Assembly: GCA_965247685.1 (NCBI GenBank) | Contig: OZ252021.1 | Location: forward strand, 240,001-272,000 | Source of the DNA: Bdellovibrionales bacterium | GTDB lineage: Bacteria; Bdellovibrionota; Bdellovibrionia; Bdellovibrionales; UBA1609 | Direction of reading: 5' to 3' | Length of the DNA stretch: 32,000 bases | Shown here: positions 1-32,000 of the stretch, in pieces | Numbering within the stretch: the stretch's first letter is position 1 | Layout: each line of letters opens with the position of its first letter | Made by a program: the position numbers and the translations under genes | The notes under the pieces: model-generated | The model's database searches: none | The model's input: the letters and a program-made list of their open reading frames with translations, nothing else | Told to the model about the DNA's origin: nothing

Positions 1-657
1 CAGTAACGCAGTTTGCTCATCTCTCCAGATACAATGAGAGTCCACTTGCCCTTCCACAATATAAGACTTTCTTTGATTCAGCCTGTCTTCATCTTCACAG
101 TGAGAAGCCATCCTACGAGATCCATGTTGAACTACTTTTTCTAAATCTTTTTCTTGATCCACCAATAAATTCCCAGTGGAGCTACCCATAAATACCTTAA
201 CACCACAACAAGCTGGTTGTTTTTCTAATTCATCTAATTGGTCAGCATTTTCAGGGCTTGCCCCCATATAAAAAGCATAATCACAATAAAATCTATTTTT
301 TGCTCTTCTTCTTTTTTCTTCTAAGGCTTCAACGGATGTTGTAGGAGGAAAGGTATTTGGCATTTCAAAAACACCCGTCATGCCTCCAAGCAGTGCACTA
401 CGACTTCCTGTTTCAAAATTTTCTTTATGTTCCATTCCAGGTTCTCTAAAGTGAACTTGACAGTCAAATAAACCTGGCAAGACATGAAGATTATGAGCAT
501 TAAAAACTTGATGAGCTTTTTTTTGTTCAATAAAACCTATTTCAACAATTTGACCATCAGAAATACCAATATCGACCTGTTCTTCCACCAAGTCCAAAGG
601 ATTCTCAGGACGAGAAATTAAAACCAGTCCGCCTTTTATTACTAAATCGAAGATCAA
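1..657 (-). CDS. pyrC: Dihydroorotase-like amidohydrolase. The N-terminal 219 codons are present and the 3' end runs off the window.
   Basis: My own translation of the minus strand from TTG at 657, preceded by AAGGAA, gives (M)IFDLVIKGG...LPGLFDCQVHFREPG...CGVKVFMG...ASHCEDE. This matches type-I dihydroorotase hallmarks (D-x-H-x-H-x-R-x-PG region, carbamylated-Lys region, H-x-ED). The ORF is open to position 1 and is absent from the ORF track because it has no stop in the window. Confidence 0.7.
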   Translation of the reverse strand, partial: MIFDLVIKGGLVLISRPENPLDLVEEQVDIGISDGQIVEIGFIEQKKAHQVFNAHNLHVLPGLFDCQVHFREPGMEHKENFETGSRSALLGGMTGVFEMPNTFPPTTSVEALEEKRRRAKNRFYCDYAFYMGASPENADQLDELEKQPACCGVKVFMGSSTGNLLVDQEKDLEKVVQHGSRRMASHCEDEDRLNQRKSYIVEGQVDSHCIWRDEQTALL

Positions 658-739
658 AACCTCATTCCTTTTCGACAAAATACATATGAAACAGTTTAAA
701 AAAAATATCTTATTCAAGCAACTGTTTATAGTATTTTTA

Positions 740-2335
740 CTATTGGCAATGGGAGTTATCATTGAGGCTTGATAAGCCTAATTGAGGCGCAAATTGCTCC
801 CACTTCTGAAAGACAGAGGGATGACCTGAGCTTATATTTCCTAAACCTGCCTCAGCGTAAGCTAAATTATTCAATAAGCACTTATTTTTTTTGCAATTTT
901 GGAAATAGTATACTCGCATTCTTTCCCATTCCGAAAGTTTCTCCCATTTGCTATTATTAAGGCCCAATGGAGGATCTTTTATTTTACTTTTTATCTTCCT
1001 AATATTACCGCTACCTGCATTATAGGCAGCCAAAGCTTTTCTCCAGTCATCATATGGCTCCTCCAAAGAAGATGCTTTTTTAGAACACCTAAATGAAGGT
1101 CTTTTACCTTTATTAAGAGATTTGTAATAATCTTTAACAATATCCATGCTGACTTCAAGACTTGTTTGAGGATCATTTAGGCATTGTGGTGCAGATAAAT
1201 TCCTTGGGCAAATTTTTTGAATTCGATTCTCATGAACACTTTGATAGATTTGAAAAGGTCCTTTACTTTTTCCATCATCTCCTAGAGGAGAGCATTTTCC
1301 AGAATTTTCCAAGTACATAATAGAAAGCATGAGTGCCGGAGGAACCTTTGACTGACAAGCTTTACAAACTAAAGTATTTTTAACATAGTTAGGAAAGTCA
1401 CTCGGTTGGCAATGATTACGAAAATTTTGAACTACTTGATTAGTAAAATCTTGATCCCTGCCACCAATACAAATTTTTGATCTTAACTTATTCTTTAAAT
1501 CTCTTTCATATCTCTCCACTTTTACAGCTTCACATTCTGTACACTGATCGATGGCTTCCGTATGAATATCACTTAAATCGGTACAAGAAGGTGTATCTGG
1601 TCTTTTGGATTCAACAAGAGCAACGTGATGTATGGGGCTACTAGTCACTCTAGTAGATGAATCTGAACTTTGTTCTGCGGAATTGTTAACAATATCTTCA
1701 GTCGAAGTCTCTACCGATTTTCCTTGCTCTACATCAATTCGACTATCTATTCTTTGTTCTGCGGAATTGTTAACAACATCTTCAGTCGAAGCCGCTACCA
1801 ATTTCCCCTGCTTTACATTAATTTGACCATCTGTTCTTTCTTCTTGAATAATATCGTCATCTTTTGTGTGCAAGAAAGAGTAATCTTGACTACTCTTTAT
1901 TTTCTTCTCTCTGTCTCTTCGACTGATTGTTTTATACTTTCGCTCGGTATCGGAATATTCCCAAGAACGCCAATTCTTATTCAACAAAGTTCTCCTTAAT
2001 TTTCTGTTAGAAAGAGAAGTCAAGTTTTGAATCATAGGGGTATACATTCTTGGGAGAAGATATCCATTCTGTGTGATTTCCATTGAATTAAAACTAGTTT
2101 GAGGTAAGCATAAAACTAAGGGTATAGATGGAGGACACAACAGCCTAAACTGAGAATGAATAGGCATAGGACGAATAGGTTGTAAAGGTGCAAGACGAAA
2201 TGCATAGGGATTTAAAAAAGGTTGAGCCGAAGAAAAAGAACAGAACAAAGTCAATAAAACAATAAATTTTTTTGTTTGAACAAAGTTTATAACTTGATTA
2301 AAGCTCTTTTTATATACCTTATTTGAGAATTTCAT
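740..2335 (-). CDS. Secreted protein with a C-terminal lytic-transglycosylase (SLT/lysozyme-like) domain
   Basis: 531-aa ORF. The N-terminal signal peptide is KKFIVLLTLFCSFSSA|QP. The C-terminal part has SLT-like motifs: YLENSG...GPFQI (E-x-S ... G-L-M-Q-like) and LAAYNAGSGNI (AYNAG motif). The central part is acidic with a 28-aa tandem repeat. Confidence 0.6.
   Translation of the reverse strand: MKFSNKVYKKSFNQVINFVQTKKFIVLLTLFCSFSSAQPFLNPYAFRLAPLQPIRPMPIHSQFRLLCPPSIPLVLCLPQTSFNSMEITQNGYLLPRMYTPMIQNLTSLSNRKLRRTLLNKNWRSWEYSDTERKYKTISRRDREKKIKSSQDYSFLHTKDDDIIQEERTDGQINVKQGKLVAASTEDVVNNSAEQRIDSRIDVEQGKSVETSTEDIVNNSAEQSSDSSTRVTSSPIHHVALVESKRPDTPSCTDLSDIHTEAIDQCTECEAVKVERYERDLKNKLRSKICIGGRDQDFTNQVVQNFRNHCQPSDFPNYVKNTLVCKACQSKVPPALMLSIMYLENSGKCSPLGDDGKSKGPFQIYQSVHENRIQKICPRNLSAPQCLNDPQTSLEVSMDIVKDYYKSLNKGKRPSFRCSKKASSLEEPYDDWRKALAAYNAGSGNIRKIKSKIKDPPLGLNNSKWEKLSEWERMRVYYFQNCKKNKCLLNNLAYAEAGLGNISSGHPSVFQKWEQFAPQLGLSSLNDNSHCQ
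1671..1838. repeat. 2 x 84-bp in-frame tandem repeat inside the 740..2335 CDS
   Basis: tgttctgcggaattgttaacaa[t/c]atcttcagtcgaag... starts at both 1671 and 1755. It encodes VKQGKLVAASTEDVVNNSAEQRIDSRID / VEQGKSVETSTEDIVNNSAEQSSDSSTR. Confidence 0.8.
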
Positions 2336-2602
2336 AATCTATGACCCACACTATAAAAAATCCAATGAGAAAAAGGAAGAAAACCTTCAAACGCTTTCAA
2401 GAAACAAAAAGCCCATTTTCACAGAAAAGCGAACTCTGCATTTATCATACATGATTTCTTGTTTAGAATGATTCATTTTTTTATCAAAATCTTAAAAAAT
2501 ATCTCTCTACTAAAGATTTTTCTTAAATAAGAATCAATTTTTAATAGACTTTAGTATAAAGAAGGAAAATAATGGATAGAGATTAAAAGGAAGAGGTTTA
2601 TT

Positions 2603-2908
2603 ATGCGTGTTTACCGTTGGCAATCACGGACGATTCCAGACAAAGAACAAATCCGTATGTTTTTTGAAAGAGAAGGTCTTATTCCTCATGAGGAAATTTA
2701 TAAAAAAGGTGAAAAAATATCCGATCACATACACCCTTTTGATGAGGTGCGTATGGTATGTTCTGGTGAAATTCATTTCAATATTGCTGGCAATCATCTG
2801 CTCCTTCGTGGTGGAGATAAAATTGTTATACCACCTAATACTTGGCACTCAAAAGAAGTCAAAGGGCCTTTGGACTGCGTTTCACTTTGTGCTTTTAAGC
2901 TCTACTAA
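2603..2908 (+). CDS. Small single-domain cupin protein
   Basis: 101-aa ORF with an AGGAAGAGG Shine-Dalgarno sequence upstream. It has a cupin-like two-motif pattern: HIHPFDEVRMVCSGE ... GDKIVIPPNTWHS. Confidence 0.7.
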   Translation: MRVYRWQSRTIPDKEQIRMFFEREGLIPHEEIYKKGEKISDHIHPFDEVRMVCSGEIHFNIAGNHLLLRGGDKIVIPPNTWHSKEVKGPLDCVSLCAFKLY

Positions 2909-2931
2909 ACCTGTTCAATGGAGCTCATAAT

Positions 2932-4464
2932 ATGAGAACTGAGCATAGAATTACAATGAACTTAGAGAAGCTCTCTCGTTTTGTTAATATTATATTGCTC
3001 TGTTCATTAATAGGATGCTTGATTGGAGTTTATTTTTTTCAATCCATTCTTTTTATCTCGATCACAGTCATCCTATTTATTATTAATCTAATTAACTTTT
3101 ATTATCTATACATACAAAAAACTCATACACTCCTGTCCAACTTTGGCATATTAGCCCAAACGCGTTATATTATTGAAAGCTTAGGACCTGAGTTTCGACA
3201 ATATCTTTATTCCGATGATACAGAGGGAAAACCTTTTAACAGAAAAGAGAGAGAAGATATTTATAAAAAATCAAAAAATATAAAAAGTTCCGCAGCTTTT
3301 GGCTCTCTTCATAATTTTGATTCTACAGAGTTAAAATTTAAACACTCTTTATTTCCTGTCTTAAAATCAAAAATAAAAAAATACTCCCTCACTTTTGGAG
3401 AAGAAAGAAATCTGGAAAAAGCTTACACCATTTATAAACCCATTCTCATTGGGGCTATGAGCTATGGGGCTTTAGGCTCCCGTGCCGTCCAAGCTTTGTC
3501 TCGAGGAGCTAAAAAGGCTAATATCCCTTTGAATACAGGTGAAGGAGGTTATCCTAAATATCATCTCATTGAAAATAGCGATCTTATTTTTCAAATGGGA
3601 ACAGCTAAGTTTGGTGTTCGAACGTCTACGGGAGAATTAGATGCAGCCAAACTTAAACATTTAGCACAGAAACCTCAAATAAAGATGATTGAAATTAAAT
3701 TTTCTCAAGGAGCTAAACCTGGAAAAGGAGGACTGCTTCCAAAAGAAAAAATTACAAAAGAAATCGCTCAACTCAGAGGTATTCCTTTAGGGCAAGATGT
3801 TATTTCTCCTTCTTATCATTCAGAGTGCTTGGATGTTACATCTACTTGTTTATTTATAAAACATGTACAAGATATTTCATCGCTTCCTGTAGGCATTAAG
3901 TTGTGTTTAGGTCAAACTTCAGAGTTTCGCGGGCTTATAGAAAAAATGATGGAAATGAATATTTTTCCAGACTACATTGCCATTGACGGTGCAGAAGGAG
4001 GAACAGGAGCCGCTCCAAAAATATTTATGGATCATGTCGGTCAACCCATCTTTACTGCTCTTCCCTTAGTTCACAAAATTTTACAAGAGACGGGAGTGCG
4101 AAATAAAATGAAGCTTCTAGCTTCTGGAAAATTGGTCAATTCCGGCTGTCAAATGATGGCCTTAGCGTATGGAGCTGATGCTATATACACAGCCAGAGGT
4201 TTTATGTTAGCATTAGGATGCATTCAAGCACTTCGTTGCAATAACAACACCTGCCCTGTGGGTATTACCACTCACTCCCCATCTTTAATGAGAGGGTTAG
4301 ATATTGAAGACAAATCTGAAAGAGTTTTTCATTATGTCAATAATTTAAACGAAGAGTATTATGAACTTCTCTCTGCATTAGGAAAAAATTCATTTAAAAA
4401 CTTGAACTCAAAACTTATGCTCCAAAGCTCTATTAATCCTTCCGTCACACAGCAAACCTCTTAA
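2932..4464 (+). CDS. Membrane-anchored FMN-dependent glutamate-synthase-domain (GltB central-domain-like) protein
   Basis: 510-aa ORF with two N-terminal hydrophobic helices. Family hallmarks follow: GAMSYGALGSRAVQALSRGAKKANIPLNTGEGG, KFSQGAKPGKGGLLP, IAIDGAEGGTGAAP. GGAG lies upstream of the ATG. The true start could instead be the internal Met at 2956. Confidence 0.8.
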   Translation: MRTEHRITMNLEKLSRFVNIILLCSLIGCLIGVYFFQSILFISITVILFIINLINFYYLYIQKTHTLLSNFGILAQTRYIIESLGPEFRQYLYSDDTEGKPFNRKEREDIYKKSKNIKSSAAFGSLHNFDSTELKFKHSLFPVLKSKIKKYSLTFGEERNLEKAYTIYKPILIGAMSYGALGSRAVQALSRGAKKANIPLNTGEGGYPKYHLIENSDLIFQMGTAKFGVRTSTGELDAAKLKHLAQKPQIKMIEIKFSQGAKPGKGGLLPKEKITKEIAQLRGIPLGQDVISPSYHSECLDVTSTCLFIKHVQDISSLPVGIKLCLGQTSEFRGLIEKMMEMNIFPDYIAIDGAEGGTGAAPKIFMDHVGQPIFTALPLVHKILQETGVRNKMKLLASGKLVNSGCQMMALAYGADAIYTARGFMLALGCIQALRCNNNTCPVGITTHSPSLMRGLDIEDKSERVFHYVNNLNEEYYELLSALGKNSFKNLNSKLMLQSSINPSVTQQTS

Positions 4465-4513
4465 AAAGAGTAAAAGTAAAATTAATCTTAAAAGTTTGAC
4501 TCTATGAAAAGCA

Positions 4514-5743
4514 TTGATTTACCTTGAAAACTCATTGAAATTATTTTTATCTTTCTTTTTTAGGTATCTCCTATCTTCTCGGGCAGGCTCGGTCATTCGA
4601 TTCGTTTGTATTACCTGCATTTGTAGCCTAGCTGTCAGCTTAGCAGGTCTATTGATAGTCATTAGCGTAATGTCTGGTTTTGGTTCATCTATTCGTGATC
4701 GACTGCTTAAAGAAGAACCTCATCTAGTTGTCTGGACTCCTTCTGAAAAAATAGATTCTTTAAAAAAGATATTAAAAACACATCAACTGCAAGATGATGT
4801 ACAAGTGATTCGAATTTTTGAAACACAAGATGTCATTTTAAAAAAGTCATCTGGAGAAGTTACAGGAGCTATAGCTAGAGGTTATACAAAAAAAAACCTT
4901 CAACAAATTATTTTAAGTTTTGAAAATTCTTATTCACCTTCTACAGAAAGTAAAAACTCCATGCCTCAAATTCATATTGGAATGGAATTAGCAAATCAGC
5001 TAGCCCTTTATGAAGGAGACCAGCTATTTTTATTTCCAGCAGAAACTCTTCTTCTACCTCCAACAGAAATAGCTCCGCCTGAAACTGTACAAATCTATTC
5101 TCTAGTTTTACCCTCGCACTCTTCTGTAGATAATAGAACGATAATGTATGAAATAGGATCTATACCTTCTGTAAAGGATAATTCTTCTTTAGAAAAAGGA
5201 GTGGAAATTTTTCTAAAAAACCCTACTCAGTACCACAAGCACCAAGAAGTTCTTCAACAAGAAGGCTATTCAGTTCAGTCTTGGAGTGAAAGAAACTCAT
5301 CCTTATTTTTCGCTTTAAAAATCGAAAAAGGAATTATGATTATATTTCTTTCTTTAGCTGCTTTGATTGCCAGCTTTTCAATCGCCTCTATGATGCAGTT
5401 ATTACTACATCAAAAGAAAAGAGATATCGAAATATTAATGGTGATGGGCTATCCCATCCAAAAAATTAAACAATTATTTACATTTATTGCTTTTTTTATG
5501 TCCCTTTTTGGAGTTTCAAGTGGTGTGATTTTAGGATACTTAGTTTGTATTTTTTTAGAATATACTCCTATTAATTTATTACCAGATATTTATGTAGATA
5601 GAAAGATTCCCGTAGAAATCACTTTAGATTTGTTTGGAATGGTCTTCGTTTTAGCTTGTGTATTGTCTTATCTTGCATCTTGGATTCCAATGTATTTTTA
5701 CACCTTCAGCTTTTCCACAGATGCTATGAAAAAAGCTTCTTAG
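4514..5743 (+). CDS. LolC/LolE-family (FtsX-type) lipoprotein-release ABC transporter permease, copy 1
   Basis: 409-aa ORF with the family topology: an N-terminal TM helix, a large periplasmic loop, then three C-terminal TM helices (FtsX-like). The N-terminus FFFRYLLSSRAGSVIRF resembles the LolC/E RYL...R motif. The start is uncertain, either TTG 4514 or TTG 4535. Confidence 0.7.
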   Translation: MIYLENSLKLFLSFFFRYLLSSRAGSVIRFVCITCICSLAVSLAGLLIVISVMSGFGSSIRDRLLKEEPHLVVWTPSEKIDSLKKILKTHQLQDDVQVIRIFETQDVILKKSSGEVTGAIARGYTKKNLQQIILSFENSYSPSTESKNSMPQIHIGMELANQLALYEGDQLFLFPAETLLLPPTEIAPPETVQIYSLVLPSHSSVDNRTIMYEIGSIPSVKDNSSLEKGVEIFLKNPTQYHKHQEVLQQEGYSVQSWSERNSSLFFALKIEKGIMIIFLSLAALIASFSIASMMQLLLHQKKRDIEILMVMGYPIQKIKQLFTFIAFFMSLFGVSSGVILGYLVCIFLEYTPINLLPDIYVDRKIPVEITLDLFGMVFVLACVLSYLASWIPMYFYTFSFSTDAMKKAS

Positions 5744-5756
5744 ACAAACTAGCAGT

Positions 5757-7189
5757 TTAGAGTGATTTTCCAAATAGAGTGAGATACATTAATTTATAAA
5801 TATCCGTATTTTCCATCAAACCCTTCACAAGATTTGAATTTAAACCGGCCGCTTTAATCAGTATACTTCCATGTACATCCTTAGATTGAGGAGAACCCCA
5901 TACAATAGAGAAAGAATATCTTTTAAAAAAGCCTGCTGAACTATATAAAATAGGTTCTCCCGAATACTTTGATTCAGATATAATAAGTCCACCAGAGTTA
6001 CTATCCGAAGTGGTGAGTAAAAGTGTGTTTGGATTTTGCTTTAAAAAATCGTATGCAACACCTAAACTCTCATCCGCTCTTCGACCGGCAACAAGAAAAC
6101 CTTTGGTGTTACTTAAGTTTGGAAAATTGTCTGTCCCCTCTTCCTCTACGACAATAAAAAATTGCTTCTTTTTATTCTCTAAGAACTTGAGAGCACTAGC
6201 TGTCATTTGGGCAATAGTCGGTGCTTTTTTCTCATAGTAGGGTAATCTTTGATTTTTTATTTCTTCTTCAGTAACACTATTAAAAGTGTGATCATGAGCA
6301 AAGATCCCTAAAATTTTTGCAGCATTCAAATGCTGATTGAAGTTTTTTAAGTCATAGATGACAGTGTAACCCATCTCTTGAGCTTTTTGAATCATATTGA
6401 GATTGTCTTTTCGAAATCCTAAACCAAAGCGCCCTTGTACCCCTTCAGGAAGTAAAAATTTTTCACCACCTGCAAAGATAAGATCCACGCCTGATTCAAT
6501 AACCTGTTTTGCAATGTCATCATCATTTTGCCTAGATGAAACTTGTGCAACAAAAGCAGCTGTACCTGGCTCAACAATGGAGCCAGATTGGCACAATGCT
6601 GTGATCAAGCCTTTTTTTTTGCTTCAATGAGTAAAGAATAAGGCTGGTTAGACAAAGAACGAATATGTTTTCCTTGATCCATACCAAAGCTGTCTTTGCC
6701 TGTTTTAATTCCATAAGCATGAATCGTTGCTCCTGCATTGGAAGTAGCTGTCAGCTGCCCTCTAATCGTCCCTCGGTAAATAGCAGTATGAGGAAGCTTA
6801 TCATAGTTGATTTGCCCCTCGAAACCCGCATGATACAGACGAATAGCATCCCAATGAGAAACAGACATACCGTCTGGATGAATAAAGATAACATTACCAT
6901 TTTGAGCAAAATCATCATCTTCTTTTATGAACTTTTTACGAGGTAATTTGCATCCACTTTTATTGCAACGATTTTTTTTACACTTCTCACATTTCTTTTT
7001 ACTACATTTCTTGCACTTGCTTTTATGACTGCACTTCTTCTTGCTGCATTGATGCTCTTTGTATTTTTGCCCATGATGGTGCCTTCTTTCACAACAGCTT
7101 GTTTTTTGAAACACAGAACAAGAAGAAGAAAAAAAGAATAAACTCATTAATATAGCTAAAGTTTTCCATTGCTTGAATATATTAATCAC
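5757..7189 (-). pseudogene. Alkaline-phosphatase-superfamily exported protein, split into two ORFs (6605..7189 and 5757..6608) by a frameshift in an A9 homopolymer
   Basis: The upstream ORF has a signal peptide, then FIHPDGMS and LTATSNAGATIHAYGIKTG (PhoA-like DGMG and D-S-A-A nucleophile regions). It ends ...EAKKKA* inside gca-aaa-aaa-aag-gct-tga, which corresponds to plus-strand T9 at 6612..6620. One extra A reads EAKKKGLITALCQSGSIVEPGTAAF..., joining seamlessly to the downstream ORF (FFIVVEEEGTD, LLLTTSDSNSGG, DVHGSIL). Confidence 0.65.
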
Positions 7190-7260
7190 CTTTACGCCCC
7201 TATTTTTTAAGATAATGTGACTCTTTATTTACGAATCACTTCTTGTTCAGTTCATAATTT

Positions 7261-7302
7261 TTGTCAAAATCTGTCAAGATATTTTGTAATACAGGCTGTC
7301 AG
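7261..7302 (+). promoter_or_regulatory. TGTCA direct repeats (Pho-box-like) in the divergent intergenic region beside the phosphatase-like gene
   Basis: TTGTCAA (7261) and CTGTCAA (7271) lie 10 bp apart. TGTAAT (7285..7290) follows, then a third CTGTCAG (7296). Confidence 0.25.
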
Positions 7303-7452
7303 GATAACACACTCTCAATCTATGTTAAAAGAAGTCTTAAAACATCTTTTAAATGGATTTAAAATTGTAAAATAACCACCTAAAGTCTATGTCTCCATAA
7401 AAAACTATAAAAAAAAGTAATCTTTAGCACTTATTAAAAATACAATCTGTTC

Positions 7453-7968
7453 ATGATGTCTCGATATGTCACAGTTGGAGTCGTTTTATCCCTCTTGGTG
7501 GGTTTGTATTTCTTTTTGCAGCCGAATGATGAGAAGTATATTAAAAAAACAACTCTTCAAATCATCGATCAAATGGTGCAACCTGCAAATACCTCAAAAA
7601 TGGCTGCCATTCTAAGAAGAATACGAAACATCACTGAACCTATGCATTTTTCTATAAAAGTTATTTTTTCCAGAAATAACGAGGTCATTTTCAAAGAGAA
7701 TTCTGTCTCTCAAGTGAGAACCTTATTAGGAAGTTACTTTAAAAATCAACCTCGATTTCGATTAAAAACACTCAAACAGGATGATTTGAACTTTTCCATT
7801 CAAGATAGTGGAAATCAAAAAACAGCACAGCTTTCTTTTTTACTCCAAGGAGGGAGACAAGAAAGAAGTTACAGCTGCAAAGTTCGAATGGGTTGGAGAC
7901 ATGAAAAAGACTGGAAAATTTACAAAATCGAAGGTTCAAAATGCAAAAACTTAAACCTTGATTATTAG
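7453..7968 (+). CDS. Hypothetical protein with an N-terminal membrane anchor or signal sequence
   Basis: 171-aa ORF filling an otherwise empty interval, with a hydrophobic N-terminus (VTVGVVLSLLVGLYFFL). I recognise no family and there is no clear Shine-Dalgarno sequence. Confidence 0.5.
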   Translation: MMSRYVTVGVVLSLLVGLYFFLQPNDEKYIKKTTLQIIDQMVQPANTSKMAAILRRIRNITEPMHFSIKVIFSRNNEVIFKENSVSQVRTLLGSYFKNQPRFRLKTLKQDDLNFSIQDSGNQKTAQLSFLLQGGRQERSYSCKVRMGWRHEKDWKIYKIEGSKCKNLNLDY

Positions 7969-7994
7969 ATTTTTTGTTTCTTGTTCATAAAAAC

Positions 7995-8023
7995 TTGAAT
8001 TTTATCCCTATTCCTTTTATGAA
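7995..8023 (+). promoter_or_regulatory. Putative sigma70-type promoter for the EF-G gene
   Basis: TTGAAT (7995..8000), a 17-nt spacer, then TATGAA (8018..8023). It lies about 40 nt upstream of the ATG at 8067. Confidence 0.3.
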
Positions 8024-8066
8024 AGACTATGTATGACGTTCCTTAATTCTCAATAACTGGTTACTC

Positions 8067-10139
8067 ATGGCGAATCACCCCATTTTTCAAATTCAAAAAG
8101 AATCCGATTTAAAAATCACCCGTAACGTGGGCATCATAGCTCACATTGATGCAGGAAAAACAACCCTTACAGAGCGTATTTTATTTTATACTGGAAGAAG
8201 TTATAAAATGGGGGAAGTGCATGATGGAAATACCATTATGGATTGGATGACTCAAGAACAAGAACGAGGAATCACCATCACATCTGCGGCAACTACCTGT
8301 TGCTGGACTCAGCATATGATTAATATTATTGATACTCCCGGACATGTAGACTTCACAATAGAAGTGGAAAGAAGTTTAAGAGTTTTAGATGGAGCTATTG
8401 CTGTATTCGATGGAGTCAATGGAGTCGAACCTCAATCTGAAACTGTGTGGAGGCAAGCAGATAAACACAAAGTCCCTCGTATTTGTTTTATTAACAAAAT
8501 GGATCGTGTAGGCGCTGACTTTGTATCTAGTGTGAATTCTATTCGAGAAAAACTAGGGGCTCACCCTGTAGCAACTCAATACCCTTTAGGAGAAGGGGAA
8601 GACTTTAAAGGTATCATCGACTTAATTACCTTTCGTCTTTATACTTGGTCTAAAGAATCTGGAGAAGAATATGAAGTCAATGAGATTCCCGATGAACATA
8701 AAGAAAAGTTCCAAAAACATAGAAATCAACTCATAGAAGATTTATGTGAGTGGGACGAAGCTTTAATGGAAAAATTTGTACAAGAAAAACCTATATCCGA
8801 AAAAGAAATTAAAAACTCTATTCGCAAATCAACCATTCATCTCAAATTAACTCCTGTGCTATGCGGCTCTGCTTTTAAAAATAAAGGAATTCAACCTTTA
8901 TTAGATGCCATTATTGATTATCTTCCGAGCCCTCTTGATATTCCTTCTGTAGAAGGAATTAATTCTAAAGGACACTCTGTTATCAGACAAACTCAATTTA
9001 AAGAAAAAGTAGCTGCACTTGCTTTTAAGATAACTATAGATTCTTTTGCTGGAACTCTCACATATGTTCGGGTGTATTCTGGAGAAATTCGATCCAGCTC
9101 TCAACTGATTAATAGTCGAATAAACAAAAAAGAAAGAGTGAACAAATTAGTCAAAATGCACTCACACTCTAAACAAGAAACGTCTGTGCTCAAGGCAGGT
9201 GATATTGGCGCTATATTAGGTCTCAAATGGACTCAAACAGGAGACACTCTATGCGAGGGAGAGCCTTTACTACTAGAGACTATTCACTTTCCAGAACCTG
9301 TCATCTCATTGGCCATAGAAGCACAGTCACAGGCGGAACAAAAAAAAATGATGGAATGTATTCGTATTTTGCAAAAAGAAGATCCTTCTTTTTCAGTTCG
9401 ATTTAATTCTGAAACAGGTCAAACTCTACTTGAAGGAATGGGTGAACTTCATTTAGATGTTCTGGTTTATAGATTAAAAAATGAATTTCATTTAAAGATA
9501 AATGTTGGAAAACCTCAAGTCTTCTTTAGAGAGACGTTGCTGAATACTGCTCAAAAAGAACATACATTTGCAAAAGATATTGCTGGAAAAAAACAATTTG
9601 CATCTTTAACTTTAAAGGTATTCCCTCTGGAGCGAGGAAAAGGTTTTGAGTTTCAAAATAAAATCTCTGATATTCCTCAACCCTTTCTTCAAGCTATTAA
9701 AGAAGGGATTCAAGAATCTTCTTCTGTGGGTGTTGTTGCGGGCTACCCCTTGCAAGACATTGGAGCCTGTTTAGTCCAATGGAATTACAAAGAAGGAGAG
9801 TCTACGGAGCTGGCATTTAAGGTCTGCGCTTCTCAAGCCTTTCATCAATGTGCAAAGCTGGCTCAAGGGCAAATGCTAGAGCCTATTTTTAAGTTAGAAG
9901 TTTTGACTCCTGAAGAATTTATAGGAGATGTCATTGGAGATTTGAATTCCAGAAGAGGACAAATAAGTGAAATTCAAAACAAAGGTCACCTTCAGGCGGT
10001 GCAAGCTAAAGCCCCTTTGTTGAATCTTATTGGTTATGCTACAGAGCTACGCTCTGTGACTCAAGGGCGTGCCAGTTTTTCAATGGAAATGATAGGTTAC
10101 GAAATCCTTCCAGAGTCTTTACAAAAAAAATTATCCTAA
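8067..10139 (+). CDS. fusA: Elongation factor G family translational GTPase (stand-alone, divergent paralog)
   Basis: 690-aa ORF with all G motifs ([30 protein letters not shown]) and full five-domain length. It is not preceded by rpsL/rpsG. Confidence 0.9.
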
Positions 10140-10316
10140 ATTTGAATGCATGAATTCAAGTGAGGACTACTTAGTTGAAGAGAAACTTTGAAAATGAATT
10201 CCTCCTATCAAAAGAAAAATTAATCAAAAGAAAAATTAAGATTTTAAAATATTGAATTAAGTTTCTTGTTTTATTCATTATTCGGATATTTTAACTTTTT
10301 TTTTTTAAATAAAAGG

Positions 10317-11513
10317 CTAATCAAACCGTAAACCTTCGTAAGGTAAAAGTTTGATGGCTTTTCTCACTGGCATCCAAACGCTCAGCAGGCAAATCGCCAT
10401 GGTAAATACGAAAACCATAGCAAAATCCCTCCAATTTAATTTTAAAACAATCTGATTGAGCTCATAAATATTGGCAGGAATCAACCAACCCCATACATTA
10501 TAAATTAATAAAATGTAACAAAGACCTATGGCAAGCAAAAACCCTAAAAGGATACCAATAAAACTTAAAATCACAACCTGAATTAAAAACAACTGAACAA
10601 TCAAAGATCGAGATGCACCCATAGCTTTTAGTATACCAATATCTTGAAAACGTTTAATCACCTGAAGAGAGAATTGATTCGATATATTAAAAGATGCAAC
10701 AATAATAAGAACAATTAAAATAAAAAAGATTATTGTTTTTTCTTTTTGTATCGCAAAAAATAAATTTTTATTAATGGATTTCCAATCCTGCACCCAATAA
10801 TCTGGATTATTGCTTAATGAACGCAATAAAGTTTCAATATCTTTTTCCGAATTCATTAAAATCCGAAGTCCCATAATTTCATGGGCCTTGGAGTTTATCA
10901 ATTTTTGAGCCAAAGATAAGCGAACGGCAACATATCTAGAATTAAAATCATATCTTCCAAGATCTACAATACCAGCTACAGAAAGTTTTTGTAGCCGAGG
11001 TTGAATACTCGATCTCTCTTTTTGAGCTACAGCTACATAGAAAGAAGAATCCACTTTCAAATTCAGCTTGGAAGCTAATTCTTTTCCTACAATGGCTGTG
11101 AAAGGTTTTTGAATAAATTGACCTTCAATCAGACGACTTTCTAAATTCATCACGGATTGAGCATAGTTCAAAGGAACTCCTTCCACCAGTACACCTGAAG
11201 TTTCTCCTTCAGAAAGAGCCAAAGCCTCCATAGAAATAAATGGCACAAATGCCTTAATTTTATCAGAAAACGGTTGAATCACATTCTTCAAATCTTTTAC
11301 AGAAGAAGTGACCCCTCCCCTATTCAATAAAACAATATGTCCTGTGCGTGTCACAAGTGTTGTTTTTAAAGTCTCCTCATAACTACTCATGATAATTAAT
11401 GTCACTGTGATGCATATCACAGCTAATACAAGGCCTAGAAGACTAATAACAGTTTCTAATTTAATAAAATGATTTGAAGAAAATAGTAATCTTTTTAACC
11501 AAATCCATAACAT
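10317..11513 (-). CDS. LolC/LolE-family (FtsX-type) permease, copy 2
   Basis: Same topology as copy 1. I prefer the ATG at 11513 (MLWIWLKRLLF...), which has GAGGG 8-9 nt upstream. The track's TTG at 11558 has no Shine-Dalgarno sequence and sits 9 nt after the prfB stop. Confidence 0.75.
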   Translation of the reverse strand: MLWIWLKRLLFSSNHFIKLETVISLLGLVLAVICITVTLIIMSSYEETLKTTLVTRTGHIVLLNRGGVTSSVKDLKNVIQPFSDKIKAFVPFISMEALALSEGETSGVLVEGVPLNYAQSVMNLESRLIEGQFIQKPFTAIVGKELASKLNLKVDSSFYVAVAQKERSSIQPRLQKLSVAGIVDLGRYDFNSRYVAVRLSLAQKLINSKAHEIMGLRILMNSEKDIETLLRSLSNNPDYWVQDWKSINKNLFFAIQKEKTIIFFILIVLIIVASFNISNQFSLQVIKRFQDIGILKAMGASRSLIVQLFLIQVVILSFIGILLGFLLAIGLCYILLIYNVWGWLIPANIYELNQIVLKLNWRDFAMVFVFTMAICLLSVWMPVRKAIKLLPYEGLRFD

Positions 11514-11566
11514 AAAAAATACCCTCACTGACTTTAGATATTCACAACACTTTAACAAATAAACTT

Positions 11567-12677
11567 TTATTCTTTTTTCTTTAAAAAAGATTCAATAAAA
11601 CCATCAATGTCTCCATCTAATACATTTTCAGGACGAGAGTGCTCGACTCCAGTTCTTAGATCTTTAACCATTTTATAAGGGTGAAGAATATAACTCCTAA
11701 TTTGACTTCCCCACTCATTTGCTTTTTTAGTCGACTGCAAGTTTTCTCTTTCTTTTTCCTTTTTTTCTATTTCCAATTGATACAATACAGATTGAAGAAC
11801 TTTCATCGCTTGATTACGATTCGCATGTTGACTTCTTTGGTTTTGACACTGGACGACCTGACCGGTGGGAATATGAGTGATACGTACAGCAGAATCTGTT
11901 TTGTTTACATGCTGTCCACCTGCACCACTGGCACGATAAGTATCCACTCGGATGTCTTCAGGTTTAATCTCAATGGAAATATCATCTTGAATTTCCGGCC
12001 AAACAAAAACAGATGAGAAACTCGTGTGTCTCCTAGAGTTGGAATCAAATGGACTAATGCGAACCAGACGATGAACACCAGACTCTCCTTTGAGATATCC
12101 ATAAGCATACGAGCCGGAAGCGTTTATAGTCACCGATTTGATGCCTGCTTCCTCCCCTTCAATCAAAGAAATCACTTCCGATTGAAAACCTTTTTTTTCG
12201 ATCCATCTAAGGTACATACGATAAAGCATCAAAGACCAGTCTTGTGCCTCCGTACCTCCCGCACCAGAATTAATAGTTAAATAGGCATTGCATTTATCCT
12301 GCTCTCCAGAAAGAAAACTTTTAACTTCTAAGGACTGTATGGATTTAAAAATCTTTTCAAAATCTTTTTTGATATCTTTAAAACACTGCTCATCTTTTTC
12401 TTCATCTGCAATTTGCAAAAGCTCTTGAGACTCTTTAAGCTGTCGATGAAGATTTTCCCATTCTTCTATAGTCTGTTTAAAGAGAGTTTTTTCTTTACTG
12501 AGTTGAGCTAGTTTTTTATGCTGACTCCAATTACTGGAATCATTAATTTGTTCGTCTAATCTTTTAACTTGTTGTTTCTTATTATCGATTTCAAAGAAAC
12601 CTCCAAAGTTCCAAAATCTTTTGCACTTGACCTTTGAAGTCATTTTGCAATTGAGTTATTTCTGTTTCAATACTCAT
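11567..12677 (-). CDS. prfB: Peptide chain release factor 2, expressed through a programmed +1 ribosomal frameshift: join(12677..12594, 12592..11567) on the minus strand
   Basis: The ATG at 12677 has AAGGGAG upstream. Frame 0 reads MSIETEITQLQNDFKGQVQKILELWRFL, then an in-frame TGA. The +1 frame continues EIDNKKQQVKRLDEQ... into the 358-aa track ORF, which contains SPF (RISPFDS) and GGQ (SGAGGQHVNKT). Confidence 0.93.
12591..12604 (-). promoter_or_regulatory. prfB recoding signal: internal Shine-Dalgarno-like GGAGG, a 3-nt spacer, and the CTT TGA shift site
   Basis: The minus strand reads tGGAGGtttCTTTGAa. E. coli prfB has AGGGGGtatCTTTGAc. Confidence 0.85.
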
Positions 12678-12733
12678 TTTTTTCTCCCTTATTCCGTTTG
12701 TATCACACTTTATCTTATAGACTCAAATAGAAT

Positions 12734-13201
12734 TTATTCATAGAGCTTATCGAAAATTTGATCTTGCAATCGATACATTTTTTGAGCTTCTTTTAAACTT
12801 TTCTCATGATCGTAGCCCAATAGATGAAGAAACCCATGAAGTAAGAGATAAGCTGTTTCTTCTCGAACAGACACACCTTTTTTTCTTGCTTTTTTCTGAA
12901 CATATTGAGGGCATAAAACAAGCTCCCCTAACAGGTTTTGTGAAAATGGAAACTTCGTGGAATCCGAATGACGAGCTGAAAAACTCAAAACATCTGTAAC
13001 CTTGTCATGACTGCGAAATTTTTTATTCAGCCTTTTCATTTCCTTTTCGATCACAAAAACAACATCAATGTTGAGACTCATCAAATTGAACTTGATCTTT
13101 CTTTGTTTTAATTCTCTCACAATTTTTTTCATCCAATTTTGAATAAAAACTTGTGAAACCACTCTTTGCTGAGAATTATTGAATACTTTAACGATCATCA
13201 C
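12734..13201 (-). CDS. ybeY: Endoribonuclease YbeY (rRNA maturation factor)
   Basis: 155-aa ORF with the metal-binding motif HGFLHLLGYDHE. It overlaps the murJ 3' end by 14 nt. Confidence 0.9.
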   Translation of the reverse strand: MMIVKVFNNSQQRVVSQVFIQNWMKKIVRELKQRKIKFNLMSLNIDVVFVIEKEMKRLNKKFRSHDKVTDVLSFSARHSDSTKFPFSQNLLGELVLCPQYVQKKARKKGVSVREETAYLLLHGFLHLLGYDHEKSLKEAQKMYRLQDQIFDKLYE

Positions 13202-14807
13202 TTAAAAATCTTACCTTTCTTTTAAAAAAATTAAAGCACTCTTGAGCCGGCACTACTTTAAAAATGAGACCTAGTAATCCATACAAAATAATAGAACTAA
13301 AAACCGTCCAAGCTAGAGCTATAATTTGAGATACTCCCGAAGATAAATAAGATTCCATCAACAAAACCACCTGATCAAAAATAAAATAAATATAAAAACC
13401 GTATACTAATAAAGGAATCAAATTAGAAATCAACCTCCTTAAAGTTCTTATCCAATAAAACTTTCCTATTATTTGAGGATAAGCTCCTGTCAGAAAAACT
13501 AATTGCACAATAGAAGACAATAGAGTCGCACTCACAAGACCTTTTAAACCCCATAAGTGAATTAATAAGGGAGCTATAAGAACATGAGCCACCAAACTTA
13601 TTATCGTACAGCAAGCGGGATACCAAGTATTTTTGATAGAGAAAAAACAGGTGCTTATTACTTGATTCAAAGATACAACCACAAGGAGAGGACTGTATAT
13701 TCTTAACACCTCAGCAGTATTTAAAATAGCCATCTCGTCAAATTTTCCATGCCCAAAAAGAGTCTCTACGATAGAACTTCCTAAAAAATAAAGAGCTAAA
13801 GCACAAGGAGAAACAATATAGATTAAAATATCTCTTTGATGAGCACCTAAATCTAAAAGGGAATCTGATCTCTTTAAAGCAGACAACTTAGAAAGTGTAG
13901 GAAGGAGAGCTGTCCCAATACTGACAGCAATCAAAGAACGAGGAAGTTCTAACAACCGATCGGCATAGTAGATATAAGTATGAGCACCTTCTTCGAGCCA
14001 TCCTGCAAAAAAGACATTAAACATCCCCAGAAGGGCAAAGCCTCCTACACCGGCAATAGCAGGTAAAAATTGAACAAGCACTGTACGCCAATGATTGGAT
14101 GTTAAAGAAAAAGTAGGTCTTGGTAAAAAGTTCAATTTGATCAAGACTATCGCTACCATTACAGTTTGCAGAACCCCTCCTAGTAAAACTCCTATCACAA
14201 GAACCATTGATGGGTATTGGAAAATCACTTCTGGAACAAAAAGAACACATGAAATAATAGAAATATTAAAAATTCCAGGAGCTAGAGCCGGAATAAAAAA
14301 CTTCTTTAATGCATTTGCAACAGCTGTGTAGTACGCATAATTAATCACTAAGAACAAATAGAGAAATAAGAATCGAGCAAGGTAAATGGTCATATCTATT
14401 TTACCTTCAATTTGAGAAAAAGAATAAGAGCTAAACATCCAGTGAATAATAGAATCCATCATCATAACACCTAGAACAGTCAGACTGGAGATCGCAATAA
14501 GGAGGAGAGTGTAAATGCTATTCATTAAATTTCTTGCACTCACAAAATCTTTTTCAACATACGAAGAACCATAGAGACATTCTGTAAAGACAGGAATAAA
14601 ACTGACAGTCAATGCTCCCTCTCCAAAGAATCTTCTGAAAAAATTAGGAAAACGGAAAGCCACAAAAAAGGCATCTGTTTCTGTTCTCGTAAAGAAATAA
14701 CCAATGACCATGTCACGAACAAAGCCTAATATTCGACTGAGTAGTGTTCCCATAGACATAGCGAGAGACTTACGATTCACTTTTTTTGTTAATTTTGTAA
14801 TCGACAT
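13188..14807 (-). CDS. murJ: Lipid II flippase MurJ (MviN)
   Basis: 539-aa polytopic membrane protein. The N-terminus SMGTLLSRILGFVRDMVIGYFFTRTETDAFFVAFRFPNFFRRFFGEGAL is the typical MurJ signature. Confidence 0.9.
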   Translation of the reverse strand: MSITKLTKKVNRKSLAMSMGTLLSRILGFVRDMVIGYFFTRTETDAFFVAFRFPNFFRRFFGEGALTVSFIPVFTECLYGSSYVEKDFVSARNLMNSIYTLLLIAISSLTVLGVMMMDSIIHWMFSSYSFSQIEGKIDMTIYLARFLFLYLFLVINYAYYTAVANALKKFFIPALAPGIFNISIISCVLFVPEVIFQYPSMVLVIGVLLGGVLQTVMVAIVLIKLNFLPRPTFSLTSNHWRTVLVQFLPAIAGVGGFALLGMFNVFFAGWLEEGAHTYIYYADRLLELPRSLIAVSIGTALLPTLSKLSALKRSDSLLDLGAHQRDILIYIVSPCALALYFLGSSIVETLFGHGKFDEMAILNTAEVLRIYSPLLVVVSLNQVISTCFFSIKNTWYPACCTIISLVAHVLIAPLLIHLWGLKGLVSATLLSSIVQLVFLTGAYPQIIGKFYWIRTLRRLISNLIPLLVYGFYIYFIFDQVVLLMESYLSSGVSQIIALAWTVFSSIILYGLLGLIFKVVPAQECFNFFKRKVRFLSDDR

Positions 14808-14957
14808 GATAATAAATCTCTTGTTTAGGTATCTAACTCTATGGTATGAGTGTTTTGGTCGAATTGCAAAGAAACTTCATTGTACACGGAGTTTTGGTTG
14901 AGATTGCAAGTACAAAATTCATAGTTTACAGGAATCCTAAAGAGGAGGAATGATCCG

Positions 14958-15218
14958 GTGGCAAATCATAAATCTGCAAAAAAAAGAGCACGCAGTTCTT
15001 TGCGTAAAAAAAATTATAATAAAATAACCAAAGGAAAGGTTAAAATACTCGAAAAAAATTTAAGACAAAGCGTCGCACAGAAAGACAAATCTCAATCTGA
15101 AAAATCTTTTAAAGATCTAGTCAGTCAATTGGACAAGGCTGCTCAAAAAGGATGCTATAAACTCAATAAATCTGCCCGCAAGAAATCAAGAATGTCTCGA
15201 CTTGTGCAATCTTTGTAA
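14958..15218 (+). CDS. rpsT: 30S ribosomal protein S20
   Basis: 86-aa basic protein (M)ANHKSAKKRARSS.... It has a GTG start and a strong AGAGGAGG Shine-Dalgarno sequence. Confidence 0.9.
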   Translation: MANHKSAKKRARSSLRKKNYNKITKGKVKILEKNLRQSVAQKDKSQSEKSFKDLVSQLDKAAQKGCYKLNKSARKKSRMSRLVQSL

Positions 15219-15223
15219 ATTAT

Positions 15224-16219
15224 TTATAAAGAGCAGGCTTTGAGCACCATATTTTCAAGCCAAATATGAGAAGAAACTGGAGAAGATTTTAAAGCCCTAT
15301 CCGTAGCATGAAGAATTTCTGTCATTTTAGAAATTTTACTCTCATCCCATAACTGCACCTGATTCATATAATCTTTTAAAAAATACATGGGAACCCCCGC
15401 TCGAACACTTAGATCATTAGATTTTAATCCTTCCTTAATCCCTTCCTGAAGTTGACTAAGAATGCGAATATGTCGAGTCACTAAAACTAGTAAACCCACT
15501 TCACTTTCATGATCTTCTAATAAGTGGGCTAAACAACTCAGCGACTGACTGACATCTTGGCGGCCAATAGCTTCCGTAAATGAAAAAACATTTTCCGGCC
15601 GTACTCGTGCAACAACTTGTACGATATCTTCTTCTTTAACAAAATCTTTATCTAAAGCTCTAATTTTTTTCAGCTCATTTTGAATACTCATCAAACTTGG
15701 ACCTGCTAATTTTGCAAGCAAATCGATAGAGTCATAAGATAACTTTAAACCTTCAGAAGAAGCCATCCACTGCACCCATTGATGCAGCTCCCTAGCTTTG
15801 GGTCTCATATTACGCACCATATAAGTATGACTTAATAAAACTTTGGATGCTTTTTTTCTCTTATCTAGTTCTTTACAGGTGAACACCAAAATAGAAGACG
15901 AAGGAAGATCTTGCACAACCGGAAGAAGAGTATTCCAATCCTTTTCTGTCAACAGATGAGCATCATGACATAAAACGACTCTTCTTTCGCAAAATACAGG
16001 CAAAGTTTCCAAAGATTCCCTCATCTGATGAACAGAATTCTCCTTGGCATAAAAAACATTTAGATTAAAATCCTGCTCATCTTTAGAAGGAAGCCATTTT
16101 TGTAACAATATTTTCAAGGATTCTTTTTGCAAATATTCTTCATCACCCAATAAGCAATACACAGACGAAGGTGAACTCAACTGCAAATGTTGTCTTAAAT
16201 CTTTAATAGTATGACTCAT
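15224..16219 (-). CDS. holA: DNA polymerase III delta subunit
   Basis: 331-aa ORF. Its length and N-terminal pattern (VYCLLGDEEYL...) fit the HolA clamp-loader delta family. It is convergent with rpsT. Confidence 0.75.
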   Translation of the reverse strand: MSHTIKDLRQHLQLSSPSSVYCLLGDEEYLQKESLKILLQKWLPSKDEQDFNLNVFYAKENSVHQMRESLETLPVFCERRVVLCHDAHLLTEKDWNTLLPVVQDLPSSSILVFTCKELDKRKKASKVLLSHTYMVRNMRPKARELHQWVQWMASSEGLKLSYDSIDLLAKLAGPSLMSIQNELKKIRALDKDFVKEEDIVQVVARVRPENVFSFTEAIGRQDVSQSLSCLAHLLEDHESEVGLLVLVTRHIRILSQLQEGIKEGLKSNDLSVRAGVPMYFLKDYMNQVQLWDESKISKMTEILHATDRALKSSPVSSHIWLENMVLKACSL

Positions 16220-16338
16220 AGCACTTTATAAAAAATATACTCCTATGTAATCCTCTTTTATTCAAATAAAAAAGTTAGATATTTCGTTTGAAAGTCCTAC
16301 TTGAATATTATAGATTTGTTCTGAAAAAAAGGTTCATT

Positions 16339-17499
16339 ATGCCCGATTCAATACTTTTAACACCAGGTCCTGTACCTCTATCCAAAAGTGTGAAAGAGCA
16401 ACTAGGTCGGGATATGATTCACCATCGATCCAATGAGATCAAAGAAGCTTTGTTTGAAATTCAGTCTTGTTTACAACAAATTTTCAAGACAAAAGAACAT
16501 GTCTATATTCTACACTCTACAGGTACAGGAGCTATGGAAGCGGCTCTCACAAACACTTTATCTGCGAAAGACGAAGTCCTTGTGGTGTGTGGTGGAAAAT
16601 TTGGAGAGAGATGGAAAACATTGGCTCAAACTTATCAACTCAAAACCCATGAAATTTCTGTCACTTGGGGACATCCTGTAAAAGCTGCTCAAGTGGAGCA
16701 AAAGTTAAAACAACATCCTCAGATTAAAGCTATACTGATACAATGTTGCGAAACCAGTACAGCCACCCGACATCCCATTGAGGAAATAGCTCGCTTAACT
16801 AAAGATAACCCTCAAGTTCTCTTGGTTATAGATGCTATTTCCTCACTGCTTGTTCATGATCTTTTTATGGATGAATGGGGGTTGGATGTTGTCATTGGTG
16901 GTTCTCAAAAATCTTTTGCTTTACCTGCGGGCTTATCTTTTATCGCACTTTCTAAGAAGGCGCAAAAATTTCAATCTATTTCTCAATTACCTAAATTTTA
17001 TTTTGATCTTTCAAAAGAACAAAAGGCTAATCAAAAAGGGCAGACAAGTTATACTTCCAATGTAAGTTTTATTCGAGCTTTACGCGTCCAACTGAAAAAT
17101 TATATGCAACAAGGTTTGACTAATATTCAAAAAAGAAGCTGCAATTGGGCAAAAATAACACAACAATTTGCACAAGATCTCAATTTATCTTTGCTCTCAA
17201 AGTCTCCATCTTCTTCTGTGACAGCTATTTCTTTACCTCATAATATAGATGGTAAACAAATCAAAAATTTTATGCTCAAAAATAATATCTTCATTGGCGG
17301 AGGACAAGATCAATTGGAAGGTAAAATTATTCGTTTTGGACACTTAGGGGAAATTCCAAATAAACACCTCTTACAAGGGTTTAAAGTGTTTGCTCAAGCT
17401 TTAAAAGATCAACTGCCATCCACCTACACAGACCATTTGATCAATGTTGCACTTTCTAAAGCAGAAAAATCTTTAGGGAGCTCTAGTGAATCATCATAA
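16339..17499 (+). CDS. Class V pyridoxal-phosphate aminotransferase (serine-pyruvate / alanine-glyoxylate type)
   Basis: MPDSILLTPGPVPLS... is a typical N-terminus, and the PLP lysine sits in the context GGSQKSFALPAGLS. I prefer the ATG at 16339, which has AAAGG upstream, over the track's TTG at 16288. Confidence 0.8.
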   Translation: MPDSILLTPGPVPLSKSVKEQLGRDMIHHRSNEIKEALFEIQSCLQQIFKTKEHVYILHSTGTGAMEAALTNTLSAKDEVLVVCGGKFGERWKTLAQTYQLKTHEISVTWGHPVKAAQVEQKLKQHPQIKAILIQCCETSTATRHPIEEIARLTKDNPQVLLVIDAISSLLVHDLFMDEWGLDVVIGGSQKSFALPAGLSFIALSKKAQKFQSISQLPKFYFDLSKEQKANQKGQTSYTSNVSFIRALRVQLKNYMQQGLTNIQKRSCNWAKITQQFAQDLNLSLLSKSPSSSVTAISLPHNIDGKQIKNFMLKNNIFIGGGQDQLEGKIIRFGHLGEIPNKHLLQGFKVFAQALKDQLPSTYTDHLINVALSKAEKSLGSSSESS

Positions 17500-19096
17500 A
17501 TCCATTAAAAAAACTTTCGTACCTCGAGATTATCAAAAGAAAAATCCTATAGATCAAAGGCTCACTTCAATAAGTGCAGAATCTGTACGAGTCCATTTTT
17601 TATTTGTAGGAGCTGGCCCCGCATCTCTTGCTGGAGCGATTCGACTCAAACAACTTTTTCCTGAAAAAAATATCACAATTATTGAAAAAGCAAGCCGCCT
17701 TGGTGGTCATTCTATTTCTGGAGCTATCATTAATCCAATTGCCTTTAAAAAATTATTTCCAAAAATAGCTTCCCAAGATTGGCCATTTTATCAACCAGTG
17801 ACTCATGAGAAGATGTATTTTCTGACTCAAAAAAATCAATTTAGAATTCCTGCACCACCCACAATAAAAAACAAAGGATTTTTTACAGCCTCACTCTGCG
17901 AGGTCGTCCGATGGCTGGGGCAAAAAGCAGAATCTATAGGAATTGATATCTTTCCCGAGACAGCTGCTGAAAAACTTATTATAGAAAATGATCGAGTCGT
18001 TGGCGTACAGAGTACACCCGCAGGTCTAAATAGAGATTCCACTAAAAAATCTCAATATCAAGAACCTGTCTCTCTTCTGGCAGATAAGATTTTTCTTGCA
18101 GACGGTGTCAGAGGGAATCTCTCACAAACTTGGCTTCGATGGAAAAATATTTCATCTCACTATCCCCCTCAATACGCTCTTGGAATTAAAGAAATATGGA
18201 AGATCAAAAAACCATTAAAAAGTGTGATTCACACTGTAGGTTTTCCTCTTAAAGGTTTTGGAGGAAGCTTTGTATACCCACTCTCGAATCAAAATATTTC
18301 TATAGGCTTAGTCTCTGGAATGGATAACCCTTCTGGAAGATGGAATTTGAATCACGATTTCCAAAAAATGAAAAATCACCCATTCTTTCAAAATATCCTA
18401 GAAGGAGGAGAATGTTTAGAGTGGGGGGCAAAAGTGATTCCTGAGGGAGGATACCATAGTATTCCAAATAAACTTCATGAAGATGGAGTTTTTATTCTTG
18501 GAGATGCCGCAAATTTAGTCAATGTTCCATCTTTAAAAGGAATTCACCAAGCTATGCTTTCTGGAATAGAAGCAGCAGAATATATTCATCAGAAAAAATC
18601 TCAACCTTTCGAAAAAATTTTAAAAAAACAAACTTTAATAGGTCAAGAACTTTACAAAGTAAGAAATATTTTGCGTGCCTTGCAAACTGAGAATCCTGTC
18701 TTAGGTTTTATTAAAGCAGGTTTAATGATACTCAGCAGAGGGCGATTTCCCAGTGATTTAAAACCAGAAAAACTACTCAAAGACAGCCAACACAAAAGAT
18801 CAATTAAATCTTCATCTTCTCCTTTCACCTCGACCCTTTCTAAAGAAGATGCTGTTTATCTTTCTGGCAATAAAACGCGAGATGATATTCCACCGCACCT
18901 CAAAGCACCTGACCACTTAGATGAGCATGTAATGGATTTTTATTCGAGCTTCTGCCCTGCTGGAGTCTATGAGAAAAAAAATGGTCAGCTATTAATTCAC
19001 GCCCCTAATTGTATTGATTGCAAGACTACAGATATACTAGGCCCTGAGTGGAATCCTCGTGAAGGCGGCTCAGGTCCAGACTATAACTTAATGTAA
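17486..19096 (+). CDS. Electron-transfer flavoprotein:ubiquinone oxidoreductase (ETF-QO)
   Basis: 536-aa ORF with a GTG start after AGGGAG. It has the FAD-binding motif FVGAGPASLAGAIRL and the C-terminal Fe-S region FCPAGVYE...NCIDCKTTD...PREGGSGPDYNLM. It overlaps the aminotransferase 3' end by 14 nt. Confidence 0.85.
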   Translation: MNHHKSIKKTFVPRDYQKKNPIDQRLTSISAESVRVHFLFVGAGPASLAGAIRLKQLFPEKNITIIEKASRLGGHSISGAIINPIAFKKLFPKIASQDWPFYQPVTHEKMYFLTQKNQFRIPAPPTIKNKGFFTASLCEVVRWLGQKAESIGIDIFPETAAEKLIIENDRVVGVQSTPAGLNRDSTKKSQYQEPVSLLADKIFLADGVRGNLSQTWLRWKNISSHYPPQYALGIKEIWKIKKPLKSVIHTVGFPLKGFGGSFVYPLSNQNISIGLVSGMDNPSGRWNLNHDFQKMKNHPFFQNILEGGECLEWGAKVIPEGGYHSIPNKLHEDGVFILGDAANLVNVPSLKGIHQAMLSGIEAAEYIHQKKSQPFEKILKKQTLIGQELYKVRNILRALQTENPVLGFIKAGLMILSRGRFPSDLKPEKLLKDSQHKRSIKSSSSPFTSTLSKEDAVYLSGNKTRDDIPPHLKAPDHLDEHVMDFYSSFCPAGVYEKKNGQLLIHAPNCIDCKTTDILGPEWNPREGGSGPDYNLM

Positions 19097-19108
19097 GGAG
19101 TAATAAAA

Positions 19109-19471
19109 ATGTCGACAATATTTAAAAAAATTATTGATAAGGAAATTCCGACAGACTTCGTTTATGAAGACGATCTTTGTATTGCCATTAAAGATATTAA
19201 TCCCCAAGCACCTGTTCATATTTTAGTTATACCTAAAAAAGAAATCCACTCCATCACTCAAGCGACTTCAGAAGATCAAAATCTTTTAGGTCATCTGATG
19301 CTCAAAGCCGTTGAAATTGCAAAAAAATTCAATATCGACAAGAAGGGATATCGCTTAGTCCTTAACACTGGAGAAGACGGCGGACAAACTGTTCACCACC
19401 TCCATATCCACGTCTTAGGGGGATGCCCTTTGAATGAAAATATGACTCACAAAGCTTTCCGACCGAAATAA
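19109..19471 (+). CDS. HIT-family (HinT-like) nucleotide hydrolase
   Basis: 120-aa ORF with an AAGGAG Shine-Dalgarno sequence and the histidine triad HHLHIHVLGG. Confidence 0.85.
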   Translation: MSTIFKKIIDKEIPTDFVYEDDLCIAIKDINPQAPVHILVIPKKEIHSITQATSEDQNLLGHLMLKAVEIAKKFNIDKKGYRLVLNTGEDGGQTVHHLHIHVLGGCPLNENMTHKAFRPK

Positions 19472-19508
19472 TATTGAATACATACCTTTTTTTGGATAAA
19501 TTCAAAAT

Positions 19509-19736
19509 ATGAGTGCGGTGGAAGAATTTAAAAATCAAATCCAATCCCTCCAAGAGGTGGATATAGGAGATTTTAGAAGAAAAATAATCTTGTATATTAA
19601 CCGTCTGCATGAGGCAACAGGTGAAAAATACTCTAAAACCATCCACGAGATGAAAAAAACTGTACTTTACAACAGTTTAACAGATTCAGAAGAAATTCTT
19701 GAACAACTTCTTCATACAACAAAAAACATTAAATAA
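19509..19736 (+). CDS. Hypothetical small protein
   Basis: 75-aa ORF filling the gap between the HIT gene and rpmE2 on the same strand. I recognise no motif and the Shine-Dalgarno sequence is weak. Confidence 0.4.
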   Translation: MSAVEEFKNQIQSLQEVDIGDFRRKIILYINRLHEATGEKYSKTIHEMKKTVLYNSLTDSEEILEQLLHTTKNIK

Positions 19737-19803
19737 TAATTTTCCACAACACTTGATTTTTTAAGGAAAATATCCTACTAATAGTCTCCTTGAGGGTCTT
19801 TAT

Positions 19804-20058
19804 ATGAAAAAAGATATTCATCCAAAACTCAGAGAAATCGTTTTCAGAGATATTGACTGTGGCTTTGAGTTGATCACACTTTCTACTGCTGAAACTAAAA
19901 AAGTGACGGAAGTGAATGGAAAAACCTACCCCCTTCTTACTTTCGATGTCTCCAGCCATTCTCATCCTTTCTATACAGGACAGCAAAGACTTGTCGACAA
20001 AGAAGGAAGAGCAGAAAAGTTTATGAAAAAATACAAACTATCTCAATCTAAAAAATAA
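19804..20058 (+). CDS. rpmE2: 50S ribosomal protein L31, type B (zinc-independent)
   Basis: MKKDIHPK...SSHSHPFYTGQQR. The CxxC zinc ribbon of type A is replaced by SSHS. Confidence 0.85.
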   Translation: MKKDIHPKLREIVFRDIDCGFELITLSTAETKKVTEVNGKTYPLLTFDVSSHSHPFYTGQQRLVDKEGRAEKFMKKYKLSQSKK

Positions 20059-20084
20059 AAAGACAGTTTTATAATACTTCATGA

Positions 20085-20810
20085 TTAAAATTCTATAAGA
20101 AAGACGTCCTCTTCGCTTTTAGGTGGTTCTATGTGAATCACATGAGGCTCGATTTTTGAAGATTCTAAAAATTCTGCTCTCATTAAAATCCATCTTTTTG
20201 GCCAGGAAATAGAAACATTGTGAAAGTGAACTGAACCGCCCCCGCTTTCAAAGTCCGTTAGAGAAATAGGAGAATTTTGAATAGCTCTCTTAGGCAAATT
20301 AAAAGGACCTATGAATTTAAAATCAGAATGCTTATTACAAGGAGATATCATTTGCATGATCACCTTCTCCCCTTCCATGGATATTCTATAAGCTTCAAAA
20401 ATTAAACGAATTTTAGAAAAAACATCACATATAAATTGCTGATTCCCCTGCGGATCATTGTAAAGTACATTTCCCACAACAAATTGAATGATATTTCCAG
20501 AAGAAATCACTTGAGCATTTTTAAAAATATTTTGTACATTAGAATAAATATCGTAGTCGATGCTGGCTATTTGTCTTTCTGATTCTCCACCTGTTGAAGC
20601 TAAACCTCGAACAGATGTTTTTGGATCTACTAAAACGGAAACCTTTTGACTCCAAGAACGAAATCCCACTTGGTAACCCACAACATAAGCCATGACAGCA
20701 CAAAGTACTAAAAACCCACCATTTTTGAACTTGCGGCACAAAGCTACACATTTATTGAAACTAAAAACAGACATAAGTTTTATGATAAAAGCTTTATGCT
20801 TGAATAGCAA
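20085..20810 (-). CDS. Hypothetical membrane-anchored protein
   Basis: 241-aa ORF 22 nt downstream of pepA on the same strand, with one N-terminal hydrophobic helix (GGFLVLCAVMAYVVGYQVGF). The start could be the internal Met at 20774. Confidence 0.5.
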   Translation of the reverse strand: MLFKHKAFIIKLMSVFSFNKCVALCRKFKNGGFLVLCAVMAYVVGYQVGFRSWSQKVSVLVDPKTSVRGLASTGGESERQIASIDYDIYSNVQNIFKNAQVISSGNIIQFVVGNVLYNDPQGNQQFICDVFSKIRLIFEAYRISMEGEKVIMQMISPCNKHSDFKFIGPFNLPKRAIQNSPISLTDFESGGGSVHFHNVSISWPKRWILMRAEFLESSKIEPHVIHIEPPKSEEDVFLIEF

Positions 20811-20832
20811 TATACACGAAGGACTTGTTTTT

Positions 20833-22317
20833 TTAAGAGCTGTAGTTACGAGCTATTTCGTAAAAGGTTCGAACCATCACTCCAGAAGCCCCTTTATCTA
20901 AACAATAGCTCAATCGATTAGAAACATTCCAAGCAGTCCCTGCAATATCAAAGTGCACCCAAGGAATCTTCTTATCCACAAAATGCTCTAAAAATGCAGC
21001 AGCCGTAGCGCTTCCTGCACCCCTAAATGAAGATATATTGGCCACATCTGCAAATGGACTGCGCATATCATGCACATGATCATCCACTAAAGGCATCGCC
21101 CACACTCTTTCTCCAGACTTCAATGAAGCTCCTTCTATTTTCTTTCTTAAAGTATCATTTCTTGTGTAAAAACCAGTATGAGAATTCCCTAATGCGACAA
21201 CCATTGCTCCTGTTAAAGTAGCTGCATCCACAATCACCGCAGGTTTTTGTTCACTGGCATAAGATAATGCATCTGCAAGTATCAAACGTCCTTCTGCATC
21301 CGTATTGAGCACTTCCATTGTCTTTCCATTGCGAGCCTTCAAAATATCTCCAGGCTTACTTGCTGAAGCTCCTGGCATATTTTCTGATGCTGGCACAAAT
21401 GCTATGACATTGATTTTTAAATTCATTTGTGAAATAGCCCACAGCGCTCCAAATACAGCCGCCCCACCGCACATATCATATTTCATCTCATCCATGGCGT
21501 GAGAAGGTTTGATACTGATGCCTCCAGAATCAAAAGTCAGCCCCTTTCCTACTAAGCAAATAGGCTTTTCCGAAGCTTTTCTCGCACCTTTATATTCGAT
21601 CATAATAAAACGAGGCTCTTGAGAGCTTCCTAGGGATACTCCCAGCAACCCTCCCATGTTTTCTTTTTTTATTTTCTCCTTATCCCACACAGTCACCTTG
21701 AGTCGGGGGCCTCTGATTTTTTTTCGCACCTCTCCTGCCAAGATAGAAGGAGTCATTAAATTTCCAGGAGTATCTCCTAAAAATCTTGCAAAGTTCGTAG
21801 CCTCTGACAGCACAGTTCCTTCGTTAACCGCTGCACTCAGTTTACTTTTGGATTTGGAGTAAAACAGAAATATATCTGTAAGTTTTGGTTTTTCATTCTT
21901 CTGTTTTTGTTTGTAGTGATCAAAACTATATTGAGCTAAAAGAACACCTTCAGTGATCGCGCGTACGACATCATGGCTCTCTTTTACAGTAGCCAGATCA
22001 ATTCCTGCAGACTTCAATCCTTTTTTACTTAAAGCTTTATAAGCCACACCACTGGCTTGGCGGTAAGACTGGTGATTTATTCCTTTTGTAGAGCCTAAAC
22101 CAACAAGAAGTAAATGTTTACTATGGTGGGCAGCTTGGTAGGGTAAAAAAAGAATTTCTTTTTCTTTGCCTTTAAATAATCCTTCTTTGGATGCTTGCTT
22201 AAAGATAGAAGCGGCATACTTCGACTTACCACTTTGAACCTCTTCCTGATTCAGCAAGAGGATTAAAACATCATATTTTTTCTTTTTATCTTTGTAATCT
22301 TGCAAAGTAACTTTCAC
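20833..22317 (-). CDS. pepA: Leucyl aminopeptidase (M17 family)
   Basis: 494-aa ORF with a GTG start 7 nt after AAGGAG. It carries the M17 signature NTDAEGRLILAD and VGKGLTFDSGG. Confidence 0.9.
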   Translation of the reverse strand: MKVTLQDYKDKKKKYDVLILLLNQEEVQSGKSKYAASIFKQASKEGLFKGKEKEILFLPYQAAHHSKHLLLVGLGSTKGINHQSYRQASGVAYKALSKKGLKSAGIDLATVKESHDVVRAITEGVLLAQYSFDHYKQKQKNEKPKLTDIFLFYSKSKSKLSAAVNEGTVLSEATNFARFLGDTPGNLMTPSILAGEVRKKIRGPRLKVTVWDKEKIKKENMGGLLGVSLGSSQEPRFIMIEYKGARKASEKPICLVGKGLTFDSGGISIKPSHAMDEMKYDMCGGAAVFGALWAISQMNLKINVIAFVPASENMPGASASKPGDILKARNGKTMEVLNTDAEGRLILADALSYASEQKPAVIVDAATLTGAMVVALGNSHTGFYTRNDTLRKKIEGASLKSGERVWAMPLVDDHVHDMRSPFADVANISSFRGAGSATAAAFLEHFVDKKIPWVHFDIAGTAWNVSNRLSYCLDKGASGVMVRTFYEIARNYSS

Positions 22318-22641
22318 GAAAATCTCCTTTTTTAACGATTATTGTCCTATAAATCAGTGTCCAAAGCTGAATTATAGTAAAGAAATTGTCAAGTTCTCGC
22401 CATATTGTTGTTAAATGAAACACCCTTAAAAATCTCCAAAAATCATATTTTTAACACAAAAAACCTCTTTAATCGCACTTAAAAATGGAATAAAAGTAGA
22501 AACTTGTTGAAACAGCCTTTCTTTGTAGAAGCAACATTTAGTCCACACAAAAAGGCTTTAAAGCGCATAAAAATTTTAGAGCTTGAAAAAAAAACCCGAA
22601 CAGGTTTAAGGCTATTTGAAACCCAAAAAGGAAAACTTGTA

Positions 22642-23268
22642 ATGGAAAAAACACACAAAGGACAAAGTACCTTAGTCCCAATAGTAATTGAAAAAACTCC
22701 TCAAGGAGAGCGAAGTTACGACATTTACTCCCGACTTCTTAAAGATCGCATTATTATGCTCGGACACCCTATTACAGATGAACTCGCAAATAGCGTCATT
22801 GCACAACTGTTCTTTTTAGAAATGGAAAACCCTTCTAAAGATATTCATATTTACATTAACTCCCCTGGTGGCAGTATTATGGCAGGGCTTGCAATTTACG
22901 ATATTATGCAGTTTATTAAATGCAAAGTGAACACTTACTGCATCGGAATGGCAGCTAGTATGGGCTCATTACTCCTTGTGGCTGGTTCTCGCCGGTATAT
23001 TCTACCCCATGCTCGTGTAATGGTGCATCAACCTTTGATTGCAGGAGGGGGCCTCTCAGGACCTGTGAGTGATATTGAAATACATACTCAAGAAATGACT
23101 TTACTTAAGAAAAAATTAACTGATATTTATGTTAAGCACACAAAAATATCTTTTGAGAAGCTGACTCAAATGATGGATCGAGATCGATATATGAGTGCAG
23201 AGCAGGCCAAAGAATTAGGTTTAGTAGACGAAGTTGTCAAAACAAGAAAGAATCATAAGGTTTTATAA
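22642..23268 (+). CDS. clpP: ATP-dependent Clp protease proteolytic subunit
   Basis: Catalytic Ser (GMAASMG), His (MVHQP) and Asp (DRDRYM) contexts are present. I prefer the ATG at 22642 (208 aa, AAAGGAAAA upstream) to the track's TTG at 22504. Confidence 0.92.
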
Positions 23269-23271
23269 ATA

Positions 23272-24576
23272 ATGGCATTTTTATCTTGTAGTTTTTGTGG
23301 AAAAAACCAAAAAGCAGTTAAAAAACTAATTGCAGGGCCTGAAGTTTACATCTGCAACGAGTGCGTCCATTTATGCAACGACATACTTACGGAAGATGAG
23401 CACAGTGATAAGGGCAAATCCAAAAAAATTCAAACACCCACTCCTGAAGAAATTAAAGCTCATCTGGATTCTTATGTCATTGGACAAGATCAAGCAAAAA
23501 AAATTGTATCCGTAGCTGTATATAACCACTACAAAAGAATTTATTTTCAAAAAAAATATAACAAAGACGATATTGAGATTTCAAAAAGTAATGTCTTGCT
23601 CATTGGCCCTACAGGTTCTGGAAAAACTTTAATGGCTCAAACTATCGCTCGATTTTTAGATGTACCTTTTGCTATTGCAGATGCAACCACACTGACAGAA
23701 GCTGGATATGTAGGGGAAGATGTTGAAAATGTAGTTCTTAATTTATTACAAGCTGCAGACTATTCTGTAGAGCAAGCTCAAAAAGGAATAATATATATTG
23801 ATGAAATTGATAAAATCACACGTAAATCCGAAAATCCCTCTATCACAAGAGATGTCAGTGGAGAAGGAGTTCAGCAGGCTTTACTTAAAATTTTAGAAGG
23901 AACAGTCGCTCACCTGCCTCCAAAAGGAGGCCGAAAACACCCACAGCAAGAATTTATTCAAGTGGACACTTCCAATATTTTATTTATTGTTGGTGGAGCC
24001 TTTGTAGGTCTGGAACGTATTATCGAAAATCGACTCTCTAATAAATCTATGGGTATCAGTGCAGATATTAAAACAGATAATGAACGTCTAGAATCTAAAG
24101 AAAATCTAGTTCAGTACATTGAACCTACTGATCTCAGCAGCTATGGATTAATCCCTGAGTTTATTGGACGACTCCCTGTGGTGGCGGCTCTGGAATCTTT
24201 AGACAAAACTGCTTTAATTGAAATTTTACAAGAGCCTAAGAATGCTTTAGTGAAACAATATCAAAAATTATTTCAATTTGATAACACAGAACTCACCTTT
24301 GAAAACGATGCTATCAAAGCTATTGCTCATGAAGCAATGAAGAAAAAAACAGGAGCTCGAGGTCTTAGAAGTGTTATGGAAGATGCAATGCAGGACTTAA
24401 TGTTTGAAAATCCTTCCTTTAAGAGCCAAGCTTCTAAAAAGTGCATCATCACAGAAGATAATATTTTGAAAAAGAAAAAAGCAAAAATTACAACAGTACC
24501 TAAAAAACAAAGTTCGCTTTCTTCCTCATCTAAGAAAAATAACAAACAAACATCAGAAACTGAAAAAATTGCCTAA
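23272..24576 (+). CDS. clpX: ATP-dependent Clp protease ATP-binding subunit ClpX
   Basis: N-terminal zinc finger CSFCGK...CNEC, Walker A GPTGSGKT, and the pore loop GYVGED. It starts 3 nt after clpP. Confidence 0.95.
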
Positions 24577-24741
24577 CTTTTCTTTATGAGTTCCCAACAG
24601 CTCTATTTTATGATAAAGCCATTTTTATTAAAAGACAGACACAGATTGAAAAATTTACATGGCTTTCTCAGGGAAGTTCAATAAATGCCCTAATTTTTCT
24701 CGATTGACAATCCTTGTTTTTGTGCACAAAATAATAAGGAA

Positions 24742-27174
24742 ATGCAAGAAAAGAAAATACTGCCTTTATTATCTCTCAGAGACTTAGTGGTTTTCCCTCA
24801 AATGATGCTTCCTCTCTTTGTAGGACGAGAAAAAAGTATGCAGGCTCTTAAAGAAGCTATGCGCACAAAATCGGATATTGTGCTTGCTACACAAAGACAA
24901 GCTAAAAATGATCACCCCGAGCCTAAAGAAATTTTTCCAATAGGGACTGTGAGTACTATTATTCAACATCTTCACCTTGCTGATGGAACTATTAAAATCA
25001 TGGTTGAAGGTAAATATCGAGTCAAAATTCTTAACTTTGAAGAAGAAGATAAATTTTTCAAAGTTAAAGTCCAACAAGTGCAAGAGATTGTGTCGGACAA
25101 AACACATGCCCGCGCTTTAACACGAATGGTCTGCCAAGCTTTTGAAACTTTCGTTAAACTTAATCGGCAAATGGCGGCTGAAACTGTGGCGCGTGCTTAT
25201 GCCATAAAAGAATACAGTGTTCTTGCAGACTATATCGCCTCTCAGCTCAATTTAAAGATGGAAGACAAACAAATGCTCCTAGAAATCACAGATGCAGGTG
25301 AAAGACTTAGAGAAGTCCTTAAATGCATTACCAATGAAATTGAAATTATAAAAGCAGAAAGAAAAATTCGCACTCGTGTGAAAGAACAAATGGAACGATC
25401 ACAGCGAGAATACTATCTGAACGAACAATTGCAAGCGATTCAAAAAGAACTCGGCGAAAAAGATGATTACCAAAACGAATTGAAAGAATTTCAACAAAAG
25501 CTGGATAAAAAGAAAGTTAGCACTGAGGCCAAAGAGAAAGTAGAAAAAGAAATTAAAAAATTAAAAATGATGTCTTCTATGAGTGCTGAAGCTACAGTGG
25601 TGAGGAATTATGTGGACTGGGTACTCTCTTTACCGTGGATGGACTATGCTAGAGAAAAGAAAAATATCAGTTCTGCAGAGCGAATTTTAAATAATGACCA
25701 TTGGGGTTTAAACCGTGTCAAAGAAAGAATTCTGGAACATTTAGCCGTTCGCTCTTTGACAAAAGATTTTTCGAGCCCTATTTTATGTTTTGTAGGCCCT
25801 CCGGGAGTAGGAAAAACTTCTTTAGCTCGATCTATCGCTAAATCTTTAAGCCGCCCTTTTGCTCGCATATCTTTAGGAGGCGTCCAAGACGAGGCGGAAG
25901 TGCGAGGACATCGCCGAACTTATGTAGGAGCGATGCCCGGTAAAATTATCCAAGCAATGAGAAAGGTCAAAAAAGGAAATCCTGTAATGCTCCTTGATGA
26001 AGTAGACAAAATGAGTATGCAGTTTAGAGGGGATCCAGCAGCTGCACTGCTGGAAGCTTTAGATCCAGAACAAAATGGCACTTTTCAAGATCATTACCTA
26101 GAGTTAGATTACGACCTATCTCCTATCTTCTTTATTACAACGGCTAACTCCACACACCCTATTCCACGCCCACTTTTAGATCGTATGGAAGTCATTTCCA
26201 TTGAGGGCTACATCGAAAGTGAAAAACTGAATATTGCTAAAAAACATTTACTTTCAAAACAAATCAGAAAACATGGTCTAGAGCCCTACAATGTTCAAAT
26301 CACGGACTCTGGTTTGAAAGAAATTATACGTTACTACACTCGAGAAGCAGGAGTGCGAAACTTAGAAAGACAAATTGCTTCCATCTTGAGAAAGGTGGCT
26401 AAAGAAGTAGTCACCAAGAAAATTGAACCTCAGACTAAGAAAAAAGGTTTTGCTATTAACCATCGTTCTATTAAAGATTATCTAGGTGAGAGAAGACATC
26501 GATTAGGTCATACAGAGAAAGAAAACGAGATTGGACTCACTAATGGCTTAGCTTGGACAGAAACAGGTGGTGATTTGCTCGTTGTAGAAGCTTCTGTAGT
26601 TCCAGGCAAGGGGAAGTTTATTTTGACGGGGCAAATGGGTGATGTCATGAAGGAGTCTTGCTCTGCAGCTCTCAGTTACGTTCGCTCTCGAGGACCTCTA
26701 TTTGATTTTCCAAAAGAATTCTTTGAACAACACGACTTCCATATTCATGTTCCTGAAGGAGCTGTCCCTAAAGATGGTCCTTCCGCAGGTATTGCTCTCA
26801 CATGCAGTATTGTTTCTGCAATCACTAAATTTCCAGTGAAGAGAACAATTGCAATGACGGGTGAGGTGACTCTTAGAGGAAGAGTAATCGCTATTGGAGG
26901 GCTGAAAGAAAAAATAATAGCTGCTTATCGAGAAGGAATTAAAACTATACTCATTCCGAAAGAAAATGAAAAAGATTTGAGAGATAAGAATGTGGGTATT
27001 CCAAAAGAAATCTTAGAAAAGATCGAAGTGATCACTGTCAATCACGTCGATCAAGTCTTAGTGAATACTTTGGTTATTAAATCTGCCCATCAACTTTTCA
27101 AATCACAAGCTCAAAAGAGTTCTGGATTAAAAGCTAAGTACACCGGACACGAGAGTTATACACACTCTCATTAA
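24742..27174 (+). CDS. lon: ATP-dependent Lon protease
   Basis: 810-aa ORF with Walker A GPPGVGKTS, the catalytic Ser in DGPSAGIA and the Lys in GGLKEKI. Confidence 0.95.
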   Translation: MQEKKILPLLSLRDLVVFPQMMLPLFVGREKSMQALKEAMRTKSDIVLATQRQAKNDHPEPKEIFPIGTVSTIIQHLHLADGTIKIMVEGKYRVKILNFEEEDKFFKVKVQQVQEIVSDKTHARALTRMVCQAFETFVKLNRQMAAETVARAYAIKEYSVLADYIASQLNLKMEDKQMLLEITDAGERLREVLKCITNEIEIIKAERKIRTRVKEQMERSQREYYLNEQLQAIQKELGEKDDYQNELKEFQQKLDKKKVSTEAKEKVEKEIKKLKMMSSMSAEATVVRNYVDWVLSLPWMDYAREKKNISSAERILNNDHWGLNRVKERILEHLAVRSLTKDFSSPILCFVGPPGVGKTSLARSIAKSLSRPFARISLGGVQDEAEVRGHRRTYVGAMPGKIIQAMRKVKKGNPVMLLDEVDKMSMQFRGDPAAALLEALDPEQNGTFQDHYLELDYDLSPIFFITTANSTHPIPRPLLDRMEVISIEGYIESEKLNIAKKHLLSKQIRKHGLEPYNVQITDSGLKEIIRYYTREAGVRNLERQIASILRKVAKEVVTKKIEPQTKKKGFAINHRSIKDYLGERRHRLGHTEKENEIGLTNGLAWTETGGDLLVVEASVVPGKGKFILTGQMGDVMKESCSAALSYVRSRGPLFDFPKEFFEQHDFHIHVPEGAVPKDGPSAGIALTCSIVSAITKFPVKRTIAMTGEVTLRGRVIAIGGLKEKIIAAYREGIKTILIPKENEKDLRDKNVGIPKEILEKIEVITVNHVDQVLVNTLVIKSAHQLFKSQAQKSSGLKAKYTGHESYTHSH

Positions 27175-27213
27175 ACCTCAATCCAAAATAAAATACCATA
27201 TCTTAAGGTAAAG

Positions 27214-27250
27214 TTTGAAAAATTTTCACACTTTCAAATTTTTATTTATT
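27214..27250 (+). terminator. Weak AT-rich hairpin plus T-run downstream of lon (possible intrinsic terminator)
   Basis: TTTGAAA (27214..27220) pairs with TTTCAAA (27232..27238). The stem can extend to about 10 bp with one G-U pair, the loop is 11 nt, and tttttatttattt follows. Confidence 0.3.
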
Positions 27251-27280
27251 TCAATATTTAAGTATGATAAAAACCAAGAA

Positions 27281-27300
27281 GGACAATCTGTGGACTATCT
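27281..27300 (+). promoter_or_regulatory. 11-bp-period direct repeat upstream of the winged-helix regulator gene (candidate operator)
   Basis: GGACAATCT (27281) - gt - GGACTATCT (27292) is followed at once by TTGTAAT. It lies about 60-80 nt upstream of the TTG start. Confidence 0.25.
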
Positions 27301-27357
27301 TTGTAATTTTTACACACCACAAGAATCAGAAAAAAACCTAGGGCGGGGGAGTTAAGT

Positions 27358-28644
27358 TTGGATCATATAGTAAGTAGAAAAAATCAAGCAGACTATCTGT
27401 TCGAACTTGGGAAGGCTCGCAGCTTGTCTGGCAATTTTTTAGGCTCCATCCGACTCCTTGAGCAGGCTTCCACTCTTTACTTCAACCAAAGAAGATATGA
27501 AGAATATATGGACAGCCTCTGCATTCTTCTAAGAATTTACAAAGAATTGACTGAGGATGAAAAGATTCAACAAATCAAAGAGGAGTTGACCGCTTTATCT
27601 TGGGAACAAAATGTGAGCTTAAACTCCCGTGTGCACTACATTTTAGGACAATGTGCTTTATATAAAGATCAACTTGATGAAGCTCAGGAAGAATTTGAAA
27701 AATCTCTCAATAAGTCTAAAGATTTACTGAAACAATCCACAACTGAAACTGAGAGTATGGAAGCGCAATTTGAAATCATACACCCTACTTTTGGTTTAGC
27801 TATAATGGATATAAGAAGAAATAAGGTGACAGAGGCAACCAATAAAATCAAATCTATTAAAAACAAAATCCAATCATTTCAAGATATTGAAAAAAATGAT
27901 GAAGAATTAAGAAAACAACTCAATTCTCCTGAGGATATTTGTTCAGTTCGTGATTTTCTTACAAAAACTTCAAACCCTAGAGAGAAAATGGAATTAGCAG
28001 TAGAGTTCCTTTATGTAGATACTTTATGCTTACAAAAACTTTATAGAGAAGCAGAAAAACATCTATGGTACTGCTACGAAAATATGCAAAACTCAAAAGA
28101 TCTTTATACTATTGTCACCTTCTTTTATTATTTGGGTAAAAACTATATGGATCTCCAAGATCATGAGCAAGCTTACATCTTTTTGAACTTAGCAAAAAAA
28201 TCTATTGATGCTAATAACTTTAAACATCTTAATACTCATGTGAAAATCTGTTTGAAACAATTACAAGAGATCAAAGGTTCAGGTTATGATCTTATCGTGA
28301 ACTTAAAAAACAATTCAATTATCGAAAGGCACAAAGGTAAAGTTGCATTTAAAAGCCAGTATATATTGATGGATCTTTTTAAAATTTTTCTCAATCGCCC
28401 CGGTACTGTATACACCAAAGAGCAAATAGCAGAAGAATTATGGAGAGAAAAATACAATCCTAGTGTGCATAACAATAAAATTTATGTGACCATTAAAAGA
28501 CTAAGAGAGCTTATGGAGCCTAACTGTCAAAGTCCAACTTATATTTTTAGAAATAAGGACGGCTATTACTTTAATAAAAATGCAAAAGTTTTGTTAAAGT
28601 ACAAAGACAAAAATCAATCTCAACATCCAGAGGTGTCTTTATGA
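27358..28644 (+). CDS. Cytoplasmic transcriptional regulator: N-terminal TPR-like helical-repeat domain plus a C-terminal OmpR/PhoB-type winged-helix DNA-binding domain, with no receiver domain
   Basis: TTG start 6 nt after GGGGGAG. TPR-like helix pairs include YILGQCALYKDQLDEAQEEFEKSL and FFYYLGKNYMDLQDHEQAYIFLNLAKKSI. The C-terminus YILMDLFKIFLNRPGTVYTKEQIAEELWREKYNPSVHNNKIYVTIKRLRELME...YIFRNKDGYYF matches the Trans_reg_C pattern. Confidence 0.75.
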   Translation: MDHIVSRKNQADYLFELGKARSLSGNFLGSIRLLEQASTLYFNQRRYEEYMDSLCILLRIYKELTEDEKIQQIKEELTALSWEQNVSLNSRVHYILGQCALYKDQLDEAQEEFEKSLNKSKDLLKQSTTETESMEAQFEIIHPTFGLAIMDIRRNKVTEATNKIKSIKNKIQSFQDIEKNDEELRKQLNSPEDICSVRDFLTKTSNPREKMELAVEFLYVDTLCLQKLYREAEKHLWYCYENMQNSKDLYTIVTFFYYLGKNYMDLQDHEQAYIFLNLAKKSIDANNFKHLNTHVKICLKQLQEIKGSGYDLIVNLKNNSIIERHKGKVAFKSQYILMDLFKIFLNRPGTVYTKEQIAEELWREKYNPSVHNNKIYVTIKRLRELMEPNCQSPTYIFRNKDGYYFNKNAKVLLKYKDKNQSQHPEVSL

Positions 28645-29321
28645 AAAAACATTCTTCTTTATTATTCCTCATTTTCTGTTTATGGGGAATGGATGCAAAT
28701 GCATGGAATAATGATATCCAATGGAATCATCCGGTCTATCAAGATACTGCGAGCCCTTATGCTCCTTTCCCTTGGCCTTGCGATGAGTATGGTGACTGTG
28801 CAGACAAGAATTTCTTAGGTAGTAAAAATCAAGACAGCCCTTATGCTCCTTTCCCTTGGCCTTGCGATGAGTATGGCGACTGTGCAGACAATAATTTCTT
28901 AGGTAGTAAAAATCAAGACAGCCCTTATGCTCCTTTCCCTTGGCCTTGCGATGAGTATGGCGACTGTGCAGACAATAATTTCTTAGGTGGTAAAAATCAA
29001 GACAGCCCTTATGCTCCTTTCCCTTGGCCTTGCGATGAGTATGGCGACTGTGCAGACAATAATTTCTTAGGTGGTAAAAATCAAGACAGCCCTTACGCTC
29101 CTTTCCCTTGGCCTTGCGATGAATATGGCGACTGTGCAGAAAAGATAGGTGAACATAATTTGAGCATTGATCATGACGAAAACTCTGAAGATTTTGAGAT
29201 TGAAAAATCATTAGAACAAGCTCATCAGAATAATTTCATTTCCTCTCTTTTAGACGATTGGATATGCCAGACTCAAGAAGAAGATTGTGATTATAACAGT
29301 AACAGTGTATTTGTTTGGTAA
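28641..29321 (+). CDS. Secreted acidic tandem-repeat protein: five copies of a ~28-aa C-x6-C unit, with no family I recognise
   Basis: The ATG overlaps the regulator's TGA (ATGA), and AGAGG lies 7 nt upstream. The signal peptide is MKKHSSLLFLIFCLWGMDANA|W. Five copies of SPYAPFPWPCDEYGDCA(DNNFLG[S/G]KNQD) follow, then an acidic tail with a sixth loop, CQTQEEDC. Confidence 0.8.
   Translation: MKKHSSLLFLIFCLWGMDANAWNNDIQWNHPVYQDTASPYAPFPWPCDEYGDCADKNFLGSKNQDSPYAPFPWPCDEYGDCADNNFLGSKNQDSPYAPFPWPCDEYGDCADNNFLGGKNQDSPYAPFPWPCDEYGDCADNNFLGGKNQDSPYAPFPWPCDEYGDCAEKIGEHNLSIDHDENSEDFEIEKSLEQAHQNNFISSLLDDWICQTQEEDCDYNSNSVFVW
28752..29140. repeat. About 4.6 copies of a near-identical 84-bp in-frame tandem repeat
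   Basis: agcccttatgctcctttcccttggccttgcgatgagtatggcgactgtgcagac... starts at 28752, 28836, 28920, 29004 and 29088, an exact 84-bp period. Only a handful of substitutions separate the copies. Confidence 0.95.
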
Positions 29322-29377
29322 AGCTTTCTTTTGCAAAAAAAATTAAAATCACAATAAAGAAGCCTTTCTTTTAGATA

Positions 29378-29406
29378 TTGCATTCAAGTTTTTGAAATGA
29401 TAAAAC
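29378..29406 (+). promoter_or_regulatory. Putative promoter for tRNA-Val
   Basis: TTGCAT (29378..29383), a 17-nt spacer, then TAAAAC (29401..29406) preceded by TGa. The tRNA 5' end is at 29423. Confidence 0.35.
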
Positions 29407-29422
29407 TTAAGACGATTTTTAT

Positions 29423-29498
29423 AGGAGGTTAGCTCAGTTGGTAGAGCGCCACCCTTACAAGGTGGATGTCGTCGGTTCGAGCCCGGCACCTCCTACCA
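29423..29498 (+). tRNA. tRNA-Val, anticodon UAC, with genomically encoded CCA
   Basis: I folded the cloverleaf by hand. Acceptor AGGAGGT/ACCTCCT; D arm GCTC-AGTTGGTA-GAGC; anticodon arm CCACC-CTTACAA-GGTGG (anticodon TAC at 29456..29458). Variable loop ATGTC; T arm GTCGG-TTCGAGC-CCGGC; discriminator A, then CCA. Confidence 0.93.
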
Positions 29499-29501
29499 TC
29501 A

Positions 29502-31046
29502 TCATAATACATCTATCGCTTTTTGGTATCCCATATTTGCTGCTCTTTCATAGTAGGAAACCGCTTTTTCACGATCTCGCTCAACCCCTTCCCCTTTATC
29601 ATACATAATTCCTACATTATAAAGGGCAAGTGGGTGATTCATATTTGCTGCCCTTTCATAGTAGGAAAATGCTTTTTCAAAATCTTGCTCAGCCCCTTCT
29701 CCGTAATAATACATCTCTCCTAACTTAACAAGAGTACTTTCCAATTCATCTATCGCTTTTGGGTATCCCATATTTGCTACTCTTTCATAGTAGGAAAACG
29801 CTTTTTCACGATCTCGCTCAACCCCTTCCCCTTTATCATACATAATTCCTACATTATAAAGGGCAAGTGGGTGATTCATATTTGCTGCTCTTTCATAGTA
29901 GGAAATTGCTTTTTCACGATCTCGCTCAACCCCTTCTCCGTAATAATACATCTCTCCTAACTTAACAAGAGTACTTTCCAATTCATCTATCGCTTTTTGG
30001 TATCCCATACTTGCTGCTCTTTCATAGTAGGAAATCGCTTTTTCACGATCTCGCTCAACCCCTTCCCCATTATCATACATAGCTCCTACATTATAAGGAG
30101 CAAGTAGGTGATTCATATTTGCTGCTCTTTCAAAGTAGGAAACCGCTTTTTTAAAATCTTTCTTAACTCCTTTTCCGTAATAATACATCTCTCCTAAATT
30201 AAAAAGAGCAATTGGGTGATTCAATTCTGCTCCCTTGGACAAATAACGAACAATATCATCCGTTGAAAAAAGAAAGTTCTCTAAGAGACCACGTGGAAAA
30301 TGAAAAAATGTTCCCTCTTTTTTTGGAATTAAATAATTAGAATCTAGTAGCTGATTAATCAATTTTTTTGCCTTTAAAATCTCATAATCAATACATTTTC
30401 TTGGTTGATTTCCACACACTGTTCCTATATGATTGTATAAAAGTTCTTGCAAATAAGATGACAAAATACTCATTACATAAGATTCAGAAGCGGAATAAAG
30501 TATACCTAGAAGACTGCCTTTTGAATCGAGCAATGGGCCACCACTCATTCCTTCAACATTTTCTACAAAACCAAGTTCAAAAAATGCTCCATAATAAACA
30601 TTCTCCATTATGTTAATCTCTCTTACACTTCTTATAGTTACAGGTTTTCTCATCTTCCTTGGGTAACCAATTGTAAACCCTCCCTCATGAAATAAACTCT
30701 TCTCCCCTTCTGATAAATAAATATCCGACTTTTGTTCTGTCCGGAAGATAGCTAGATCAGCGTAGACGGAAATAGATACTAATTTTTTAACTTTTATAGA
30801 AGGTTTATCATCACGATCTAAAGAAATGTCTTTTATATCTTTAATCCCATTAATGACATGAAAATTAGTCACGAACAGATCAGGTGCTATAAAAAATCCA
30901 GTGCCATTAACATATCCATCGTCTATTACAACTTTATAAGTAGCTTGTTCGGCTTTTAAAACTCCTTCTGGAAGATCAGAGGCGTAGGAGTAGGCTCCTA
31001 ATAACAAATAGGTATAAACTATCAAATATAGTAGGAAGATTCTCAT
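29502..31046 (-). CDS. Secreted trypsin-fold (S1-like) serine protease fused to six C-terminal Sel1-like repeats
   Basis: Signal peptide MRIFLLYLIVYTYLLLGAYSYA|S. Catalytic contexts are GTGFFIAPDLFVTNFHVI (His), YADLAIFR (Asp) and GMSGGPLLD (Ser). The C-terminal half has repeated GEMYYYGEGVERDREKAISYYERAA units, which are Sel1/SLR-like. Confidence 0.85.
   Translation of the reverse strand: MRIFLLYLIVYTYLLLGAYSYASDLPEGVLKAEQATYKVVIDDGYVNGTGFFIAPDLFVTNFHVINGIKDIKDISLDRDDKPSIKVKKLVSISVYADLAIFRTEQKSDIYLSEGEKSLFHEGGFTIGYPRKMRKPVTIRSVREINIMENVYYGAFFELGFVENVEGMSGGPLLDSKGSLLGILYSASESYVMSILSSYLQELLYNHIGTVCGNQPRKCIDYEILKAKKLINQLLDSNYLIPKKEGTFFHFPRGLLENFLFSTDDIVRYLSKGAELNHPIALFNLGEMYYYGKGVKKDFKKAVSYFERAANMNHLLAPYNVGAMYDNGEGVERDREKAISYYERAASMGYQKAIDELESTLVKLGEMYYYGEGVERDREKAISYYERAANMNHPLALYNVGIMYDKGEGVERDREKAFSYYERVANMGYPKAIDELESTLVKLGEMYYYGEGAEQDFEKAFSYYERAANMNHPLALYNVGIMYDKGEGVERDREKAVSYYERAANMGYQKAIDVL
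29511..30205. repeat. About 2.9 copies of a 237-bp tandem repeat (each is two Sel1 units plus a linker) inside the protease-Sel1 gene
   Basis: atctatcgcttttt... recurs at 29511, 29748 and 29985. The first two copies are almost identical and the third decays toward 30205. Confidence 0.85.
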
Positions 31047-31096
31047 AATAAACCCTTTTTAACATTTTGAGGGGGTTGCTCAACAAAAACTCTTTT

Positions 31097-31142
31097 ACTA
31101 TATAAAATGATAACCTTGTCTACAAGTCTTGACCTGTCAAGA
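31097..31142 (-). promoter_or_regulatory. Putative promoter (minus strand TTGTAG-17-TATAGT) with an adjacent perfect palindrome, upstream of the protease-Sel1 gene
   Basis: The minus-strand -10 TATAGT is at 31097..31102 and the -35 TTGTAG at 31120..31125. The palindrome TCTTGAC-ct-GTCAAGA at 31127..31142 sits immediately upstream of the -35. Confidence 0.3.
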
Positions 31143-31259
31143 TGTTTAAAAATAACTAAGAAGAGTAGAAGGATAATCACTCCTGCAAAAAACTTTTATT
31201 AGGATCAATTTAAAAACTTTGGATTAGGATAGTTCCTTCATAATCTCTCCATTAATTCC

Positions 31260-32000
31260 CTACCTGAAGAAATCACTTTTTTTAAACTTCACCCTTTCTC
31301 CTCTATGATCCATAGCTTCTAAAGAAAAGAGAGCAAGTGGATAACCCATACTGGCTGCTCTTTCATAGTAGGAAACCGCTTTTTTATGGTCTTTCTTAAC
31401 CCCTTTCCCCTCATGGTACATAACTCCTAAATCAAAAAGAGCCTCTGAGAGATTCATCTTTGCTGCTCCTTCATAATAGGAGATTGCTTTTTCACTATCT
31501 TGCTCGACTCCTTTCCCCACATGGTACATCGATCCTAAATGAAAAAGAGCAATTGGGTGATTCAATTCTGCGCCCTTGGACAAATAACGAACAATATCAT
31601 CTGTTGAAACAAAAAATCTCTCAAAGGTTTCTATTGGAAGATGAAAAAATGTTCTCTCTTTTTTTGGAATTAAATAATTAGAATCTAATTGCTGAGTGAT
31701 CAGTTTTTTTACCTTTTGAATCTCTTGATCAATACATTTTCTTGGCTGATTTTCACACACTGTTCCTATATGATTATCTAAAAGTTCTTGCAAATAAGAT
31801 GACCAAACACTCTTTCCAAAATTAAAACCAAAAGTAGCAGAAAATATGCCCAGAAGATTGCCTTTCGAATCGAGCAATGGGCCACCACTCATTCCTCCAA
31901 TATCTCCTATAACAGGGAGTTTAAAAGATACTGCATAATAAACATTCTCCATTATTTTAATCTCTCCTACACTTCTTATAGTTACAGGTTTCCTCATCTT
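31260..32000 (-). CDS. Paralog of the protease-Sel1 fusion protein. The C-terminal 246 codons are present and the 5' end lies beyond the window.
   Basis: The ORF is open to position 32000. GGMSGGPLLDSKGNLLGIF and the downstream region align with 29502..31046 (for example caattgggtgattcaattctg at both 30210 and 31550). Three to four Sel1-like units lie at the C-terminus. Confidence 0.8.
   Translation of the reverse strand, partial: KMRKPVTIRSVGEIKIMENVYYAVSFKLPVIGDIGGMSGGPLLDSKGNLLGIFSATFGFNFGKSVWSSYLQELLDNHIGTVCENQPRKCIDQEIQKVKKLITQQLDSNYLIPKKERTFFHLPIETFERFFVSTDDIVRYLSKGAELNHPIALFHLGSMYHVGKGVEQDSEKAISYYEGAAKMNLSEALFDLGVMYHEGKGVKKDHKKAVSYYERAASMGYPLALFSLEAMDHRGERVKFKKSDFFR

What the first reader, a model, noticed from the sequence alone, without database searches (positions are those of the whole stretch)
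27358..29321. TPR / winged-helix regulator translationally coupled to a secreted multi-copy peptide-like precursor: candidate peptide-signalling cassette
Seen in the sequence:
(1) A 428-aa protein with no signal peptide, TM helix or receiver domain. About 330 aa of TPR-like helical repeats are followed by a C-terminal OmpR/PhoB-type winged helix.
(2) Its TGA overlaps the ATG of the next gene (ATGA at 28641..28644), and an AGAGG Shine-Dalgarno sequence lies inside the regulator's 3' end, so the two are almost certainly co-transcribed and co-translated.
(3) The downstream product has a classical signal peptide followed by five nearly identical 28-aa units.
Established knowledge: RRNPP quorum-sensing systems (Rap/Phr, NprR/NprX, PlcR/PapR, PrgX) pair a cytoplasmic TPR peptide receptor with an exported pro-peptide gene immediately downstream. 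The two genes often overlap. These systems are described in Firmicutes and use an N-terminal HTH. Multi-copy pro-peptides cut into identical units are classical for yeast alpha-factor.
Inference: this locus could be an undescribed analogue in a diderm. A TPR sensor would replace the receiver domain of an OmpR-family regulator, the signal precursor would be poly-cistronic-like, and candidate processing proteases are encoded next door (29502..32000).
Alternative: the repeat protein is simply a regulated structural or Ca-binding exoprotein.
Basis: partly seen in the sequence, partly recalled or inferred. Interest (0 to 1): 0.8.

Follow-up and report, generated by a model that had tools for sequence, protein, structure and literature searches.

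The report
TPR regulator with exported motif-repeat partner
A cytoplasmic gene regulator and the exported protein encoded right after it form an undescribed two-gene unit kept throughout the predatory Bdellovibrio order, and in this small-genome lineage the exported partner is reduced to a signal peptide plus five copies of one short, strictly conserved proline/tryptophan motif, which looks like a peptide-type signal or feedback circuit but has not been shown to be one.

Summary
ORF 27358..28644 encodes a soluble 428-aa protein with a 15-helix TPR superhelix and a C-terminal OmpR/PhoB winged helix. Its stop overlaps (ATGA) the start of ORF 28641..29321, which has a signal peptide and five copies of SPYAPFPWPCDEYGDCA at 28-aa spacing.

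The pair is a conserved module. In 82 of 83 distinct related loci, all labelled Bdellovibrionales or Bdellovibrionota and including B. bacteriovorus, the regulator is followed by an ORF with a signal-peptide-like start. The motif P[FWD]PW occurs in 55 of 730 ORFs in these loci, and 54 of those are that partner. In ordinary Bdellovibrio the motif precedes a calycin-like beta-barrel. In 1.2-1.6 Mb genomes the barrel is gone. One to seven motif copies remain, the spacers are free to vary, and the core differs only by synonymous changes.

The linkage and the peptide-binding-type TPR fold hold up. RRNPP membership fails on domain order, DNA-binding domain type and taxon. The neighbouring trypsin-Sel1 proteases are not conserved, and the window has no opp genes.

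Best guess (0.42): the TPR reads the partner's motif. Main rival (0.36): a plain regulator-target operon whose motif acts outside the cell. The module is undescribed and can be tested in B. bacteriovorus.

The parts
27215..27232 (+). Conserved upstream element TTGAAAAATTTTCACAC (family form TGAAAnnTTTACACAC), followed by a T-rich tract. It is a candidate operator or promoter element of the operon.
   Evidence: The element is conserved upstream of the regulator in the window, L001, L002, L003, L010, L011, L089 and L090. It is not enriched elsewhere in the window. Its function was not tested.
27358..28644 (+). Regulator gene, 428 aa with a TTG start. The product is soluble and cytoplasmic, with an N-terminal TPR domain and a C-terminal OmpR/PhoB-type winged helix.
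   Evidence: Based on the ORF list, Pfam, 85 homologues aligning over 88-100% of the length, the AlphaFold2 model at pLDDT 89.4, and the absence of a TM helix.
27376..28275 (+). TPR superhelix, residues 7-306, 15 helices.
   Evidence: Foldseek hits are LGN/Pins (E 9e-6), MalT domain III, RapI 4i1a and RapJ 4gyo. Conserved residues are G18, G25, Y50, L57, E63, W237, Y240, E241, Y263, L276, N277 and L278.
28291..28599 (+). OmpR/PhoB-type winged-helix DNA-binding domain, residues 312-414. The recognition helix (368-386) is almost invariant across the family.
   Evidence: Pfam Trans_reg_C scores E 1.3e-10. PDB profile hits are WalR, YycF, PhoB and OmpR. Invariant residues are H371, N373, K374, Y376, V377, T378, K380, R381, L382 and R383.
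28629..28644 (+). Translational-coupling junction. The AGAGG Shine-Dalgarno sequence lies at 28629..28633, and ATGA (start of the partner, stop of the regulator) lies at 28641..28644.
   Evidence: Read from the sequence. The same 4-nt overlap is present in 14 related loci.
28641..29321 (+). Partner gene, 226 aa. The product is an acidic (pI 4.05) Sec-exported protein.
   Evidence: Based on the ORF list, 13 homologues on the same contigs as regulator homologues, no Pfam or NCBIfam family, and composition.
28641..28703 (+). Predicted Sec signal peptide MKKHSSLLFLIFCLWGMDANA, with cleavage predicted after A-N-A.
   Evidence: Inferred from sequence features. An equivalent N-terminus is present in 82 of 83 partner ORFs. 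No dedicated predictor was run.
28752..29140 (+). Tandem array of an 84-bp unit, 4.6 copies, 98% identical. It encodes five cores SPYAPFPWPCDEYGDCA (C-x5-C loop) separated by 11-residue spacers.
   Evidence: The array is reported by Tandem Repeats Finder. Differences in the core are synonymous only, within the gene and between species.
29141..29321 (+). Non-repetitive acidic C-terminal tail ending in VFVW.
   Evidence: From the translation. About half of the homologues also end in an aromatic residue. Its significance is unknown.

Best explanation
SHOWN. This is the local form of a two-gene module conserved throughout the sampled Bdellovibrionales. The first gene encodes a cytoplasmic one-component transcription factor with a TPR superhelix and an OmpR/PhoB winged helix. 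The second gene is co-transcribed, often translationally coupled, and encodes a Sec-exported partner. The partner's only family-wide feature is a short proline/aromatic motif, P-x-x-P-phi-P-W/phi-P, here PYAPFPWPCD.

In ordinary Bdellovibrio the motif sits just after the signal peptide of a calycin-like beta-barrel protein. In the small-genome lineage of this window the barrel has been lost. The motif has been amplified to five copies here, and to between 1 and 7 copies in relatives.

INFERRED, the mechanism I commit to. The motif is the ligand read by the regulator's TPR domain. Occupancy of the TPR changes the oligomeric state or DNA binding of the winged helix, and so changes transcription of the operon and probably of other genes. 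The module therefore reports on the fate of its own exported product.

Two routes are possible and cannot be separated here:
- (a) The partner is exported, cut by proteases and the motif peptides are re-imported by a peptide permease, as in RRNPP systems.
- (b) The TPR binds the unfolded precursor in the cytoplasm before Sec export, so the free regulator level tracks export. This resembles TPR chaperone and co-activator circuits of type III secretion.

Multiple copies would raise signal yield per translation in route (a), or titration capacity in route (b). Because the motif is the same across species and the module is single-copy, I consider cell-autonomous feedback more likely than population-level quorum sensing.
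For: - Linkage: 82 of 83 distinct loci have a signal-peptide-like ORF downstream, 77 of them within +-40 nt, and 14 have the ATGA overlap. Adjacency was verified gene by gene.
- The pair persists when it moves away from clpP-clpX-lon (L003, L009-L011).
- Motif specificity: P[FWD]PW is found in 55 of 730 six-frame ORFs of at least 120 aa (240 kb of translated residues). 54 of those 55 are the partner ORF.
- The rest of the partner is dispensable. The barrel is lost, copy number ranges from 1 to 7, the motif can be N-terminal, internal or C-terminal, spacers run from 24 to 110 aa, and in P0088 the spacers carry an inserted repeat element. The smallest form is 79 aa with one motif.
- Purifying selection: every nucleotide difference in the 30-nt core, within and between species, is synonymous.
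- The regulator has no other sensory domain. Its TPR resembles peptide-enclosing TPRs, including RapI and RapJ.
- The TPR carries conserved positions (W237, Y240, E241, Y263, N277 and others) that stay constant across partner classes, as does the P-x-P-phi core of the motif.
- The module is retained in 1.2-1.6 Mb genomes.
- Precedent: tandemly duplicated pheromones occur in Rap-Phr propeptides (PMC11343458).
Against: - No direct evidence of binding exists.
- In most of the family the motif is part of a confidently folded beta-barrel protein (pLDDT 87-97 over the motif). That is not what a pro-peptide looks like, and the motif may simply be structural there.
- TPR residues do not covary in an interpretable way with motif variants.
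- No peptide permease or protease is conserved next to the module. None is in the window.
- In a diderm the exported product ends up in the periplasm. Release, outer-membrane passage and re-import are all assumptions.
- Several conserved TPR positions (G260, Y263, A272, A279) are ordinary TPR consensus positions and need not mark a ligand site.
Confidence: 0.42

Rival explanations
1. Plain regulator-target operon. The TPR-wHTH protein controls, and is co-expressed with, a secreted protein, but does not sense it. The TPR responds to some other cytoplasmic protein or signal, possibly tied to the neighbouring ClpXP/Lon proteostasis genes. The Pro/Trp motif does its work outside the cytoplasm. In the barrel proteins it would be a structural or ligand-gating N-terminal segment. 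In the repeat proteins it would be a multivalent short linear motif, possibly a Ca2+-binding disulfide loop, that binds an envelope, prey or host target.
For: - The motif is predicted as an ordered part of the barrel.
- lon lies directly upstream on the same strand in 55 of 74 evaluable loci.
- The partner is acidic, with pI 4.05.
- CDxxxDC resembles the Ca2+-binding loop of LDL-receptor class A modules, though the Pfam hit in P0088 (E 6e-4) is below threshold.
- The small genomes carry Sel1- and ankyrin-type repeat proteins, typical of host-associated bacteria that secrete motif-mimicking effectors.
- No permease or protease is conserved next to the module.
- No covariation is seen between TPR residues and motif variants.
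Against: - It does not explain why, across more than 80 species and several relocations, the regulator stays glued, often with overlapping codons, to this one gene.
- It does not explain why reduced genomes keep just the signal peptide plus motif.
- The Cys loop is not universal: L090, L091, L004 and L005 lack it. Ca2+ or disulfide chemistry therefore cannot be the conserved function.
- The regulator has no other recognisable input domain.
Confidence: 0.36
2. Classical RRNPP-like quorum sensing. The repeat protein is a poly-pheromone precursor cut by the adjacent secreted trypsin-Sel1 proteases. The peptides accumulate in the medium with cell density and are re-imported to switch the regulator on or off across the population.
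For: - The gene order (receptor, then exported precursor) and the coupling fit this model.
- The TPR fold is related to Rap.
- Multi-copy pheromone precursors are known in Rap-Phr systems.
- In one relative (L090) a 79-aa single-motif ORF is followed directly by two BPD_transp_1 ABC-permease genes that I read as oppB/oppC-like. In L089 an ABC ATPase with an oligo_HPY domain lies nearby.
Against: - The trypsin-Sel1 genes are unique to this window; none of the 91 related loci has a homologue.
- The module behaves as a core gene. 354 stretches encoding relatives were confirmed among 185,579 species genomes; all 80 loci returned carry Bdellovibrionales or Bdellovibrionota labels, mostly one per genome (L021 and L022 look like the same organism), and most sit in a conserved position next to lon. 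It is not a diversifying accessory family.
- The core peptide is identical in species whose regulators are only about 50-77% identical. That is the opposite of pherotype divergence.
- The ancestral partner is a folded barrel.
- The outer membrane is a barrier in diderms.
- The opp linkage is seen in one or two loci only.
Confidence: 0.12
3. Multi-core RiPP-type precursor. The repeated cores are cut out and post-translationally modified into a secreted natural product, with the regulator acting as the pathway regulator.
For: Conserved cores with variable spacers and variable copy number are the hallmark of multi-core precursors. Two Cys per core could form a ring.
Against: - No maturase, protease or transporter gene is conserved beside the pair. 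Flanks differ completely between L001, L002, L003 and L091.
- The N-terminus is a Sec signal peptide, not a leader peptide.
- Homologous partners in most genomes are barrel proteins.
Confidence: 0.04
4. Degenerating remnant. After loss of the barrel the partner gene is a low-complexity, slippage-prone leftover with no function. It is kept only because translation of the regulator's 3' end runs into it.
For: The 98% identical DNA repeats indicate recent slippage or recombination. The genomes are reduced, and the window holds a split alkaline-phosphatase gene.
Against: - The core motif is invariant at the amino-acid level with only synonymous differences across species.
- The signal peptide is maintained in every lineage.
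- Intact ORFs are present in at least 14 species of the clade.
Confidence: 0.03

Closest known systems
RRNPP(A) peptide quorum-sensing systems of Bacillota and their phages (Rap/Phr, NprR/NprX, PlcR/PapR, PrgX, AimR)
   Same: - Both pair a cytoplasmic receptor built on a TPR-type superhelix with an adjacent, co-transcribed gene for a Sec-exported precursor.
- Tandemly duplicated signal units occur in some Phr propeptides (PMC11343458).
- Foldseek and a PDB profile search give weak hits to RapI and RapJ.
   Different: - The DNA-binding domain here is a C-terminal OmpR/PhoB winged helix, not an N-terminal XRE-type HTH or a phosphatase bundle.
- The host is a diderm phylum (Bdellovibrionota).
- The module is single-copy, syntenic and core-like, not an accessory, diversifying family.
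- The partner is 79-375 aa in this clade, and a folded beta-barrel of about 165-235 aa in most of the order, not a propeptide of under 100 aa.
- The motif is conserved across species.
- Processing and re-import are unproven.
OmpR/PhoB-family response regulators
   Same: The C-terminal effector domain is a bona fide Trans_reg_C winged helix. Profile hits include WalR, YycF, PhoB and OmpR, and the recognition helix is highly conserved.
   Different: There is no receiver domain and no phospho-acceptor. The N-terminal 306 residues are a TPR superhelix, so this is a one-component regulator and not part of a phosphorelay.
wHTH plus TPR/BTAD regulators (SARP/AfsR/EmbR, HilA, ToxR/CadC-like)
   Same: They combine an OmpR-type winged helix with helical-repeat sensor or scaffold domains in a single polypeptide.
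   Different: The domain order is reversed: in those families the wHTH is N-terminal, and here it is C-terminal. There is no BTAD or NB-ARC module and no transmembrane segment. Those families have no obligatory exported partner gene. This comparison rests on my knowledge of those families; the AfsR paper PMC10936776 appeared but was not read.
TPR class II chaperone / co-activator circuits of type III secretion (IpgC-MxiE, SicA-InvF, LcrH/SycD)
   Same: In those circuits a TPR protein encoded just before its secreted substrate binds a short proline-containing motif in the unfolded substrate. The TPR protein turns into a transcriptional co-activator once the substrate is exported. The logic matches route (b) of the best explanation.
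   Different: Here the TPR is fused to the DNA-binding domain. Export is by Sec signal peptide, not by a type III system. The NCBIfam LcrH_SycD hit is far below threshold (E 0.007, 16 bits against a cut-off of 105). The resemblance comes from my background knowledge and was not tested.
Calycin superfamily (lipocalins, nitrobindin/nitrophorins, FABPs, avidins), for the partner in ordinary Bdellovibrio
   Same: The B. bacteriovorus partner models as an 8-stranded antiparallel barrel with a short N-terminal 3-10 helix, a G-x-W signature and a C-terminal helix. Its best Foldseek matches are designed barrels, nitrophorins, nitrobindin and FABPs.
   Different: The matches are weak (E at least 0.04, TM 0.3-0.55). 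There is no Pfam or NCBIfam family. The window's partner has no barrel at all.

Membership tests
RRNPP(A) quorum-sensing receptors | The receptor has an N-terminal effector (XRE-type HTH or Rap three-helix bundle) followed by a C-terminal TPR peptide-binding domain. | tested here: not met
   The order is reversed. The TPR spans residues 7-306 and an OmpR-type wHTH spans 312-414.
RRNPP(A) quorum-sensing receptors | An adjacent gene encodes a small exported propeptide. | tested here: inconclusive
   The adjacent gene is translationally coupled and carries a signal peptide. However, the product is 226 aa here and a folded barrel protein of about 165-235 aa in most of the family.
RRNPP(A) quorum-sensing receptors | The TPR fold is homologous to RRNPP receptors. 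| tested here: inconclusive
   RapI 4i1a and RapJ 4gyo score E 5e-4 to 1e-3, ranked behind LGN/Pins and MalT. The RapJ profile hit scores E 0.0099. This may be generic TPR similarity.
RRNPP(A) quorum-sensing receptors | The mature peptide is released by proteolysis, imported by Opp and bound in the TPR groove. | not testable with these tools
   This needs peptidomics, binding assays or complex modelling. The window encodes no opp genes and no conserved protease.
RRNPP(A) quorum-sensing receptors | The family is found in Bacillota and their mobile elements. | tested here: not met
   All 80 returned genome loci carry Bdellovibrionales or Bdellovibrionota labels.
OmpR/PhoB response regulators | A C-terminal Trans_reg_C winged-helix domain. 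| tested here: met
   Pfam PF00486 scores E 1.3e-10, 41.6 bits against a 26.2-bit cut-off. The structure and PDB hits agree.
OmpR/PhoB response regulators | An N-terminal receiver (Response_reg) domain with a phospho-acceptor Asp. | tested here: not met
   There is no Response_reg hit. The N-terminal 306 residues are all-helical TPR.
SARP / HilA-type wHTH-TPR regulators | An N-terminal wHTH followed by a BTAD or TPR domain. | tested here: not met
   The wHTH is C-terminal, and there is no BTAD hit.
Multi-core RiPP precursors | Repeated conserved core peptides separated by variable spacers. | tested here: met
   There are 1-7 cores per protein, spacing of 24-110 aa, and an invariant core.
Multi-core RiPP precursors | Maturase, protease or transporter genes are co-located with the precursor. 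| tested here: not met
   Apart from the regulator, the flanking genes are not conserved.
Calycin-like secreted partner of Bdellovibrio (unnamed family, P0100-P0162) | A signal peptide, an N-terminal PWPW..PFPW..G-x-W motif and an 8-stranded barrel. | tested here: inconclusive
   The window protein has the signal peptide, the positional orthology and the P-F-P-W motif. It lacks the barrel and gives no sequence hit to the barrel family. Descent from that family is inferred, not shown.

The most novel reading that the evidence does not exclude
Bdellovibrionota, a diderm phylum, possess a genetically encoded peptide feedback or signalling circuit analogous to RRNPP but built from different parts. 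The receptor is a TPR sensor fused to an OmpR-type winged helix. It reads a Pro/Trp peptide motif carried by its own Sec-exported, co-translated partner. In reduced-genome, probably host-associated lineages the partner has evolved from a lipocalin-like protein into a dedicated multi-copy pro-peptide. That would be an observable route by which a peptide signal gene is born from the N-terminus of a folded protein.
Probability: 0.2. Interest if true: 0.85.

Novelty: new variant of a known kind. Interest (0 to 1): 0.64.

Why it matters
Peptide-based, receptor-plus-precursor gene cassettes are regarded as a hallmark of Gram-positive bacteria (PMC10075063 introduction). A conserved TPR-receptor and exported-motif module in a diderm predator order would extend that logic to a new phylum with a different DNA-binding output. 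Alternatively, it could reveal a Sec-linked export-feedback regulator, for which I know of no precedent.

Whatever the mechanism, three results stand:
- The work defines an unannotated module found throughout the sampled Bdellovibrionales, usually next to clpP-clpX-lon.
- It gives the regulator's only plausible specific input.
- It shows a clear evolutionary series from a folded barrel protein to a bare array of a 10-residue motif in genomes of 1.2-1.6 Mb.

B. bacteriovorus is genetically tractable and carries the orthologous pair, so the hypothesis can be tested directly. It may also bear on how predatory or host-associated Bdellovibrionota regulate their life cycle.

Tried and rejected
- Neighbouring trypsin-Sel1 proteins as dedicated processing proteases: rejected. 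tblastn finds no homologue in any of the 91 related loci, and they are absent from the gene lists of the closest relatives.
- Opp linkage as a general feature: rejected. There are no permease genes in the 32-kb window or in L001-L003. It is seen only in L090 (two BPD_transp_1 permease genes right after the partner) and loosely in L089.
- Covariation between conserved TPR residues and partner motif class: no signal. W237, Y240, E241, Y263 and N277 are kept in all classes. Class-specific residues K119, K163, H235 and K261 give no interpretable charge compensation and are confounded by phylogeny.
- Palindromic element TTGAAAAATTTTCACA as a regulon-wide operator within the window: there is no enrichment, with 8 matches at up to 3 mismatches against 3.6 expected.
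- Sigma-70 promoter and terminator scans of 27100..29520: nothing above shuffled expectation and nothing in the intergenic regions.
- Family assignment of the repeat protein and the barrel partner: no Pfam or NCBIfam hit.
- Literature: no paper on this pair, on the motif or on TPR-wHTH regulators in Bdellovibrio was found.
- Look-up of the window's own contig through P0086: not on record, so the sample of origin and sequence beyond the window were not obtained.
- A model of the regulator-peptide complex was not attempted.


Full report
**1. What is in the window**

The region 27358..29321 holds two + strand ORFs that overlap by ATGA at 28641..28644.

The first ORF (TTG start, 428 aa) has Pfam Trans_reg_C at residues 338-397 (E 1.3e-10) and a TPR_2 repeat at 91-120, and no receiver domain. 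NCBIfam matches only the DNA-binding ends of VanR, YycF and PhoB-type regulators. An AlphaFold2 model built on 35 homologues is confident (mean pLDDT 89.4). It shows 15 helices over residues 7-306, followed by a three-strand sheet, three helices and a beta-wing over 312-414. A PDB profile search matches 341-410 to WalR, YycF, PhoB and OmpR effector domains. The most hydrophobic 19-residue window scores only 0.82, so the protein is soluble. Homologues align from residues 1-10 and conserve G18, G25 and Y50. The long TTG-start ORF is therefore real, and the public 378-aa gene call (P0001) is truncated.

The second ORF (226 aa, pI 4.05) starts with MKKHSSLLFLIFCLWGMDANA. An AGAGG lies 7 nt upstream of its ATG, inside the regulator gene. 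Tandem Repeats Finder reports an 84-bp unit, 4.6 copies, 98% identical, at 28752..29140. At protein level there are five PYAPFPWPCD cores at exact 28-residue spacing.

**2. The pair is a conserved module, not a local curiosity**

- A search of 5.8 billion proteins gave 85 regulator homologues (28-100% identity, nearly full length) and 14 hits to the repeat protein, one of them the window's own product.
- Repeat-protein homologues sit on contigs of exactly the same lengths as regulator homologues. Adjacency with the same 4-nt overlap was verified in L001, L002, L003 and L008, and again in L089 and L090.
- A scan of one genome per species (185,579 species) confirmed 354 stretches encoding relatives. 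The best 80 loci all carry Bdellovibrionales or Bdellovibrionota labels and include B. bacteriovorus strains s4 and Bd16 and Bdellovibrio sp. HCB117 and HCB337.
- In a scripted survey of 83 distinct evaluable loci, 82 have a downstream + strand ORF with a signal-peptide-like N-terminus. 77 of these lie within +-40 nt of the regulator's stop, and 14 have the 4-nt overlap.
- The usual context is pepA(-), clpP, clpX, lon, regulator, partner. lon lies directly upstream on the same strand in 55 of 74 loci with enough flank.
- Where that context is lost (L003, L009-L011, L091), the two genes stay together. The two-gene pair is therefore the conserved unit.

**3. What the partner is**

In typical Bdellovibrio genomes the partner is a protein of about 165-235 aa (most 165-200 aa). 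Just after its signal peptide it carries sequences such as DDRWVPWPWAMVQPFPWSDIQGLW (B. bacteriovorus), DDPVPWPFANHCPFPWQEISGLW or DLLPWPWGSECPFPWTKIEGEW. The B. bacteriovorus protein has no Pfam or NCBIfam family. It models confidently (pLDDT 89.2) as a signal peptide, an ordered motif segment, an eight-stranded antiparallel barrel and a C-terminal helix. Its best solved-structure matches are weak but consistent: designed barrels, nitrophorins, nitrobindin, FABPs and avidin. That indicates a calycin-like fold with the G-x-W signature.

In the window's clade the genomes are small. Contigs that probably represent whole chromosomes are 1.16-1.6 Mb, and the window's GC content is 35%. There the barrel is absent, and the partner consists of a signal peptide plus copies of the motif. 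The following variants were seen.

| Source | Motif | Copies |
|---|---|---|
| 14 proteins of the clade | [ST]PYAPFPWPCDxxxDCA (one has GPFPWPCD) | 2-7 |
| L089 | PPYMPDPWPCDEWEAC | 2 |
| L090, a 79-aa protein | PYLPDPWPYD | 1 |
| L091, a lipobox protein | GPYMPFPFPG at the C-terminus | 1 |
| L004 | EPYPIPAPGVG | 5 |
| L005 | DPLLPIPLPGVG | 3 |
| L050 | AMPIPIPGVG | at least 1 |

All of these fit P-x-x-P-phi-P-phi-P-[C/G].

The motif is essentially private to this gene. Among 730 unique six-frame ORFs of at least 120 aa in all loci (about 240,000 residues), 55 contain P[FWD]PW. 54 of those are the ORF immediately after the regulator.

**4. Selection**

- Across species whose regulators are about 50-77% identical, PYAPFPWPCD is invariant. 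Every nucleotide difference in its 30 nt is at a synonymous site: CCT/CCC/CCG/CCA, TAT/TAC, GCT/GCA/GCC, TTC/TTT, TGC/TGT and GAT/GAC.
- Inside the window's array, the only replacement differences (K/N and S/G) fall in the spacer.
- Spacers vary from 24 to 110 residues. In P0088 they carry a repeated insert, IPAKAGISSNSEEDWIPASAGMTE, that looks like a translated DNA repeat element.
- The functional unit is therefore the signal peptide plus the motif. The rest is dispensable.

**5. What the regulator's sensor looks like**

Foldseek places the TPR nearest to LGN/Pins (E 9e-6 to 1e-4), which are superhelices that enclose extended peptides. Next come MalT domain III, then RapI (4i1a) and RapJ with bound peptide (4gyo) at E 5e-4 to 1e-3. 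The profile search also touches RapJ at E 0.0099.

TM-scores are low (0.3-0.45), as expected for flexible superhelices, and the similarity may be generic to TPRs. The strongest conservation lies in the winged helix, where the recognition helix is nearly invariant. The TPR also keeps a set of conserved positions: Y50, L57, E63, W237, Y240, E241, Y263, L276, N277 and L278. Some of these are ordinary TPR consensus positions.

**6. Mechanism**

Shown:
- The two genes are co-oriented, adjacent and often translationally coupled.
- The pair is conserved throughout the sampled Bdellovibrionales.
- The regulator is cytoplasmic and has a DNA-binding domain and no other sensory domain.
- The partner is exported, judged from the signal peptide.
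- A short motif is its conserved element.

Inferred (confidence 0.42): the TPR reads that motif, and TPR occupancy controls DNA binding by the winged helix. Two routes remain open:
- Route (a): export, proteolysis and re-import, as in RRNPP systems.
- Route (b): binding of the unfolded precursor before Sec export, so that the free regulator level tracks export. This matches the logic of TPR chaperone and co-activator circuits of type III secretion, which I cite from background knowledge and did not test.

The module is single-copy and syntenic, and the motif does not diversify between species.

The main rival (0.36) is an ordinary regulator-target operon whose motif acts outside the cell. Three points favour it. 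The motif segment is predicted as an ordered part of the barrel. No interpretable covariation links TPR residues to motif class. No permease or protease is conserved beside the module.

A multi-core RiPP precursor (0.04) lacks any conserved maturase. A functionless remnant (0.03) is contradicted by the synonymous-only pattern.

**7.

- The secreted trypsin-like/Sel1 proteins at 29502..31046 and 31260..31997 have no homologue in any related locus. They follow a tRNA-Val gene at 29423..29498. They look like a lineage-specific insertion or expansion, not part of the module.
- The rest of the window is housekeeping: an SLT transglycosylase, a glutamate-synthase domain protein, FtsX-like permeases, EF-G, RF, YbeY, MurJ, HolA, ETF-QO, HIT, PepA, ClpP, ClpX and Lon. 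It encodes no peptide transporter.
- A conserved element, TGAAAnnTTTACACAC followed by a T-rich tract, lies upstream of the regulator in at least eight species of the clade (window 27215..27232). It is a reasonable first target for DNA-binding tests. It is not repeated significantly elsewhere in the window.

**8. Comparison with known systems**

- The module works most like RRNPP. It is not a member. The domain order is reversed, the DNA-binding domain is OmpR-type, the hosts are Bdellovibrionota, and the partner is usually a folded protein.
- It belongs to the OmpR/PhoB family only through its effector domain, because the receiver is replaced by the TPR.
- It differs from SARP and HilA-type wHTH-TPR regulators in domain order and in having an obligatory exported partner.
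- Tandem duplication of signal units has a precedent in phage Rap-Phr systems (PMC11343458).
- Peptide cassettes are described as a Bacillota trait (PMC10075063).
- I found no paper on this module. Public names are only 'winged helix-turn-helix domain-containing protein' and 'hypothetical protein'.

**9. Verdict**

This is an undescribed module found throughout the sampled Bdellovibrionales, with a striking derived form in this window. I class it as a new variant of a known kind: a TPR-sensor transcription factor paired with an exported peptide-like partner. Interest is 0.64. The mechanism remains an inference that a handful of binding and genetic experiments in B. bacteriovorus could settle.

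Noticed in passing
window 27358..27507: The public gene call for the regulator (P0001, 378 aa) starts 50 codons downstream of the TTG at 27358. Homologues of 413-454 aa align from residues 1-10 and conserve G18, G25 and Y50. The deposited annotation therefore appears to be N-terminally truncated.
   Followed up: yes
window 29423..32000: tRNA-Val(TAC) lies directly after the partner gene. It is followed on the minus strand by two tandem paralogous secreted proteins with trypsin-like and Sel1-repeat domains (29502..31046 and 31260..31997, the latter possibly running off the window). These contain 237-bp and 108-bp internal repeats at 79-92% identity. No homologue exists in any of the 91 related loci, so this looks like a lineage-specific insertion or expansion next to a tRNA gene.
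   Followed up: partly
window 5757..7189 (minus strand): The alkaline phosphatase gene is split into two ORFs that overlap by 4 nt. ORF 6605..7189 matches Pfam profile positions 3-97, and ORF 5757..6608 matches positions 135-323. This is probably a frameshifted or decaying gene, consistent with genome reduction.
   Followed up: no
window 27215..27232; L001, L002, L003, L010, L011, L089, L090 upstream regions: A conserved element, TGAAAnnTTTACACAC plus a T-rich tract, lies about 110-190 nt upstream of the regulator start in eight species of the small-genome clade. Other Bdellovibrionales instead show an ordinary TTGACA box there.
   Followed up: partly
P0088 (partner homologue on the 62,080-bp contig that also carries P0012): The spacers between motif copies contain a repeated insert, VIPAKAGISSNSEEDWIPASAGMTE. 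It resembles the translation of a palindromic or mobile DNA repeat and gives a weak, sub-threshold Pfam DUF7734 hit. This shows that the spacers tolerate insertions.
   Followed up: no
L090 5290..7694; L089 6678..9311: In L090 a 79-aa single-motif partner is followed directly by two BPD_transp_1 ABC-permease genes, which I read as oppB/oppC-like. In L089 an ABC ATPase with an oligo_HPY domain and a 612-aa protein lie nearby. This link to peptide transport is suggestive but not general.
   Followed up: partly
L001-L091: The order pepA(-), clpP, clpX, lon, regulator, partner is widely conserved in Bdellovibrionales. lon lies directly upstream in 55 of 74 evaluable loci. This raises the possibility of a functional tie between the regulator and proteostasis genes.
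   Followed up: partly
window 29309..29318; C-termini of P0087, P0089, P0091, P0092, P0093, P0098: About half of the repeat-type partners end in an aromatic residue (VFVW, VVPF, LFPF, VFPF, SFYF, VSPF, NSAW). One subclade shares a Q-x-Q-[VIM]-R...PF tail. This recalls the C-terminal aromatic signals of outer-membrane proteins, but it was not examined.
   Followed up: no
window 28669..29211 (minus strand): The 180-aa antisense ORF across the repeat array is itself repetitive. It is best explained as a by-product of the tandem repeat, because the synonymous-only substitution pattern fits the + strand frame.
   Followed up: yes
L008, L014, L018-L020, L033: A few lineages have a regulator whose downstream ORF lacks the Pro/aromatic motif. 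L018-L020 have signal-peptide proteins of 260-285 aa, L033 has a 65-aa ORF, and L014 has no exported neighbour. These natural exceptions could show what the regulator does without the motif.
   Followed up: no
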